DNA of 64,000 nt from Lama glama (Eukaryota): assembly GCA_028534125.1 (NCBI GenBank), contig CM052816.1, positions 310,001-374,000 of the forward strand, written 5' to 3'. This document shows positions 1 through 64,000 of the stretch, in pieces. The notes beneath the pieces are model-generated. The model ran no database searches. It had not been told where the DNA came from and saw only the letters and a list, made by a program, of their open reading frames with translations. Within the stretch, counting starts at the first letter, position 1. Every line of letters starts with the position of its first letter. The position numbers and the translations under genes are program-made.

Positions 1-249
1 TTGTGGGGGTGGGGGGGCGACTGGGTGTTCAGTGGGAGTAGGTGGGGTGTGGCCTGGGGGTCCTGAGCACAGAGGAGGGCACCACTGAGAGGATGCAGAC
101 TAATGTAGAGGAGCATCGGGGGGCAGGCTGCTCACAGATATGGGCTCAGGGCCTTGAGGTTGTGCGACCTCTTCTGACCCACCCCAGGTACCCCATCACC
201 TTGTGCTGGGCTGTTTTGTCTAATGGGGATTTTTGCCAATAATTGCAGT

Positions 250-1255
250 TGTGAGACATAATACAGAGGGGTGCCAATACCCTTTGCTCAGTTCCTCCCC
301 ATGGTAACTTTTAGCAAAAACGTGCTGGTGTGTGTCACACCGGGATATTGACTCTGTTACCATCTGATGGCCTCGTTCAGAGCCCACCATTGTCTTTGTG
401 CTCATTTGTGTACATGTGTTGAGTTCTGTGCAGTTTTATCTCATGGGGAAGTTAGCATGTCTCCACTAGAGTCAAGACGTAGAACATCTCCATCCCACAG
501 GGTCCTGTTGGCTCTTTATAGTCACACCCATGTTAACCCATCCTTAACCCCTGGGCATCGCTGATCTGCTCTCCATTTCTAAAATTCATCATTTCAAACA
601 TGTTACGTAAACGAAATCTTACCATAACCTCTAATGTTGGCTTTTTCCACTTGCATAACTCCCTGGAGATCTGGCCAGGCTGTATCAACAAGTGATTTCT
701 CTCTGTGGCTCAGCCCGATTCCATGGTATGGCCCTCCAGAGCCTGTTCAACCATCCACCTGTGCCAGGACATTAGCGTTGCCTCCAATTTGGGGTGATTA
801 CAAATAAAGCTGCTATAAACACTCATATACAGTTTTCTTGAGAACACAAATTTCATTTCTCTGGGATAAATTCCCAGGAGAGCAATGGCTGGGTCATACG
901 TTAGCTCCGTGTTTAGTTTTATATGGAACTGGAAACTTTTCCAGAGTGGCTGCACCATTCTACATTCCTGCCAGCATCGTGCCAGAGATCCAGTTTCTCT
1001 GCGTCTTCGTCAGCATTTGCAGTTTTCACTAATTTTAATTTTTAGCCATTCTGATAGGCATGCAGGGTATGTCATGGTGGTTTCACTTTAACTCTCCTCG
1101 ATTGCTAAATGGCGTTGAACCTCCTTTCATGCGCTTATCTGCCACCTATGTGTGCTCTTTGGTGACATGACTTCTCATGAATTTTGCCCCCTTAGCAACT
1201 GGGTTGTTTATTTTTACCATTGATTATATATTTCGATACCAGTCCTTTGTTGGAT
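250..1255 (-). mobile_element. Old LINE-1 3' fragment (end of ORF2 plus 3' UTR), antisense; boundaries approximate
   Basis: Minus-strand ORF 710-958 (VQPLWK...LTYDPAIALLGIYPREMK) resembles the L1 ORF2 C-terminus. Typical L1 motif CCAGAGTGGCTGCACCATT at ~941. Confidence 0.8.
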
Positions 1256-1256
1256 G

Positions 1257-1895
1257 TGGTAGATTCTCATTATTTGCAGTAGTTATGTTCTATCGCGTCC
1301 CAGCAAACACTGAATTGATGAAGAGTGAGCTCCCAGGGAAAGAAGGGAGGTAGGTTCCTGCCCGCCTCTGGTCACATTTTTGTCAGTTGATCAATAGGTA
1401 CCTTTATTTGATACGTGCATCTGTTTAAAGATGCCTTATCTCATATATACTGCTGGCACATTAATGATGAACTCATGGCCGACAGCATGGTGACTTGTAC
1501 CTGAAGGAAGGTCACCCAAGGAATTTTCTCCGTGAGGCACATCACAGCCCTCTTGTGCTCTGGACCCCTAGACAGCACTTCAGCTCTTATTCTTGGGGGC
1601 TGTTTTAAACAGGTAATCACCAAGGAAAAGCACAAAAATGCAAAAAATGTAGCACCGAATCAACCATGCAAAGAACATTTGTTTACAGCCTGAGAGCTGG
1701 GGTGCGAAGGCAGAGCAGCGCCTTGTTCCTCTTCAGCTGGGAATGTGGGCGTTGGGAGAGCCGAGCATTCACTGGTCTGAGCATGTCCACGAGGGCTGCG
1801 AAAGCACCTCGAGGACTGATTTGGGGATCACAAGTTAAACTTAGGGAGTAGGTGAGTTCAAAAATAGAGACCCTGAGGGTAATGAGGATTGACTG
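1257..1895. mobile_element. Tigger3-like non-autonomous DNA transposon (TcMar-Tigger)
   Basis: Left end (GTAGATTCTCATTATTTGC) and right end (GTAATGAGGATTGACTG) form imperfect terminal inverted repeats. The interior resembles the Tigger3 consensus as recalled. Confidence 0.65.
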
Positions 1896-1908
1896 TGGTT
1901 TGAAATAC

Positions 1909-2040
1909 GGTCATCCCTTGGTATCCTGGGGGCTTGGTTTCAGGACCGCCTTGGGTACCCAAATCCGAGGATGCTCAAGTCCCTTATATGAAACGGTGTA
2001 GTATTTGCATATAACCTGTGCAAATCCTCCTGTATACTTT
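1909..2040 (+). mobile_element. MER2-like DNA transposon fragment, truncated by the adjacent L1
   Basis: GTCATCCCTTGGTATCC...GGATGCTCAAGTCCCTTATAT...GTAGTATTTGCATATAACCT matches the recalled MER2 5' end. Confidence 0.7.
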
Positions 2041-2474
2041 CTTAAAAGGTTTTTTCACTGATATATAGTTGATTCACAATATTACATTGGTTTCAGGTGT
2101 ACAACATAGTGATTCAAAATTTCTATAGATTATACTCCATTTAAAGTTATAAAATATTGGCTCTTTTTCCTGTGCTGTACAAAATACCCTTATGGCTTAT
2201 TTATTTTATACATAGTAGTTTGTACCTCTTAATCCCCTACCCCTAGCTTGCCACCCCCCCACTGATAATCACTAGTTTGTTCTCTGTATCTGTGAGTCTG
2301 TTTCTGTTTTGTTATATTCATTTGTTTTATTTTTTACATTCCACAAATAAGTGATAACATACAGTCTTTGGCTTTCTCTGTCTGACTTACTCCACTAAGT
2401 GTAATACCCTCCAGGTCCATTCATGTTGTTGCAAATGGCAAAATTTTATTCTTTATGGCTGAGTAGCATTCTAC

Positions 2475-2534
2475 TGTGTGTGCGTGCGTGCGTGTGTGCA
2501 TGCGTGTGTGTGTGTGTGTATACACACACACACA
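2475..2534. repeat. Compound (TG)n/(CA)n microsatellite inside the L1
   Basis: TGTGTGCGTGCG...TGTGTA-TACACACACACAC seen directly. Confidence 0.85.
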
Positions 2535-3535
2535 CCATATCTTCTTTATCCAGTCATCTGCTGGTGGGCATTTAGGCTGCTTTCTTATCCTGGCTATTGT
2601 AAATAATGCTGCTGTGAACATTGGGGTGCATGTATCTTTTCAAATTAGCACTTTTGTTTTCTTTGGGTATATACCCGGGAGTGGAATTGCTGGATTGTAT
2701 GGTGGTTCTATTTTTAGTTTTTTGAGAACCCCCCCATACTATTTTCCACAGTGGCTGCACTGACTTTCATTCCCACTATCCTTTTTCTCCACATCCTCAC
2801 CAACATTTGTTGTTTGTATTCTTTTTGATGACAGCCGTTCTGACGGGTGTGAGTTGGCATCTCATTGTGTTTTGATTTGCATTTTCCTGATGATTAGTGA
2901 TGCTGAGTGTCTTTTCATGTACTGGTTGGCCATCTGCATGTCCTCTTTGGAAAAATGTCTGTTCAGGTCTTCTGCCCATTTTTTAATTGGGTTATTATTT
3001 TTTTTAATGTTGAGTTGTATGAGCTGTTTGTATATTTTGGATATTAACCCCTTATTGATCATATCATTTGCAAATAAGTTCTCCTATCCTGCAGGCTGTC
3101 TTTTCATTTTGTTGATGGTTTCCTTTGACATGCAAAAGCTTTTAAGTTTAATTAAGTCCCATTTGTTTATTTTTGCTTCTATTTCCTTTGCCTTAGGAGA
3201 CAAATCCAAAGAAATATTGCCATGATTTATGTCAAAAAATGTTCTGCCTGTGTTTTCCTTTAGGGTTTTTATGCTTTCTGGTCTTACATTTAAGTCTTAA
3301 ATACATTTTGCATTTATTTTTGTGTACGGTGTCAGAGAATGTTCTAATTTCATGTTTTTACTTGTAGCTGTCTACTTTTCCCAGCACCAACTTTTGAAGA
3401 GACTGTCTTTTCTCTATTGTATGTTCTTGCCTCCTTAGTCATAGATTGATTGACCATAAGCATGTGAGCTTGTTTCTGGGATCTTCTATTCTATTCCATT
3501 GATCTACGTGTTTATTTTGGTGCTAATACCATACT

Positions 3536-3966
3536 TTTTTTTTTCTTGTTTTTGGACAAGAAAGTAGGATTTATTGGTGGGTGTGAGTAAGGAGAGAGCA
3601 ACACAAAGGCTGTCACGAGTGCAGGTCTGCCATTTTTCTAGGAGGCCATGATTAGAGATGTACTTGACCCCACAGCCATCTGGAAAGAGCTGCTTTTCTG
3701 CCACCATGTTTTCAAATTCATCTGCACTAAACTTAGTGAATCTCCACTTTCTGGTGATGTGGGTCTTCTCCAGGGAACTTGAACTTGACACTATGTAGGG
3801 CCCCAGTCACATGCTTCTTGTTCTGCGTCTTGGTGTGGGTGAACATGATGACTTGGCCAACGTAGACCCTGATCACTGTGTCCTGGGTTGTTCCAAAGGC
3901 ACCACAAATACCTATCTGGAGCCTAGACTGGAGACAGCATGCCAGACATGAATATCCACTGGGAAG
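3536..3966 (-). pseudogene. RPL10: Partially processed RPL10 (uL16) pseudogene fragment: 44 nt of intron, last two exons spliced, 3' UTR and poly(A)
   Basis: Minus-strand translation RLQIGICGAFG...KFKFPG and [35 protein letters not shown] matches the RPL10 C-terminal half, with frameshifts. Remnant TGA at 3613-3615, AATAAA at 3570-3575, A-tail ~3536-3553, intron acceptor CTAG|G at 3923/3922. Confidence 0.92.
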
Positions 3967-4099
3967 GGCTGTCAGCAAGGTCCCCTAAGGCAATTCATAC
4001 AAACAACATGCTGCATACACTACCAAAGAGGCTGCTGTTTGCAGCCATTGCACACCAGTCCCCCACAGGAAAAAGAGCAGTCGGCATAATTAGCTGCAG
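3967..4099 (-). ncRNA. SNORA70: SNORA70 (U70) H/ACA snoRNA retrocopy
   Basis: Reverse complement reads CTGCAGCTAATTATGCCGACTG...GCAATGGCTGCAAACAGCAGCCTCTTTGGTAGTGTATGCAGC...GGGACCTTGCTGACAGCC, colinear with SNORA70 as recalled. H box ACAGCA at 4038-4033; ACA box 3 nt from the 3' end. SNORA70 is hosted in an RPL10 intron. Confidence 0.88.
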
Positions 4100-4245
4100 A
4101 AATACCATACTGTTCTGATTACTGTAGCTTTGTAGTAGAGTTGAAGCCAGGGAGTGTGATTCCTCCAGCTCTGGTGTTCTTTCTCAAGATTGTTTTGGCT
4201 ATTTGTTTTTTGTGTGTGTGTTTCCATACAAATTTTAAAATTATT

Positions 4246-4745
4246 NNNNNNNNNNNNNNNNNNNNNNNNNNNNNNNNNNNNNNNNNNNNNNNNNNNNNNN
4301 NNNNNNNNNNNNNNNNNNNNNNNNNNNNNNNNNNNNNNNNNNNNNNNNNNNNNNNNNNNNNNNNNNNNNNNNNNNNNNNNNNNNNNNNNNNNNNNNNNNN
4401 NNNNNNNNNNNNNNNNNNNNNNNNNNNNNNNNNNNNNNNNNNNNNNNNNNNNNNNNNNNNNNNNNNNNNNNNNNNNNNNNNNNNNNNNNNNNNNNNNNNN
4501 NNNNNNNNNNNNNNNNNNNNNNNNNNNNNNNNNNNNNNNNNNNNNNNNNNNNNNNNNNNNNNNNNNNNNNNNNNNNNNNNNNNNNNNNNNNNNNNNNNNN
4601 NNNNNNNNNNNNNNNNNNNNNNNNNNNNNNNNNNNNNNNNNNNNNNNNNNNNNNNNNNNNNNNNNNNNNNNNNNNNNNNNNNNNNNNNNNNNNNNNNNNN
4701 NNNNNNNNNNNNNNNNNNNNNNNNNNNNNNNNNNNNNNNNNNNNN
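4246..4745. other. Assembly gap (500 N)
   Basis: Run of exactly 500 N. Confidence 1.
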
Positions 4746-5824
4746 TGAATGCACTGCCCCTGCCCCTCCCCATTCCCATCTTCAGTCTCCAAGGGAAGGA
4801 GGCAGACACTCACAGCAAGGGGGCGTGGGCAACCCCCCACCAGCTGCAGGATTTCCATTCTTTGCTCATTGATGATCACACCCCTTCAAGGGTTGAGGGG
4901 ACGTGGGAGGATCCCAGGAGAGGTGAGGTGTGCCCTGGCCCAGAGGTGCTGTATGTGGGACAGGCTCTGTGTACAAGGCTCCCCGTTGCGGGCAATGCTC
5001 AGCGAGGAGGTTTGAGCAGCTGTGCACACAGCATGCAGTGGATCCCAAATGCTTGGATGGGGGAAGTCACTGAGGGATGAGGATGGGGTGCAAAGGGGGC
5101 ACGTGGAGCAGAGGGCTCGGAGAGCCTGCTGGAGTGGAGAACCTGTGACCTCTGGTGTGCCTTAGTCAGAGAGAGGGGCAGGCCAAACGTGGGCACTTAC
5201 TATAAGCTTCCACGGCCAGGCCCTGTTAGGGTGCAGAGAATTGCCATTCTTTGGGTGAGACCAGGTAGACTGGAGGTTTAAGCCACAGGAAGCAACAGTG
5301 TGTGGGGAGGGGGACAGGACACCCGATGGTAGTTGGAGTGGCCCAGGAGGGACAGGGAAGGTCTTTGTGGTGAGACACAACATGGCAGATGCCACACAGG
5401 AGAAGGGCAAGCTTGGTGCTGGTGTTTTGGGACAGTTGCTCAGCTGGACCTTGAGTTTGGGGCAGTGGGCCTGGAGGAGGGAAGAGATGCTCTTGTCAGT
5501 TAAAAAGAGCCCATTATGGGAGGTGAGGCCAAACCCCAAACGCCCAGAAAGAGGCAAATTTACACTTGTGGACCACCGTACCATCTGGTGATGCTACCTG
5601 CAGGGATGGGGTGTGTGGGAGGAGATGAGACTGGGATGGGGCAGGGGGGCCACGTGGAGGCGTTCACCCTGCATTAAGCTGGGTTCTCCAGGCAGCCCTG
5701 GATGGGTGAAGTGACCAGGTGGGGCACAGGTGGGGGGGCTCTTGAGTGCACCCGGGTCTCATCCCCACTATGCCTTCCCCGCCACCCTACTTTGCAGGTT
5801 CCCCACCTCCCCCCTCCCACCACC

Positions 5825-6812
5825 ATGGATCACTCCTCGTTCAGTGGAGCGCCCCGCTTCCTAACCCGGCCCAAGGCCTTCGTGGTGTCGGTGGGCAAGG
5901 ACGCCACGCTGAGCTGCCAGATTGTGGGCAACCCGACGCCACAAGTGAGCTGGGAGAAGGACCAGCAGCCGGTGGAGGCTGGCGCTCGCTTCCGCCTGGC
6001 CCAGGACGGTGACCTGTACCGCCTCACCATCCTGGACCTGGCGCTGGGAGACAGCGGGCAGTACGTATGCCGCGCGCGCAACGCCATCGGCGAGGCCTTC
6101 GCGGCCGTCGGCCTGCAGGTGGATGCGGTGGCGGCGTGCGCCGAGCAGGCGCCGCACTTCCTGCTGCGGCCCACGTCCATCCGCGTGCGCGAGGGCGCCG
6201 AGGCCACGTTCCGCTGCCGCGTGCGGGGCTCGCCGCCTATGTCGGTGAGCTGGGCCAAGGACGGGCGGCGCCTGGGCGCGCCCGACGGCCCCCGCGTGCG
6301 CGTGGAGGCGAGCGGCGAGGCGAGCGCGCTGCGCATCCAGGCCGCGCGGCCGCGCGACGGCGGCACCTACACGGTTCACGCCGAGAACCCGCTGGGCGCC
6401 GCCAGCGCCGCCGCGGCGCTCACGGTGGATGCGGACGCCGATGCGGGCAGCCCACCGGGCGCCTCCACAGCCATGCTCCTGGCGCACCTGCAGCGGCGGC
6501 GCGAAGCCATGCGCGCAGAGGGCGCCCCGGCCTCGCCGCCGTCCAGGGCTGGCACACGCACCTGCACGGTGACCGAGGGCAAGCACGCACGCCTCAGCTG
6601 CTACGTGACGGGTGAGCCCAAGCCGGAGACGGTGTGGAAGAAGGATGGGCAGCTGGTGGCCGAGGGCCGGCGACACGTGGTATATGAGGATGCTCAGGAG
6701 AACTTTGTGCTCAAGATCCTCTTCTGCAAGCAGTCAGACTGTGGCCTCTACACCTGCACGGCGTCCAACCTCGTGGGCCAGACCTACAGCTCCGTGCTGG
6801 TTGTCGTTCGAG
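5825..6812 (+). CDS. OBSCN: Obscurin first coding exon (first three Ig domains); exon begins at 5798
   Basis: Acceptor TTTGCAG|G at 5797/5798; Kozak [54 protein letters not shown] matches the obscurin N-terminus. Donor AG|GTGAGC. Confidence 0.97.
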
Positions 6813-6850
6813 GTGAGCTCCTGGGGGCGGGCGCATGGTCCCCGCGCGCA
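5850..6850. promoter_or_regulatory. CpG-island-like segment over the first coding exon
   Basis: Very high GC and dense CpG (e.g. GCCGCGCGGCCGCGCGACGGCGG) compared with the flanks; judged by eye. Confidence 0.65.
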
Positions 6851-8015
6851 GTGAGCACAGGCAGGGGCCCCTCCCCAGGCCTTCCATGCTTTTCTTCTAG
6901 CGGCCGCTGCCATCTCCCCACCCTGTGTCTGTCTGGTAGAGGAATCTGTAGTTACGGGTCTCGGCAGCAGTTGCTTTTCTGGGTCCACAAAATGGGGGCG
7001 ATATGGGATGAGCCTCAGTCTGTTCCATTGTCTGTGAGAGTAACACGAGCATACGGCAAAGCACTATGTCACCAAAACCACTTACCCCGGGGAGGCAAGG
7101 TGCCCAATGGCTGAGCCTGCCCTGTCCAGGCTGAGGGTGACCCAGGCTCTCCACCCCTCCTACAGGATGCTAAGGGGGTCTCCCTGGCGGAGATGGAAGG
7201 AGAGCAGGAGCAGGGAGAAACCCCATACTGTTGGAGACCTCAGGCTGGGGCTGCATCAGGCTGCAGCCTGAAGGTGGTTCTGGGTCAGTCTGCAGGCTCC
7301 TGTCCAGGTCGGAGGCTCATCCAGGGCAGAGGCTCATCCAGGGCACCTGGGCAAGTGTAGGCAACACCACCAGAATTTCCTGGGGTGCCATTTAGTCTTG
7401 GTTCCCTAAGGCCAGCCTCTTGCTGTGGTTGGAGTCCCACTTCCACTTTTTACCAGCCTTAGGATCTCCAAAAGGGCCTTTCAGCCTCTGTGTGGGTCCC
7501 TCAGCGTCTTCATTTTTGCAGGGAAGTGCGCTCATGCAGTTGAGCGATTTCATGATTTCACAGGCTGGTACAGGTCCAGCGGCCTCACCCCTGTGAGCCT
7601 ACCGCATCCTGCCCATTAAGGGCCTGCTCAGTGGGGCTGCTTGCTGTGGCTTCACTGGCCTCATTTCTCTCTTTCTCTTCCAGAATTCTCCTTATATTTG
7701 GGAGAGGGGGCTCTTAAATTCTGTCCCCCCTCCCCTGTCCTCCCTCTTTTGCTACACCCTTAGCTCCCTCTGTTCCCCTCCCTGCAGCTCCTCTGCCTTC
7801 TCTCCCACCCACCTGCTGCCCCCGGAGCCCCTCCAACCCCTGTCCTGGCTCCCTGCTCCCACCCAAGTCTTACACCTCCCTTACCCTGCCCGCCTCCTTC
7901 CCCGTCACCCACCTCCCAGTCCCTCCCCACTTCCCTGTCTGCTCACTCTCCATCGCCTCTCCGGTCTGCCCCCTTCCCTCTCCCGGCCCCACTCACCTGT
8001 GCTCTTTTCCCGCAG

Positions 8016-8285
8016 AGCCCTCGGTTCCCTTCAAGAAGCGGCTGCAGGACTTGGAGGTGCCAGAGAAAGGTTCGGCCACGTTCCGGTGTGAGGTGCCGCT
8101 GCCAGCCACGGAGTCCGCGTGGTACAAGGAGGAGACGCGGCTGTGGGCCAGCGCCAAGTACCGCATCGAGGAGGCAGGCACCGAGCGCCGGCTGACCGTG
8201 CTCAACGTCTCCTCTGATGACGATGCTGTGTACATCTGTGAGACCGCAGAGGGCAGTCGCACGGTGGCCGAGCTGGCGGTGCAAG
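8016..8285 (+). CDS. OBSCN: Obscurin Ig exon ([15 protein letters not shown]...), 270 nt
   Basis: CCGCAG|AG acceptor, AAG|GTGGGC donor, Ig C/W/C pattern, phase 1-1. Confidence 0.95.
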
Positions 8286-8547
8286 GTGGGCGGGCAGGGG
8301 CCCAAGAGACTGGACGGGCAGGGCTCGGGGTCCCGGCCTCACAGGAGCTGGGCGGGTGGCTAGGTACTGGGCAGATGGTCAGGCAGGGTTGGGGTTGGGG
8401 GCGGTGGGCGGGTCAGGGAGGGGTGAGCAGGGCGGGCACTCTGGGACAGGGTCAGGAAAGAGGTGGGGGCAGGGCATGCTGGCAGGGGTCCAGTCTGACC
8501 AGCTCCAACCCCCTCCCACCCCCCACCCCTGGCTCCACCCACCTCAG

Positions 8548-8808
8548 GCAACCTCCTCCGAAGGCTCCCAAGGAAGACAGCTGTGCGAGTGGGAGACACA
8601 GCCATGTTCTGTGTGCAGCTGGCCAAGCCAGAGGGCCCTGTCTCCTGGCTGCGGAACCAGAAAGAGGTGGTGGCCGGGGGCCGAGTGGCCATCACTGCCG
8701 AAGGCACGTGCCACACGCTGATCATCTCCCAGTGCAGCTTGGAGGATATGGGTGAGGTGGCCTTTGTGGCTGGGGACTGCCGGACATCCACCCAGTTCTG
8801 CGTGTCAG
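8548..8808 (+). CDS. OBSCN: Obscurin Ig exon (GNLLRRLPRKTAVRVGDTAMF...), 261 nt
   Basis: CTCAG|GC acceptor, CAG|GTAAGG donor, open frame. Confidence 0.95.
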
Positions 8809-9565
8809 GTAAGGGCCTAGGGAGTGCCTGTCAGACGGAGGGAGCTGCTTATCTGCCCTCAGTCCACTGGGCCCTGCTCTGTGTTTTAGCCTGCTGGGGG
8901 GAGCGCCATGAGGGACAGGGGCCACCTAGGTTATAGCTCTGGTTCCCTGGGGCCCATGGTTCATTTGATGCCCTCTCTTAGGTATCTGCCAAGTGGGAGT
9001 CCTGGTGGCCCCCCACCCCAAGAACCAAAGTAGAAGGTGCAGGTTGTTCTAGAAGCCCAGTGGGTAGGGGTTGAGTGCGTTCTCTTTCTGTGGCCTTTGG
9101 TGTTGCGATTGGCCCCCACAGGGTCAACCTTTTGCCGGGGCCAGGGATGAGCCTCAGCACATGGGTCTCAGTACCTTTGGAAGCATCATTGTGTCCTGCC
9201 TCAACCAGTGTCCATCCCAAGACCCCAGTGCGCAAGTGGGGTCAAGGCTGAGAACTGGAAAGAATTCATTTCCAGGACACGTGGACAGTTCATGGTGGCC
9301 CTGGGCCGAGTGTGGCCCCTGAGGACTGGGTAAACTTTCCACTGCAAGCAGAGAAATGGCCACAGAGTCAGGGCTGGGGCCATGGGCTCACAGCCTCCTC
9401 TTGGGTTGGTGGTCCCCTTGGGCTGTGGCCATTCCAGATCATCAGAGAAGTGCTCCCTGGAAGGGCTGGGACTTCTGTGACAATCCCACTCCCCCATCGT
9501 GGTCTTGGACCTAGGGCTTGGGGAGGGGGCTCCCAACTGGTGACATGGGCCTGTGCTCTGCCCAG

Positions 9566-9874
9566 CTCCCAGGAGACCACCCCTACATGCTCCTGAGGGT
9601 CCTGTGGTGAAGGCCAAGACGGAGAGCTCCGTGACCCTCAGCTGGTCCCCGCCACCCCACGGTGACCGCCCTGTGGCCATCGATGGCTACCTGGTGGAGA
9701 AGAAGAGACTGGGCACCTATACCTGGAGCCGGTGCCACAAAGACGAGTGCGTGGCCACACCTGAGCTGACTGTGGCCGGCGTGGCCGAGGAGGGGGAGTT
9801 CCAGTTCCGGGTGTCAGCTGTGAACACCTTTGGCCAGAGCCCCTACCTTGAGTTCCCAGGGACTATACACCTGG
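9566..9874 (+). CDS. OBSCN: Obscurin fibronectin type III exon (SVTLSWSPP...GYLVEKK...FQFRVSAVN), 309 nt
   Basis: CCCAG|CT acceptor, TGG|GTAAGT donor, FN3 signature residues. Confidence 0.95.
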
Positions 9875-10335
9875 GTAAGTGTGGAAGGTTGTGTTCTCCA
9901 TGGCGTCCTGGTAACCACCTGTGGGGCCATCTGCTTGCAAATCACCCAGACCCAGAGTGTAGCCCAGCCTTGGAGAGGCCAGAGTGACTCATGGGTCCTC
10001 TTTATGGCAGAGGGGAGGGACCAGGGTCCTGATGTTATTGGAGACTCCTCTGTGGGAAGGACCCTGAGACAGGACTTGAGCTCCCAGGAACCTGTCTGTA
10101 CCCACCAGCCCCAAGACACTGGGCTGGGCAGCTGCCCCGCCCTGCCGGGTTTGTGGGATCTGAAGGGGATCTCAGATGGCTCTGACTTGTCCCCTCTCTA
10201 TCTTGGGCCTGACTTTCACTCGTGGTCTCTGTGCGCTTGTCCAGTGGACTTCCTGGAGGAGGGGTCATTTGGGCCCAGGTATTGGAGGAGAAGGGGGCAG
10301 TGGCCCAGCTCTTTCCTGAAGCCCCCATTTCACAG

Positions 10336-10602
10336 CCCCCCAGCTGGCTGTGAAAACACCTCTGAAGGCAGTGGAGGCAGTGGAAGGAGGTGAGGTGACC
10401 TTCTCCGTGGACCTCACTACGGCCTCGGCAGGGGAGTGGTTCCTGGATGGGAAGGCCCTGAGGGCCAGCAGCGTGTACGTGATACACTGTGCCGGCACCC
10501 GGCACACTCTCACCATCCGCTCGGTGCCTGTCAGCCTGCACGGCGCTGAGCTCAAGTTCGTGGCCAACGGCATCGAGAGCAGCATCCGCATGGAGGTCCG
10601 AG
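10336..10602 (+). CDS. OBSCN: Obscurin Ig exon (APQLAVKTPLKAVEAVEGG...), 267 nt
   Basis: CACAG|CC acceptor, GAG|GTAGGG donor. Confidence 0.93.
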
Positions 10603-10829
10603 GTAGGGCCACCTCTTCTTGTGACCCCGAGGCGCCTCTGAGCCCCATTTCTTCCAGGGGGTGGGGGTGGGATAGGAGACCCCCAGTTCTCAGGGCTCCT
10701 AGGGGAGCTGCTGCTGCTCCCAGGGCAGGCAGGCTGCTGGCTGGAGTGGGGCCAGGCCATGAGGTGCGCAAAGCCACCAGCTGTGAGTGGGGGAGGGATT
10801 ATGGAGCCCTGAGGGCACAGAGCCTCCCT

Positions 10830-11300
10830 CTCTGTCTGATTGTCCCCCTTTCCCCTCCCTTCTCCCCTCCTCCCTTTGTTGATTCCTTCTACTCCGTTTC
10901 TGGTCCTGTTTCGTCTTCTTGCCTCTCTGACTCCCCTCCACCATATCTGGCCCTTCCTACTCTGTCCACTCTGCCTCTCTCCACTTCCTTCTGTCTGCTT
11001 CCCACTCTGTCTTCTCCCCCTCTGTCTATACCTTCTCTGTCCACATCCCCTCTGTCTCATTCCCCACCCCCCATCTATGCCCCGTTGTCCACACCCTCCT
11101 CTGTGCACACCCCTTTTATCCACACTTCCTTTGTCCCCTCCCTTCTGTCCATGCTCCCTCTGTCCTGTTTTCCCTCTGTCCACACTTCTCCATCCTCACC
11201 CCCTCTGTCTGCTCCTTCATCCCACTCTCCTGCCTCCTCCCCCTCCCTCCTCTGACCACTTTCCCTCTGTCCCGTTTCCTCTCCATCCACACCCGCTTTG
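10830..11300. repeat. Low-complexity C/T-rich intronic tract (CCCTCTGTCC-like units)
   Basis: About 470 nt, strongly pyrimidine-biased on the + strand. Confidence 0.8.
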
Positions 11301-11325
11301 TCCACCTGTATGTGGCTCCCAACAG

Positions 11326-11607
11326 CCCCGGGGCTGACGACCAAGCGTCCAGCAGCGGCGGCAACAGCAAGGGAGGTGCTGGCCCGGCTGCACGAGGAGG
11401 CCCAGCTCCTGGCCGAGCTGTCGGACCAGGCTGCAGCTGTGACATGGCTCAAAGATGGACACACGCTGCCCCCAGGCCCCAAGTACGAGGTGCAGGCATC
11501 AGCTGGCCGGCGGGCACTGCTGGTGCGGGATGTGAAGCAAGAAGACGCGGGCCTGTATGAGTGTGTCAGCCACGGGAGCCGCATTGCCTACCAGCTGTTG
11601 GTGCAAG
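11326..11607 (+). CDS. OBSCN: Obscurin Ig exon (APGLTTKRP...EVLARLHEEAQLLAELSDQ...), 282 nt
   Basis: AACAG|CC acceptor, AAG|GTGACA donor. Confidence 0.9.
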
Positions 11608-12322
11608 GTGACACTGGGACGTGTGTGTGTGTGTCCATGTCCCTTCTGGGCCGCCACCATGGCCAGGGCCACACATTCTGTCCTCCAGCTCCAGGGGGTC
11701 TGGGGGTTCTGAGCGGCAGGAGCTGCTATTCTCTGTCCCTGTGGGGAAGGTGGGGGAGCAGGCTGGCTCAGGTAACCCCCAGGGAGCTGGGGGACTGGGG
11801 GCTATGCTGACCCCATGGTGGGGGTTGGGGATAAAGCAGCTCTGCCAGCCCCGTGAAGAGGATGGGGAGTCAGACAGGTCTAGGTGACCCTGAGGGGAAG
11901 GCAGGGGTGTTGGGGGGGAGCTCAGCCCACCTTGTGGGGACAGTTGGGGAATGGGGTGGAGGCAGGTGACCCTACTGGGAAGGCAGGGGACCGAGTAACT
12001 CCGCTGGCCGACCTTGTGAGGAGGCTAGGGAGTCAGGGCAGGCTCAAGTGAGCCCCAAGAGTAGGTAGGGGGAACCAGGGACCCCCACCAACCCCATTGG
12101 GGGGCCCTGCTCAGTAGCAGGGGAGCTGCCTGGTGGGTGGCAGGTGGGTGGCTGGAAGTCAGCAGCTGAGGCTGGCCGCCTCTCTGAGGGGGCCTTGGTC
12201 TGGTCGAGGGCCCGGTGTCTGGCATGATCCTGAGGCCCCCATCACCTTCACCTGCTAGCCGCATGGGCGTGTGCACGATCAGGACCCTATCGGCCCCCTG
12301 ACCTGCCCATGTGCCCTTGTAG

Positions 12323-12598
12323 GCCTCACACCTTTTCTGCACAAGGACACGGCTGGTGGCTGTGTGGACGCTGTGGCCGGGGGCCCAGCCCGCTTTGAAT
12401 GCGAGACCTCAGAGGCCCACACGCGTGTGCACTGGTACAAGGATGGCGTAGAGCTCAGCAAAGCCAGCCAGCACTTCTCTCAGGAAGACGAGGGTACGCG
12501 GCACCGACTGGTGGCTGCTTCCGTCACTGCGCGGGATGAGGGCACCTACTCCTGCCGAGTGGGGGAGGACTCCGTGGACTTCCGGCTGCGCGTCTGCG
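12323..12598 (+). CDS. OBSCN: Obscurin Ig exon (GLTPFLHKD...ARFECETSEAH...), 276 nt
   Basis: TGTAG|GC acceptor, GCG|GTGAGT donor. Confidence 0.94.
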
Positions 12599-13293
12599 GT
12601 GAGTGCACCTCCTCCCAGGCTTGTGAGGTGGGGAGCAGGTCTGGCTGCATCCAGCTGTCCAGCATTTGCAAGGCCAAGCTGTCTCTCCCTTCATTTCCTC
12701 TTAGAATACTTGGGGGTGGGGGCAGTTGTTTCTAGATTTGGGCAAAGAAATTACCCACAAAACTAACATACATATGGGTGAAAAATGTGGGTCTGGAAAA
12801 TAAAAGATAAGAAGGAAATTTGAAGCCCTTGTCGTCTTTAAAGATGAGATAAGGTGGGGCAAACCCGAAAAGTGCTGAAATTGTCCTTAGAAAGTTCGAT
12901 TTGGATCTGGCTGAATCTGAGGCCTTGGTTCTTTCTAGAAGCCTTGGGTTCTCTTGGCAGATCCACTAAGTCTGCCAAGAAGGACTCTGCCATGCCCTGC
13001 TGCCCCCCCCACACCGCCCTCCGTCTGAGCCCAGGCTCCGGGGCACGGCTGCCACGGGGCACCGCGGAGCTCTGAGGCTGCTTCCTACCACACCCAGGAG
13101 GGGTTGGGGCATCTGGCCCACCTGTGCCCATGGAAGGTTCCCTGTGCAGCACCTGGTCACAGAGGATCCCTGTGGTGGGGACCCAAGGCTGCCAGGGGTC
13201 TAGAGCTTAGGTCTGCTGTGGCTCCAGGACTTAGGGAACCTCATCTTGCCAGGGCTTCTGACCGTATATCCCTCCCTCCCTCCCTGTCCCCAG

Positions 13294-13569
13294 AGCCCTC
13301 AGCGGTCTTTGCCAAGGAGCAGCCAGCGCGCAGTGAAGTGCAGGCTGTGGCGGGGGCCAGTGCCACGCTGAGCTGTGAGGTGGCCCAGGCCCAGACGGAG
13401 GTGACGTGGTACAAGGACGGCAAGAGGCTGAGCTCCAGCTCAAAAGTGCGTGTGGAGGCCGCGGGCCGCACCCGGAGGCTGGTGGTGCAGCAGGTGGGCA
13501 AGGCGGACGCTGGGGAGTACAGCTGCGAGGCCGGGGGCCAGAGGGTCTCCTTCCGCCTGGACGTCACAG
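13294..13569 (+). CDS. OBSCN: Obscurin array-A Ig exon, copy A1 (EPSAVFAKEQ...AQAQTEVTWYKDG), 276 nt
   Basis: CCCCAG|AG acceptor, CAG|GTCAGT donor, intact Ig C-W-C. Confidence 0.95.
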
Positions 13570-13689
13570 GTCAGTTGATGAAGCAGATGTTGGAGCATTT
13601 CACAGGAACAGGCCTGGAGGAACCATATCAGCATGGGGGACGGCAGCAGACTCATTGGCCCGTATCAGGCAGTCACACAAATAGCTCCA

Positions 13690-14150
13690 GACCTCAGTAG
13701 CCCAGGGGAATAATCCACGGGCAGGAATTTAAGCAGTGCTCAGCACGCGTGGCTCATCTCTGCTCCACGTGATGGTGGCCGGGACGGGAGGCTCCAGCCT
13801 GGCCTCAGATGTCCTAGTCAGGGGCCTGGCAAGGATGGCAGGCCAGGATGGCAGGCCTCTCTCTTCTGGAGCTGTTGGCTGGGCTCATTCCTATGTCTGG
13901 GACCATGTTGTCCTCTGCTCTGGGGCCATGCTCTCCAGGTACATTGCATTCTCAGGGCCTCTTTCTCCATGTGGATCACCTGAGCTCCTTCATGTGGTGG
14001 CTGGGTTCCATTCAGGGAACAGTAAATGCTTCAGGGTTTGTTAAGGTTTGCTTTCACCAGTCCCAGAATATTCCACGTTCTATTGCGCAGAGCCAGGCAT
14101 AAGGCGGGCCTTGTTCCCGGAGGGTGGAGAGGTAGACCCCACTGTTGACG
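13690..14150. mobile_element. Old MaLR (MLT1-like) LTR remnant; boundaries approximate
   Basis: GGCTCATCTCTGCTCCAC...TCTCCATGTGG...GGTGGCTGGGTTCC motifs typical of old MLT1 LTRs. Confidence 0.45.
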
Positions 14151-14349
14151 AGGGATCCTTTGGCTCACTGAGGACAATTTCTCAAAGTCCATCACAGGGA
14201 CACAGGCTCTGCCTATGTCTCTGCTGACCTGAGAATGAGATGAAGATCTCTCTAATGCTTATTGCCTCATGGTCACAAGATGGCTTCCACAGCGTCAGCC
14301 ATCATGTTCAAGGTGGGAAGAACATACAAAGATTGTGTGTGTGCTTGCT

Positions 14350-14895
14350 TTTTTCCTTTTTTCACTGCTGTACAGCAAATTATCACAAACACAGTGGCTT
14401 AAAACAACACTCGTCTGTTAGTTCATAGTTCTGTAGGTCAAAATTCAGGATGTGGTGTGGCTGGATTCTCTTATCAGGGTCTCAAGGGCTGTAATCCATG
14501 TGCCATCTGGCTGAGTTCTCTTGGAGTCATCTTCCAAGCTCATCCAAACTGCTAGCTGAATTGATTTCCTTGTGGTTCTGGGTCTAAGGCTGTCTCCTGG
14601 CTGGCTGGCAGTCAGAGGCTGCTCTCATGTCCTTTTCCACTCAGCCCCTCATGTCCATTCACTCTCATGTTTCGAATCTCTTTGGCCAGAAAGAGCCCCC
14701 TTGCTTCGAAGGTCTCAGATGATTAGGCCAGGTGCACCCAGGATAACCTTGTTAATGAACTCATAGTCAACTGATCTGGGACCTAAATTCCTTCTGCAGA
14801 ATCCCTTCACAGCAGTGCCCGGATTAGTGTTTGTGACATAGCCTGGAGAAGGTGCATGCACACCATGGGGCAGGGATCCTGGGAGCAGTCCTACC
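14350..14895. mobile_element. MaLR/LTR-like remnant (MLT1-like end); boundaries approximate
   Basis: GCTGTACAGCAAATTATCACAAACACAGTGGCTTAAAACAACAC is a typical MaLR LTR terminus in reverse orientation. Confidence 0.55.
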
Positions 14896-15224
14896 CAGCT
14901 CAGGATGTCACCAGCTCTTTCTTCTATTCAGAGAGCAGATTTCCCCTTGTGCCTCTCAGTGTTGTGTGGGTCCACTGGCACCTTGCTGCAGATAGCCTGG
15001 AAAAGTGAATCCCTAACCTTCCGACCTCAGCAGTGGGACACTGAGGATGGCATTAGTGGGCCTGTGGTGGTGTGGCTGTCATGGCTCTGCTGAGGGACTT
15101 GTGGCACTGGCCCATACTGACACCCAGAGTGGCTACACCCTGATTTTGGACACCCACTTTGAGGCGGGCTGTGGAGGGATCTGTGTGGACCTCTTAGCAG
15201 CCAGGTGACCTTAGGCAAGTTGTC

Positions 15225-15630
15225 AATGTCATGTCTTCCTGAAATTCACATCTACCTGGAAACTCAGCAGCATGACCTTAACTGGAAATGGGGTCTTTGC
15301 AGATGACATCGTGGTAAGGATCTCAAGATGAGATGACCCTGGATTAGGGTGGGCTTTGAGAGAAAGGAGAGGGAGATTTGAGACACAGACGTGAGGAGAC
15401 AGCCATGTGGTGACAGAGGCAGAGACAGGGGTGGTGCAGTCACAGCCCATGGATTCCTGGAGCCACCAGGAGCTGGAAGATGCAGAAAGGATCTGCCCTC
15501 ACAGCCTCCAGAGGGAGCTCACGCCTTGATCTCAGACTTCTTGTGTCCAGAACAGGGAGAGCAGAAATTCGTGTTGTCTAAGCCCCCTGTCTGTGGTCAT
15601 TTGTTATGGCCACCCAGGACCTCATACAGT
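15225..15630 (+). mobile_element. MLT1 (MaLR) solo LTR
   Basis: GGAAATGGGGTCTTTGCAGATG...GAGCCACCAGGAGCTGGAAGA...TGTGGTCATTTGTTATGGC. Confidence 0.75.
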
Positions 15631-16785
15631 TGCCCCCCACCCCAGTTTCTTCATCTGTGCAGTGGGGCAGTAACAGAGCTGCTAATTCTGTGCTGAGGAC
15701 TCTGTCCCCAAACCCATCCCCACCCCTCCAGGAGTGGCATGGGCTGTCTCCCCTCAAGGTACTGTAAATTATGGCCACTGGGCTGAGATTCTGGGGGCAA
15801 GATAGGTCAAGGGAAGAGGGAAGAGCTTGACTGGTGAACAGAGGCCGAGACGTCAGGGCCCTGGCATCAGGTACTGGAGGAAGAACCCAAGTGTGTCAGA
15901 CAGGGTGGCGCTTCACTGAGTGTGCATCGGGGTCTCCAGGAAGTTCTGGATGGCGGTGTGAGAAGGCAGGGGCAGGTGCTCGGCCCCTGGTCCTGTTGAG
16001 TGGCGTGTGCTCCAGCGCCTGAGCCCTGATGCTCAGAGAAGCCACATCGGTTGTGCAACCTCAGTTTCTCATCTGTATAGTGGGCATAGTGAGGTCCCCT
16101 CAGTTCGAGGGCTGTCCAGGGAGTTCGACTGAGCAGGCACTTGTCAAGGGCTGCACACAGCACCGAGCCACCATGCTCCATCTGTGCTGCCTGCCCCAAA
16201 CTCTTCCTTGGGAACACACTGCTCTAAACAGGGGACACAGGCTTGTGTGTTCACAGGCTCACCCAGCTGTGTCCACAGTTGTGCACTTGAATGACAGGCA
16301 GTGAAGCCATTCCGCATGGGGCTGTGGGGTTCTGTGTGGCAGGAGCAGGAGCCCTTCAGGCTGCCAGGGTTTCATCCCAAACTGGTGGTCTTTGCATGAG
16401 ATTTTTCTTTAAATTGGATCTTAAAAACTTTTGTAATGCCCATCTAAGTCCCCCTTAGCCGCAGCATCTGTGTAGTTTGTATTTAAGAGGCTAATTTTGC
16501 CTTCTGATGTACATTCAAATGGATACACAATTGTTGAGATAAACACTGTTCACTCTCATTCCACTGGGGCCCTGTCACCCATTCTGGAGACTTGGACCAA
16601 TGTCTGTGGCCCAAGTGAGAAGGAGTTGGGAAGCAGGGTTCCTTGGTGACAAAGGAAAGTCCAAACTACTAGTTTCTAATGAATGAGTTTGACATATTAT
16701 AGTTATGTGCAGGGCTTCTCATGTGCCATTAATCCATTAATTCTACCTTCTGCCTTTTTTTTTCTGTCCTAAAGAATTTTTACTT

Positions 16786-16931
16786 ATAAGGGTGAGGGTA
16801 TAGCTCAATGGTAGAATGTGTGCTTAGCGTCCATGAGGTTCTGGGTTCAATCCCCAGTACTGCCACTTAAAAATAAATAAATAAATAAACTTAGTTTACC
16901 CCTCGCACCCCCCCAAATAATCTTTAAAAAA
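16786..16931 (+). mobile_element. tRNA-derived SINE (camelid-type) with a 15-bp target-site duplication
   Basis: A box TAGCTCAATGG, B box GGTTCAATCCC, (AAAT)n and A-tail. TSD AAAGAATTTTTACTT at 16771-16785 and 16932-16946. Confidence 0.88.
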
Positions 16932-17319
16932 AAAGAATTTTTACTTTTAAACATGCAACTGGTTTTGCTCCACTTACTTGCCTTAGGGAGGCCTTTTATA
17001 AGACAGAAGTATCAGAAAATTTGGGAATTTCATTATTTCAGCCTCATCCTGCACTTAAATTTTAAAAAAGGAAACCTGTAAAAGCTGATTTAAAACTAGC
17101 CTGTGCGATGAATCAGCTTGTGAAGGTTTGTTGACTCACCTCTCTAAGCCTTCTTGCAGTAGGCAGAGCACGGAGCCCTCGCGCCACAGGGAGCTCGGCC
17201 TCCTGAGGTCAAATGCAGTCCCGAACTGTCCTGGGTGAGCTTTATTCTGCATCTGTTGATGGAATCATGGGGTTTCTACTTTAGACTATGAATATGGAGG
17301 ATTACACTGACTGATTTTT

Positions 17320-19020
17320 TAAAAACTGAGTAATTCATGTCATAAAATTCATCATTTACAGTATACAATTTCGTGGGTTTTAGTATATTCACAGGTTGTG
17401 CAACCACACCACAGTCTAATGCTAGAACATTTTCATGACTCCCAAAAAGCAACCCTGCTCCCACTATTCATCACTTCCATCTTGCCTTTCCCATCCTTGG
17501 CAACCACTAATCCACTTTCTGTCTCTGTGGATTTGACTCTTCTGAACATTTCCTTTCAGTGGAATCATATGAGATGTGGGTGCTTGTATCTGCTTTTTTC
17601 ACTGAGCATAATGTTTACAAGGTTCATCCATGCCATAGCAGGTGTTAATAATTCTTTCCTTTTTCATGGCCAAGTAATATTCCTTTGTGTGCACATATCA
17701 CTTTTTGTCTATCCATTCATCAGCTAATGGACAGATGTTTCCACTTTTTGACTGTTGTGAAAGTGCTACTATGAATATTCTTATATAAGCTTTTGTGTGA
17801 ACATATATTTTCAGTTCTCTTGGAATTGCTGAGTCATATAATAATTTTGTGTTTAACTTCCTGAGGGGCTTCCAGAGTGGCTGCACCATTTTACATTTCC
17901 AACAGCAATGTTTGAAGGTTCGATTTTTTTCCACATCCTTACCAACACTTGTTATTTTTGGTTTATTTATTTGATGATAGCCATCCTGTTGTGTATGAGG
18001 TAGTATCTGATTGGTTTGATTTACATTTCTTTTATGACCAATTGTGCTGAACATTTATTCATGTGCATTTGGCCGTTTGTGTATCTTCTTTGGAGAAATG
18101 TCTATTTAAATCCTTTGCCTATTTTTAATTGTTATTTATCTTTTAATTATCAAATTGTAAGAGTTCTTCATATATTCTGAATACTAGAGCCTTATTAGAT
18201 ATATGATTTGCAAATGTTTTCTCCCTTTCATTTCATTAATGGTATCCCTTGATGCTCAGAAATTTTTAAATTGTGATGAAGACCAGTTTATCCCCTTTGG
18301 TTGCTTGTGTGTTAGGTGTCACATCTAAGAAACCATTGCCTAATCCAAGGTCAAATAGATTGACATCTGTTTTCTTCTAAGAGTTTTTTAAGTTTTAGCT
18401 CTTATATTTAGGTATTTGATTCATTTTTGTGTTGATTTTTGTGTATGATGTAAGTAGGAGTCCAGCTTCATCCTTTCCATATGGATATCCAGTTGTCATA
18501 GCACCATCTGTTGAAAAGAATTTTTCACCATTGAATTTTCTTGGCATCCTTGTTGAAAATCAATTAACCATTGATTAAGAACTTATTTCTGGATTCTTAA
18601 TTTTATTCCATTGATATATATGTCTACCTGTCTATCCTTATGTCCATACCACACAGTCTTGATTACTGAAGCTTTGTGGTACATTTTGCAATTGGGAAGT
18701 GTGACTCCTTTAACTTTTTTTTTCAACATTGATTTGGCTCCTTGAGGTCCCTTGCATTTCCACAATGATTTTAGGATCATCTTTTCAAATTTTGCAAAAA
18801 AAAAAAGGCAGCTGGCATTTCTATTGGCTTTGCATTGAATGTGTAGATCAATTTGAGGAGTATTGCCATCTTAACAATATTAGTCTTCTAATCCACAAAT
18901 ATGAGATGACTTTCTATTTGTTTTAGTCTTTTAAATTTCTTTTAATGATGTTTTATAGTTTTCAGTGTACAGTACTTCTGCTTGTTTCATTAAGTTTGTT
19001 GCTGAGTATTTTATTCTTGT
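17320..19020 (-). mobile_element. Old LINE-1 ORF2 3' part plus 3' UTR, antisense
   Basis: Minus-strand ORFs MVQPLWKPLRKLNTKLLYDSAIP and TLPNCKMYHKASVIKTVWYGHKDRQVD resemble L1 ORF2. Confidence 0.85.
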
Positions 19021-19079
19021 TTTGGGGAGATGGAGATAATTAGGTTTATTTATTTGTTTAATTAATTATTATTTTTTAA

Positions 19080-20670
19080 ATTTTATTTTATTGAGTTATA
19101 GTCAGTTTACAATGCTGTGTCAATTTCCAGTGTACAGGACAATTTTTCAGTTATACATGAACATACATATATTCATTGCCACATTCTTTTTCACTGTGAG
19201 CTACCACAAGGTCTTGTATATATTTCCCTGCGCTATACAGTATAATCTTGTTTATCTATTCTACATATGCCTATCAGTATCTACAAATTTCAAACTCCCA
19301 GTCTGTCCCTTCCCACCATCCTCCCCTCTGGCAACCACAAGTTTGTATTCTGTGTCTGTGAGTCACTCTGATATTCTTTATATTTTCCAACTCTTTGCTA
19401 AAAACTTCACTCTGTGCATCTACATTCCTCTTGAGGTCTCTGAACATCTTTGACATCATTACTTTGAACTCTTTCTCAGATAAATTGCCTATGTCCTCAT
19501 CATTTATTTCTTCTTTTGGGATTTTATCTTATGCCTTGGCCTGGGAGATATTCCTCTGCCGCTTCATATTGTTTATCTTCCTGTTTGTATTTTTAGGTAG
19601 CTTAGCTGCATTTCTCGACCTTGGAAAGATGGCCCTCTGCGGGAGAGGTCGTATGCATCCCAGCAGTACACTCTTCTCTTGTCACCCAAGGGCCAGGGTC
19701 CATCCAGTCCAAATATAGATTCTGGACTGTTTTTGTGGAGTCCTTCCACAGGCTTTGGGATTGTTGTTTTGTTATTTCTGGCATCTGCCCCTGGTGGATG
19801 AGGCTGGACTAGAGGCTTATGCAGATTTCCTGGCAGGAGGAACTAGTGCCTGCCCACTGTTGGGTGAGGCTTGGTCCTGGACCTTGGCAGGAGGAGGGGT
19901 GGGGTAGGGGAAGGCTCCGTCTAGAGGACTTTGTGGCTCAGGAAGTCTGCTGATGGGGGCTGTGTTCCCACCCTGTATGTTGTTCGGCCTGAGGCTACCC
20001 AGTCTTTAAGCCTACAGGCTGTTGGGTGGGGCTGGGTCTTGGTGCTAATGATCAAATCAAGATGTCAGCCTCCAGGAAAGCTCATGTAGGTGAACACTCC
20101 TGGAATGTCCACCACCAGCTTTTGTGTCCCCTGGGTGAGCTGCAGCCATCCCCTGTCTCCCCAGGAGACCCTCCAAAACCAGCAGGCAGGCCTGGCCCAG
20201 GTTCCTATGAAATCACTGCCTCTGCTTTTGGACTCAAGATTCTATGTATGCTTCCCAAGAGAGTGAAGTTCTGTTTCCCCCACTCCCTTGGGGCTCCTGG
20301 AGTTAAGCCCCACTGGCCTTCAAAACCAGATGTCCTGGGGTCTCCTCCTCCGAAAGCCAGAACCGTAGGCTGGGGAGCCTGACGTGGGGCTTAGAACTCT
20401 CACTCCCATGGGAGAGCCTCTGTGATTTAATTATTCTTCAGCTTATGGGCTGACCACCCGGTGGGGTATGGGGCCCAATTATATCACGAGCACGCCCCTC
20501 CTACCATCCTGCTGTGGTTCTCTCTTTATGTTTCCAGTTGAAAGTGATCTTCTTTGCTAAGTTCCAGTCTTTTTTTCAATGGTTGTCTGGCAGTCAGTTG
20601 TGGTTTCGTTGTAGTTGTGAGGAGAGGTGAGCTCGTGGTCCTACCATTCCACCATCTTGACGGGAAATCT
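19080..20670 (-). mobile_element. Internally deleted LINE-1: 5' UTR and ORF1 N-terminus joined to the 3' UTR and A-tail
   Basis: Minus-strand KMFRDLKRNVDAQSEVFSKELENIK is ORF1-like and runs at ~19362 directly into L1 3' UTR-like GACTCACAGACACAGAATACAAACTTGTGGTTGCCAG. A GC-richer 5' UTR-like stretch ends near CAAGATGG at ~20655. Confidence 0.65.
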
Positions 20671-21189
20671 ACCTACACATATTTGAAGTGAGTTTCCTGT
20701 GGACATCATAAAGCTGAGTCATTTTTACCCATCTTATAATCAGTGTGTTTCAACTGCATTACTTATTAATGAAATAATTGATTTGTTTGAATTCTGGTCT
20801 ACCGTTTTATTATTTATTTCTGTTTTTCCTCCCTTTTGTTTCTCTTTCACCTTTCCTGCCTTTTTTGGGTTATTCATGATGTTTTTAGTATTCCATTTTA
20901 ATTAATCTATTCTGAATTTGTATGTATTATTGTGTCATCACCCTAGGAATTGCACTAAACATACTCAACTCCTCAGCATTTACTTAGAATCAATATTTTA
21001 CTACTTCAGTTGAGATGTAGAACTCACATAGGTCCTTTTGTCTTCCTTCCTTTATGTTGTTTGTTATCTTCTTTATTATCTCCATGTGCATTGAAAACCT
21101 CATCAGACAATGTGATGGTTCTTGCTTTTAACTATGAAACATATTTTAAAGAATTCAAGAGGAGAGATATAGTCTGTTTTATTTACCCA

Positions 21190-21380
21190 GTGTATTAGTC
21201 AGCTCAGGCTGCTGTAACAAAATGCCACTAGCTGTGTGGCTTGAACAACAGAAATTTATTTTGTTGCAATTCTGGAAGCTGAAGTCAAAGATCAAAGTTT
21301 CAGCATGGTCCATTTCTTGTGAGGGCTCTCTTCCTGGCTTGTAGATGGCTGTATCCTCACATCGCCTTTCCTCTGTGGGC
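21190..21380 (-). mobile_element. MLT1 LTR fragment
   Basis: TGTATTAGTCAGCTCAGGCTGCTGTAACAAAATGCCAC...GGCTTGAACAACAGAAATTTATT. Confidence 0.7.
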
Positions 21381-22163
21381 AGAATGTAGCAAAGTCAGGG
21401 TAAGTTAATAATCGAACTGGCAAGGAAAAAAGGGGAAATTTCCAGGTGCTGGAAGTTAAGTTGGAATGGAAGACAAGCAGTGAGTGATGAGTTGGTGCTC
21501 AGATGCTGTGGTGGGGTTTTTGGTTCCAGGGACCTGCATTTGACTTGTAAATAAGCAGTGGGAACTTTGGTTCAAGAGAGTTGAGGAAGTGGAACTGATA
21601 CCACCCTATACAAATCTGGGAACCTTGTAGACCCACATCGTTAAGGAAGAGATGGACCAGAAAAGCAATCTCTCTATGACCCAGGGAGGCTTCAAGGTGC
21701 TTGTCTGTCTCCCTTAGCTTGGGAGGGAAAGGAAATGGAAACCTGTTTTTCACTCTGGATTGGAGTTTGAATTTATAATATTGAGATCCCAGACTGAGAA
21801 GTTAACCTACAAACAGGGTTCCAGGCCAGTGATACTCCTGAAGTAAGACACTCAGGAGGGATATAGCCACTACCCAGGCCATACGTAGTTACCGTCAATT
21901 AAAGAAACCCTGCTGAAGATGCTTTAACAATAAAAATCTAAGCACCAGAGGAACAATTCAATATAAATGAGAGTTGGAAGTTACAAATAAGAGCAAGATT
22001 AGACCAGGAACTTCAGATGATAGAACGACAATCTGAAAGAGTATCTGAAATTGTCTCCTTAAAATGACTAAAGAGATAAATGGAAGATTTGAAAACATAA
22101 GAAGAAGTGAAACATTAGGAAAGAGAACAGGCAGATGTAAAGAAACAAATGAAGTTTCATGAG

Positions 22164-22329
22164 ATTTCTTCTGTATAGCGCAGGGAACTTTGTTCAATAT
22201 CTTGTAATAACCTTTAATGAAAAAGAATTTGAAAACAAATATATGTATGTATATGCATGACTGGGACATTGTGCTGTACACCGGAAATTGACACATTGTA
22301 ACAGACTGTACGTCAATTAAAAAAAAAAA
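22164..22329 (+). mobile_element. Short 5'-truncated L1 3' end with poly(A) and TSD, inserted into older A-rich L1/HAL1-like sequence
   Basis: CTGTATAGCGCAGGGAACT...TGTGCTGTACACCGGAAATTGACAC...A-tail. Near-identical flanks GAAGTTTCATGAG (22151-22163) and GAAATTTCATGAG (22330-22342). Confidence 0.8.
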
Positions 22330-23311
22330 GAAATTTCATGAGTGGGAAACACAACATTTGTAGTGAAAGAAGTCATGTGGAGAAGTTTTAGAAATGGTAA
22401 AAGGCATGAATCCTAAACTTCAAGATTCACAAGAAATAATGGGAAATGTAAAGAAAACAAATTCACAGCTAAACACATAATAGGAAACTGCAGAAAGCCA
22501 AAAGCCAAAAGCAGATCTTAAAAACCTTAAAAACAGAAAAAAAAAGATTTATGGAATGACAGTTATCCTTCCTATAGATTTTTCAACAGCAATAAAGAGC
22601 AGAGAAAGGATGGCATAATTTCCAAATCACTGAGGGAAAATAATTATCTACCTAGAATTCTATATCCAGCTAAGCTATCATTCAAAAGTCAAGGTGAAAT
22701 AAAGACACTTTCAGAAAGTAAATGGAGTGAATGTGCCGTTCAGAAAATCTTGCTAAAAGAATTACCAGTGGATATACTTCATAAGGAAGAAAATCTAGTC
22801 TAGAGTAACAGAATGGCTCCTAGAGTAATGTGATGTGAAACAAATGAAGCAAGTTAATAAAAAACAGCATCTGATCCCAAGGCCAAGGTTTTGGTCATAC
22901 CAATGGTGACTGGCCTGCTAGAAGTTGTAGACTGCGATAGCATATTCGTGTTCCTGTGACTCAGGGTTATTGCCTGTTCTTGGTGACATCACGTAAGAAA
23001 TTCTTCCTGAAAATACCTATGCTTTGATGTGTCAGCCACAAATTATAGCTCCCTTTGTTGGGATAAGTATGAGGTCACAGCTGATACGTAGATGCCAGAT
23101 CTTGAATTGTAACATATGCCAACCTAAAAATTACTGAACTAGGAGGACTCACCTGTTCCCAGTGTTGTGCATTTTTTGAGTGTGAGGTTCTCTGTGTTGA
23201 GAGGGCTTGGAAGAGGGCAGACTTGTGACCAAGGCATCATGGTTTTGAGATCTGGAAGGAATCTCCTTCCCCAGTTATAGAAATTTGAATGTCCCTTTGT
23301 GTTCCTTCCTG

Positions 23312-23584
23312 AGCCCATGTTGGTGTTTGCCAAGGAGCATCTAACATGCAAGGAAGTACACGCTGAGGTGAGGGCTGGTGCCATGCTAAGCTGTGAGGTG
23401 GCCCAGGCCCAGATAGAGATGATGAGGTTCAAGGAGGGAAGGAAGCTCAGTTCAAGCTTGAAAGTGTGTATGGAGGCCAAGGGCTGTGCCCAGAGGCTGG
23501 TGGTGCAGCAGGTGGACAAGGTGGATGCTAGGGAGTACAGCGGTGAGGCCAGGGACCAGAAGGTCTTCTACGTGGATGTCACAG
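23312..23584 (+). pseudogene. OBSCN: Dead array-A Ig exon copy (both splice sites lost)
   Basis: EPMLVFAKE...AQAQIEMMRFKEG...EYSGEA. Acceptor reads CCTG| instead of CCAG|, donor reads CAG|AT instead of CAG|GT, and the core Trp and second Cys are replaced. Confidence 0.85.
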
Positions 23585-24459
23585 ATGGGTTACTTGAGGT
23601 CCTTCTTATGTTCCTTAAGTTAATTATTAGGGAGTTTGAGGGGTGTGGAGGTGCCACCTAGAATCCTGTTTTCTCACAAAACCTCCCAGATAGCAACTAG
23701 CAGGTATCAATTACATGCCAAGGGCCAGAGTTGATGAAGTACTTCTTGTCTTTTTACTTGTGTAAACTTTACAGCCACCTCAGGCAGAGTAATTCTGATT
23801 ACTCCCATTTTAAGATAAGGGCACAAGGAAATTTCATAACTTGCCAAAATTCACACAGCCAGATAACTACAGAGCCAGGATTTGGGCCCAGTATTCTGGG
23901 ATTGTTAATTTTTCCTGTCTAAAGAATTCCCATTAGTATGTATTTTAGCAGGTCTGCTGGTGCTCTAGATTTTTTTTTTTTTTGCTTGTATGAAAACATA
24001 CCTATTTTGCCCTAAATTCTCAAGGCTGTTTTCTCTGGGTATCAAATCATAGTTTAGCACCACCCCCCACCCCATATTAAAAAAAATGCATTTTAAAGGG
24101 ATTATTCCATTGTCTTCTGGATTCCGTATTTTTGAGGGGAACATCAACTGTCAGATTTATTATGTTCTCGCAAGGATCATTTTTTTCCTTATCCTGTTGT
24201 TTTTAAGATACTGTTTTTGATTTAGATTTTCAGCAGTTCATATCAATGAAATTTGGTGTGGTTTTCTTTGTATTCATACTGGTTAGAGATGCAGAGCATT
24301 TTGAGTCTGTGGATTTTTGTCTTTCCTTAGCCATGGAATATAGAGTATGGTTGAGGAAACACCATAGAAAATGGTTTCTCACATGTGTCTCTCTCTCTCT
24401 AACTCTTAATTCTTTTTCTATCTCTGCTTTAGTCTTGGATATAATCTTTCAATCTATCT

Positions 24460-24959
24460 NNNNNNNNNNNNNNNNNNNNNNNNNNNNNNNNNNNNNNNNN
24501 NNNNNNNNNNNNNNNNNNNNNNNNNNNNNNNNNNNNNNNNNNNNNNNNNNNNNNNNNNNNNNNNNNNNNNNNNNNNNNNNNNNNNNNNNNNNNNNNNNNN
24601 NNNNNNNNNNNNNNNNNNNNNNNNNNNNNNNNNNNNNNNNNNNNNNNNNNNNNNNNNNNNNNNNNNNNNNNNNNNNNNNNNNNNNNNNNNNNNNNNNNNN
24701 NNNNNNNNNNNNNNNNNNNNNNNNNNNNNNNNNNNNNNNNNNNNNNNNNNNNNNNNNNNNNNNNNNNNNNNNNNNNNNNNNNNNNNNNNNNNNNNNNNNN
24801 NNNNNNNNNNNNNNNNNNNNNNNNNNNNNNNNNNNNNNNNNNNNNNNNNNNNNNNNNNNNNNNNNNNNNNNNNNNNNNNNNNNNNNNNNNNNNNNNNNNN
24901 NNNNNNNNNNNNNNNNNNNNNNNNNNNNNNNNNNNNNNNNNNNNNNNNNNNNNNNNNNN
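24460..24959. other. Assembly gap (500 N) cutting the 5' part of exon A2
   Basis: Run of exactly 500 N ending inside an exon. Confidence 1.
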
Positions 24960-25146
24960 GCCCAGGCCCAGACGGAGGTGACGTGGTACAAGGACGGCAA
25001 GAAGCTGAGCTCCAGCTCGAAAGTGCGTGTGGAGGCCGCGGGCCGCACCCGGAGGCTGGTGGTGCAGCAGGCGGGCAAGGCGGACGCCGGGGAGTACAGC
25101 TGCGAGGCCGGGGGCCAGAGGGTCTCCTTCCGCCTGGGCGTCACAG
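24960..25146 (+). CDS. OBSCN: Obscurin array-A Ig exon, copy A2 (5' part hidden in the gap)
   Basis: AQAQTEVTWYKDGKKLSSSSKVRVEAAG...FRLGVT, donor CAG|GTCAGT. Confidence 0.9.
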
Positions 25147-28100
25147 GTCAGTTCTTGAGGATACTAAGTCCACCTGTGTGTATGGGATGATAGGGCTGGC
25201 TTTCAGCCTCAACAGGCTTTTGTGCATCTGCCATTAGGTGTCCTCTTGTCACGTCTCTTCATGTTAGGTCTATAAATTAGGAATGGAAGGAAAAAGTCAC
25301 TTCTGCCACATCAGCATGCTTTGCTAAGGGGGAATTAATATAACAGCAGCCCCTGGCTGATAGGGTGTATATATTTCACTGCTGTTTTAGAGCCTGGAGA
25401 ATTTTCCAGTCCCTTTCTCATTGTTCAGTTCTTCTTGTCCTGATTTTGTCTTTCTGACTTACTTGTGTTTTTTCACCCCATGTACTTCTATGTGTTATCA
25501 TAGTTCCCAATGGGATTTCTTAAGGCCCAGCTGGCACACAGGAAGGTTCATTTTTTAAGTGGACTCCAGCTTTATTCTGAAATGGGAAGTAGCTTACATC
25601 AAGACTGAATAGGTGGGAGAAGGATTGATAGAAACTGTGCTCGAGCTTGTACATGTTTGTGGAGTTTTGGCTCTTGAGCTAGGGCTGCTTGTGCAGTAGA
25701 CTGGCAGGGTAGACACTAGGGAGTGTATCTGCTAATCCCAGGACCAGAAAGTCTCCTTCCATGTATATATTTTTAATCAGTTGTCGGGGATACCAGTTGG
25801 CATCATATGGTAGTTAAATGGGACAGCCTTGTTGCACAGTCAGTCCCTCTTGCTCTTTTTATGTGTATTAATCTCTTGAAATCTCCTATCTTCCAAACTT
25901 CCATTTTCACAGCCTATGTTTTGTCAAGAAAGCATGGACAAGTGGTGGATGTGGAGGGAGAGGGGCTGTTCTTTTACACCTTGTATTATTTCCCATGTCA
26001 TAGTGCTTAGCAACATTTCTCCAGCACATGTTCAGACTCCTTTGGTATTCTGTGGTTTCTAGGAGTCTGGGTTATTTGATGCATACGGCTGACGTAGACC
26101 AGATGTCCCTCTCCTGGAATTGTTCTGGCAGATCATGCAGACATTTACCTGGCATACTGGAGAGTTCCTGTGAACAAGAGATGTTTGAATTCATTGAACC
26201 AGGATAAGGGGAAATTTTGACCACACAGAATACTTGGAATCATTTCCAGTCTGTGCTTTGGATTGTCAAAATATTAATTGTCTAGGACACCTATTTTCAC
26301 ATAAATATGTTAGCTCTCTGCCCACAGTTGTATGTACCAAATTCACAAAGAATAGAGGGTTACAAATTGATCAATTCCAAAAATCTATATCAACTCACAC
26401 AAGAAAAATAGGGAAGTTGTACAGTCCATAACCTTTTGCATAAATAATCTTCTGATAGAATACGGTCTAAGTCCTGTTGCTCTACTGTCAAGTTTTGTTG
26501 AGTATACTGTAAAGAAATTATTCAATGTGTATATAGATTCTTCAGTAGTATTGAAAAATGAGGCAGACTCTCTAATTCACTTTTTTTTGTAAATAACATG
26601 GAATTGCTACCAAAATCCGATAAGGGAAATGTGAAGAATTAACATAGTTTAATCTCTTGATGATATCAAGTCTAGTATCTTTAAAAAATATTAGCACACC
26701 GAATTACCAATTTATCAAAAGGATAATCCATTAAGACAACAATCATACTCCAGGAGTGCAAGATTGGTTTAACACAAGAAACATTTAAAACTCAGTAGAA
26801 AGCTTGACATGAACCAAATAAAAGAGAAAATGATACGATTTCCCCAATACATGAAGAATAAGAATATTCAATAAAATATAACACCACAAATCCAGGAGAA
26901 CTCCTTGATAAAATTGCACATCAATTCCTGCCATAAAATTCTTACTAAGGGATAAATAAAAGAGTCCTTCCTTCATTCAATAGTTGGTAGTAGAAAAAAA
27001 CTAGCTAACATCACACATAAATTGAAACCTTGAAAGCACTGCATGTGAAGTAGAGAACAAGGCAAGGAAGCCAACTGTCACCACTTTAATGGTGCGTTTG
27101 CAGCACACTTAGGAGGAAAATAAAACAAAACATTAAAACTTGGGCAAGTAAAACGCGGAAGTCACAGATGATATGATTATCAGTTTAGAAAATCTAGGAA
27201 CATTGATTATTACACTTAATGAGAGAGTTGGGAAATATTACTGCATATAAATATTGATTAGAGAAACAATTCTATATCTGTATACAAGAAAGTAGAAAAT
27301 GAAATTTTAGAAGAGTTACAAAAACATTAGACAGATCATGTTACCAATTCCATGCCTACTAAAGGATCCTGAGACACTTTGTGGGCAAAATTATTAACCA
27401 TTGTTGAGAGTTGGAGAAGAAGATATAAATGAATGAATAGCAATCTGTGGAAGACCTGGAGATGTTCTATTCCCATGAAAAGCCAAATAAGAGTTCTTGT
27501 GGGTGTCAGAATATTGACAAGTTGACTGCAAAAGCCAAGGAGAGTCAGGCCAGTCTTGAAAAATGAAGTGGGGACATTTGCTCTAACTTATATCTAGGTT
27601 TTTTTTTTTTAGCCACAACAATTTAGACAAGTGGGTCTCACTGCAGACATAGGTAAACACACAGGAATGGAATGTTGAGCTCATACTGAGGTGCAGAGAA
27701 AGGAGGGGCTTTTCACAAGTGGTGTTAAGACCATTAACCATAGAGAAAGATAAAATTGAAATCTACCTCATATCACACAGAGAATCAACCCCAGGTAGAT
27801 GGAGACTTCAATGGGCAAGGTCAAACAAGCTTTTTTTTTTTTAAATCACCTAATATAGATTATTTAATGAACTCAGAATAATGAAAGATTTTAAAAATAA
27901 AAGATAAATGCAGAACCAAAAATGACAACTATACCCTATTTGCATGAAACAAACCAATAACTTAATTTCACCAGAAACATTACAAAGGAGCGAAAAATGG
28001 GGAGGATATGTACACACGTAACCATCAACAGTGTAGTATTTAACTATATAAAGAGCTCCTAAACAAATATGTAAAAGACCGGCAGTTCTATGAAAATTAG

Positions 28101-28653
28101 GCAAAACTTGAACAGTGACACCACAGAAGAGCAAACCACAGAAGGACCAAAGTGATCACAAAGATTCCTCACCTTGTGTGTCATCAGGACCATGCAAGAG
28201 ACAGCACAGGGGGTGTAGCCTTACTGCCACTAGGTTTCCTAGAGTTGACAACCCTGAGATGGGCAAGGGGGTGGATCCTCAGGAAGTGTCCTTCACTGCA
28301 GGTGAGATCGTGGCCTGCACCAAGGTGAGGGAAAGGGTCTGGCCTCATCGAGGAAGGGTGAGGACTGCATGACTCCACAGCTCTGGTCCCAGAGGAGGTG
28401 GACATGGGAGAAGCCATTCCCAATATCTCTCTGGGAGCAGCACGCACAGCTCAGGGGCAGAGTGTAGACATAAATTGTGTCCTTCGTTGTTGAGAAGGCA
28501 GGAGAGCTTCTCTAGGCCGCACAGCTGGTGCGCAGCCTGGGGAAGTTTCCTGTCTTCCTGCCTCCCTGTTGAGTGGCTCTTTCGTTGGTGCTGCATCTTC
28601 ACTTAGATGGTATCTTTGACTCCATGTGTCCTTCCCTCCCTGCCTGTCCCCAG

Positions 28654-28929
28654 AGCCCTCGGTGGTGTTTGCCAAGGAACAGACGGCACACAATGAAGTA
28701 CAGGCTGTGGCAGGGGCCAGTGCCATGCTGAGCTGCGAGGTGGCCCAGGCCCAGACGGAGGTGACGTGGTACAAGGATGGCAAGAAGCTGAGCTCCAGCT
28801 CCAAAGTGCATGTCGAGGCCACGGGCCGCACCCGGAGGCTGGTGGTGCAGCAGGCGGGCAAGGCGGACGCCGGGGAGTACAGCTGCGAGGCCGGGGGCCA
28901 GAAGATCTCCTTCCACCTGGACGTCACAG
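28654..28929 (+). CDS. OBSCN: Obscurin array-A Ig exon, copy A3, 276 nt
   Basis: CCCCAG|AG and CAG|GTCAGT; EPSVVFAKEQTAHNEVQAVAG...; open frame. Confidence 0.93.
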
Positions 28930-31900
28930 GTCAGTTCTTGAGGATACTAAGTCCACCTGTGTGTACGGGATGACAGGACTGGCTTACAGCCTCTACAGGC
29001 TTTTGTGCAACTGCTGTTAGGCGTCCTCTCATCACATCTCTTCATTGTAGGTCTATAAATTAGAAATGGATGGAAAAAGTCACTTCTGCCACTTCAGCAT
29101 GCTTTGCTAATGGGGAATTGACATAAAGCAGCCCCTGGCTGGAAGGGACTATATATTTCACTGCTGGTTTAGAGCCTGGAGAATTTTCCAGTCCCTTTCT
29201 CATTGTTCAGTTTTTCTTGTCCTGATTTTGTTTCTGATTTTGTTGTGTTTTTTCACCGCGTGCACTTCTATGTGTTATCATAGTTCCCAATGGGATTTCT
29301 TAAGGGTCAGCTGGCACACAGGAAAGGTTCATTTTTTTAGGTGGACTGAAGTTTTATTCTGAAATGGGAGGTAGGTTATATCAAGACTGAACAGGTAGGG
29401 GAAGGATGGAAAGAAATTGTGGTTGAGCTTGAATGTGTTTGTGGAGTTATGGCTCTTTGGCTGTGGCTGCTTGTGTATCAGGCTGGCAAGGTAGACATTA
29501 GCGAGTGTATCTGCTAATCCCAGAAAGTCTCCTTACATGTATATATTTTTCACTGGTTATCGGGATTTCCAAATTGGCTTTATTTGGTAGTGAGAATGGG
29601 ACAGCCTTATTGTGCAGTCAGATCCTGGTGCTCCTTTTATGTGTATTAATATCATAAACCTCCTCTATTCCAAGCTTTCATTTTTTGGCCAGTGTTTGGT
29701 CAAGTAAGCATGGATGAGTGGTGGATATAGAGGGAGAGGGGCTGTTCTTTTACACCTTGTATTATTTTTCGTGTCATAATGCTTAGTCGCATTATCACAG
29801 CACATGTTCAGACTCCATTGGTCTTCCTTGATTTCTAGGAGTGTGGCTTATTTGATGCATAGGGCTGATGTAGAGCAGATGTTCCTCTCCTGGAATTGTT
29901 CTGGAAGATCAAGTAGATATTTACCTGACACACTGGAGAGTTCCTGTGAACAACAGATGTTTGAATTTATTGAACCAGTTAAGGGGAAGTTTTGACCACA
30001 CATAATACTTTGAATCATGTCCAGTCTGTACTTTGGATTGTCATAGTGTTAATTGTCTGAGACAGCTATTTTCACATAGTTATGGAAGCTCTCTGCACAC
30101 AGATGTGTGTACCAAATTCAGAAGGAGTAGAGGATTACAAATTGATCAATTCCAAAAATCTATATCAACTCACACAAGGAAAATAGCCACTTTAGAATAA
30201 ATGGAACCATAATAAATAATCTTGTCACAGAATAATATCTAAGTCCAGTGGCTCTACTCTTAAATTGTGCTGAGTATTCTATAAAGAAACCATTCCATGT
30301 TCATATAGATTTTCTGTAGTATTTAGAAATGAGTTACACTAATTCATTTTTTTGTAGATAGCATATAATTCCTAACGAAATCAAATAAGGTGAATGGGAG
30401 GAATTAATGCAGGTTAATCTCTTGATGATGTCAAGAATAATATATTTAAAAAATATTAGCACACTGAATTTAGCAATTTATCAAAAGGGTTATCCACTAT
30501 GACAATAGTCAGACTTCAGGAGTGCAAGGTTGGTTTAACACAAGAAACATTAGAAACTCAATAGAAAGCTTGACATTAACAGAATAAAAAAGAACAATGA
30601 TACAATTTCTCCAATTTAAATGCAGAATAAAACAACTCAATAAAATATAACACCATAAATCCAGGAGATGTACTTGATAAAATTTAACAACAATTCTTGC
30701 TGTAATAACTTCTCCAAGGTATAAATAAATGGTTGTTCCTTCATTTAATAATTGGTAGTGGAAAATAAACCAGCTAGAATCACACATAAAGTGAAAGCTT
30801 GACGGTATCGCATATGAAGTAGGGAACAAGACAAGGAAGCCAACTGGCACCACTTTAATGCTACATTTACAGCACACTTAGGGGGGAAATAAAATGAAAG
30901 ATGACAACTTGGTAAAATAAAACATGTTTTTGCAGATGATATGATTATCAATTTAGAAAATCTAGGAACATGAATTACTACACTTGATGAGACAGTTGAG
31001 AAATACTACTGCATATAAATATTAATACAGAGAAACAATTCTCTAGCTATATACAAGAAACAAGAAAGTAGAAAATGAAATTTGAGAAGAGTTACAATAA
31101 CACTAGATATATCATGTCACTAATTCCAAATCTAAGACAGGGTCTTAGGACTCTTTGTAGGCAAAATTATTAAGTATTCTTGAGAGGCAGAGGAAAAGAT
31201 ATAAATAAATGGATAAAAATCTGTGGAATATCCAGAGGTGTTCGACCCCCAGCAAAAACCAAAAAACCCAAATCACAGTTCTCTTGGGTGTGAGACTAGT
31301 GACAAGTTAATTGCAAAGGCCAAGGAGATTCAAGCCAGTCTTGAAGGACATAGCAGGGACATTTGCTGTAACCTATGTCAGGACTTCATTTTTTATTAAC
31401 ACTACAGCAATTTAGACAAGTGGGTCTCAATGTAGAGATAGGCAAACAACACAAAGAAATGGAATGTTGAGCTCACATCGTGCTGTAGAGAAAGGAGGGG
31501 CTTTTCCTAATTGGTCTTAAGAACATTAACTATACAGAAAAATAAAATTGAAATCTACCTCATACCACACGAAGAATCAACCCTGCGCAGGTTAGAGACC
31601 TCCGTCCTCCGTGGGAATGGTAAAACAAGTTTGTGTAATCAGGTAATATAGATTATTTAATGATCTCAGAATAATGAAAGATTTTAAAACAGAAGATAAA
31701 AGCAGAAACCACAAAGACAACTTGACTTATTTGCCTGCAGTATGCCTGCAATTGATAACTTAATTTCACCAGAAATATTACAAAGGAGCAAAAAGCACAA
31801 AAATGGGGACGATATATACACATGTAACCATCTGTCATTTAATTATGTAAAAAAAACTGAATATGGAAAAGACGGGCAATGCTATTGAAACTGGGGCAAA

Positions 31901-32434
31901 ACTTGAACAGTGACAACACAGAAGAGCAAACCACAGAAGGACCAAAATGATCACAAAGATTTCTCACCCAGTGAGTCATCAGGACCGTGCAAGAGACAGC
32001 ACAGGGGGTGTAGCCTCACTGCCACTAGGTTGACAACCCTGAGATGGGCAAGGGGGTGGATCCTCAGGAAGTGTCCTTCAGTACAGGTGAGAACGTGGCC
32101 CGCACCAAGGTGAGGGAAAGGGTCTGGCCTCATCGAGGAAGGGTGAGGACTGCATGACTCCACAGCTCCGGTCCCAGAGGAGGTGTGCATGGGAGAAGCC
32201 ATTCCCAATGTCTTTCTGGAGCAGCACGCACAGCCCAGGGACAGAGTGTAGACATAAATTGTGTCCTTCATTAAGAAGGTGGGAGAGCTTCTCTAGGCCG
32301 CACAGCTGGTGCGCAGCCTGGAGAAGTTTCCTGTCTTCCTGCCTCCCTGTTGAGTGGCTCTTTTGCTGGTGCTGCATCTTCACTTAGATGGTGTCTTTGA
32401 CTCCTTGTGTCCCTCCCTCCCTGCCTGTCCCCAG

Positions 32435-32710
32435 AGCCCTCGGTGGTGTTTGCCAAGGAACAGACGGCACACAGTGAAGTGCAGGCTGTGGCGGGGGCCA
32501 GTGCCACGCTGAGCTGCGAGGTGGCCCAGGCCCAGACGGAGGTGACGTGGTACAAGGACGGCAAGAAGCTGAGCTCCAGCTCGAAAGTGCGTGTGGAGGC
32601 CGCGGGCCGCACCCGGAGGCTGGTGGTGCAGCAGGCGGGCAAGGCGGACGCCGGGGAGTACAGCTGCGAGGCCGGGGGCCAGAAGATCTCCTTCCACCTG
32701 GGGGTCACAG
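32435..32710 (+). CDS. OBSCN: Obscurin array-A Ig exon, copy A4, 276 nt
   Basis: CCCCAG|AG and CAG|GTCAGT; open frame. Confidence 0.93.
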
Positions 32711-34513
32711 GTCAGTCCTTGAGGATACTAAGTCCATCTGTGTTTACGGGATGATAGGACTGGCTTACAGCCTCTACAGGCTTTTGTGCACCTGCCTTTA
32801 GACATCTCTCTTCAAGTTAGGTCTATGAAGTAGGAATGGAAGGAAAAAGGTCACTTCTGCCACATCAGCATGCTTTGCTAATGGGGAATTAACATAACAG
32901 CAGCCCCTGGCTGGAAGGGACTATATATTTCACTGCTGGTTTAGAGCCTGGAGAATTTTCCAGTCCCTTTCTCACTATTCACTGCTTCTTATCCTGATTT
33001 TGTTTCTGACTGTTTTGTGTTTTTTTCACCCCGTGTACTTCTATGTGTTATCATAGTTCCCAATGGGATTTCTTAAGGGTCAGCTGGTACACAGGGAAGG
33101 TTCATTTTTTTAGGTGGACTGAAGTTTTATTCTGAAATGGGAGGTAGCTTATATCAAGACTGAACAGGTAGGGGAAGGATGGAAAGAATTTGTAGTTGAG
33201 CTTGAACGTGTTTGTGGAGTTATGGCTGTTTGGCTGTGGCTGCTTGTATATTAGGCTGGCAAGGTAGACACTAGCGAATGTATCTGCTAATCTCAGGACC
33301 AGAAAGTCTCCTTCCATGTATATATTTTTCATCAGTTATTGGAGATTCCGAATTGGCATTTTTTGGTAGTGAGAATGGGACAGCCTTATTGTGCAGTCAG
33401 ACCCTGGTGCTCCTTTTATGTGTATCAATTTCTTGAAATCTCCTATATTCCAACCTTCCATTTACGGCCAATGTGTGGTCAAGAAAGCATGGATGAGTGG
33501 TGGATGTGGAGGGAGAGGGGCTGTTCTTTTACACCATGTACTGTTTTCCATGTCATAGTGCTTAGTCACATGTTCAGACTGCATTGGTGTTCCTTGGTTT
33601 CTACATTTATATACTAGTGACAAATAGTTTAAAAGTGAGCTTTGAAAATGTTATAAAAGCATTAGAGGTATCATGTTTCTAATTCCAAATATAATACAAG
33701 GTGCTAAATGCCTTGGTGGGGGAAATTAGATCATGACATAGATTGCCTAAAAACTTCAGGAAGTGAAGAGATTTCTGTCACAGAACACAAATAGACTAAA
33801 CACCATGGAACAAGAGTGACAAATTTGAACTCTTTAAAACTAAAACTTTCATTAGGTTCATTAGAAGTCACATTTAGTGACACAGCAAGTGACACAAATG
33901 TGAAAGAGAAAGGCACTGTCATGCAAATAGAGTTTACAAAGGTGAATATGAAAAAGACAGATGATGCTACTGAAAATCAGGCAAAATTCTTGAACAGTTA
34001 CAACACAGAAGAGCAAATAGTGATGACCAATAAGATTGGTGAAGTTGCTCTATGTTGTGAATCATCAGAACCATCAAGAGACAGCCAACAGGAGGTATGA
34101 CTTCACTCCCACCAGACTGACGGCAGTTGACACACTGAGAGTAGCCAAGAGCATGAAGCCTCAGGAACTGTCATGCATCTTAGGTGAGAACATTCCCTGC
34201 ACAGTTGAGCAGGAAAGACTCTGGCGTCATCCAGGAAAGTTGAGGTGTGCATACATCATGACCCCCACCAGATCCATTGTGCTCAAAAGTCTTTCACAAT
34301 GTCCTCACTTGGAACATCCCACTTGGAGCAGTAGTCAAATGTATAGATAAATTGTGTCACTATTGCTGGGAAGGTGTAGGGCTTCTCTAGGCCCCATAGC
34401 TGGTGCAACGCCTGGAGGAGTTTCCAGCCTTCCTGTTTAGTCCTTCTTTCCCCAGTACTGCCTTCCTGTCTTCGATGATGTCTTTGACCCTGTGTTTCCC
34501 TCTCTGTTCCCAG

Positions 34514-34798
34514 AGCCCATAGCTCTGTTTGCCAAGGAGCAGCTGTGGTGTGCAGTGAAAGACAGACTAGGGTTGGGAGGAGTGGCATGCCAAGCTACAA
34601 GGTAGCCCAGGCCCAGAGGGAGGTGACATGGTTCAAGGACGAGAAGAAGCTGAGTGCAAGCTCAAAAGTGCATGTAGAGGCCAAGGGCTATACTCGGCAG
34701 CTGGCGGTGCCTCCAGCAGGGAAAGTGGACACAGGGGAGTATGGGAGTACAGATGTGACGCTGGGGCCAGAGAGTCTCCTTCTGCATGAACGTCACGG
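34514..34798 (+). pseudogene. OBSCN: Frameshifted array-A exon copy that keeps AG/GT splice dinucleotides
   Basis: TTCCCAG|AGCCCATAGCTCTGTTTGCCAAGGAGCAG; frameshift after KEQ; in-frame TAG at 34603-34605; AQAQREVTWFKDEKK lies in another frame; donor CGG|GTCAGT. Confidence 0.85.
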
Positions 34799-36659
34799 GT
34801 CAGTTACTTGGGGGTTCTAACTGAGACCATTTGGAGGAGATGATGGGATTGATAACAGACCCACCAGACCCCAGGGCTCTTTGCATTAGACTTTATCTCT
34901 TAAGTCTCCCAACCTTCTACTTCCTACCCTTATTCCTGTGGCTGAGTTAAGGGAGTCTGGATTGGAAGACTGTGTGTGGAAGGGAGTGGGGCCATTCTTG
35001 AGTAGTGTTTCCATGGAGTAACACTTAATCACATGTCCCAACTGCTGCACAGAATGTTCCCTGGTGCAGAGGACTCTGTGGTACTTGAGATTTGAGGTTG
35101 ACCAGATGTCTCTTTTACCCAGGCCTATGTGACTATCCTTCTGCTGAATGTTTAGACTGTTCCCACGTCCCTCACCTAACACCACACGCGCATTCTTGGA
35201 AAGATTACCATGTGAAAAATCAATATGCAGAAAACCTTTTTACTTTAGTTTTATTTATATGTTGTATACTAGCAACACAGTTGGAAGATGAAATTTTAAA
35301 AGATTTAAAATAGTGTGAAAAGTACCATGTTTCCAATTCCAAGTATAATAAAGATGTTTAAGACCTCAGTGGGGGAAAATTGTTGAACATTTTGAGGGTA
35401 AAAAAAAAATCTAAAAAGTGGGTAGAAATCTATGGAAGGCTCAAACGTCTTCACATCCAATCAAAATCAAACAAATGTGTTTTCTTTGGAGGGTTGAAAA
35501 TTGAGAAGCAGATTCCAAAGGCCAAGATTCCATGGCCAACATACTCTTGAAGAAGAGAAGTATCATAAAGCAACAGTAATAAAGATAATGGGGTCACAAT
35601 GCAGGGACAGTTATCAGATCAAAGGAACAGAATAGTGAGCTCACAGTCAGACCAGTGAATAAATGAACTTCCCACTCCTCGCCTTTTTTTTTTTTCACCA
35701 TTGAAACTGTGTAGGCAAGGGAGAAAGGATAGTCTTTTCAATATGGTGTTTTCAACATTTAATCATATAAAAATTGCATAGGTAACTCAAATGACACTTC
35801 AAAAGGTACTCCAGGTGGGTGAGGGGCCACAGTGTGAAGGAAAATCATAAATCCTCAGTTGATGACATAAATTATTTAGTGACTTCAGGGTAAGGACAGA
35901 TTTCTGAAACAGAAAAATGGAACAACATCCCATATTTGACAATGTTAAAACTAAAACTTTGATCCATCCTGAGATACCACATGAGTGAAAAGGCAAGTTA
36001 AACAGATGGATGTGATATTTACAAACCATGTAAGTGTCACATCTCTAGCACTTAAACGTATAAAGAGATCCAGAAAATGAATAAGGAGGAGACAGACAAT
36101 GCTATTGAAAACTGGGCAAAACACTTGAAGAGTGAAACCACAGAAGAGCAAACAGTAATGGCCAAAAGAATAAAAAAGTTACTCCACTTTGTGAGTCATC
36201 AGGACCATGCAAAAGACAGCCACTGGGGTATAACTTCACTCCTGCCAGATTGCAAGCAGTTCACGAAACTTAAGAGTAGGTGAGAACATGGAGCTGCAAG
36301 ATCTCTCCCGCACTGTGAGTGAGAACCCTTCCTGTGCAATCATGTAAAAAGACTTTGCATCATCTGGGAAGGTTGAAGAAACCAAGCCTCATGACCCTGA
36401 AGTTCCTCTCCCAGACTAGTATGTACACAGAAGTCTGTTACGTTTTCACCTGGAACAAAATGCACGGATCAGTGGTAGAATGTATAGATAAATTTGGGTT
36501 CCTTGCTGAGAAGGAGGTGGGGCTTTTCTAAGCCACACAGCTAGCCAGCGTCTTGAGAAATTCCCAGTCCTCCTGCTTCACCATTTAATCCTTCTTCCCC
36601 AGTGCTTCATCCTGACTTAGATAGTGTTTTTGACCCTGTGTGTTCGTCTTTGTTCCCAG

Positions 36660-36935
36660 AGCCCTTGGCAGTGTTTGCCAAAGAGCAGCCAGTGCACAGT
36701 GAGATGCAGGCCGTGGCGGGGGCCAATGCCACGCTGAGTTGCAAGGTGGCCCAGGCCCAGACGGAGGTGACGTGGTACAAGGATGGGAAGAAGTTGAGTG
36801 CAAGCTCGAAAGTGCACATGGAGGCCAAGGGTTGCACCCGGCAGCTGGTGGTGCAGCAGGCGGGGAAGGCGGACGCCGGCGAGTACAGCTGCGAGGCTGG
36901 GGGCGAGAAGGTCTCCTTCTGCCTGGATGTTGCAG
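36660..36935 (+). CDS. OBSCN: Obscurin array-A Ig exon, copy A5, 276 nt
   Basis: TCCCAG|AG and CAG|GTCAGT; EPLAVFAKEQPVHSEMQAVAG...; open frame. Confidence 0.9.
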
Positions 36936-36958
36936 GTCAGTTATTTGATAAGGGTGCT

Positions 36959-37086
36959 AAATTAGCTCCTTTTGGCGGTGATGTGACTGGCTTATAGCCA
37001 TGGCAGACCCAGTGGTCTTTCCAAATTAGCTCCATTTGGCGGTGATGTGACTGGCTTATAGCCATGGCAGACCCAGTGGTCTTTCC
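36959..37086. repeat. 64-bp tandem duplication (2 copies, 1 mismatch)
   Basis: AAATTAGCTCC(T/A)TTTGGCGGTGATGTGACTGGCTTATAGCCATGGCAGACCCAGTGGTCTTTCC at 36959 and 37023. Confidence 0.95.
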
Positions 37087-38044
37087 ATTATACTTAATCT
37101 CTTCACATCTTCCAACTTCTCACCTCGCACTTTCATGTCCATGCCTGGGCCCAGGGAGACTGGGTGGGAAGAGTGTGTATGGAAGGAAGAAGGGCCCCTT
37201 TTGTGCACCACGAGTCATGTTTCCATATTATAATGCTCCTGGTGATCTTCAGTGTCCAGGACTTTGGCTCCATTTATCCTTTGGGATCTCAAATAGACCA
37301 GATGTCTCTTACCGTGGGATATGAGAATACACTTTTGGGTGTTCTAGCAGCATCCAGATTCCCTCACCCAGCACCACATGAGGATTCTCCCTAGTCAGAG
37401 ATGTTTGTGTTTCTTTGAGCCTGATAAGGGGAAGTTCCAACCACAGAATCATCCTTGACATTACCTCAAGACTGAATTTTGGATCAGCAAAGTTTTAGTT
37501 GTTCTGGGACACTCCTCCTTCCTTGCACATGGCTGCAGAAGTTATCTGTGCACCCACGTGTCACAAAGCCTGGGCTCCTGTTTGGTCTGCAGTGTTTAAA
37601 GTAGACCAAGAGAAGAGGGTTGGTAGATATGCACCTTTGATACACACCTCTGAGATATGGAATATTCTTTTAAAAGTAAATTTCGGTTTCCTCTTGTCTT
37701 CAACTAGTACGTCCTGTATCAGTGTTCCCTTTGAGTTTGATTATAAATTTAGAAATGGAAAGTAATAAGGAGCTTTTCCTATACCAGCATGCTTTGTGAA
37801 GGGTAAGGTACTGTAGTAGCAGCCACTGATTGGTAAACTAGTATTTATTTCATAGCATTTCCTAGTGATTCAAGTGTATGTCTGTCCCTCCTGAACTGGT
37901 TCACAGAGATGTCTGTGAACTAACTGTAGTTTCCTTTTGTTAAGGGAGGTTAACCTCAAGTAGAGATGGGCTGTGGTCCCATGTTGACTCCTAAGTGCCA
38001 CCACATAACAATTTGATATTGTATCAGTATAAAATGATTCATAG

Positions 38045-38049
<5 letters not shown>

Positions 38050-38098
<49 letters not shown>
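38050..38098. repeat. (AT)n microsatellite
   Basis: About 24 AT units. Confidence 0.97.
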
Positions 38099-38102
<4 letters not shown>

Positions 38103-38149
38103 AAACCTGCTATGAATCATTCTGACATGTTGTTATAATAGAATATATT

Positions 38150-40300
38150 ATTTACACAAATAAATTTGAAAAATTTTGAAATATTGGCCAATTCCTAGAA
38201 AACGATATCAAAACTTACCCAAGAAGAAATAAACAACTTGAACAGTCATATAACCTTTTAAATAAATGGAACCATGATAAAAAAGTCTTCTCATAGAACA
38301 AGATTAAGCTTAGTAGCTTTACTGGTAAATTATGTAAAATGTTCTGGAACAAAATTTTTCTGTACTGATGGAGTTCTTTAAGAGAATAGAAAAGAGATAT
38401 ATACTCTTTAACTCATTTTATGTAGCTAGCATAGCACTGATACCAAAGTCTGACAAGGAAAGTATAAAAAAATTAAAATTACAGGCCAATCTTTTATGAA
38501 TGTCAGTATCCAAGTCCTAAACAAAATGCTGGCAAACTGAATGGAGCAATACATGAAGAGCATAATATACTCAGATCTTAATCCAGGAATGCAAGGTTGG
38601 TTCAACAGCAGAACATTAGAAAATCAATATACTCAAAACATTAAGAAACTAAAAGAGAAAAGACATGTTTTTACCTAAAAAAAAATGCAGACTAAAAGTG
38701 CTTGATAAAACTTTTACATCATATCCAGAATAAAAGTTTTATAAAATTTAGCATATATTCATGTTAATAAAGTTCTTAATAAACTAGCAATAAAAGGACA
38801 GCTCCTTAATCTGATACAGGGTACTGAAGAAAACAGCAAAAATTGCACTTAAAGGGAAACCTTGAGAGCCTTTCCTTTTAATTGGAGCATTTCAAGTGAC
38901 TCCACTGTCACAACTTGTGTCCAATATTGTATAGCCTATAAGGGGGAATATAAAATAAAGTAATAAAATTTAGATAAAGCAAAAGTGTACTTAACAATGC
39001 AGAAAACAGAAAAAGGTAAATTTTCAGAGTTAGTAAGAAAGCTGAGAAAGATCACCAACATACAAAATACACAGAAAACACATCTATTTTGATGTACCAG
39101 CAACAGAGAGTCAGAAAATTACACCAGCATTAAAAGTATCATTCTTCTAATTCCATGTCTAATAAAATATGTTTAAGGCTTCTGAGGGGGAATATTATTA
39201 AATATTTTAGGGAGACAGTGGGGGAAATCTCAATGAATGGGGAGGTGTTGTCCATTCCTAATGAGAATCCAAGGAAAAGTTCTCTTGTGGGTGCATCAAA
39301 ATTGACAAGTTGATTCCGAGGACCAAGTGGAACCAAAGCACTTATAAAGAAGAACAAAGGGAGAGCATTTGATCTGCCAGGTCTCAAACATATAAAGCTA
39401 CAGCAATGAAGACAGCTGGATTTCAAAGCAGGGCTAAATACCTAGAGCAAAGGAACAGAGTAGTGAGCTCCAAAACAGACCGGCACATAAACAGACTTCC
39501 CATTCTTTTTCTGATTTTTCACCCTGCAGTGCTAGCGTGTGGTATAGAGAAAGGGGGGTCTTTTCATAAATGGTGCCAATACCATGTAACTATATACACA
39601 TATCTCTCTTCTTATATCTCCATTTCTCTGTATTAAAAATGGACGTCTCCCTCACAGCACACACAAACATCAACTCTAGGTGGGTTAGAGACTCCAATGC
39701 GAAACATAAAACAAGCTCTTAGCAGATAATATAGATTATTTAATGACCTCAGGGTAATCAAAGATTTCTTAAACAGGATATAAATGCATTAACCACGAAG
39801 GACAAATTGACATACTTGCCTGTATTAAAACTAAGAACTTTAAATCAACAGAAGATACATAAAAGATGAAAAAGCAACTGACAAAGATGGAGATATTTAC
39901 ACACCCGTAATTGTCAAAGCTCTAATATAAAAATATAAAGAGCTCTTGAAAATGAATAAGGAAAAGACAGACAGTGCTACTGAGAACTGGACAGAAGCCT
40001 TGCAATGACACTACAGAAGAGCAAACACCAAAAGCCAAAAAGATCAGAAATGGTGCTGCATTTTGTAAATCGTCAGGGCCGTGCGAAAGAATGCCCAGGA
40101 AGTTCAGCTGCACGCCCCGAGATTGCCGATAGTTGACAGCACTGAGGGTAGACAGCATGGAGCCTCAGGGACTGTCATGCACTGTGAGTGAGGATGCTCT
40201 TTGCACAATCATGTGGGAAAGACTGCACCATCTAAGAAGGTTGAGATGTGCATGCCTCATGATCCCACAGTTCCTTTCCTAAAGGAATATGTGCAGAGGT
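38150..40300 (+). mobile_element. Old, degenerate LINE-1 ORF2 remnant, sense; related copies at ~26340-28380, ~30110-32160 and partial at ~35200-36400
   Basis: A-rich sequence with L1 RT-region motifs such as CCAGGAATGCAAGGTTGGTTCAACA (38583); no long open frame. Confidence 0.7.
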
Positions 40301-40515
40301 GAAATCTTTCACAAAGTCACTACTTGGAACACCATGCAGAGATCAGTGGTGGAATGTGTAGATCCATTATGGGTCCTTGTTGCACAACTAGCACAGAACC
40401 TGGAGAACTTTCTAGTCCCCCTGCCCATCTGTCCATAGGCCTTCCTTCCCTAGTGCTCTGCCTTCCCGACTCAGTTGGTGTCATTGACCCCCCCTGGATC
40501 CCTGCATCCCTCCAG

Positions 40516-40791
40516 AACCTATGATGATGTTTGCCAAGGAGCAGCCAGTGTGCAGGGAGGTACAGGCCAAGGCAGGAGCCAGTGCCACGCTGAGCTGCGA
40601 GGTCGCCCAGGCCCAGACGGACGTGACGTGGTACAAGGACGAGAAGAAACTGAATGCAAGCTCAAAAATGTGCATGGAGGCCGTGGGCCACACCCGGAGG
40701 CTGGTGGTGCAGCAGGTGGGGAAGGCGGATGCTGGGGAGTACAGCTGCGAGGCCGGGGGCCAGAGGGTCTCCTTCCGCCTGGGCGTCACAG
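40516..40791 (+). CDS. OBSCN: Obscurin array-A Ig exon, copy A6, 276 nt
   Basis: CTCCAG|AA and CAG|GTATGT; EPMMMFAKEQPVCREVQAKAG...; open frame. Confidence 0.9.
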
Positions 40792-42100
40792 GTATGTGCC
40801 AGGCTGGGTGGAGGGGATGAGTGCCTGACAAACTGGGGGCAATTAGTACATCTCCAGCAGATTGGGGGACCTGTGTGTTGGGCCTGTGCTGGGTTCTCCT
40901 CTGATGCAGTCACCCCAGGGCTCTGTCCACTGGCGAGGTCCTTGAGTTGCTTGTCACAGCCCCTAGTCTAGGACATTCTTGGCATCTGCTGCCCCAGGTC
41001 CCTGCACCTCTCCACCACATCCCCACCTTTCCCAGCATGAAGCCTGCCACAGAGGCTCCCTCTGTCGTCTGCAGGTTGCTAAGGCCTGTGGTCTGTGGGA
41101 AAGGCCATTCGCTGTCTGTGGTTGGCAAGGGGGCCCTAGTCCCCTGGGAGGCTTCCTGGGCAGCTCTGGAGCTCAGCCCAGCTCTGGGGAGCCTCTGGCC
41201 TTGGATGCCCTGCCCCCATTGGGTCTGGAGTCCCTGTCTCTGGCCGTGGGGTCCTGATCATCCAGTTACCTTTAGGTCAGTCCATTACGTTGCCCTCTGC
41301 TCAGATGCCTACCCTGGCCTGAGCCTGGGCCAAGCCAATGTGCTGCCTGCTCCTGAGCCTCCCACCCCTTCTGGCTGCTGATGACATTGCTGGGTTATGG
41401 CCTTCTGAGCTGGCCGGAGCTGTCCCTGTCCCCAGCTGTGGCCCTTGCCCACCTGTCCACAATCCTGCAGCCAGCGTGGTCTTTCCAGGTGCTCCTCTAG
41501 GTCAGCCCTCCCAGGGCCTTCACCCGCCCCCTTCTCTTTCTTGGCTTTGCCTCCATGCTTGGCTGCTGGAGGCACGGAGGCTGCTTCCCACCTCTCAGTC
41601 TGTGCCGGAATCCCCTCTACCCAGTGCATCTCACAGGGGTTCCTTCACCCAGACTGTCCTCCTCCACCTCCCTTCCTGGCCCTGCTCCCCATTGCTCATC
41701 TAGAATGCCAGCCCCAGGAAGTGGTAGGGGCACTGCGAACTGCCTGTCCCCGCTTTCCCTGTATTGTGTTCCCTGGGGGAAGGGGGCAGGGGGCAGGTAT
41801 CCTAGACTCTCAGCTCTTAATCGAGCAGAGCTTGGGGCCCCCAGGCCTGTGGTCCCAAGTGGTTCCTCCTGGCTGCCCGCACTGCCCCTGTGAGCCTGGG
41901 TGGTGGCTGGCAGGTGGGGTCTGGCCCTGCTGCCTTGACTCTCTGGCTTGCTCAGCAGAGAGGAAGCGGTGGAGAGCTGGACAGCCGGGGCTTTTTCATT
42001 ACAAGTCTTCTCCCACCATGTGGTCTGGAGGGGGGACGAGGCCCAGGCCAGGGGTGCTAGGGCCCTTCTCTCTAATGCTCATTGACCACCATCCCCTCAG

Positions 42101-42385
42101 AGCCAGAGCTTGAGCCCCCAGCCCCGGAGAGACCCAGCCGCAGGGAACCTCTGGTGGTCAGGGAACACGAGGACATCGTCCTGACCGCCACGTTGGCCAC
42201 ACCCTCTGTGGCTGCGGTGACCTGGCTCAAGGACGGTGTGGAGATTCGCCGCAGCAAGCGGCACGAGACAGCCAGCCTGGGGAACACCCACACCCTGACG
42301 GTGCGTGGCGCGCAGACCATGGACAGCGCAGTCTACAGCTGTCGCACTGGGTTAGAGGGGCAGGACTTCCCCGTGCAGGTGGAAG
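42101..42385 (+). CDS. OBSCN: Obscurin Ig exon (EPELEPPAPERPSRREPLVVREHEDIVLTA...), 285 nt
   Basis: CCTCAG|AG and AAG|GTGAGC. Confidence 0.93.
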
Positions 42386-42519
42386 GTGAGCAGGGCCACC
42401 GGGGCGGTGCTCTGGGAACCCCCTGCCTGCGGTGTCCTGGAGTGGAGCTGGGGACGGGGCTCCAGGCTGGTGCTCGCGGCCCCAGCCCCACCAGGCTGAC
42501 GTCCCCTCCCCTCCCCCAG

Positions 42520-42786
42520 AGGTGGCCGCCAAGTTCTGCCGGCCCCTGGAGCCCGTGAGCGGGGAGCTGGGCAGCACGGTGACGCTGACCTGCGAGCTGA
42601 GCCCGGCGCAGGCCGCGGTGGTGTGGCGCTGCGGGAACACGCAGCTCCGGGCCGGCAAGCGCTTCCAGATGGCGGCCTCAGGGCTCCTGCGCTCCCTCAC
42701 GGTGTCCGGCCTGCGGGCGGAGGACGCGGGCGAGTACGTGTGCGAGAGCCGCGATGACCGCACCAGCGCCAAGCTCACCGTTAGCG
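42520..42786 (+). CDS. OBSCN: Obscurin Ig exon (EVAAKFCRPLEPVSGELG...), 267 nt
   Basis: CCCCAG|AG and GCG|GTACGC. Confidence 0.93.
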
Positions 42787-42952
42787 GTACGCCCACTGCC
42801 GGGCTGGGTCGCCCGGGCGGGCGGGCGGCTGGGCGGCTGGGCGGCGCATTCCCGGGCGGCTTCCTGGAAGAGGTGTCCTTCCGTGGCGGCGTCTACAGGG
42901 TGGGGGTCCCCGCCCCTCCTGTCCGTTTCTCAAGTGGAGTTCCTGTCCGCAG

Positions 42953-43222
42953 TCCCCCGCGTGGTCAAGTTTACGTCGGGGCTGAGCACCGTGGTCGCCG
43001 AGGAGGGCTGCGAGGCCACCTTCCAGTGCGTGGTGGCCCCCAGCGATGTGGCGATCACGTGGTTCCGGGATGGCGCCCAGCTACGGCCCAGCAAGAAGTT
43101 TCTCATATCGCAGACGGGCGGCAGCCACAGCCTGACCATCGTGGGGGTGGCCCTGGAGGACGCCGGCCAGATCACCGCAGAGGCGGAGGGCGTCACGTCC
43201 GCGGCTGCCCTCCGGGTTCGAG
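42953..43222 (+). CDS. OBSCN: Obscurin Ig exon (VPRVVKFTSGLSTVVAEEG...), 270 nt
   Basis: CCGCAG|TC and GAG|GTGCGC. Confidence 0.93.
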
Positions 43223-44167
43223 GTGCGCATGTGGGGCGGCAGGGAGGGCACACCCGTTCCTCCCAGCGGGCACCTTCTAATGGGCTGGTCGCAGGGCGGT
43301 ATCCTGCTGTTGTCCTGTGTCCAGCTCGCCTGACTGACCTCAGGAGACACGGGGTTTGCCAGCTGATGAGAGAAGCCTAGGGTGGGGCGGAGGAACCAGG
43401 CACCTGCTCCCAAGGGGAGATAGTGAACTCCTGCACTGCACACCTGGCCAGGAAGTGGGCAGGGGTTCAGATGCTGGAGGGGGGAGTCTTCCTAGAGGAA
43501 ACAACCCCTGCTGAGCCCAAAGGATGGCGAGGGTTGGGAGAGAGGGGAGTTGGCAGCCATTGCAAGCAGATGCAGGAGGTGAGGACGTACTTTACTTGCT
43601 GAAGCCGCACTGTGTGGGGGAGGGTCAGAACTTTACCTGAGGGTAAGTGGGAACCAAGCCATTGCAGGTTCTTGAGTAAGGGAGTAACGTGGGCAGGTTC
43701 ATTTCTGGGGAGATCATGGCACAGCCTGAGGCTGGGAGGCCCACTCCAGCATTTTCTCTTCCTTAGCGTAGTGTGATCAGGGCCTAGTTAAAGTCTAGAG
43801 ACCTAGTTAAAGAGAGCCGGTCTGGGGGCTCAGAGCCTGCCTGTCTCAACAGCTCCCCGTGTCCTGATGTGGCTGGTCGCTGGCCACACTTAGGCGTTCT
43901 GGGCTCTGGTGGGGCGTGGCAGGAGGTTGTTCAGGGTGGGGAGCAGGTGGTGGGCCGGGGACTGGGGAAGGAGAACCCCCCTGAGCCTCGGTTTCCTTCC
44001 ATAAAGTCGTACCTGTGTAGGTGTGCAGCTGGCCCTGCCTAGCTTGGAGTTGGAATGTGCTGGAGGGCAGCTCCGCCCCAGGCTAGGGGTCGGGACGGGG
44101 TCTCTCTGTGCCCTGCCTTCCTGAGAGTGACAATGGCTGTAGTGACCTCCCTGTCCTGTTACTCCAG

Positions 44168-44434
44168 AGGCTCCAGTGTTGTTCAAAAAGAAGCTGGAAC
44201 CACAGACCGTGGAGGAGAGGAGCTCAGTGACCATGGAGGTGGAGCTGACGCGGCAGTGGCCGGATGTCAAGTGGACACGTAACGCCGTGGCCCTGGTGCC
44301 AGGGAAGAAAGTGGAGATCCACGCCGAGGGTTCTAGTCACCGTTTGGTCCTCCACAGTGTGGGTTTTGCTGACCGAGGCTTCTATGGCTGCGAGACACCA
44401 GATGATAAGACACAGGCCAAGTTGACAGTGGAAA
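44168..44434 (+). CDS. OBSCN: Obscurin Ig exon (EAPVLFKKKLEPQTVEERSS...), 267 nt
   Basis: CTCCAG|AG and AAA|GTGAGC. Confidence 0.93.
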
Positions 44435-44714
44435 GTGAGCAGCTTGGGGGCTCGGCATCCAGGAGGTGGCAGGGAGGGGAATGAACCTCCCCCTGGGGGC
44501 AGGGCCCTGCAGAAGGGGAGAAAGGGAGGGAGGGAGGGACGAGGGAACAGATCTTCACTCGCAGCGCAGCCTGAGGAGGGTGGGCAGGGAAAGAAGGAGG
44601 GGCAGACTTCCACCTGCAGGGGCAGACCTCTGCCTCCAGGGGAAGTGATCGGGGGAGGCCTGAGGGCCAGGGTCTTGCTGCAATGGCTCATCCGCCCTCA
44701 CGCTTGTCCCTTAG

Positions 44715-44981
44715 CGCGCCAGGTCCAGCTAGTGCGAGGCCTGCAGGCAGTGGAGGCTCAGGAGCAGGGCACAGCTACCATGGACGTGGAGCTGTCCCAC
44801 GCCGACGTGGAGGGCACCTGGACTCGCGACGGCCTACGGCTCCAGCCGGGACCCACGTGCCAGCTGGCAGTGCACGGCCCCACCCACACCCTCACGCTGT
44901 CCCGGCTGCAGCAACAGGACAGCGGCCTGGTCGCCTTCAGGGCGGAGGGTGTGCACACGTCAGCGAGGCTGGTGGTCACTG
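44715..44981 (+). CDS. OBSCN: Obscurin Ig exon (RQVQLVRGLQAVEAQEQG...), 267 nt
   Basis: CCTTAG|CG and CTG|GTGCGT. Confidence 0.92.
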
Positions 44982-45169
44982 GTGCGTAGGCATAGGTGGG
45001 GCGGGACTCACTGCAGAGCACCTGCCCATGCGCCAAGGTGGCCCAAGGAGGCAGGTGGGGGCAGGCATGTGGAATCCTGGGAGAGGGGAGTCATTCCTAG
45101 AACCAGCCGAGGGATTCCTTTCCCCACCCGGAGGCTCTGCTTCCCATCACCCTGTTCCTGTCTCCCCAG

Positions 45170-45282
45170 AGCTGCCTGTGACGTTCAGCCGCCCGCTGCA
45201 GGACGTGGTGGCCACAGAAAAGGACAAGGTGGTCCTGGACTGCGAGCTGTCGCGCCCCAACGTGGATGTGTGCTGGTTAAAG
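45170..45282 (+). CDS. OBSCN: Obscurin split Ig exon, first half (ELPVTFSRPLQDVV...WLK), 113 nt
   Basis: CCCCAG|AG and AAG|GTGCCT; 113+154 = 267 nt with the next exon. Confidence 0.92.
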
Positions 45283-45395
45283 GTGCCTCCAAACCCGGAC
45301 TCCTTGCCCCCTGTCGCCTTTCACCGTGGGTGGGCAGGAGTGGGACCACATTGCTAGGCAGTCCTAGCACCTGACCTGGCTTCGTTCCTCCACAG

Positions 45396-45549
45396 GACGG
45401 TGTGGAGCTGCGAGCGAGCAAGACATTGGGCCTGGTAGCCCAGGGGGCCTGCAGGAGTCTCGTCATTTACCGCTGTGAGCGTGGGGACCAGGGCACATAT
45501 GTGTGTGATGCCCACGATGCTCAAAGCTCAGCCTCCCTGAAGGTGCAAG
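45396..45549 (+). CDS. OBSCN: Obscurin split Ig exon, second half (DGVELRASK...SASLKVQ), 154 nt
   Basis: CCACAG|GA and AAG|GTGAGG. Confidence 0.92.
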
Positions 45550-45752
45550 GTGAGGGCTGGCCAGAGTGATGCGTCAGGGCTGGCTGGGTTGGCGGGGCAA
45601 GAACCTCCTGACCACCCTGCATCCACCAGCAAGTGCTTGGCCCTCTGGCTCTGCCTTTGCCTCGCGCCTCCTGTACCAGCTCAGCAGGCTGGGGAGTGGC
45701 AGGCAGACAGCTCTGTACGTCAGGGTGTGGCAGAACCTCCTTGCTGTTCCAG

Positions 45753-45914
45753 GCCGAAACATCCAGATCGTGAGGCCCCTGGAGGATGTGGAAGTAATGG
45801 AGAAGGAGGGTGCCACCTTCTCCTGTGAGGTCTCCCACGACGAGGTGCCTGCCCAGTGGTTCCAGGAGGGCAGTAAGCTTCGGCCCAGCGACAACGTGCG
45901 CATCCGCCAGGAAG
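45753..45914 (+). CDS. OBSCN: Obscurin half-Ig exon (GRNIQIVRPLEDVEVMEKEG...RQE), 162 nt
   Basis: TTCCAG|GC and AAG|GTGCGA; 162+105 = 267 nt with the next exon. Confidence 0.9.
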
Positions 45915-46011
45915 GTGCGAGGAGGACAGTGGGTGGGCTTCAGGAGGGCTCCCCCGCCTTTGTGCCCCCAGGCCGCCCCTCCTTTTAGTCCTGAATGACC
46001 TTTGTTCCTAG

Positions 46012-46116
46012 GAAGGACATACACTCTCATCTATCGGAGAGTCCTGGTGGAAGATGCAGGGGAAATCAAATTTGTAGCTGAAAATGCAGAATCACGAGCC
46101 CAGCTCCGAGTAAAAG
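46012..46116 (+). CDS. OBSCN: Obscurin half-Ig exon (GRTYTLIYRRVLVEDAG...LRVK), 105 nt
   Basis: TCCTAG|GA and AAG|GTGATG. Confidence 0.92.
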
Positions 46117-46858
46117 GTGATGGGGGCTCGGGGCAGGGTGTGGGCTGCAGTGTGTGCGTGTGTGTGCGTGTGTGTGAACAGGTACGTGTGCTGGGCCTTG
46201 CAGGACTGAGAGGCCAGCTGTGTCGGGGCCCCTCCTGGGGTGAGGACAGCAGTGACCCAGGAAGCGGAAAAGGGGGTGCCCCCTCCTTGGCTAAAAGAAA
46301 GTGGTTTGGGGGAGTCTGCCTTGGGGTCTCTTCCTTTGTTTAAAATGGAGGTACCAGTGGACCCTCCCTCCTGAGACTGCAGCAAGTGTCAGAGAGAAAG
46401 GGTGTGGGGGAGCGTAGAAGGCTTTTACCTGGTGGCCTTGGTGACAGTCAAAGTGGCTATGGGGCAGGAGCGAGAAAGGGTCTGGGAACAGGTGGGGGGC
46501 AGAGGGGAAAACCTGGATGCACAGGGTGAGGGTGGGGTGTGTTGAGAAGACGGACGGGGTGGAGGGGTGGGGGGTGGCGGGCATGCGTATGGCGAGGGCC
46601 TACTGGATGGTAGCGGGCATGCATGTGCGCCCACCTTCCTCGTGGTCAGATGTGAGCAGCCAGTGCCAGACCAGCCTGAGGGTGACACTCAGCCTGGCCA
46701 CCTGCTGGCTGTGGTGGTGGGAGGGCCCGCATGGGCAGCTTAGCCAGAGCATGAAGTCCCAGTCCGGCTGGTTGGAGGCTGGACTGTCAGAGCGGCCAGT
46801 CCTAGGGGTTTGGGATCACTGTGCATCTGCCCTGACCCCCCTGGGTGTGTGCCCACAG

Positions 46859-47125
46859 AGCTGCCAGTGACCATTCTACGCCCGCTGAGAGACAAGATCG
46901 CGATGGAGAAGCACCGCGGCGTGCTCGAGTGCCAGATGTCCAGGGCCAGTGCCCGGGTGCGGTGGTTCAAGGGCAGCGTGGAGCTGCAGCCTGGAGACAA
47001 GTATGAGATGGTCAGTGACGGCCTCTACCGCAAGCTAATCATCGACTCCGTCCAGCCTGAGGACGAGGACACCTACACCTGTGATGCTGGCGACGTTAAG
47101 ACCAGTGCCCAGTTCTTTGTAGAAG
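46859..47125 (+). CDS. OBSCN: Obscurin Ig exon (ELPVTILRPLRDKIAMEKHRG...), 267 nt
   Basis: CCACAG|AG and AAG|GTGCGG. Confidence 0.94.
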
Positions 47126-47391
47126 GTGCGGGCAGGGCTGGGTGGGCAGAAGTTCCTTTTTTTTTTCCCTCTGGGGGAAGGGACTCCAGCCTATATCATT
47201 TGCGGTGGCACTTGGAGTCGGCCAGGTCTGAGAAGGACCTGGACCTGACTGGAGGCATCGGGGTACCGGCGTGGGGGGAGATGCGAGCATGCCTGGGAGG
47301 GTTTGTTCCCAGGGAGGAACGCGGAGCCTGCAGGAGGGGCAGCTGGCGAGCCGCCACAGGACTGCCCCGGTGACCGGCTCCTCACCCCCAG

Positions 47392-47661
47392 AGCAATCCA
47401 TCACCATCGTGCGGGGCCTGCAGGACGTGACCGTGATGGAGCCAGCCCCTGCCTGGTTCGAGTGTGAGACCTCCATCCCCTCGGTGAGGCCACCCAAGTG
47501 GCTCCTGGGGAAGACAGTGCTGCAGGCTGGGGCTGACGTGGGGATTGAGCAGGAGGGCACAGTGCACCGGCTGACGCTGCGACGGACGTGCTCTACCATG
47601 ACGGGGCCGGTGCATTTCACCATCGGCAAGTCGCGCTCTACTGCCAGCCTGGTCGTCTCAG
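47392..47661 (+). CDS. OBSCN: Obscurin Ig exon (EQSITIVRGLQDVTVMEPAP...), 270 nt
   Basis: CCCCAG|AG and CAG|GTGAGA. Confidence 0.94.
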
Positions 47662-47786
47662 GTGAGAGAGTGCGGCCTGGCGGGTGGGCTGCGGGCAGAG
47701 CCGCTGCAGGGCAGGGCGCGGGCGTGTGTTCCGGCCAGTGATCTGGCCTGCTTTCCGCAGCACTCTCCACTCTTCTCCCACCGCAG

Positions 47787-48053
47787 ACATCCCCATGGTG
47801 CTCACACGGCCACTGGAGCCCAAGGTGGGGCGGGAGCTACAGTCGGTGGTCCTGTCTTGTGACTTCAAGCCACCCCCCAAGGCTGTGCAGTGGTACAAGG
47901 AGGAGACGCCCCTGGCACCATCTCACAAATTCAAGATGAGGCTGGAGGGCCACATGGCGGAACTGCGCATCCTGCGGCTCACGCCCTCGGACGCTGGCAT
48001 CTACCGGTGCCAGGCTGGCAGCGCCCAGAGTAGCGCTGAAGTCACCGTGGAAG
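47787..48053 (+). CDS. OBSCN: Obscurin Ig exon (DIPMVLTRPLEPKVGRELQS...), 267 nt
   Basis: CCGCAG|AC and AAG|GTATAG. Confidence 0.94.
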
Positions 48054-48144
48054 GTATAGAGTGAGGGTGCGCAGGGCCACCAGAGGGAGTCTAGGGGAGG
48101 TGGTGGTGGCGGTCACGCTGAGCTGTCCCATGTGCTCCTGGCAG

Positions 48145-48411
48145 TGCGGGAGGTGACGGTGAAGCAGCCGCTGCAGGACTTGGAGGTCACGGAGGAGGGC
48201 TCTGCCTGCTTCTCCTGCGAGCTGTCGCACGAGGACGAAGAGGTGGAGTGGTCGCTCAATGGGATGCCACTGTATAATGACAGCTTCCACGAGATTACCC
48301 ACGAGGGCCGCCGCCACACACTGGTGCTGAAGCGGGTCCGGCGGGTTGACACGGGCACCGTGTGTGCCTCCTCCCCCAAGGTTACGGCCTCGGCTCGCCT
48401 GAAGGTCAAAG
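48145..48411 (+). CDS. OBSCN: Obscurin Ig exon (VREVTVKQPLQDLEVTEEG...), 267 nt
   Basis: TGGCAG|TG and AAG|GTGAGG. Confidence 0.93.
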
Positions 48412-48526
48412 GTGAGGTGTCCCTGTGGGATCTCTGCCGACCCCTGGGACATGTGCCTGGTCCCCCCGCCCCCGCCCCAGGCCAGAAGTGGCAGCGTTCC
48501 CTCAGCCACCCACATCCTCCCTACAG

Positions 48527-48793
48527 GGAAGCCGGTGGTATTCCTAAAGGCACTGGATGACGTGTCTGCGGAGGAGCGGGGCACACTGACCTTGCAGTGT
48601 GAGGTCTCTGACCACCAGGCCAGTGTGGTGTGGCGAAAGGATGGCGTGGAGCTGGGCCCCAGTGACAAGTATGACTTCCTGCATACGGCGGGCACACGGG
48701 GACTCGTGGTGCACGACCTGAGCCAGGACGATGCTGGCCTGTACACCTGCGACGTAGGCACTGACGAGACTCACGCCCAGGTCAGCGTGCACG
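48527..48793 (+). CDS. OBSCN: Obscurin Ig exon (GKPVVFLKALDDVSAEERG...), 267 nt
   Basis: CTACAG|GG and ACG|GTGCGT. Confidence 0.94.
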
Positions 48794-49801
48794 GTGCGTG
48801 GCTGCAGCTGGCTCCAGAGGGAGGGGCCAGGGTACTGGAGGCATGGGGGTGCCTCCATCTGGGGGACCTACCTACTCTTGGGGGCCAGGGGCTGCCCTGC
48901 TGAGTCTGGAGAGGTCAGGGCAGACTCCTGAAAGAGCGGGTCTGACAGGGTGTTAGGGGGCCCAGGTGTAGGCAGGCAGGTCAGGGGTGATGGGCAATGG
49001 AGCAAAGTGTGGGAGACTGGACTCACCCTGCTTGATAGAGTCCCACGGTATGAGGGATTCAACAGAGGCTGGAGGCGTTCACTCTGTGCCAGGGGGTGTG
49101 TGTAGGCAGGCACAGGGACCACAGAGGGGTGCTCAGGAGAGCCTCTGGGAGTTGGGGGGTGGGAGAGGTTGAGATGTTAAGCAGAGGATGCCCTGAAAGG
49201 GCTCCCAGGCTCCGAAGGTGGCTGCAGGCAGGCCAGATTCCTTCCACTTGCCCCTCTCAAGCCTGGGCCCGGTGCCCCGGCCACAGGGCAGATGCCTGGT
49301 GTCCTGTGTGCGTCATTGTGCTGGCCCTGCTCCCACAGTCCTCCTCTCTCCTGCATGCATGGCAGGCCTGCTCCCTCATGACCCCATAGTCCCTTGGTTG
49401 GTCTCTGATGATCTGGTCAGTTTGTGATGAGACTTGAAAGGGGAGGGTGGTGTGGCGAGTTGGTTCTAGAGCTGGATCCCCCCTCATTTTGGGTATCTGT
49501 CCTTCTGGACCATACAAGCATGGCTCCATGGCCACTGTGAAGGCAGCCGCCACCATCACAGCTCACAGCTCTCGGCCATCCAAACACCAGAGCATGGACA
49601 GCTGGTGGCCAGGAGACGTTTGCTGAGAGGGGCAGCAGGCCCTCTGGGAGTGGGGCTAGGGAGGGTGGGTGTGCAGGCTCCGTGGCGGGTCTCGGCCCTC
49701 CTGGGTCTGGCCTGGGACTGGGACAGGATTGACGCACCTGTCTTGAGGGGCAGCCTCCCTTGGGCCTGGCTGCTATGACAGCTGTCTCCCATGACCCACA
49801 G

Positions 49802-50074
49802 ACCTGCACGTGGGCATCACCAAGAGGCTGAAGACCGTGGAGGTGCTGGAGGGCGACAGCTGCCGCTTCGAGTGCATCCTGTCCCATGAGAACGCTGGCG
49901 ATGCGGCCGTGTGGACAGTTGGTGGGAAAACAGTGGGCAGCTCCGGCCGCTTCCGGGCTACACGCCAGGGCCGCAAGTACACTCTGGCAATCCAAGATGC
50001 AGCGCCGTGTGACGCTGGGGAGGTGGTCTTTTCCGTCCGGGACCTCACCTCCAAGGCCTCACTCGTTGTCAGAG
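49802..50074 (+). CDS. OBSCN: Obscurin Ig exon (DLHVGITKRLKTVEVLEG...), 273 nt
   Basis: CCACAG|AC and GAG|GTGGGT. Confidence 0.94.
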
Positions 50075-50706
50075 GTGGGTGATGGCGGCAGTGGGACCTG
50101 ACGGGGGCAGGTCGGGGGTCTCTCTCCAGGGTCGGGGCCTCCCAGGCAGCCGCGGGCACCATGGGGGGTACTTCTGGGTATTGCTTCCCAGCCCCTCGTT
50201 GGGGCCCAGAGGCATCTTTTGTGGGTACTGGGGAATCGTGGTCACCCAGGGGTTTAGTTTGTAGGACAAGGTTCTGGAGCCTTGGGCACGAGCAGGGCTT
50301 CTGATCTCCAATCTGTAGTTGGACTGCCTTGGTACCCCCAGGCTGCATGACTCATGGAGCTGGTGAAATTACCATTGGCATTTCTGAGCTGTCACTTACA
50401 GCATAAATGCCTGGTGCTCATAGCACGGGCTTGTGGCCATGGTTTGAGTTGCAGGGCATCTGAGAGATGCTGAGAACGTAAGATTCTGTGGCTGAATACC
50501 TCTCTCCCCCAGGGTCCCCGCCTGGCATTCCAGAGCTCTGAGGTCCCAGAGTTTAAAGTTTTGGAGCCGTAGGTTCTGTGGTCTCGGCTTCCCGGGTCAG
50601 AGGTTCCTGAATGCCTGCCCTGCCCTCACCCCAGGCGTGATGAGGGCCGTGGCCGTGGGTGGACCTGTGGCCATGCCTCATGGGCCGCCGTCTCTGCTGC
50701 TTTCAG

Positions 50707-50973
50707 AGAGGCCGGTTGACATCATGAAGCCGTTGGAGGACCAACAGGCTGTGCTGGGCGAGGATGTGATGTTGAGGTGTGAGCTTTCACGGGTGGGTAC
50801 CCCGGTGCGCTGGCTGAAGGATGGCAAGGCCATTCGGAAGAGTCAGAAGTATGAGCTGCTCACCGAGGGCACTCAGGCCACGCTCATCGTCCACGCGGCC
50901 TCACTCAAAGATTCGGGCAACTACACCTGTGAGACAGACACCTCCAAAAGCACAGCCAGCCTCCGCGTGGAAG
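50707..50973 (+). CDS. OBSCN: Obscurin Ig exon (ERPVDIMKPLEDQQAVLG...), 267 nt
   Basis: TTTCAG|AG and AAG|GTAACC. Confidence 0.94.
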
Positions 50974-51222
50974 GTAACCCCCACGAGAGAGCCTGGGACA
51001 GCCCCTGTGGCTTTTGTCCCTGCGTGTGACTGCCCCCTTGAGGCCCGAGCCGCTCTGTCCCAGGCAGGAACGGAGGAGCGCCCAGCAAGGAAGGCGCTTT
51101 CCCAGGCCCTTGGGGTTCTGCGGGTGGGCCAGGAGAATTCCCTGTGGTGGGACTGACTTCCCGCCCTGCATGGGGTCTGCACAGGCCTCACCCTCCCACC
51201 CACTGTTGTCCCCTTCCTCCAG

Positions 51223-51489
51223 AAAAGCCAAACCGGTTCACGGAGGAGCTAGCCGACCTGCAGGTGGAGGAGAAGGGCACGGCCGTGTTTGTCTGTAAGA
51301 CGGAGCGCCCTGCGGCTACGGTGACCTGGCGCAAGGGCCTCACGGAGCTGCCAGCCTCGGGGAAGCACGTGCCCAGCCAGGAGGGCCTGACCCTGAAGCT
51401 CACCATCAGCGCCCTGGAGAAGGTGGACAGTGACACTTACACCTGCGACATCGGCCAGGCCCAGTCCCAGGCCCGGCTCCTCGTGCAAG
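51223..51489 (+). CDS. OBSCN: Obscurin Ig exon (EKPNRFTEELADLQVEEKG...), 267 nt
   Basis: CTCCAG|AA and AAG|GTGAGG. Confidence 0.94.
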
Positions 51490-52159
51490 GTGAGGCCCCG
51501 GGCGCTGCAATGTCGCTCTCCTTTGTGCACCAGATTTCACAGCCCTCGGGGTGCTCAGGTGTAAGCTTGGTTTCGGGTAGACTTGGAGGTGGTCAGAGAT
51601 CAGAGCACTGCCTGGCCCTGGGCAAACTCAGCTTCGGTCTCCCTGTCTCTGATGGGGGGTTGCTGTGGGTGGTCTTGTCCTGAGTCCCTCCCAGCTGGGC
51701 CTTGTATAAAGGAGTCAGCAGCCCTCATTTATCTGGGCATTCATTTGCGCAGTGAGTGTTTCTGGAGCCCGTCCAGTGTGTGCCCCGCCCCACCCCACCC
51801 CCTATTTTCTGCATGTTCTTATCATTCTCCCTTTCCACTGATGAGGAAACTGGGGCCATTACTTGGGGTTGTTGGCTGGCCCAGGGTCGTAGGGCCGGTA
51901 GGTCAGGGTTCAGCCCAGTCCTCCTGACCCCAGGGCCGTTGTCCAGGGTGAAATCAGCGGGAGATCCTTCCCGGGGTCTTTCCACTGGAAGAAACAAAAG
52001 GAATAGCAAAGAAGCCTCACTTTTGATTTTTTTTTCTCTTTTTCAATGAAATACAGTGAATCCACTGAATTCAGTGAGAGCATTTTGTTAGCGCAGTCGA
52101 AGCGCAACTGTCTAATAAAATGGATATCTATGCTTTAAAAAAGTCAGTTAAAGTGAATG

Positions 52160-52608
52160 TCATCTCAATAGATGCAGAAGAAGCATTTGATAAAATGCAA
52201 CACCCATTTATGATAAAAACTCTCACGAAAGTGGGCATAGAGGGAACACATCTCAACATGATAAAAGCTATATATGACAAACCTACAGCCAGCATAGCAC
52301 TCAATGGTGAAAAACTCAAAAGCTTCCCACTAAAATCTGGGACAAGACAAGGATGCCCACTATCACCACTCCTATTCAACATAGTCCTGGAAGTCCTAGC
52401 CACAGCAGTCAGGCAAGAGAAAGAAATAAAAGGGATCCAAATTGGAAAAGAAGAGGTAAAGGTGTCATTATATGCTGATGACATGTTACTATATATAGAA
52501 AACCCTAAAAGGTCCACACAAAAGCTACTAGAGCTGATTGAAGAATTCAGCAAGGAAGCAGGTTACAAAATTAATGTACAAAAATCAGTTGCATTTCTTT
52601 ACACTAAT
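52160..52608 (+). mobile_element. Isolated internal LINE-1 ORF2 fragment (reverse transcriptase core); no 3' UTR or poly(A)
   Basis: Uninterrupted frame [21 protein letters not shown]...[21 protein letters not shown]...LYADDMLLY...[23 protein letters not shown] occurs at both junctions. Confidence 0.93.
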
Positions 52609-53346
52609 GTCACATAATAACAAAACGTGCTCTTTAAAAAATGTAAGACACACAGACTTGTGCCTGTCTGCTGCTGTCAGCCAGAGCTGTTTCTTTGTGT
52701 GTCAGTTCACAAATCAGAATTCCTTCTCTCCTTTGCATTCATCGCCCTCCCAAAGTGCCATCTATGCTTTTCCGGTGACCAGTAGCTTCAAGACAACTGT
52801 GGATGCAGAAGGAATCTGGAAGCCAATCCATTTCTATTTTTATGACTTCTTTCTAAGTTTTCACCATACCTAAGACAGCAGCAGAAATAACAAAACAAAA
52901 CAAAAAAACCCACCAGCTTTTTTTCCCTAGGAATTCCCGCTGTCAGTCCTCCAAAGCATCTGATTTAAATTTTATCGTAGCCTACCATCTTTTTGTCACA
53001 CTCCCCTTTCTTCTGTTAATACGAGATTTAGTTGTGTTGTGGCTTCTATGACAGGCACACCTGGCATGGACAGGTTAGGGGGCACAACTTGATGGGGGGG
53101 CGCTCCCCTTGTGTGCTCTGCAGAAGGACCCCAGAGTTGGGTTGGGGAACAGTTGGCAGGCCTAAAGCAAATCCGTTTGGACAGTTCAGTTTGGATCCAC
53201 TTACTGTCTTCTGAGTTTTGTCACCCTGAGACTGTTACGATCATTTGCTGGCTTCCTGCCCTGAGCCTCCCCCAGGTCTTGGGGAGCATCTGTTTCCCTT
53301 GGCAGCTGGCCCCGGGTCCCTGACACGCCCGTGTGTGCCCCTGCAG

Positions 53347-53619
53347 GCCAGAGAGTGCTCATCACGGAGGACCTGGAGGACGTGGAGGTGCAGGAGGGCT
53401 GCCCGGCCACCTTCTGCTGCCGCATCTCCCCCGCTGACTACAAGCCCGTCCACTGGTTCTTGGACAAGACCCCCCTGTACGCCAGCGAACTCAACCAGAT
53501 CGAGGCCCAGCCGGGCGGCTACCATGTGCTGACCCTGCGGCAGCTAGCGCTCAAGGACTCAGGCACTGTCCACTTTGAGGCAGGTGACCAGCGGGCCTCG
53601 GCCACCCTGCGGGTCACAG
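53347..53619 (+). CDS. OBSCN: Obscurin Ig exon (GQRVLITEDLEDVEVQEG...), 273 nt
   Basis: CTGCAG|GC and CAG|GTAGGC. Confidence 0.94.
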
Positions 53620-54058
53620 GTAGGCCACGTGCCCAGTGTCTGGTGCCACTAAGGGGGCCGGTCCAAGGCTAAGGGTGCAACCTCAAGGCAGTGGTTTGGC
53701 CACACACCGAATGTGGCCCAGGGCTCACAGAGAAGGCACCGTGGGCTCCCCGTGGGCTGGGCGGGGCCTTAATCCCAGGGAGCGGGGCTTGGGAGGCTGA
53801 GTGGCGCTGTCTCAAGATGTGTTGTTGCACGTGGTATGCAAAAGCGAACTCAGGATCAGTGTCGTTTGGGCTGGGCCCCACCCCTATGGAGTGCGGAGCC
53901 ACAAGAAGCCTGTCCTGTTCCCTCCTGAGCGATGTTTGCAGCCCAGGCTGAGGGGGACAGGTGGACACTGACCAGCGGTGCTGCCTGGTCTACAGCAAGA
54001 CCTGGGGCTTCTCCTTCAAGAACCTCCAAACATCCTATGCTTTCCTCTCTGTCTCCAG

Positions 54059-54325
54059 AGAAGCCGAGCGTCTTCTCCCAGGAGCTCACAGACGCCACGG
54101 TCATGGAAGGGGAGGACCTGACCCTGGTCTGTGAGACTGCTGCCTCAGACAGCTCCGTGTACTGGACCAAGGACGGGAAGGCCCTGCGGCCTTCAGCCCG
54201 GTGCCGGCTGACCTATGAGGGTCGCCAGGCCCAACTGGTCATCACTGGCACCACCCTGCAAGACAGTGGGCGTTACAAGTGTGAGGCCGGGGGTGCCTGG
54301 AGCAGCTCCATAGTCAGGGTCCATG
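54059..54325 (+). CDS. OBSCN: Obscurin Ig exon (EKPSVFSQELTDATVMEG...), 267 nt
   Basis: CTCCAG|AG and ATG|GTGAGC. Confidence 0.94.
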
Positions 54326-54718
54326 GTGAGCACCTGGGGGGCACCGGGCAGCCTCCAGCCACACTCGGGGCACCTGTGTCTTTCATCTTGCTAAGGTCTC
54401 GGGGGGACCCCAGGACTCCATCCAACTCCTCTCTCCATCTCCGCCCCCTGTGTGTGTGTTTGAGTCTGGGTGGGGGTGTTCTGAGGCTCCCTCTGTCCAC
54501 CTATGTCTTTTCAACAGTTGGTCCCTCTAGCGTTGCTCCTTAACCCCCATCTCTGGGTCTCTGCTGCTTCCAGTAGCCTCCCTCAGCCACTCTTGGTCTC
54601 TTGACCAGCCGTGTCTTTTTTTACTTCATTCCTGACTTTGTCTTGTGTTCTGACATCTCCGTATCATCCTTCTCTTGGCTTGGTTCATCTACATTTATAC
54701 CTCAGTCAGCTCGGGCTG

Positions 54719-55218
54719 NNNNNNNNNNNNNNNNNNNNNNNNNNNNNNNNNNNNNNNNNNNNNNNNNNNNNNNNNNNNNNNNNNNNNNNNNNNNNNNNNN
54801 NNNNNNNNNNNNNNNNNNNNNNNNNNNNNNNNNNNNNNNNNNNNNNNNNNNNNNNNNNNNNNNNNNNNNNNNNNNNNNNNNNNNNNNNNNNNNNNNNNNN
54901 NNNNNNNNNNNNNNNNNNNNNNNNNNNNNNNNNNNNNNNNNNNNNNNNNNNNNNNNNNNNNNNNNNNNNNNNNNNNNNNNNNNNNNNNNNNNNNNNNNNN
55001 NNNNNNNNNNNNNNNNNNNNNNNNNNNNNNNNNNNNNNNNNNNNNNNNNNNNNNNNNNNNNNNNNNNNNNNNNNNNNNNNNNNNNNNNNNNNNNNNNNNN
55101 NNNNNNNNNNNNNNNNNNNNNNNNNNNNNNNNNNNNNNNNNNNNNNNNNNNNNNNNNNNNNNNNNNNNNNNNNNNNNNNNNNNNNNNNNNNNNNNNNNNN
55201 NNNNNNNNNNNNNNNNNN
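54719..55218. other. Assembly gap (500 N) at the start of array B
   Basis: Run of exactly 500 N. Confidence 1.
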
Positions 55219-55501
55219 ATTATTGATTTTATGGTATCCCACTGCATTCATCCCACCTTCCCTACTCATCTCAGTATCACCCTCTTCTCTTAGCTCCATG
55301 GATTTCCTCCCACCTTCCTGGCTGTTGTATGAACCATAAGAAACCAGCTTCTGAGCTACTTCCCTCCCAGTGTATCACTGCTGGTTCTGTCCTGTTGTCC
55401 TGTTTTCCTGTTGGTCTCGGTCTTTTCCTCTGTCATGTCCAGTCTTGTCTCTAAAGTTCTCCTGAGACTCTGATGTTCTATGTCTGTCTGACCCTCCCCA
55501 G

Positions 55502-55765
55502 CCCTGCCTGCCAAGTTCACAAAGGACCTGAAGAAGGAAGAGGCCAAGGAAGGGGCAACGGTCATGCTACACTGTGAGCTGAGCAAGGAGGCCCCCGTGG
55601 AGTGGAGGAAGGGGCTGGAGACCCTCAGAACTGGGGACAGAGTGAGCCTGAAGCAGGACGGGGTCCTCTGTGAGCTGAAGATCCGTGGCCTGACTATGGC
55701 AGACGCTGGGGAGTACTCGTGCGTGTGTGGGCAGGAGAGAACCTCGGCCACGCTCACCGTCAAGG
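55502..55765 (+). CDS. OBSCN: Obscurin array-B Ig exon B1 (ALPAKFTKDLKKEEAKEG...), 264 nt
   Basis: CCCCAG|CC and AGG|GTAAAG. Confidence 0.93.
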
Positions 55766-56315
55766 GTAAAGACCATGTGTGGCCAAGCAGAGCTCTGTTT
55801 TGGTGTCCAATTATTCACTTGATGGCATATACCTGGATTCATCCCAATTACCTTCATCTCAGTGTCACCCTGTTCTTGTAACTCCATGGAATTCCCTCCA
55901 TCTTCCTGGGTTATTGTGTGAACCAGGAGAAACCAACATCTGAGCTACCCCAATCCTTGTGTCACTGCTGGTTCTGTCCTGCTGTTCTGTAAGAATCTGT
56001 ATCTTTTCCACTGTCCTGAGCTGTCCTTTCCCACAATGATCTCTGGAGAATCTGATGTTCTCCACACCTTCCAACCTTCTCCAACCCTGCCCCCAGATTC
56101 ACATGAAACATGAGGCCCGAGGAGTCCAGGGAAGGGGCCACAACCACAGCTTGAGCAGGGAGGGCTGAGGAAAGCCACAGTCCTCAGCGTTGCCTGGCAC
56201 AGCCAGCATGTGGCCCCTGTCCATTTGGGCTTTGTGTCTTCTCTGTGGTGTCCACGTCCTGCCTCATCTGTGTGCTCAGGGAGTGTGATCATGCTCATGT
56301 CTCCATCCTTCCCAG

Positions 56316-56579
56316 CCCTGCCCATCAAGTTCACAAAGGGCCTGAAGAAGGAAGAGGCCAAGGAAGGGGCAACAGTTACACTGCGCTGTGAGCTGAGCAA
56401 GGAGGCCCCTGTGGAGTGGAGGAAGGGGACAGAGATCCTCAGACCTGGGGACAGAGTCAACCTGAGGCAGGACGGGGCCATGTGTGAGCTGGAGATCCGT
56501 GACCTGACCATGGCAGACGCTGGGGAGTACTCGTGCGTGTGTGGGCAGGAGAGAACCTCAGCCACGCTCAACGTCAAGG
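56316..56579 (+). CDS. OBSCN: Obscurin array-B Ig exon B2 (ALPIKFTKGLKKEEAKEG...), 264 nt
   Basis: TCCCAG|CC and AGG|GTAAAG. Confidence 0.93.
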
Positions 56580-56898
56580 GTAAAGACTACGTGTGGCCAA
56601 ACATAGCTGTGTTTGGTGTCCAGTTGTTGACTTGATGGCATCTCCCTGCATTCATGCCACCTTCCCTCCTCATCTCAGTGTCAACCCCTTCTCATAGCTC
56701 CATGGAATTCCTCCCACCTTCCTGGGCTTTTGTGTGAACCAGGAGAAACCAGCATCTGAGCTACTTCCCACCCAGGATGTCACTGCTGGTTCAGTGCCAT
56801 TGGCCTGCTGGTCTCTGTCTTATCCTCTGTCGTGTCATGTCCTGTCTCCAAAGTTCTCCTGAGACTCTGAAGTTTTATGTCTGTCTGACCCTCCCCAG

Positions 56899-57162
56899 CC
56901 CTACCTGCCAAGTTCATAAAGGGCCTGATGAAGGAAGAGGCCACAGAAGGAGCCAGAGCTGTACTGTGCTGTGAGCTGAACAAGGAGGCCCCCGTGGAGT
57001 GGAGGAAGGGGCCCAAGACCCTCAAATCTGAGGACAGACTGACGCTGAGGCATGACGGTGCTGTGTGTGAGCTGGAGATCCGTGGCCTGACCATGGCGGA
57101 TGCTGGAGAGTACTCGTGCGTGTGTGGGCAGGAGAGAACCTTGGGCACACTCATCGTCAAGG
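56899..57162 (+). CDS. OBSCN: Obscurin array-B Ig exon B3, 264 nt
   Basis: CCCCAG|CC and AGG|GTAAAG; open frame. Confidence 0.93.
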
Positions 57163-57480
57163 GTAAAGACCACATGTGGCCAAGCAGAGATGTGTTTGCT
57201 GTCTAATTGTTGACTTGATGGTTTCTCCCTGCACTCATCCCACCTTCCCACCCATCTCAGCATCACCTTCTTCTCTTAGCTCCATGGAATTCCTTCCACC
57301 TTCCTGGGCTGTTGTGTGAACCAGGAGAAACCAGCATCTGAGCTACTTCCCACCCGTCATGTCAGTGCTGGTTCTGTGCCGTTGGCCTGCTGGTCTCTGT
57401 CTTTTCCTCTGTCGTGTCATGTCCTGTCTCCAAAGTTCTGTCACGACTGTGATGTTCTGTGTCTGTATGACCCTTTCCAG

Positions 57481-57744
57481 CCCTGCCTGCTGAGTTCATA
57501 GGCAGAATGAGAAGCAAGGAAGCCACAGAAGGGGCCACGGCCACCCTGTACTGTGAGCTGAACAAGGAGGCCCCTGTGGAGTGGAAAAAGGGGCTTGAGA
57601 CCCTCAGAGCTGGGGACAGAGTGAGCCTGAAGCAGGACGGGGCCGTGTGTGAGCTGGAGATCCGTGACCTGACCATGGCAGATGCTGGGGAGTACTCGTG
57701 CGTGTGTGGGCAGGAGAGAACCTCAGCCACGCTCACCGTCAAGG
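57481..57744 (+). CDS. OBSCN: Obscurin array-B Ig exon B4 (ALPAEFIGRMRSKEATEG...), 264 nt
   Basis: TTCCAG|CC and AGG|GTAAAG. Confidence 0.93.
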
Positions 57745-58075
57745 GTAAAGATCATGTGTGGCCACACGGACTGCTGTTTGGTGTCTGCCCATTCCTTCTC
57801 TGCTCTCATTTTCCTTTTCTACCCTGCTCTCTCAGTGTGTCCTGGTCTTCCTTTCCTAATTATATCATTGTCCCTGTCTGGCTCCCTGGCTGTTCTGTGG
57901 CACATGTATAGGTTGGATCTTTTAAAGTCACAGTCCCGGGAGTGTGCTGGGTGCACCCATCAAGTGGTCTGTGTCCTCCTGACTTGTGTGTCTTCTGTGT
58001 ACTGTCCATAACCTGGTTTTTCTGTGTGTTCAGGAGCATGAGAGTGTTTGTTTGTGTCTTTCTGACCATCTCTAG

Positions 58076-58339
58076 CCCTGCCTGCCAAGTTCACAAAGGA
58101 CCTGAGGAAGGAAGAGGCCACAGAAGGAACCACAGCTACACTGTGCTGTGAGCTGAGCAAGGAGGCCCCCGTGGAGTGGAGGAAGGGGCCCAAGACCCTC
58201 AAATCTGAGGACAGAGTGACCCTGAGGCAGGACGGGGCCATGTGTGAGCTGGAGATCCGTGGCCTGACCATGGCGGATGCTGGGGAGTACTCGTGCATGT
58301 GTGGGCAGGAGAGAACCTCAGCCACGCTCACCGTCAAGG
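58076..58339 (+). CDS. OBSCN: Obscurin array-B Ig exon B5, 264 nt
   Basis: CTCTAG|CC and AGG|GTAAAG. Confidence 0.93.
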
Positions 58340-58888
58340 GTAAAGACCATGTGTGGTCCAGCAGAGCTCTGTTTTGGTGTCCAGTTATTGACTTGATGGC
58401 ATCTCTCTGTACTCATCCCACCTCCCCTCCTCACTTCAGTGTCAGCCTCTTCCCAGAGCTCCATGGAATTCCTTCCACCTTCCTGGGCTGTTGTGTGAAC
58501 CTGGACAGACCAGCATCTGAGCTACTTCCCACCCCGCATGTCACTGCTGCTTCTGTCCTGTTGTCCCGTCAGAGTCTGTGTCCTTTCCTCTGACCTGTCC
58601 TGTTGTGTCCCACAATGATCTCTGGAGAATCTGATGTTCTCCACACCTTCCAACCTTCTCCAACCCTGCCCCCCAGATTCACATGAAACATGAGGCCCAG
58701 GGAAGGGGCCACAACCACAAGTTGAGCAGGGAGGGCTGAGGAAAGCCACAGTCCTCAGTGTTGACTGGCACAGCCAGCATGTGGCCCCTGTCCATTTGGG
58801 CTTTGTGTCTTCTCTGTGGTGTCCACGTCCTGCCTTATCTGTGTGCTCAGGGGGTGTGGTCATGCTCATCTCTCTCCATCCTTCCCAG

Positions 58889-59152
58889 CCCTGCCCATCA
58901 AGTTCACAAAGGGCCTGAAGAAGGAAGAGGCCAAGGAAGGGGCAACAGTTACACTGCAATGTGAGCTGAGCAAGGAGGCTCCTGTGGAGTGGAGGAAGGG
59001 GCCAGAGGTCCTCCAATCTGGGGACAGAGTCAACCTGAGGCAGGACGGAGTTGTGTGTGAGCTGGAGATCCGTGGCCTGACCGTGGCAGATGCTGGGGAG
59101 TACTCGTGCGTGTGTGGGCAGGAGAGAACCTCAGCCATGCTGACCATCATGG
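58889..59152 (+). CDS. OBSCN: Obscurin array-B Ig exon B6 (ALPIKFTKGLKKEEAKEG...), 264 nt
   Basis: TCCCAG|CC and TGG|GTAAAG. Confidence 0.93.
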
Positions 59153-59470
59153 GTAAAGACAACATGTGGCCAAGCAGAGCTGTGTTTGGTGTCCAATTAT
59201 TGACTTGATGGCATCTCCCTGCACTCATCCTGCCTTCCCTTCTCATGTCAGTGTCACCCCATTGTTATAATTCCATGGAATTCCTTCTGCCTTTCCGTGC
59301 TGCTGTGTGAACCAGGAAAAACCAGTGTGTGAGCTACTTCCCACCCAGCATGTCACTGCTGCTTCTGTCCCTTTGGCTGTTAGTCTCTGTCTTTTCCTCT
59401 GTCGTGTGATGTCCTGTCTCCAAAGTTCTCCTGAGACTTTCATGTTCTATGTCTGTCTGACCCTCCCCAG

Positions 59471-59734
59471 CCCTGCCTGCCAAGTTCATAAAGGACCTGA
59501 GGAAGGAAGAGGCCACAGAAGGGGCCACAGTGATGCTGTGTTGTGAGCTGAGCAAGGAGGCCCCCGTGGAGTGGAAGAAGGGGCCGGAGACCCTCAGAAC
59601 TGGGGACAGAGTGACTCTGAGGCAGGACGGGGCCATGTGTGAGCTGGAGATCCGTGGCCTGACTATGGCAGATGCTGGGGAGTACTCGTGCGTGTGTGGG
59701 CAGGAGAGAACCTCGGCCACGCTCACCGTCAGGG
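59471..59734 (+). CDS. OBSCN: Obscurin array-B Ig exon B7, 264 nt
   Basis: CCCCAG|CC and GGG|GTAAAC. Confidence 0.93.
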
Positions 59735-60612
59735 GTAAACAGCATGCATGTGTCCACGTGGACTGTGGGCTGGTGTCTGTACATTATCTTCGTATCATTT
59801 CCTTGGCTCATCAGAGCCCTTATGTCGGTTTGGTCATTCCAACTGGCATCCCCTTGGCATCTCCTGGCAGCCATCTCATTCAGAATTTGTGCTGATGTTC
59901 AGGTCCAGTCTGTGTGTCTGTCCCTCCCAGCCCATTTGCCTCATCAGCTGTGCATTTGTTCCTGTTCAGGCCTTGGCCTTTTGCAGTTTGTGTGGTTGCA
60001 TGAAACTGTCTTGTGCAGTTTCCCCCTGTCTCCTGTGTGCGTACCTGTCACAGCGTTGTTCAGTGTCCCACTGTCTGTGTCCGGATCTCCATCCATATGT
60101 CCCCACTTGGCCTGCCCTTGTGGTAGGGGTGTAATTCCCACCGTATTCCCCTCCCTCTCCCACCCTCATGCACTCAGCTCTCCTCCATGCTCTGCAGCCT
60201 CTAGTTAGGATCTGAAGGTCATGGCCCTGCCCTAGAGGTACCAGGAGATCCCCCGTCCCCTCAGCCCTGATGACCTGGAGGAATACAGCGCTGCCTGTGG
60301 GCTTCCTGGGTGGAGGTCAGCATGAGAGCAGCAAGGTCAGATCCAGAAGTCCTCTCATTGCTCCCACTTCAGTCTTTCCTTCCCCCTAAAGTGAACCCAG
60401 GCCTGTGGCCCCATTCCCACCCCCAGCCTCCAGGAGCCCATGGCAGGGGGTCCTACAGGCAGATCAGGCAGCGGGGGTGAAGCCACGGGTCACACCCGGC
60501 CTGTGCCCTTAGTGGGGCTGACTGGGTGCTAAGGTGTCAGTCTACTGGCTGGGTGCCTGGGCACGTCTTGGGGGTGACCCTCTGTCTCCCCTCACCCCAC
60601 CTCACCTGGCAG

Positions 60613-60879
60613 CCCCGCAGGTGGTGTTCAGGGAGCCACTGCAGAGCCTGCAGGCTGAGGAAGGCGCGTCAGCCACCTTGCAGTGTGAGCTGTCGGAGCC
60701 CAGTGTCGCTGTGGTCTGGAGTAAGGGTGGCCTGGAGCTGCAGGCTGACGGGCGCCGGGAGACACGGCAGCGGGGCCGCGTGGCAGAGCTGCTGCTGCGG
60801 GACTTGCGTCGGGAGGATGCTGGGGAATACACCTGCGCCTGCGGCTCCCAGGCCACCAGCGCCACCCTCACCGTCACAG
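60613..60879 (+). CDS. OBSCN: Obscurin Ig exon (APQVVFREPLQSLQAEEG...), 267 nt
   Basis: TGGCAG|CC and CAG|GTGGGC. Confidence 0.92.
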
Positions 60880-61108
60880 GTGGGCCCTGCCCTCTTTCCC
60901 GGATCCACATGCCATGGGGGATGCTCGGGGCTGCAGCTCCAGCCTGGAAGTCTCATCTGAGGTGACACGGGGGCTCGCACACGGCGAGGCCGACCTGGCC
61001 TGAAGCTCTTCCCTGCCTCCCACTAGCTGCTCGCCTGTGGTCCTCCCGCCCCCCACCCCCCACAGCCGCTCTGGTACCTGCCCTCATGCTTCCCCCCATC
61101 CCCTGCAG

Positions 61109-61375
61109 CTGCACCCGTGAGGTTCCTTCGGGAGCTGCAGGCCCAGGAGGTAGACGAGGGCGCGACGGCACGCCTGCGCTGCGAGCTGAGCCGGGCAGGT
61201 GGCAGCGTGGAGTGGCGCAAGGGCTCCCTGCAGCTCTTCCCCTGCGCCAAGTACCAGATGGGGCTGGACGGCACAACCGCTGAGCTGCTGGTGCACGGCG
61301 CCGAGCAGGAGGACGCCGGCCACTACACCTGCGACACAGGCCACGCCCAGAGCACCGCCAGACTCTCTGTCCGCG
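61109..61375 (+). CDS. OBSCN: Obscurin Ig exon (AAPVRFLRELQAQEVDEG...), 267 nt
   Basis: CTGCAG|CT and GCG|GTGAGT. Confidence 0.94.
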
Positions 61376-61480
61376 GTGAGTTCCTGCTGGCCCCCCTGGC
61401 CTCCCCGGGCCCCTCAGTTCCCCGTGGAGCAGGCAGGCGCCTTGCTCAGCAGCCCTAAGTGGCCCTTCTCGGCCCGGCAG

Positions 61481-61753
61481 CCCCCAGGCCTGTGTTTAAG
61501 ACGGAGCTGCAGAGTGCAGAGCAGGAGGTGGGCGGTGTGGCCCGGCTGTGCTGCCAGCTGAACGACTCGGAGCCTGGGGCCCCCGTGCTGTGGCTCAAGG
61601 AGGGTTTGGAACTGCAAGTGAGTCCCAAGTATGAGATGCGGCGCCAGGGGGCCACATGCGAGCTGCTGATCCATGGGCTTGAGGCCAAGGACACCGGGGA
61701 GTACACCTGCATGGTGGGCAGCCAGAAAACCTTGGCCTCCCTCAAAGTCAAAG
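61481..61753 (+). CDS. OBSCN: Obscurin Ig exon (APRPVFKTELQSAEQEVG...), 273 nt
   Basis: CGGCAG|CC and AAG|GTGAGC. Confidence 0.92.
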
Positions 61754-62366
61754 GTGAGCCCTCCCTGCCACATGCATTCCCCTTAGAGCTGCCCTGGGGG
61801 CACACTTTTGCCGGGTGCTGTGCCAGGGGTGCCCCGAGGGCCGCTGGTGTGTGAGCTTTCTCTGCTGATTTCTATACCACTGTGGTGCTGATGGCCCAGA
61901 GAAGAGTTTTGACAGGGAGGAAACCGAACCTATAGCCCCTGAGCACTGCCCCGCCTCCCACCTCCATCCAGCCCGTGTGGCAGCCCGGCCTGGGCCACCC
62001 TCACTGAGCTCTTGCCAGTCTGTCCCGAAGGTCTTGCCTCCCTGACATCCCGGCCAGAGCAGGGCTGGCCACAAGGTGGGAAGGAACAAAAGCAGCCCAC
62101 CATCCCACAATCTCTTACCTGCTTCCTCTAAACAGAGCTGCCTCCGCCCAGCCTCTGCCTCCAGCCACTCAGTGTCATGGGAGGGAGCTGAGTTTGTGAG
62201 CAAATTGTGAGCGGTGTCATGCGGGGCAGATAGAGGCTGTGGCTGGAGAAGATCGTGAGAGTATCTAGGAGGGCTTCCTGGAGGTGGGGTGGGGGTGGGG
62301 AGGCGTGGGAGCTTGGCCCAGGTGCTCTGACCTGGCTGGTAAAGGCCCCCCTCGCCCACACCGCAG

Positions 62367-62639
62367 AGCCCGAGGTGACCATTGTGCGGGGCCTGGTTGA
62401 CATCGAGGCACAGGCCGACGGGGAAGCAGAGTTCAGCTGCGAGGTGTCTCGGGCTGGGGCCGTGGACGTGGAGTGGCGCCTCCAGGGCCTGCCACTGCAG
62501 AGCAACGAGGTGACGGAGGTGGGCGTGCGGGGTGGCTGCACCCACACACTGAGGCTGAAGGGCGTGACTCCCGAGGACGCAGGCACTGTCTCCTTCCACG
62601 TGGGCCTCCACACATCCTCTGCCCAGCTCACCGTGCGAG
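62367..62639 (+). CDS. OBSCN: Obscurin Ig exon (EPEVTIVRGLVDIEAQADG...), 273 nt
   Basis: CCGCAG|AG and GAG|GTAGTG. Confidence 0.93.
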
Positions 62640-62935
62640 GTAGTGGGAACCGGGCCTCCCTGCTCACTGCGCTTGGGGTCGGAACATCCTGGCCCTCCTT
62701 GGACCAGGCCCTGTCCAGGGACTGTGGCTGACAGCAAGGCTTCTTGCCTTTGTGGGACGGGGGACTGGCAGTGATTCTGGGGTGGCCCGAGATGTTGGGG
62801 TAGAGTGGTGCCTAGTGTGCTTGACTTCAAGAGTTGGGGCTGGGGTATCAGGTGCACCTCCCTGCTGGTGGGGAGGGGGGCATCCCAGCCACGGAGGCTG
62901 ACGCCACGCCTTCACCTCACTCCCACCCTGTGCAG

Positions 62936-63132
62936 TCCCTGAAGTGACCATCTTGGAGCCCCTGCAGGACGTGCAGCTCAGCGAGGGCCAGGACGCCCAC
63001 TTCCAGTGCCGGCTGTCCAGGGCCGTGGGCCAGGAGGCCCACTGGGCCCTGGGAGGGGTGCCCCTGCAGGCCAACGAGATGAACGACATCGCAGTGGAGC
63101 ACGGCACACTCCACCTGCTCACCCTGCACAAG
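62936..63132 (+). CDS. OBSCN: Obscurin split Ig exon, first part (VPEVTILEPLQDVQLSEG...LHK), 197 nt
   Basis: GTGCAG|TC and AAG|GTGGGG; 197+76 = 273 nt with the next exon. Confidence 0.93.
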
Positions 63133-63303
63133 GTGGGGTTCCCCGGACCTGCCCGGGTCACACGGTGCTCCCATGGGGCCGTCCTCCCACCCCAGGGAGG
63201 AAGGGGAAAGATTCCAACTCCAGTCAAATTGGGCTGGAGACTTGCAAGCAGAGATGGTCAGAGTGGTGCTGCCAGGCTCACAGCCCCATCTCTGCTCCCA
63301 CAG

Positions 63304-63379
63304 GTGACCCATGAAGATGCCGGAACCATCAGTTTCCAAGTGGGTTCCTGTAGTTCAGAGGCTCAGCTGAAGGTCACAG
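63304..63379 (+). CDS. OBSCN: Obscurin split Ig exon, second part (VTHEDAGTISFQVGSCSSEAQLKVT), 76 nt
   Basis: CCACAG|GT and CAG|GTGGGC. Confidence 0.92.
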
Positions 63380-63933
63380 GTGGGCAGCCCCCTCCTCCAC
63401 CCAGTCCCATTGCTTCTAAATGTCTGTGCTTCCTTACCCAAGGGGCTGTTGGCAGGTGGTGAGGCCAGAACCCTGGGCCATCTAGCAGCGAAAGTACCTT
63501 GGGGTGGCAACTTGCCACCCTTGACTAAAGTCACTGGGGGTGGGCCAGTCAAATCAGCTTGACAAATTCTGGTGTGTGGGACCAGCGCTGTCTGTAGGAG
63601 GGGGCCGGGGAGTCTGGCTGCTGGGGACCTCGGCCCTGGAGGGGAAGCAGGGCCTTGTGGACTTCTGCCCTCCACACAGCCGCCCCTGTGACACAGGTCC
63701 CTGTGTTCCCGTCCACGCTGACACACACCTGCATGCCTGGCAGGCTTCCAGCTACCGATACAACAGCACACCGGCGACATGTGAATTGTTTGTGGCATAC
63801 TTTACATGGCCCCAGACTTGCAAATAGGATTTAAGCACCTTCCATTTGGGTTCGTCCCCGGAGTTGGTCATCTCTGAGTCCCTGGTCCTGAGAGACCCTC
63901 CCCTGGTGTCCTACTCCTGGTTCTCATGCTAGT

Positions 63934-63995
63934 TCCATCCATCCATCCATCCATCCATCAATCCATCATCCACCATCTACCCATCCATTTATCTA
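63934..63995. repeat. (TCCA)n tetranucleotide repeat
   Basis: TCCATCCATCCATCC... with a degenerate tail. Confidence 0.9.
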
Positions 63996-64000
63996 TGCAT

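Follow-up and report, generated by a model that had tools for sequence, protein, structure and literature searches.

A probable Type-3 SNORA70–RPL10 retroposon in an old LINE of Lama glama, and its sister copies

The window considered here is a stretch of 64,000 nucleotides of Lama glama DNA (assembly GCA_028534125.1, contig CM052816.1, positions 310,001 to 374,000). On its minus strand, direct reading delimits at 3525-4111 a SNORA70–RPL10 retrocopy which is, very probably, a Type-3 U70/SNORA70 retroposon, made by L1 from an RPL10 fragment that was headed by a snoRNA, spliced and polyadenylated. A sequence-only reading of this DNA had proposed that the template was neither a mature mRNA nor a mature snoRNA, and this view stands: the copy associates a snoRNA 5' end, an intron tail, spliced exons and a poly(A) site. 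The template is known here from its DNA fossil alone, the heritability of which points to the presence of the RNA in the germline. Two sets of observations carry the argument. The first is the detailed correspondence between the copy and the RPL10 gene of the same genome, and the second is the way in which sister copies, scattered over that genome, begin at one and the same base.

Anatomy of the retrocopy and of its parent gene

Read on the minus strand, the element opens with a target-site duplication (TSD), agtatggtatt (4101..4111), the same as its 3' counterpart (3525..3535), both being read directly from the sequence. The flank on the 5' side of the insert reads ...atcagaac, followed by agtatggtatt. 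The insert itself is 565 bp long. Its opening base is a T (4100), equal to the parent base at -1 with respect to the start of the Rfam model, and this is the only base that extends beyond the model start; the claim that the 5' edge of the insert lies at the snoRNA's 5' end is thus upheld. Next comes a full-length SNORA70, an H/ACA snoRNA (3967..4099) beginning with CTGCAG. That identity, at first recognized from the letters alone, is confirmed by a run of Infernal against Rfam RF00156, which returns 122.5 bits for a gathering score of 40 (E 4.1e-25) and covers the model in full, from 1 to 135 of 135. In the Rfam alignment the ACA plus 3 nt are retained, and the 3' hairpin contains two non-standard base pairs.

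The snoRNA is followed by the whole 44 nt that form the tail of the penultimate RPL10 intron (3923..3966), ending in ctag and colinear with the parent gene, locus L013. This stretch had been taken for the intron downstream of SNORA70, and indeed 36 of its 44 positions are identical to the 44 nt that come after SNORA70 in this genome's own RPL10 gene. The decayed penultimate exon (3765..3922), delimited by blastn to the parent, has suffered a deletion of 5 nt just before the exon junction. It is joined straight to the last exon (3553..3764), which matches parent positions 421-635 at 84% identity. The junction, at 3765|3764, reads AGAAG|ACCCACATC, where the parent has AGAAG|gt...ag|ATCCACATC: the 80-nt intron of the parent (positions 343-422) is gone, and its removal is exact, just as had been supposed. 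The last exon contains the remnant of a TGA stop (3613-3615) and, in its 3' UTR, an AATAAA motif (3570-3575). Homology to the parent stops at 3553, with ...cttgtcca as its 3' end; this corresponds to the final base of the parent ahead of the divergence of the 3' flanks, that is, to the poly(A) cleavage site. Beyond it stands an A-rich tail of 17 nt, aaaacaagaaaaaaaaa (3536..3552), again read directly, which is not in the 3' flank of the parent. On re-reading, the positions initially proposed for the TSDs, SNORA70, the intron tail, the start of the exon, AATAAA and the tail all hold.

The protein-coding past of the exons can still be perceived. A frame opening at 3921 (LQIGICGAFG...) corresponds to residues 111-166 of uL16/RPL10 (E 6e-15, against the 60S L10 protein of solved ribosomes), and it is disrupted by stops and shifts downstream. 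Pfam Ribosomal_L16 gives 20.4 bits on this frame, under the cut-off of 27.9, as expected of a decayed piece of 62 residues.

A search of the genome with the 565-bp insert produced 43 match rows, a few short fragments of which are left unclassified. Among them, the parent was identified at G000:C37:97545778-97546413, in the same genome, as a place where the two halves of the query are split by extra sequence. This X-like RPL10 gene hosts SNORA70 in its penultimate intron. Its order, on the minus strand, is SNORA70 (145.5 bits), 44 nt of intron ending in cctag, an exon, an 80-nt GT...AG intron and the last exon, with TGA, AATAAA and a terminal ...cctgtcca, the sequence beyond being unrelated to the retrocopy. 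The snoRNA is preceded by intron sequence, ...ctgttct, so that the parent junction reads ...gttct|CTGCAG. Besides the match over the last exon, the window copy aligns at 81% identity to parent 0-332, where position 0 is 1 base before the Rfam start. Four further exon blocks, upstream in L013, are aligned by ordinary RPL10 processed pseudogenes; L013 is therefore the intron-bearing gene.

The insertion site and its host LINE

The retrocopy sits within an L1-like LINE copy having the same orientation, on the minus strand. The downstream flank (3250..3524) is assigned to this LINE from its copy number and its paralogs, and the upstream flank (4112..4245), which belongs to the same copy, from its paralogs and from the reverse transcriptase (RT) domain that lies upstream in one of them, L045. 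A run of 500 N (4246-4745) ends the upstream flank. Both flanks are highly repeated, with 3546 first-look candidates, 40 of which were scored and show 81-84% identity. Since no Pfam family was found in the eight stop-free minus-strand frames around the insert, the identity of the LINE rests on copy number, on colinear paralogs and on an RVT_1 match (51.5 bits) in paralog L045, where the matching open frame is on the same strand, some 370 nt upstream. This latter match makes the host a LINE, with its RT domain upstream of the insert, which has the sense orientation. We take the host segment to be L1 ORF2.

The state of the locus before insertion can be visualized by an empty-site model, obtained by joining the two window flanks and removing one copy of the TSD. 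Aligned to 11 fetched paralogs, it is spanned gap-free across the junction by all 11, each in a single alignment, with 80-85% identity, an empty site shown by paralogs within the same genome. The aligned paralog that was displayed has the TSD motif once, ACAGTATGGTAC, and an older LINE copy, itself within the window, also crosses the junction, at 67% identity.

The TSD of the window copy is identical at 11/11 bases. Its score of 12, for a null maximum of 11, beats 240/240 cross-paired flanks of other copies. In sister copies a simple scoring tells TSDs from chance less often: 3 of 16 stand above every null, and 5 of 16 are at a null fraction <0.05. Most of the older sisters' TSDs being no longer demonstrable, the retroposition of these copies rests on their spliced structure and A-tails. 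The endonuclease of L1 prefers TT|AAAA, which the nick site of the window copy, gaac|agtatgg, resembles poorly; this site is an old one, and the point where the TSD gives way to the A-tail is ambiguous by 1-2 nt.

Sister copies, their common 5' end and the template

The SNORA70 family occupies at least 25 places over the cut-off genome-wide, the parent and the window copy included, out of 42 candidates scored. Subtracting the parent from this Infernal set and adding L022, a decayed copy that came from the search with the insert, gives the 25 non-parent loci examined below. In 22 of them (L001-L012, L014-L020, L022, L023 and L035) snoRNA, intron tail and RPL10 exon are found together, and 20 copies extend into the last exon, of which 19 are without the 80-nt intron and one, L023, retains it. 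L010, L012 and L020 have both flanks in common (over 3.5 kb, L010 and L012 show 89.6% identity) and represent one insertion, later duplicated at the DNA level, which brings the number of independent events to 20 at most. For the window copy, no flank in common with the other copies was seen. The remaining loci are of a different make. L021 runs through the snoRNA and the 44-nt tail to a single G, after which comes A11, and L033 ends inside the intron tail; these two are akin to Weber's Type 2. L034, very old, has another intron tail. Eight loci (L024-L031) hold RPL10 pseudogenes of the ordinary, mRNA type. They share with the window copy the L1-mediated route and the poly(A) site, but in them it is the upstream exons that are joined to the penultimate exon, snoRNA and intron tail being absent.

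How such a family came about may be read from the divergence of its members. An alignment of 17 near-full-length copies with the spliced parent served to compute K2P distances. They range from 0.105 to 0.327 between copy and parent, with a median of 0.28 between copies. The parent is the nearest neighbour of 14 of the 17, the exceptions being the duplicated pair L010/L012 and L011, a near tie. From these alignments, the copies fit serial copying from a slowly changing parent gene rather than a burst from one master retrocopy. It might nevertheless be argued that the window copy arose by secondary retroposition, from an earlier Type-3 master copy that was transcribed and handed down its 5' end, the more so as most copies share, at 20 columns, a base unlike that of today's parent (for example CTGCAGCC, where the parent has CTGCAGTC). 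We find this very unlikely. L004 and L005, the youngest copies, display the parent's present base at several of those 20 columns, so that the shared differences make up a time series, fitting a parent that changes. The window copy, at a K2P distance of 0.197 from the parent and at least 0.234 from each of its 16 sisters, is closer to the gene than to any of them, as most copies are. Moreover, a master copy too would need a 5' end defined by a snoRNP in order to restart at the same base.

This common start is the most telling feature of the family. By global alignment, similarity begins at model base 1 (-3..+2 nt) in 20 of the 25 non-parent loci; the upstream flanks of those 20 show no relation either to the parent or to one another. 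At L010, L022 and L035 the junction at the snoRNA start is seen by eye; L007 and L016 are too decayed at their 5' end, and are placed solely via full-length Infernal hits. A T is present at -1, as in the parent, in 13 of the 20 copies with a readable junction. When flanks of 200 nt were compared by sensitive blastn with the 427 nt of parent intron that lie upstream of the snoRNA, none of the 25 matched at E<0.01, and the best match (E 0.034) was not colinear. A likeness to the upstream parent intron in L004 and L035 was discarded as not significant, the similar bases of L004 being those of its TSD.

The distribution of these ends bears directly on a simpler proposal, namely that a full-length, intron-retaining RPL10 transcript underwent ordinary 5' truncation and that the copy stopped at the snoRNA's 5' end by chance. 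Full-length intron-retaining RPL10-SNORA70 transcripts do exist in human cells, according to a 2025 study (PMC12152556). Random truncation, however, would scatter ends, while we see 20 junctions out of 25 within a few nucleotides (-3..+2) of one position; a stall at the structured snoRNA would come first at its 3' side. With an upstream intron detectable in 0 of the 25 loci and a common 5' boundary, random truncation is untenable, and the template RNA ended there. The sequence-only reading had deemed such truncation unlikely; the genome-wide count leaves it with hardly any credit. As for a template-switch chimera between the 3' part of RPL10 mRNA and free SNORA70 (chimeric retrocopies with a small RNA at their 5' end are known) or a partial duplication of RPL10 at the DNA level, both are next to impossible, ruled out by the spliced junction and by the colinearity that runs through the intron tail: the 44 nt link snoRNA and exon just as in the gene, so that one continuous template suffices, and a DNA duplication would retain the 80-nt intron, with neither an A-tail at the cleavage site nor a TSD.

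We come back, then, to the retroposition of a snoRNA-headed RPL10 fragment. In the sequence of events that we favour, which for its first two steps follows Weber (2006), the RPL10 pre-mRNA would be cut upstream of the snoRNA, and trimming in the 5'-to-3' direction would be halted by the assembled H/ACA snoRNP, blocking the exonuclease. In the 3' part, the last intron would be spliced out, and cleavage and polyadenylation would take place at the normal site. The LINE-1 machinery would then have started on the poly(A) tail of this cap-less, snoRNA-headed RNA and reverse-transcribed it all the way to the 5' end. Copying would have proceeded by target-primed reverse transcription in a heritable lineage of cells, with an older LINE copy receiving the product. 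This LINE-1 route is suggested by the element's class, its TSD and its A-tail.

Published relatives, significance and decay

Type-3 snoRTs were defined by Weber (2006, PLoS Genet 2:e205; PMC1687206), who also proposed the cleavage-and-trimming model for their template. In the sections of that article available to us, Type-3 copies of U70, a snoRNA that, from fishes through to human, occupies the penultimate intron of RPL10, are described as particularly frequent: of 42 processed pseudogenes of RPL10 in human, 30 are Type-3 U70 snoRTs and 12 exon-only. The same sections list 2 Type-3 U70 copies in rat, 3 in mouse, 3 in elephant and 8 in rabbit, and none in opossum or Xenopus. Like these copies, the element of the window begins where the mature snoRNA has its 5' end, keeps all of the intron that lies downstream of it, carries the last two exons in processed form, and has a poly(A) tail at the site of the host gene and a TSD. 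It had been said to belong to a class known in other mammals, and this is borne out by an identical architecture; within the same sections we find no difference in kind, the counts given there being those of human, rat, mouse, elephant and rabbit. The balance is alike as well, since copies headed by the snoRNA outnumber exon-only copies of RPL10 both here (22 vs 8 loci) and in human (30 vs 12; PMC1687206).

Two further studies, each likewise consulted as partial text, illuminate the origin of these copies. Among human H/ACA snoRNAs, U70 leads in number of related copies, with 21, and one of its classes, the U70m type, has 3' flanks derived from exons (Luo and Li, NAR 35:559; PMC1802619). Host-exon 3' flanks and L1 hallmarks are common to the human U70 retrogenes and the window copy. 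Some of the human copies are expressed snoRNA paralogs (PMC1802619), whereas the snoRNA part of the window copy shows no conservation. In 2025, polyadenylated 3' fragments of host transcripts were reported in human cells, using nanopore long reads and droplet PCR (PMC12152556). The long reads of transcripts that retain an H/ACA snoRNA have a median 5' end 2 bases upstream of the snoRNA, and RPL10-SNORA70, the 3' fragments of which are polyadenylated, was the H/ACA example chosen. On the evidence of this text, such 3'-snoRT RNAs are the RNA species implied by the retrocopy, and their 5' end, some 2 nt upstream, agrees with inserts that start at -1. They were observed in human somatic cells and plasma (PMC12152556), whereas the llama offers a DNA fossil alone.

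As far as the available text of these sources goes, the kind of element, the proposed template and, in human cells, the template RNA itself are all already in print. What is new is a census for one more genome, together with a paralogous empty site for the window copy. Other RNAs related to the 3'-snoRT RNAs are the SPA lncRNAs and the NOP56-SNORD86 fragment. Taken alone, the window copy is of small importance, a further fossil of a route described in 2006. Taken as a set, the copies of this genome repeat the human pattern, with one start base and with numbers above those of the mRNA-type pseudogenes found, and they record the presence of snoRNA-headed, polyadenylated fragments of a host gene in heritable cells over a long period. 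The set could serve as natural data on the choice of templates by L1. Mature RPL10 mRNA is much more abundant than the snoRNP-headed 3' fragment, yet 8 loci here derive from the mRNA and 22 from the fragment. It is conceivable, although we would rather wager against it, that this fragment, cap-less and polyadenylated, is per molecule a far better template for L1 than the mature mRNA. Were this true, it would suggest a general rule of L1 template choice, for example that nuclear poly(A) RNAs which are not translated are preferred, and fossils of this type could help measure that choice across mammals.

The window copy itself appears to be dead, its sequence having decayed neutrally and showing no sign of retained function. 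The snoRNA part differs from the parent at 24 of 132 positions (0.182), against 0.164 for the rest of the copy (Fisher p 0.69). The differences amount to 8/44 in the intron tail, 27/158 in the penultimate exon, 21/146 in the coding part of the last exon and 12/66 in the 3' UTR. Retention of a snoRNA function was considered and rejected, the snoRNA part being no more conserved than the parts that were retroposed with it. On the boldest reading, the copy could still be a source of processed small RNA. The only coding exon found nearby is a frame of 477 residues with Ig I-set domains, at 5681-7114 on the plus strand, that is, the strand opposite to that of the insert.

Divergence of the window copy from the parent is 0.153 at non-CpG positions and 0.50 at CpG. 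The neutral rate of mammals is near 2e-9 per site per year. With this rate, and after subtraction of a few percent to allow for change of the parent, the insertion would have an age on the order of 50-90 million years, with a wide error. The host LINE is 15-20% diverged from its best paralogs, and beside that range the non-CpG value of the copy is somewhat high; the order in which LINE and insert must have arrived is in this respect only roughly consistent with their ages. Elsewhere in the genome, two sister copies, L014 and L008, deserve annotation as possible conserved snoRNA paralogs.

Age and duplication of the retrocopies

Measured against their parent, the intron-bearing RPL10 gene of the same genome (L013), the snoRNA-headed copies reach 93.5% identity at best, and those of Type 3, where SNORA70 is followed by the intron tail, spliced RPL10 exons and poly(A), reach about 90%. 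L031, an mRNA-type RPL10 retrocopy (G000:C33:3359941-3360044 and upstream), is 96-99% identical to the parent exons and far younger than every snoRNA-headed copy. L034 (G000:C8:40320474-40320607 and downstream, minus strand) has a very decayed SNORA70, scoring 67.4 bits; read by eye, a longer and different pyrimidine-rich intron tail comes next, and then sequence resembling RPL10 exons. This copy may be much older, dating from a time when the intron of the parent differed.

Not every locus stands for a separate retroposition. L010 (G000:C29:19839671), L012 (C21:1449884) and L020 (C8:88117203) have both flanks in common, and L010 and L012 are 89.6% identical across 3.5 kb, which indicates a single insertion present in three copies, through DNA-level duplications later than retroposition.

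Departures from the Type-3 form

L021 (G000:C1:29016453-29016631, minus strand; 93.5% identity to the parent) opens with SNORA70 (139.4 bits), runs through all 44 nt of the intron tail and a single G, and continues as A11. In form it resembles a Type-2 retrocopy, with the poly(A) apparently added at the 3' splice site. L023 (G000:C24:46075023-46075527, minus strand) begins at the snoRNA 5' end and retains the 80-nt last intron, being the sole unspliced member among the 20 copies that extend into the last exon.

The parental snoRNA and its possible paralogs

The parent locus, which has one 500-N run inside, carries today CTGCAGTC at SNORA70 model position 7 (L013 4407, minus strand), while the Rfam consensus has CTGCAGCC, as do 11 of 16 copies. 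The present state of the parent is common to the youngest copies, L004-L006; the functional snoRNA seems to have changed recently at this position. Two other loci score higher than the parent gene (145.5 bits) against the Rfam model: L014 (G000:C15:22264948-22265082), with 153.6 bits for its SNORA70 part, and L008 (G000:C12:65377005-65377139), with 150.2 bits. Divergence in L014 is 0.104 in the snoRNA part versus 0.200 in the rest (Fisher p 0.013, uncorrected, one of 17 tests). Both loci may be conserved snoRNA paralogs.

Surroundings of the window copy

In a genome search, two tiny contigs (G000:C958749:1-54 and C828533:1-54) were seen to open with 54 bases that are 100% identical to the start of the window copy, probably a matter of assembly redundancy. 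On the opposite strand to the retrocopy, Pfam places three I-set domains of the immunoglobulin type (232.6 bits) in a stop-free frame of 477 residues (window 5681-7114, plus strand), which has the appearance of a large coding exon from a gene of the Ig superfamily. The window also contains three runs of exactly 500 N (4246-4745, 24460-24959 and 54719-55218), the first of which lies 135 nt away from the 5' TSD of the retrocopy and truncates the host LINE copy.
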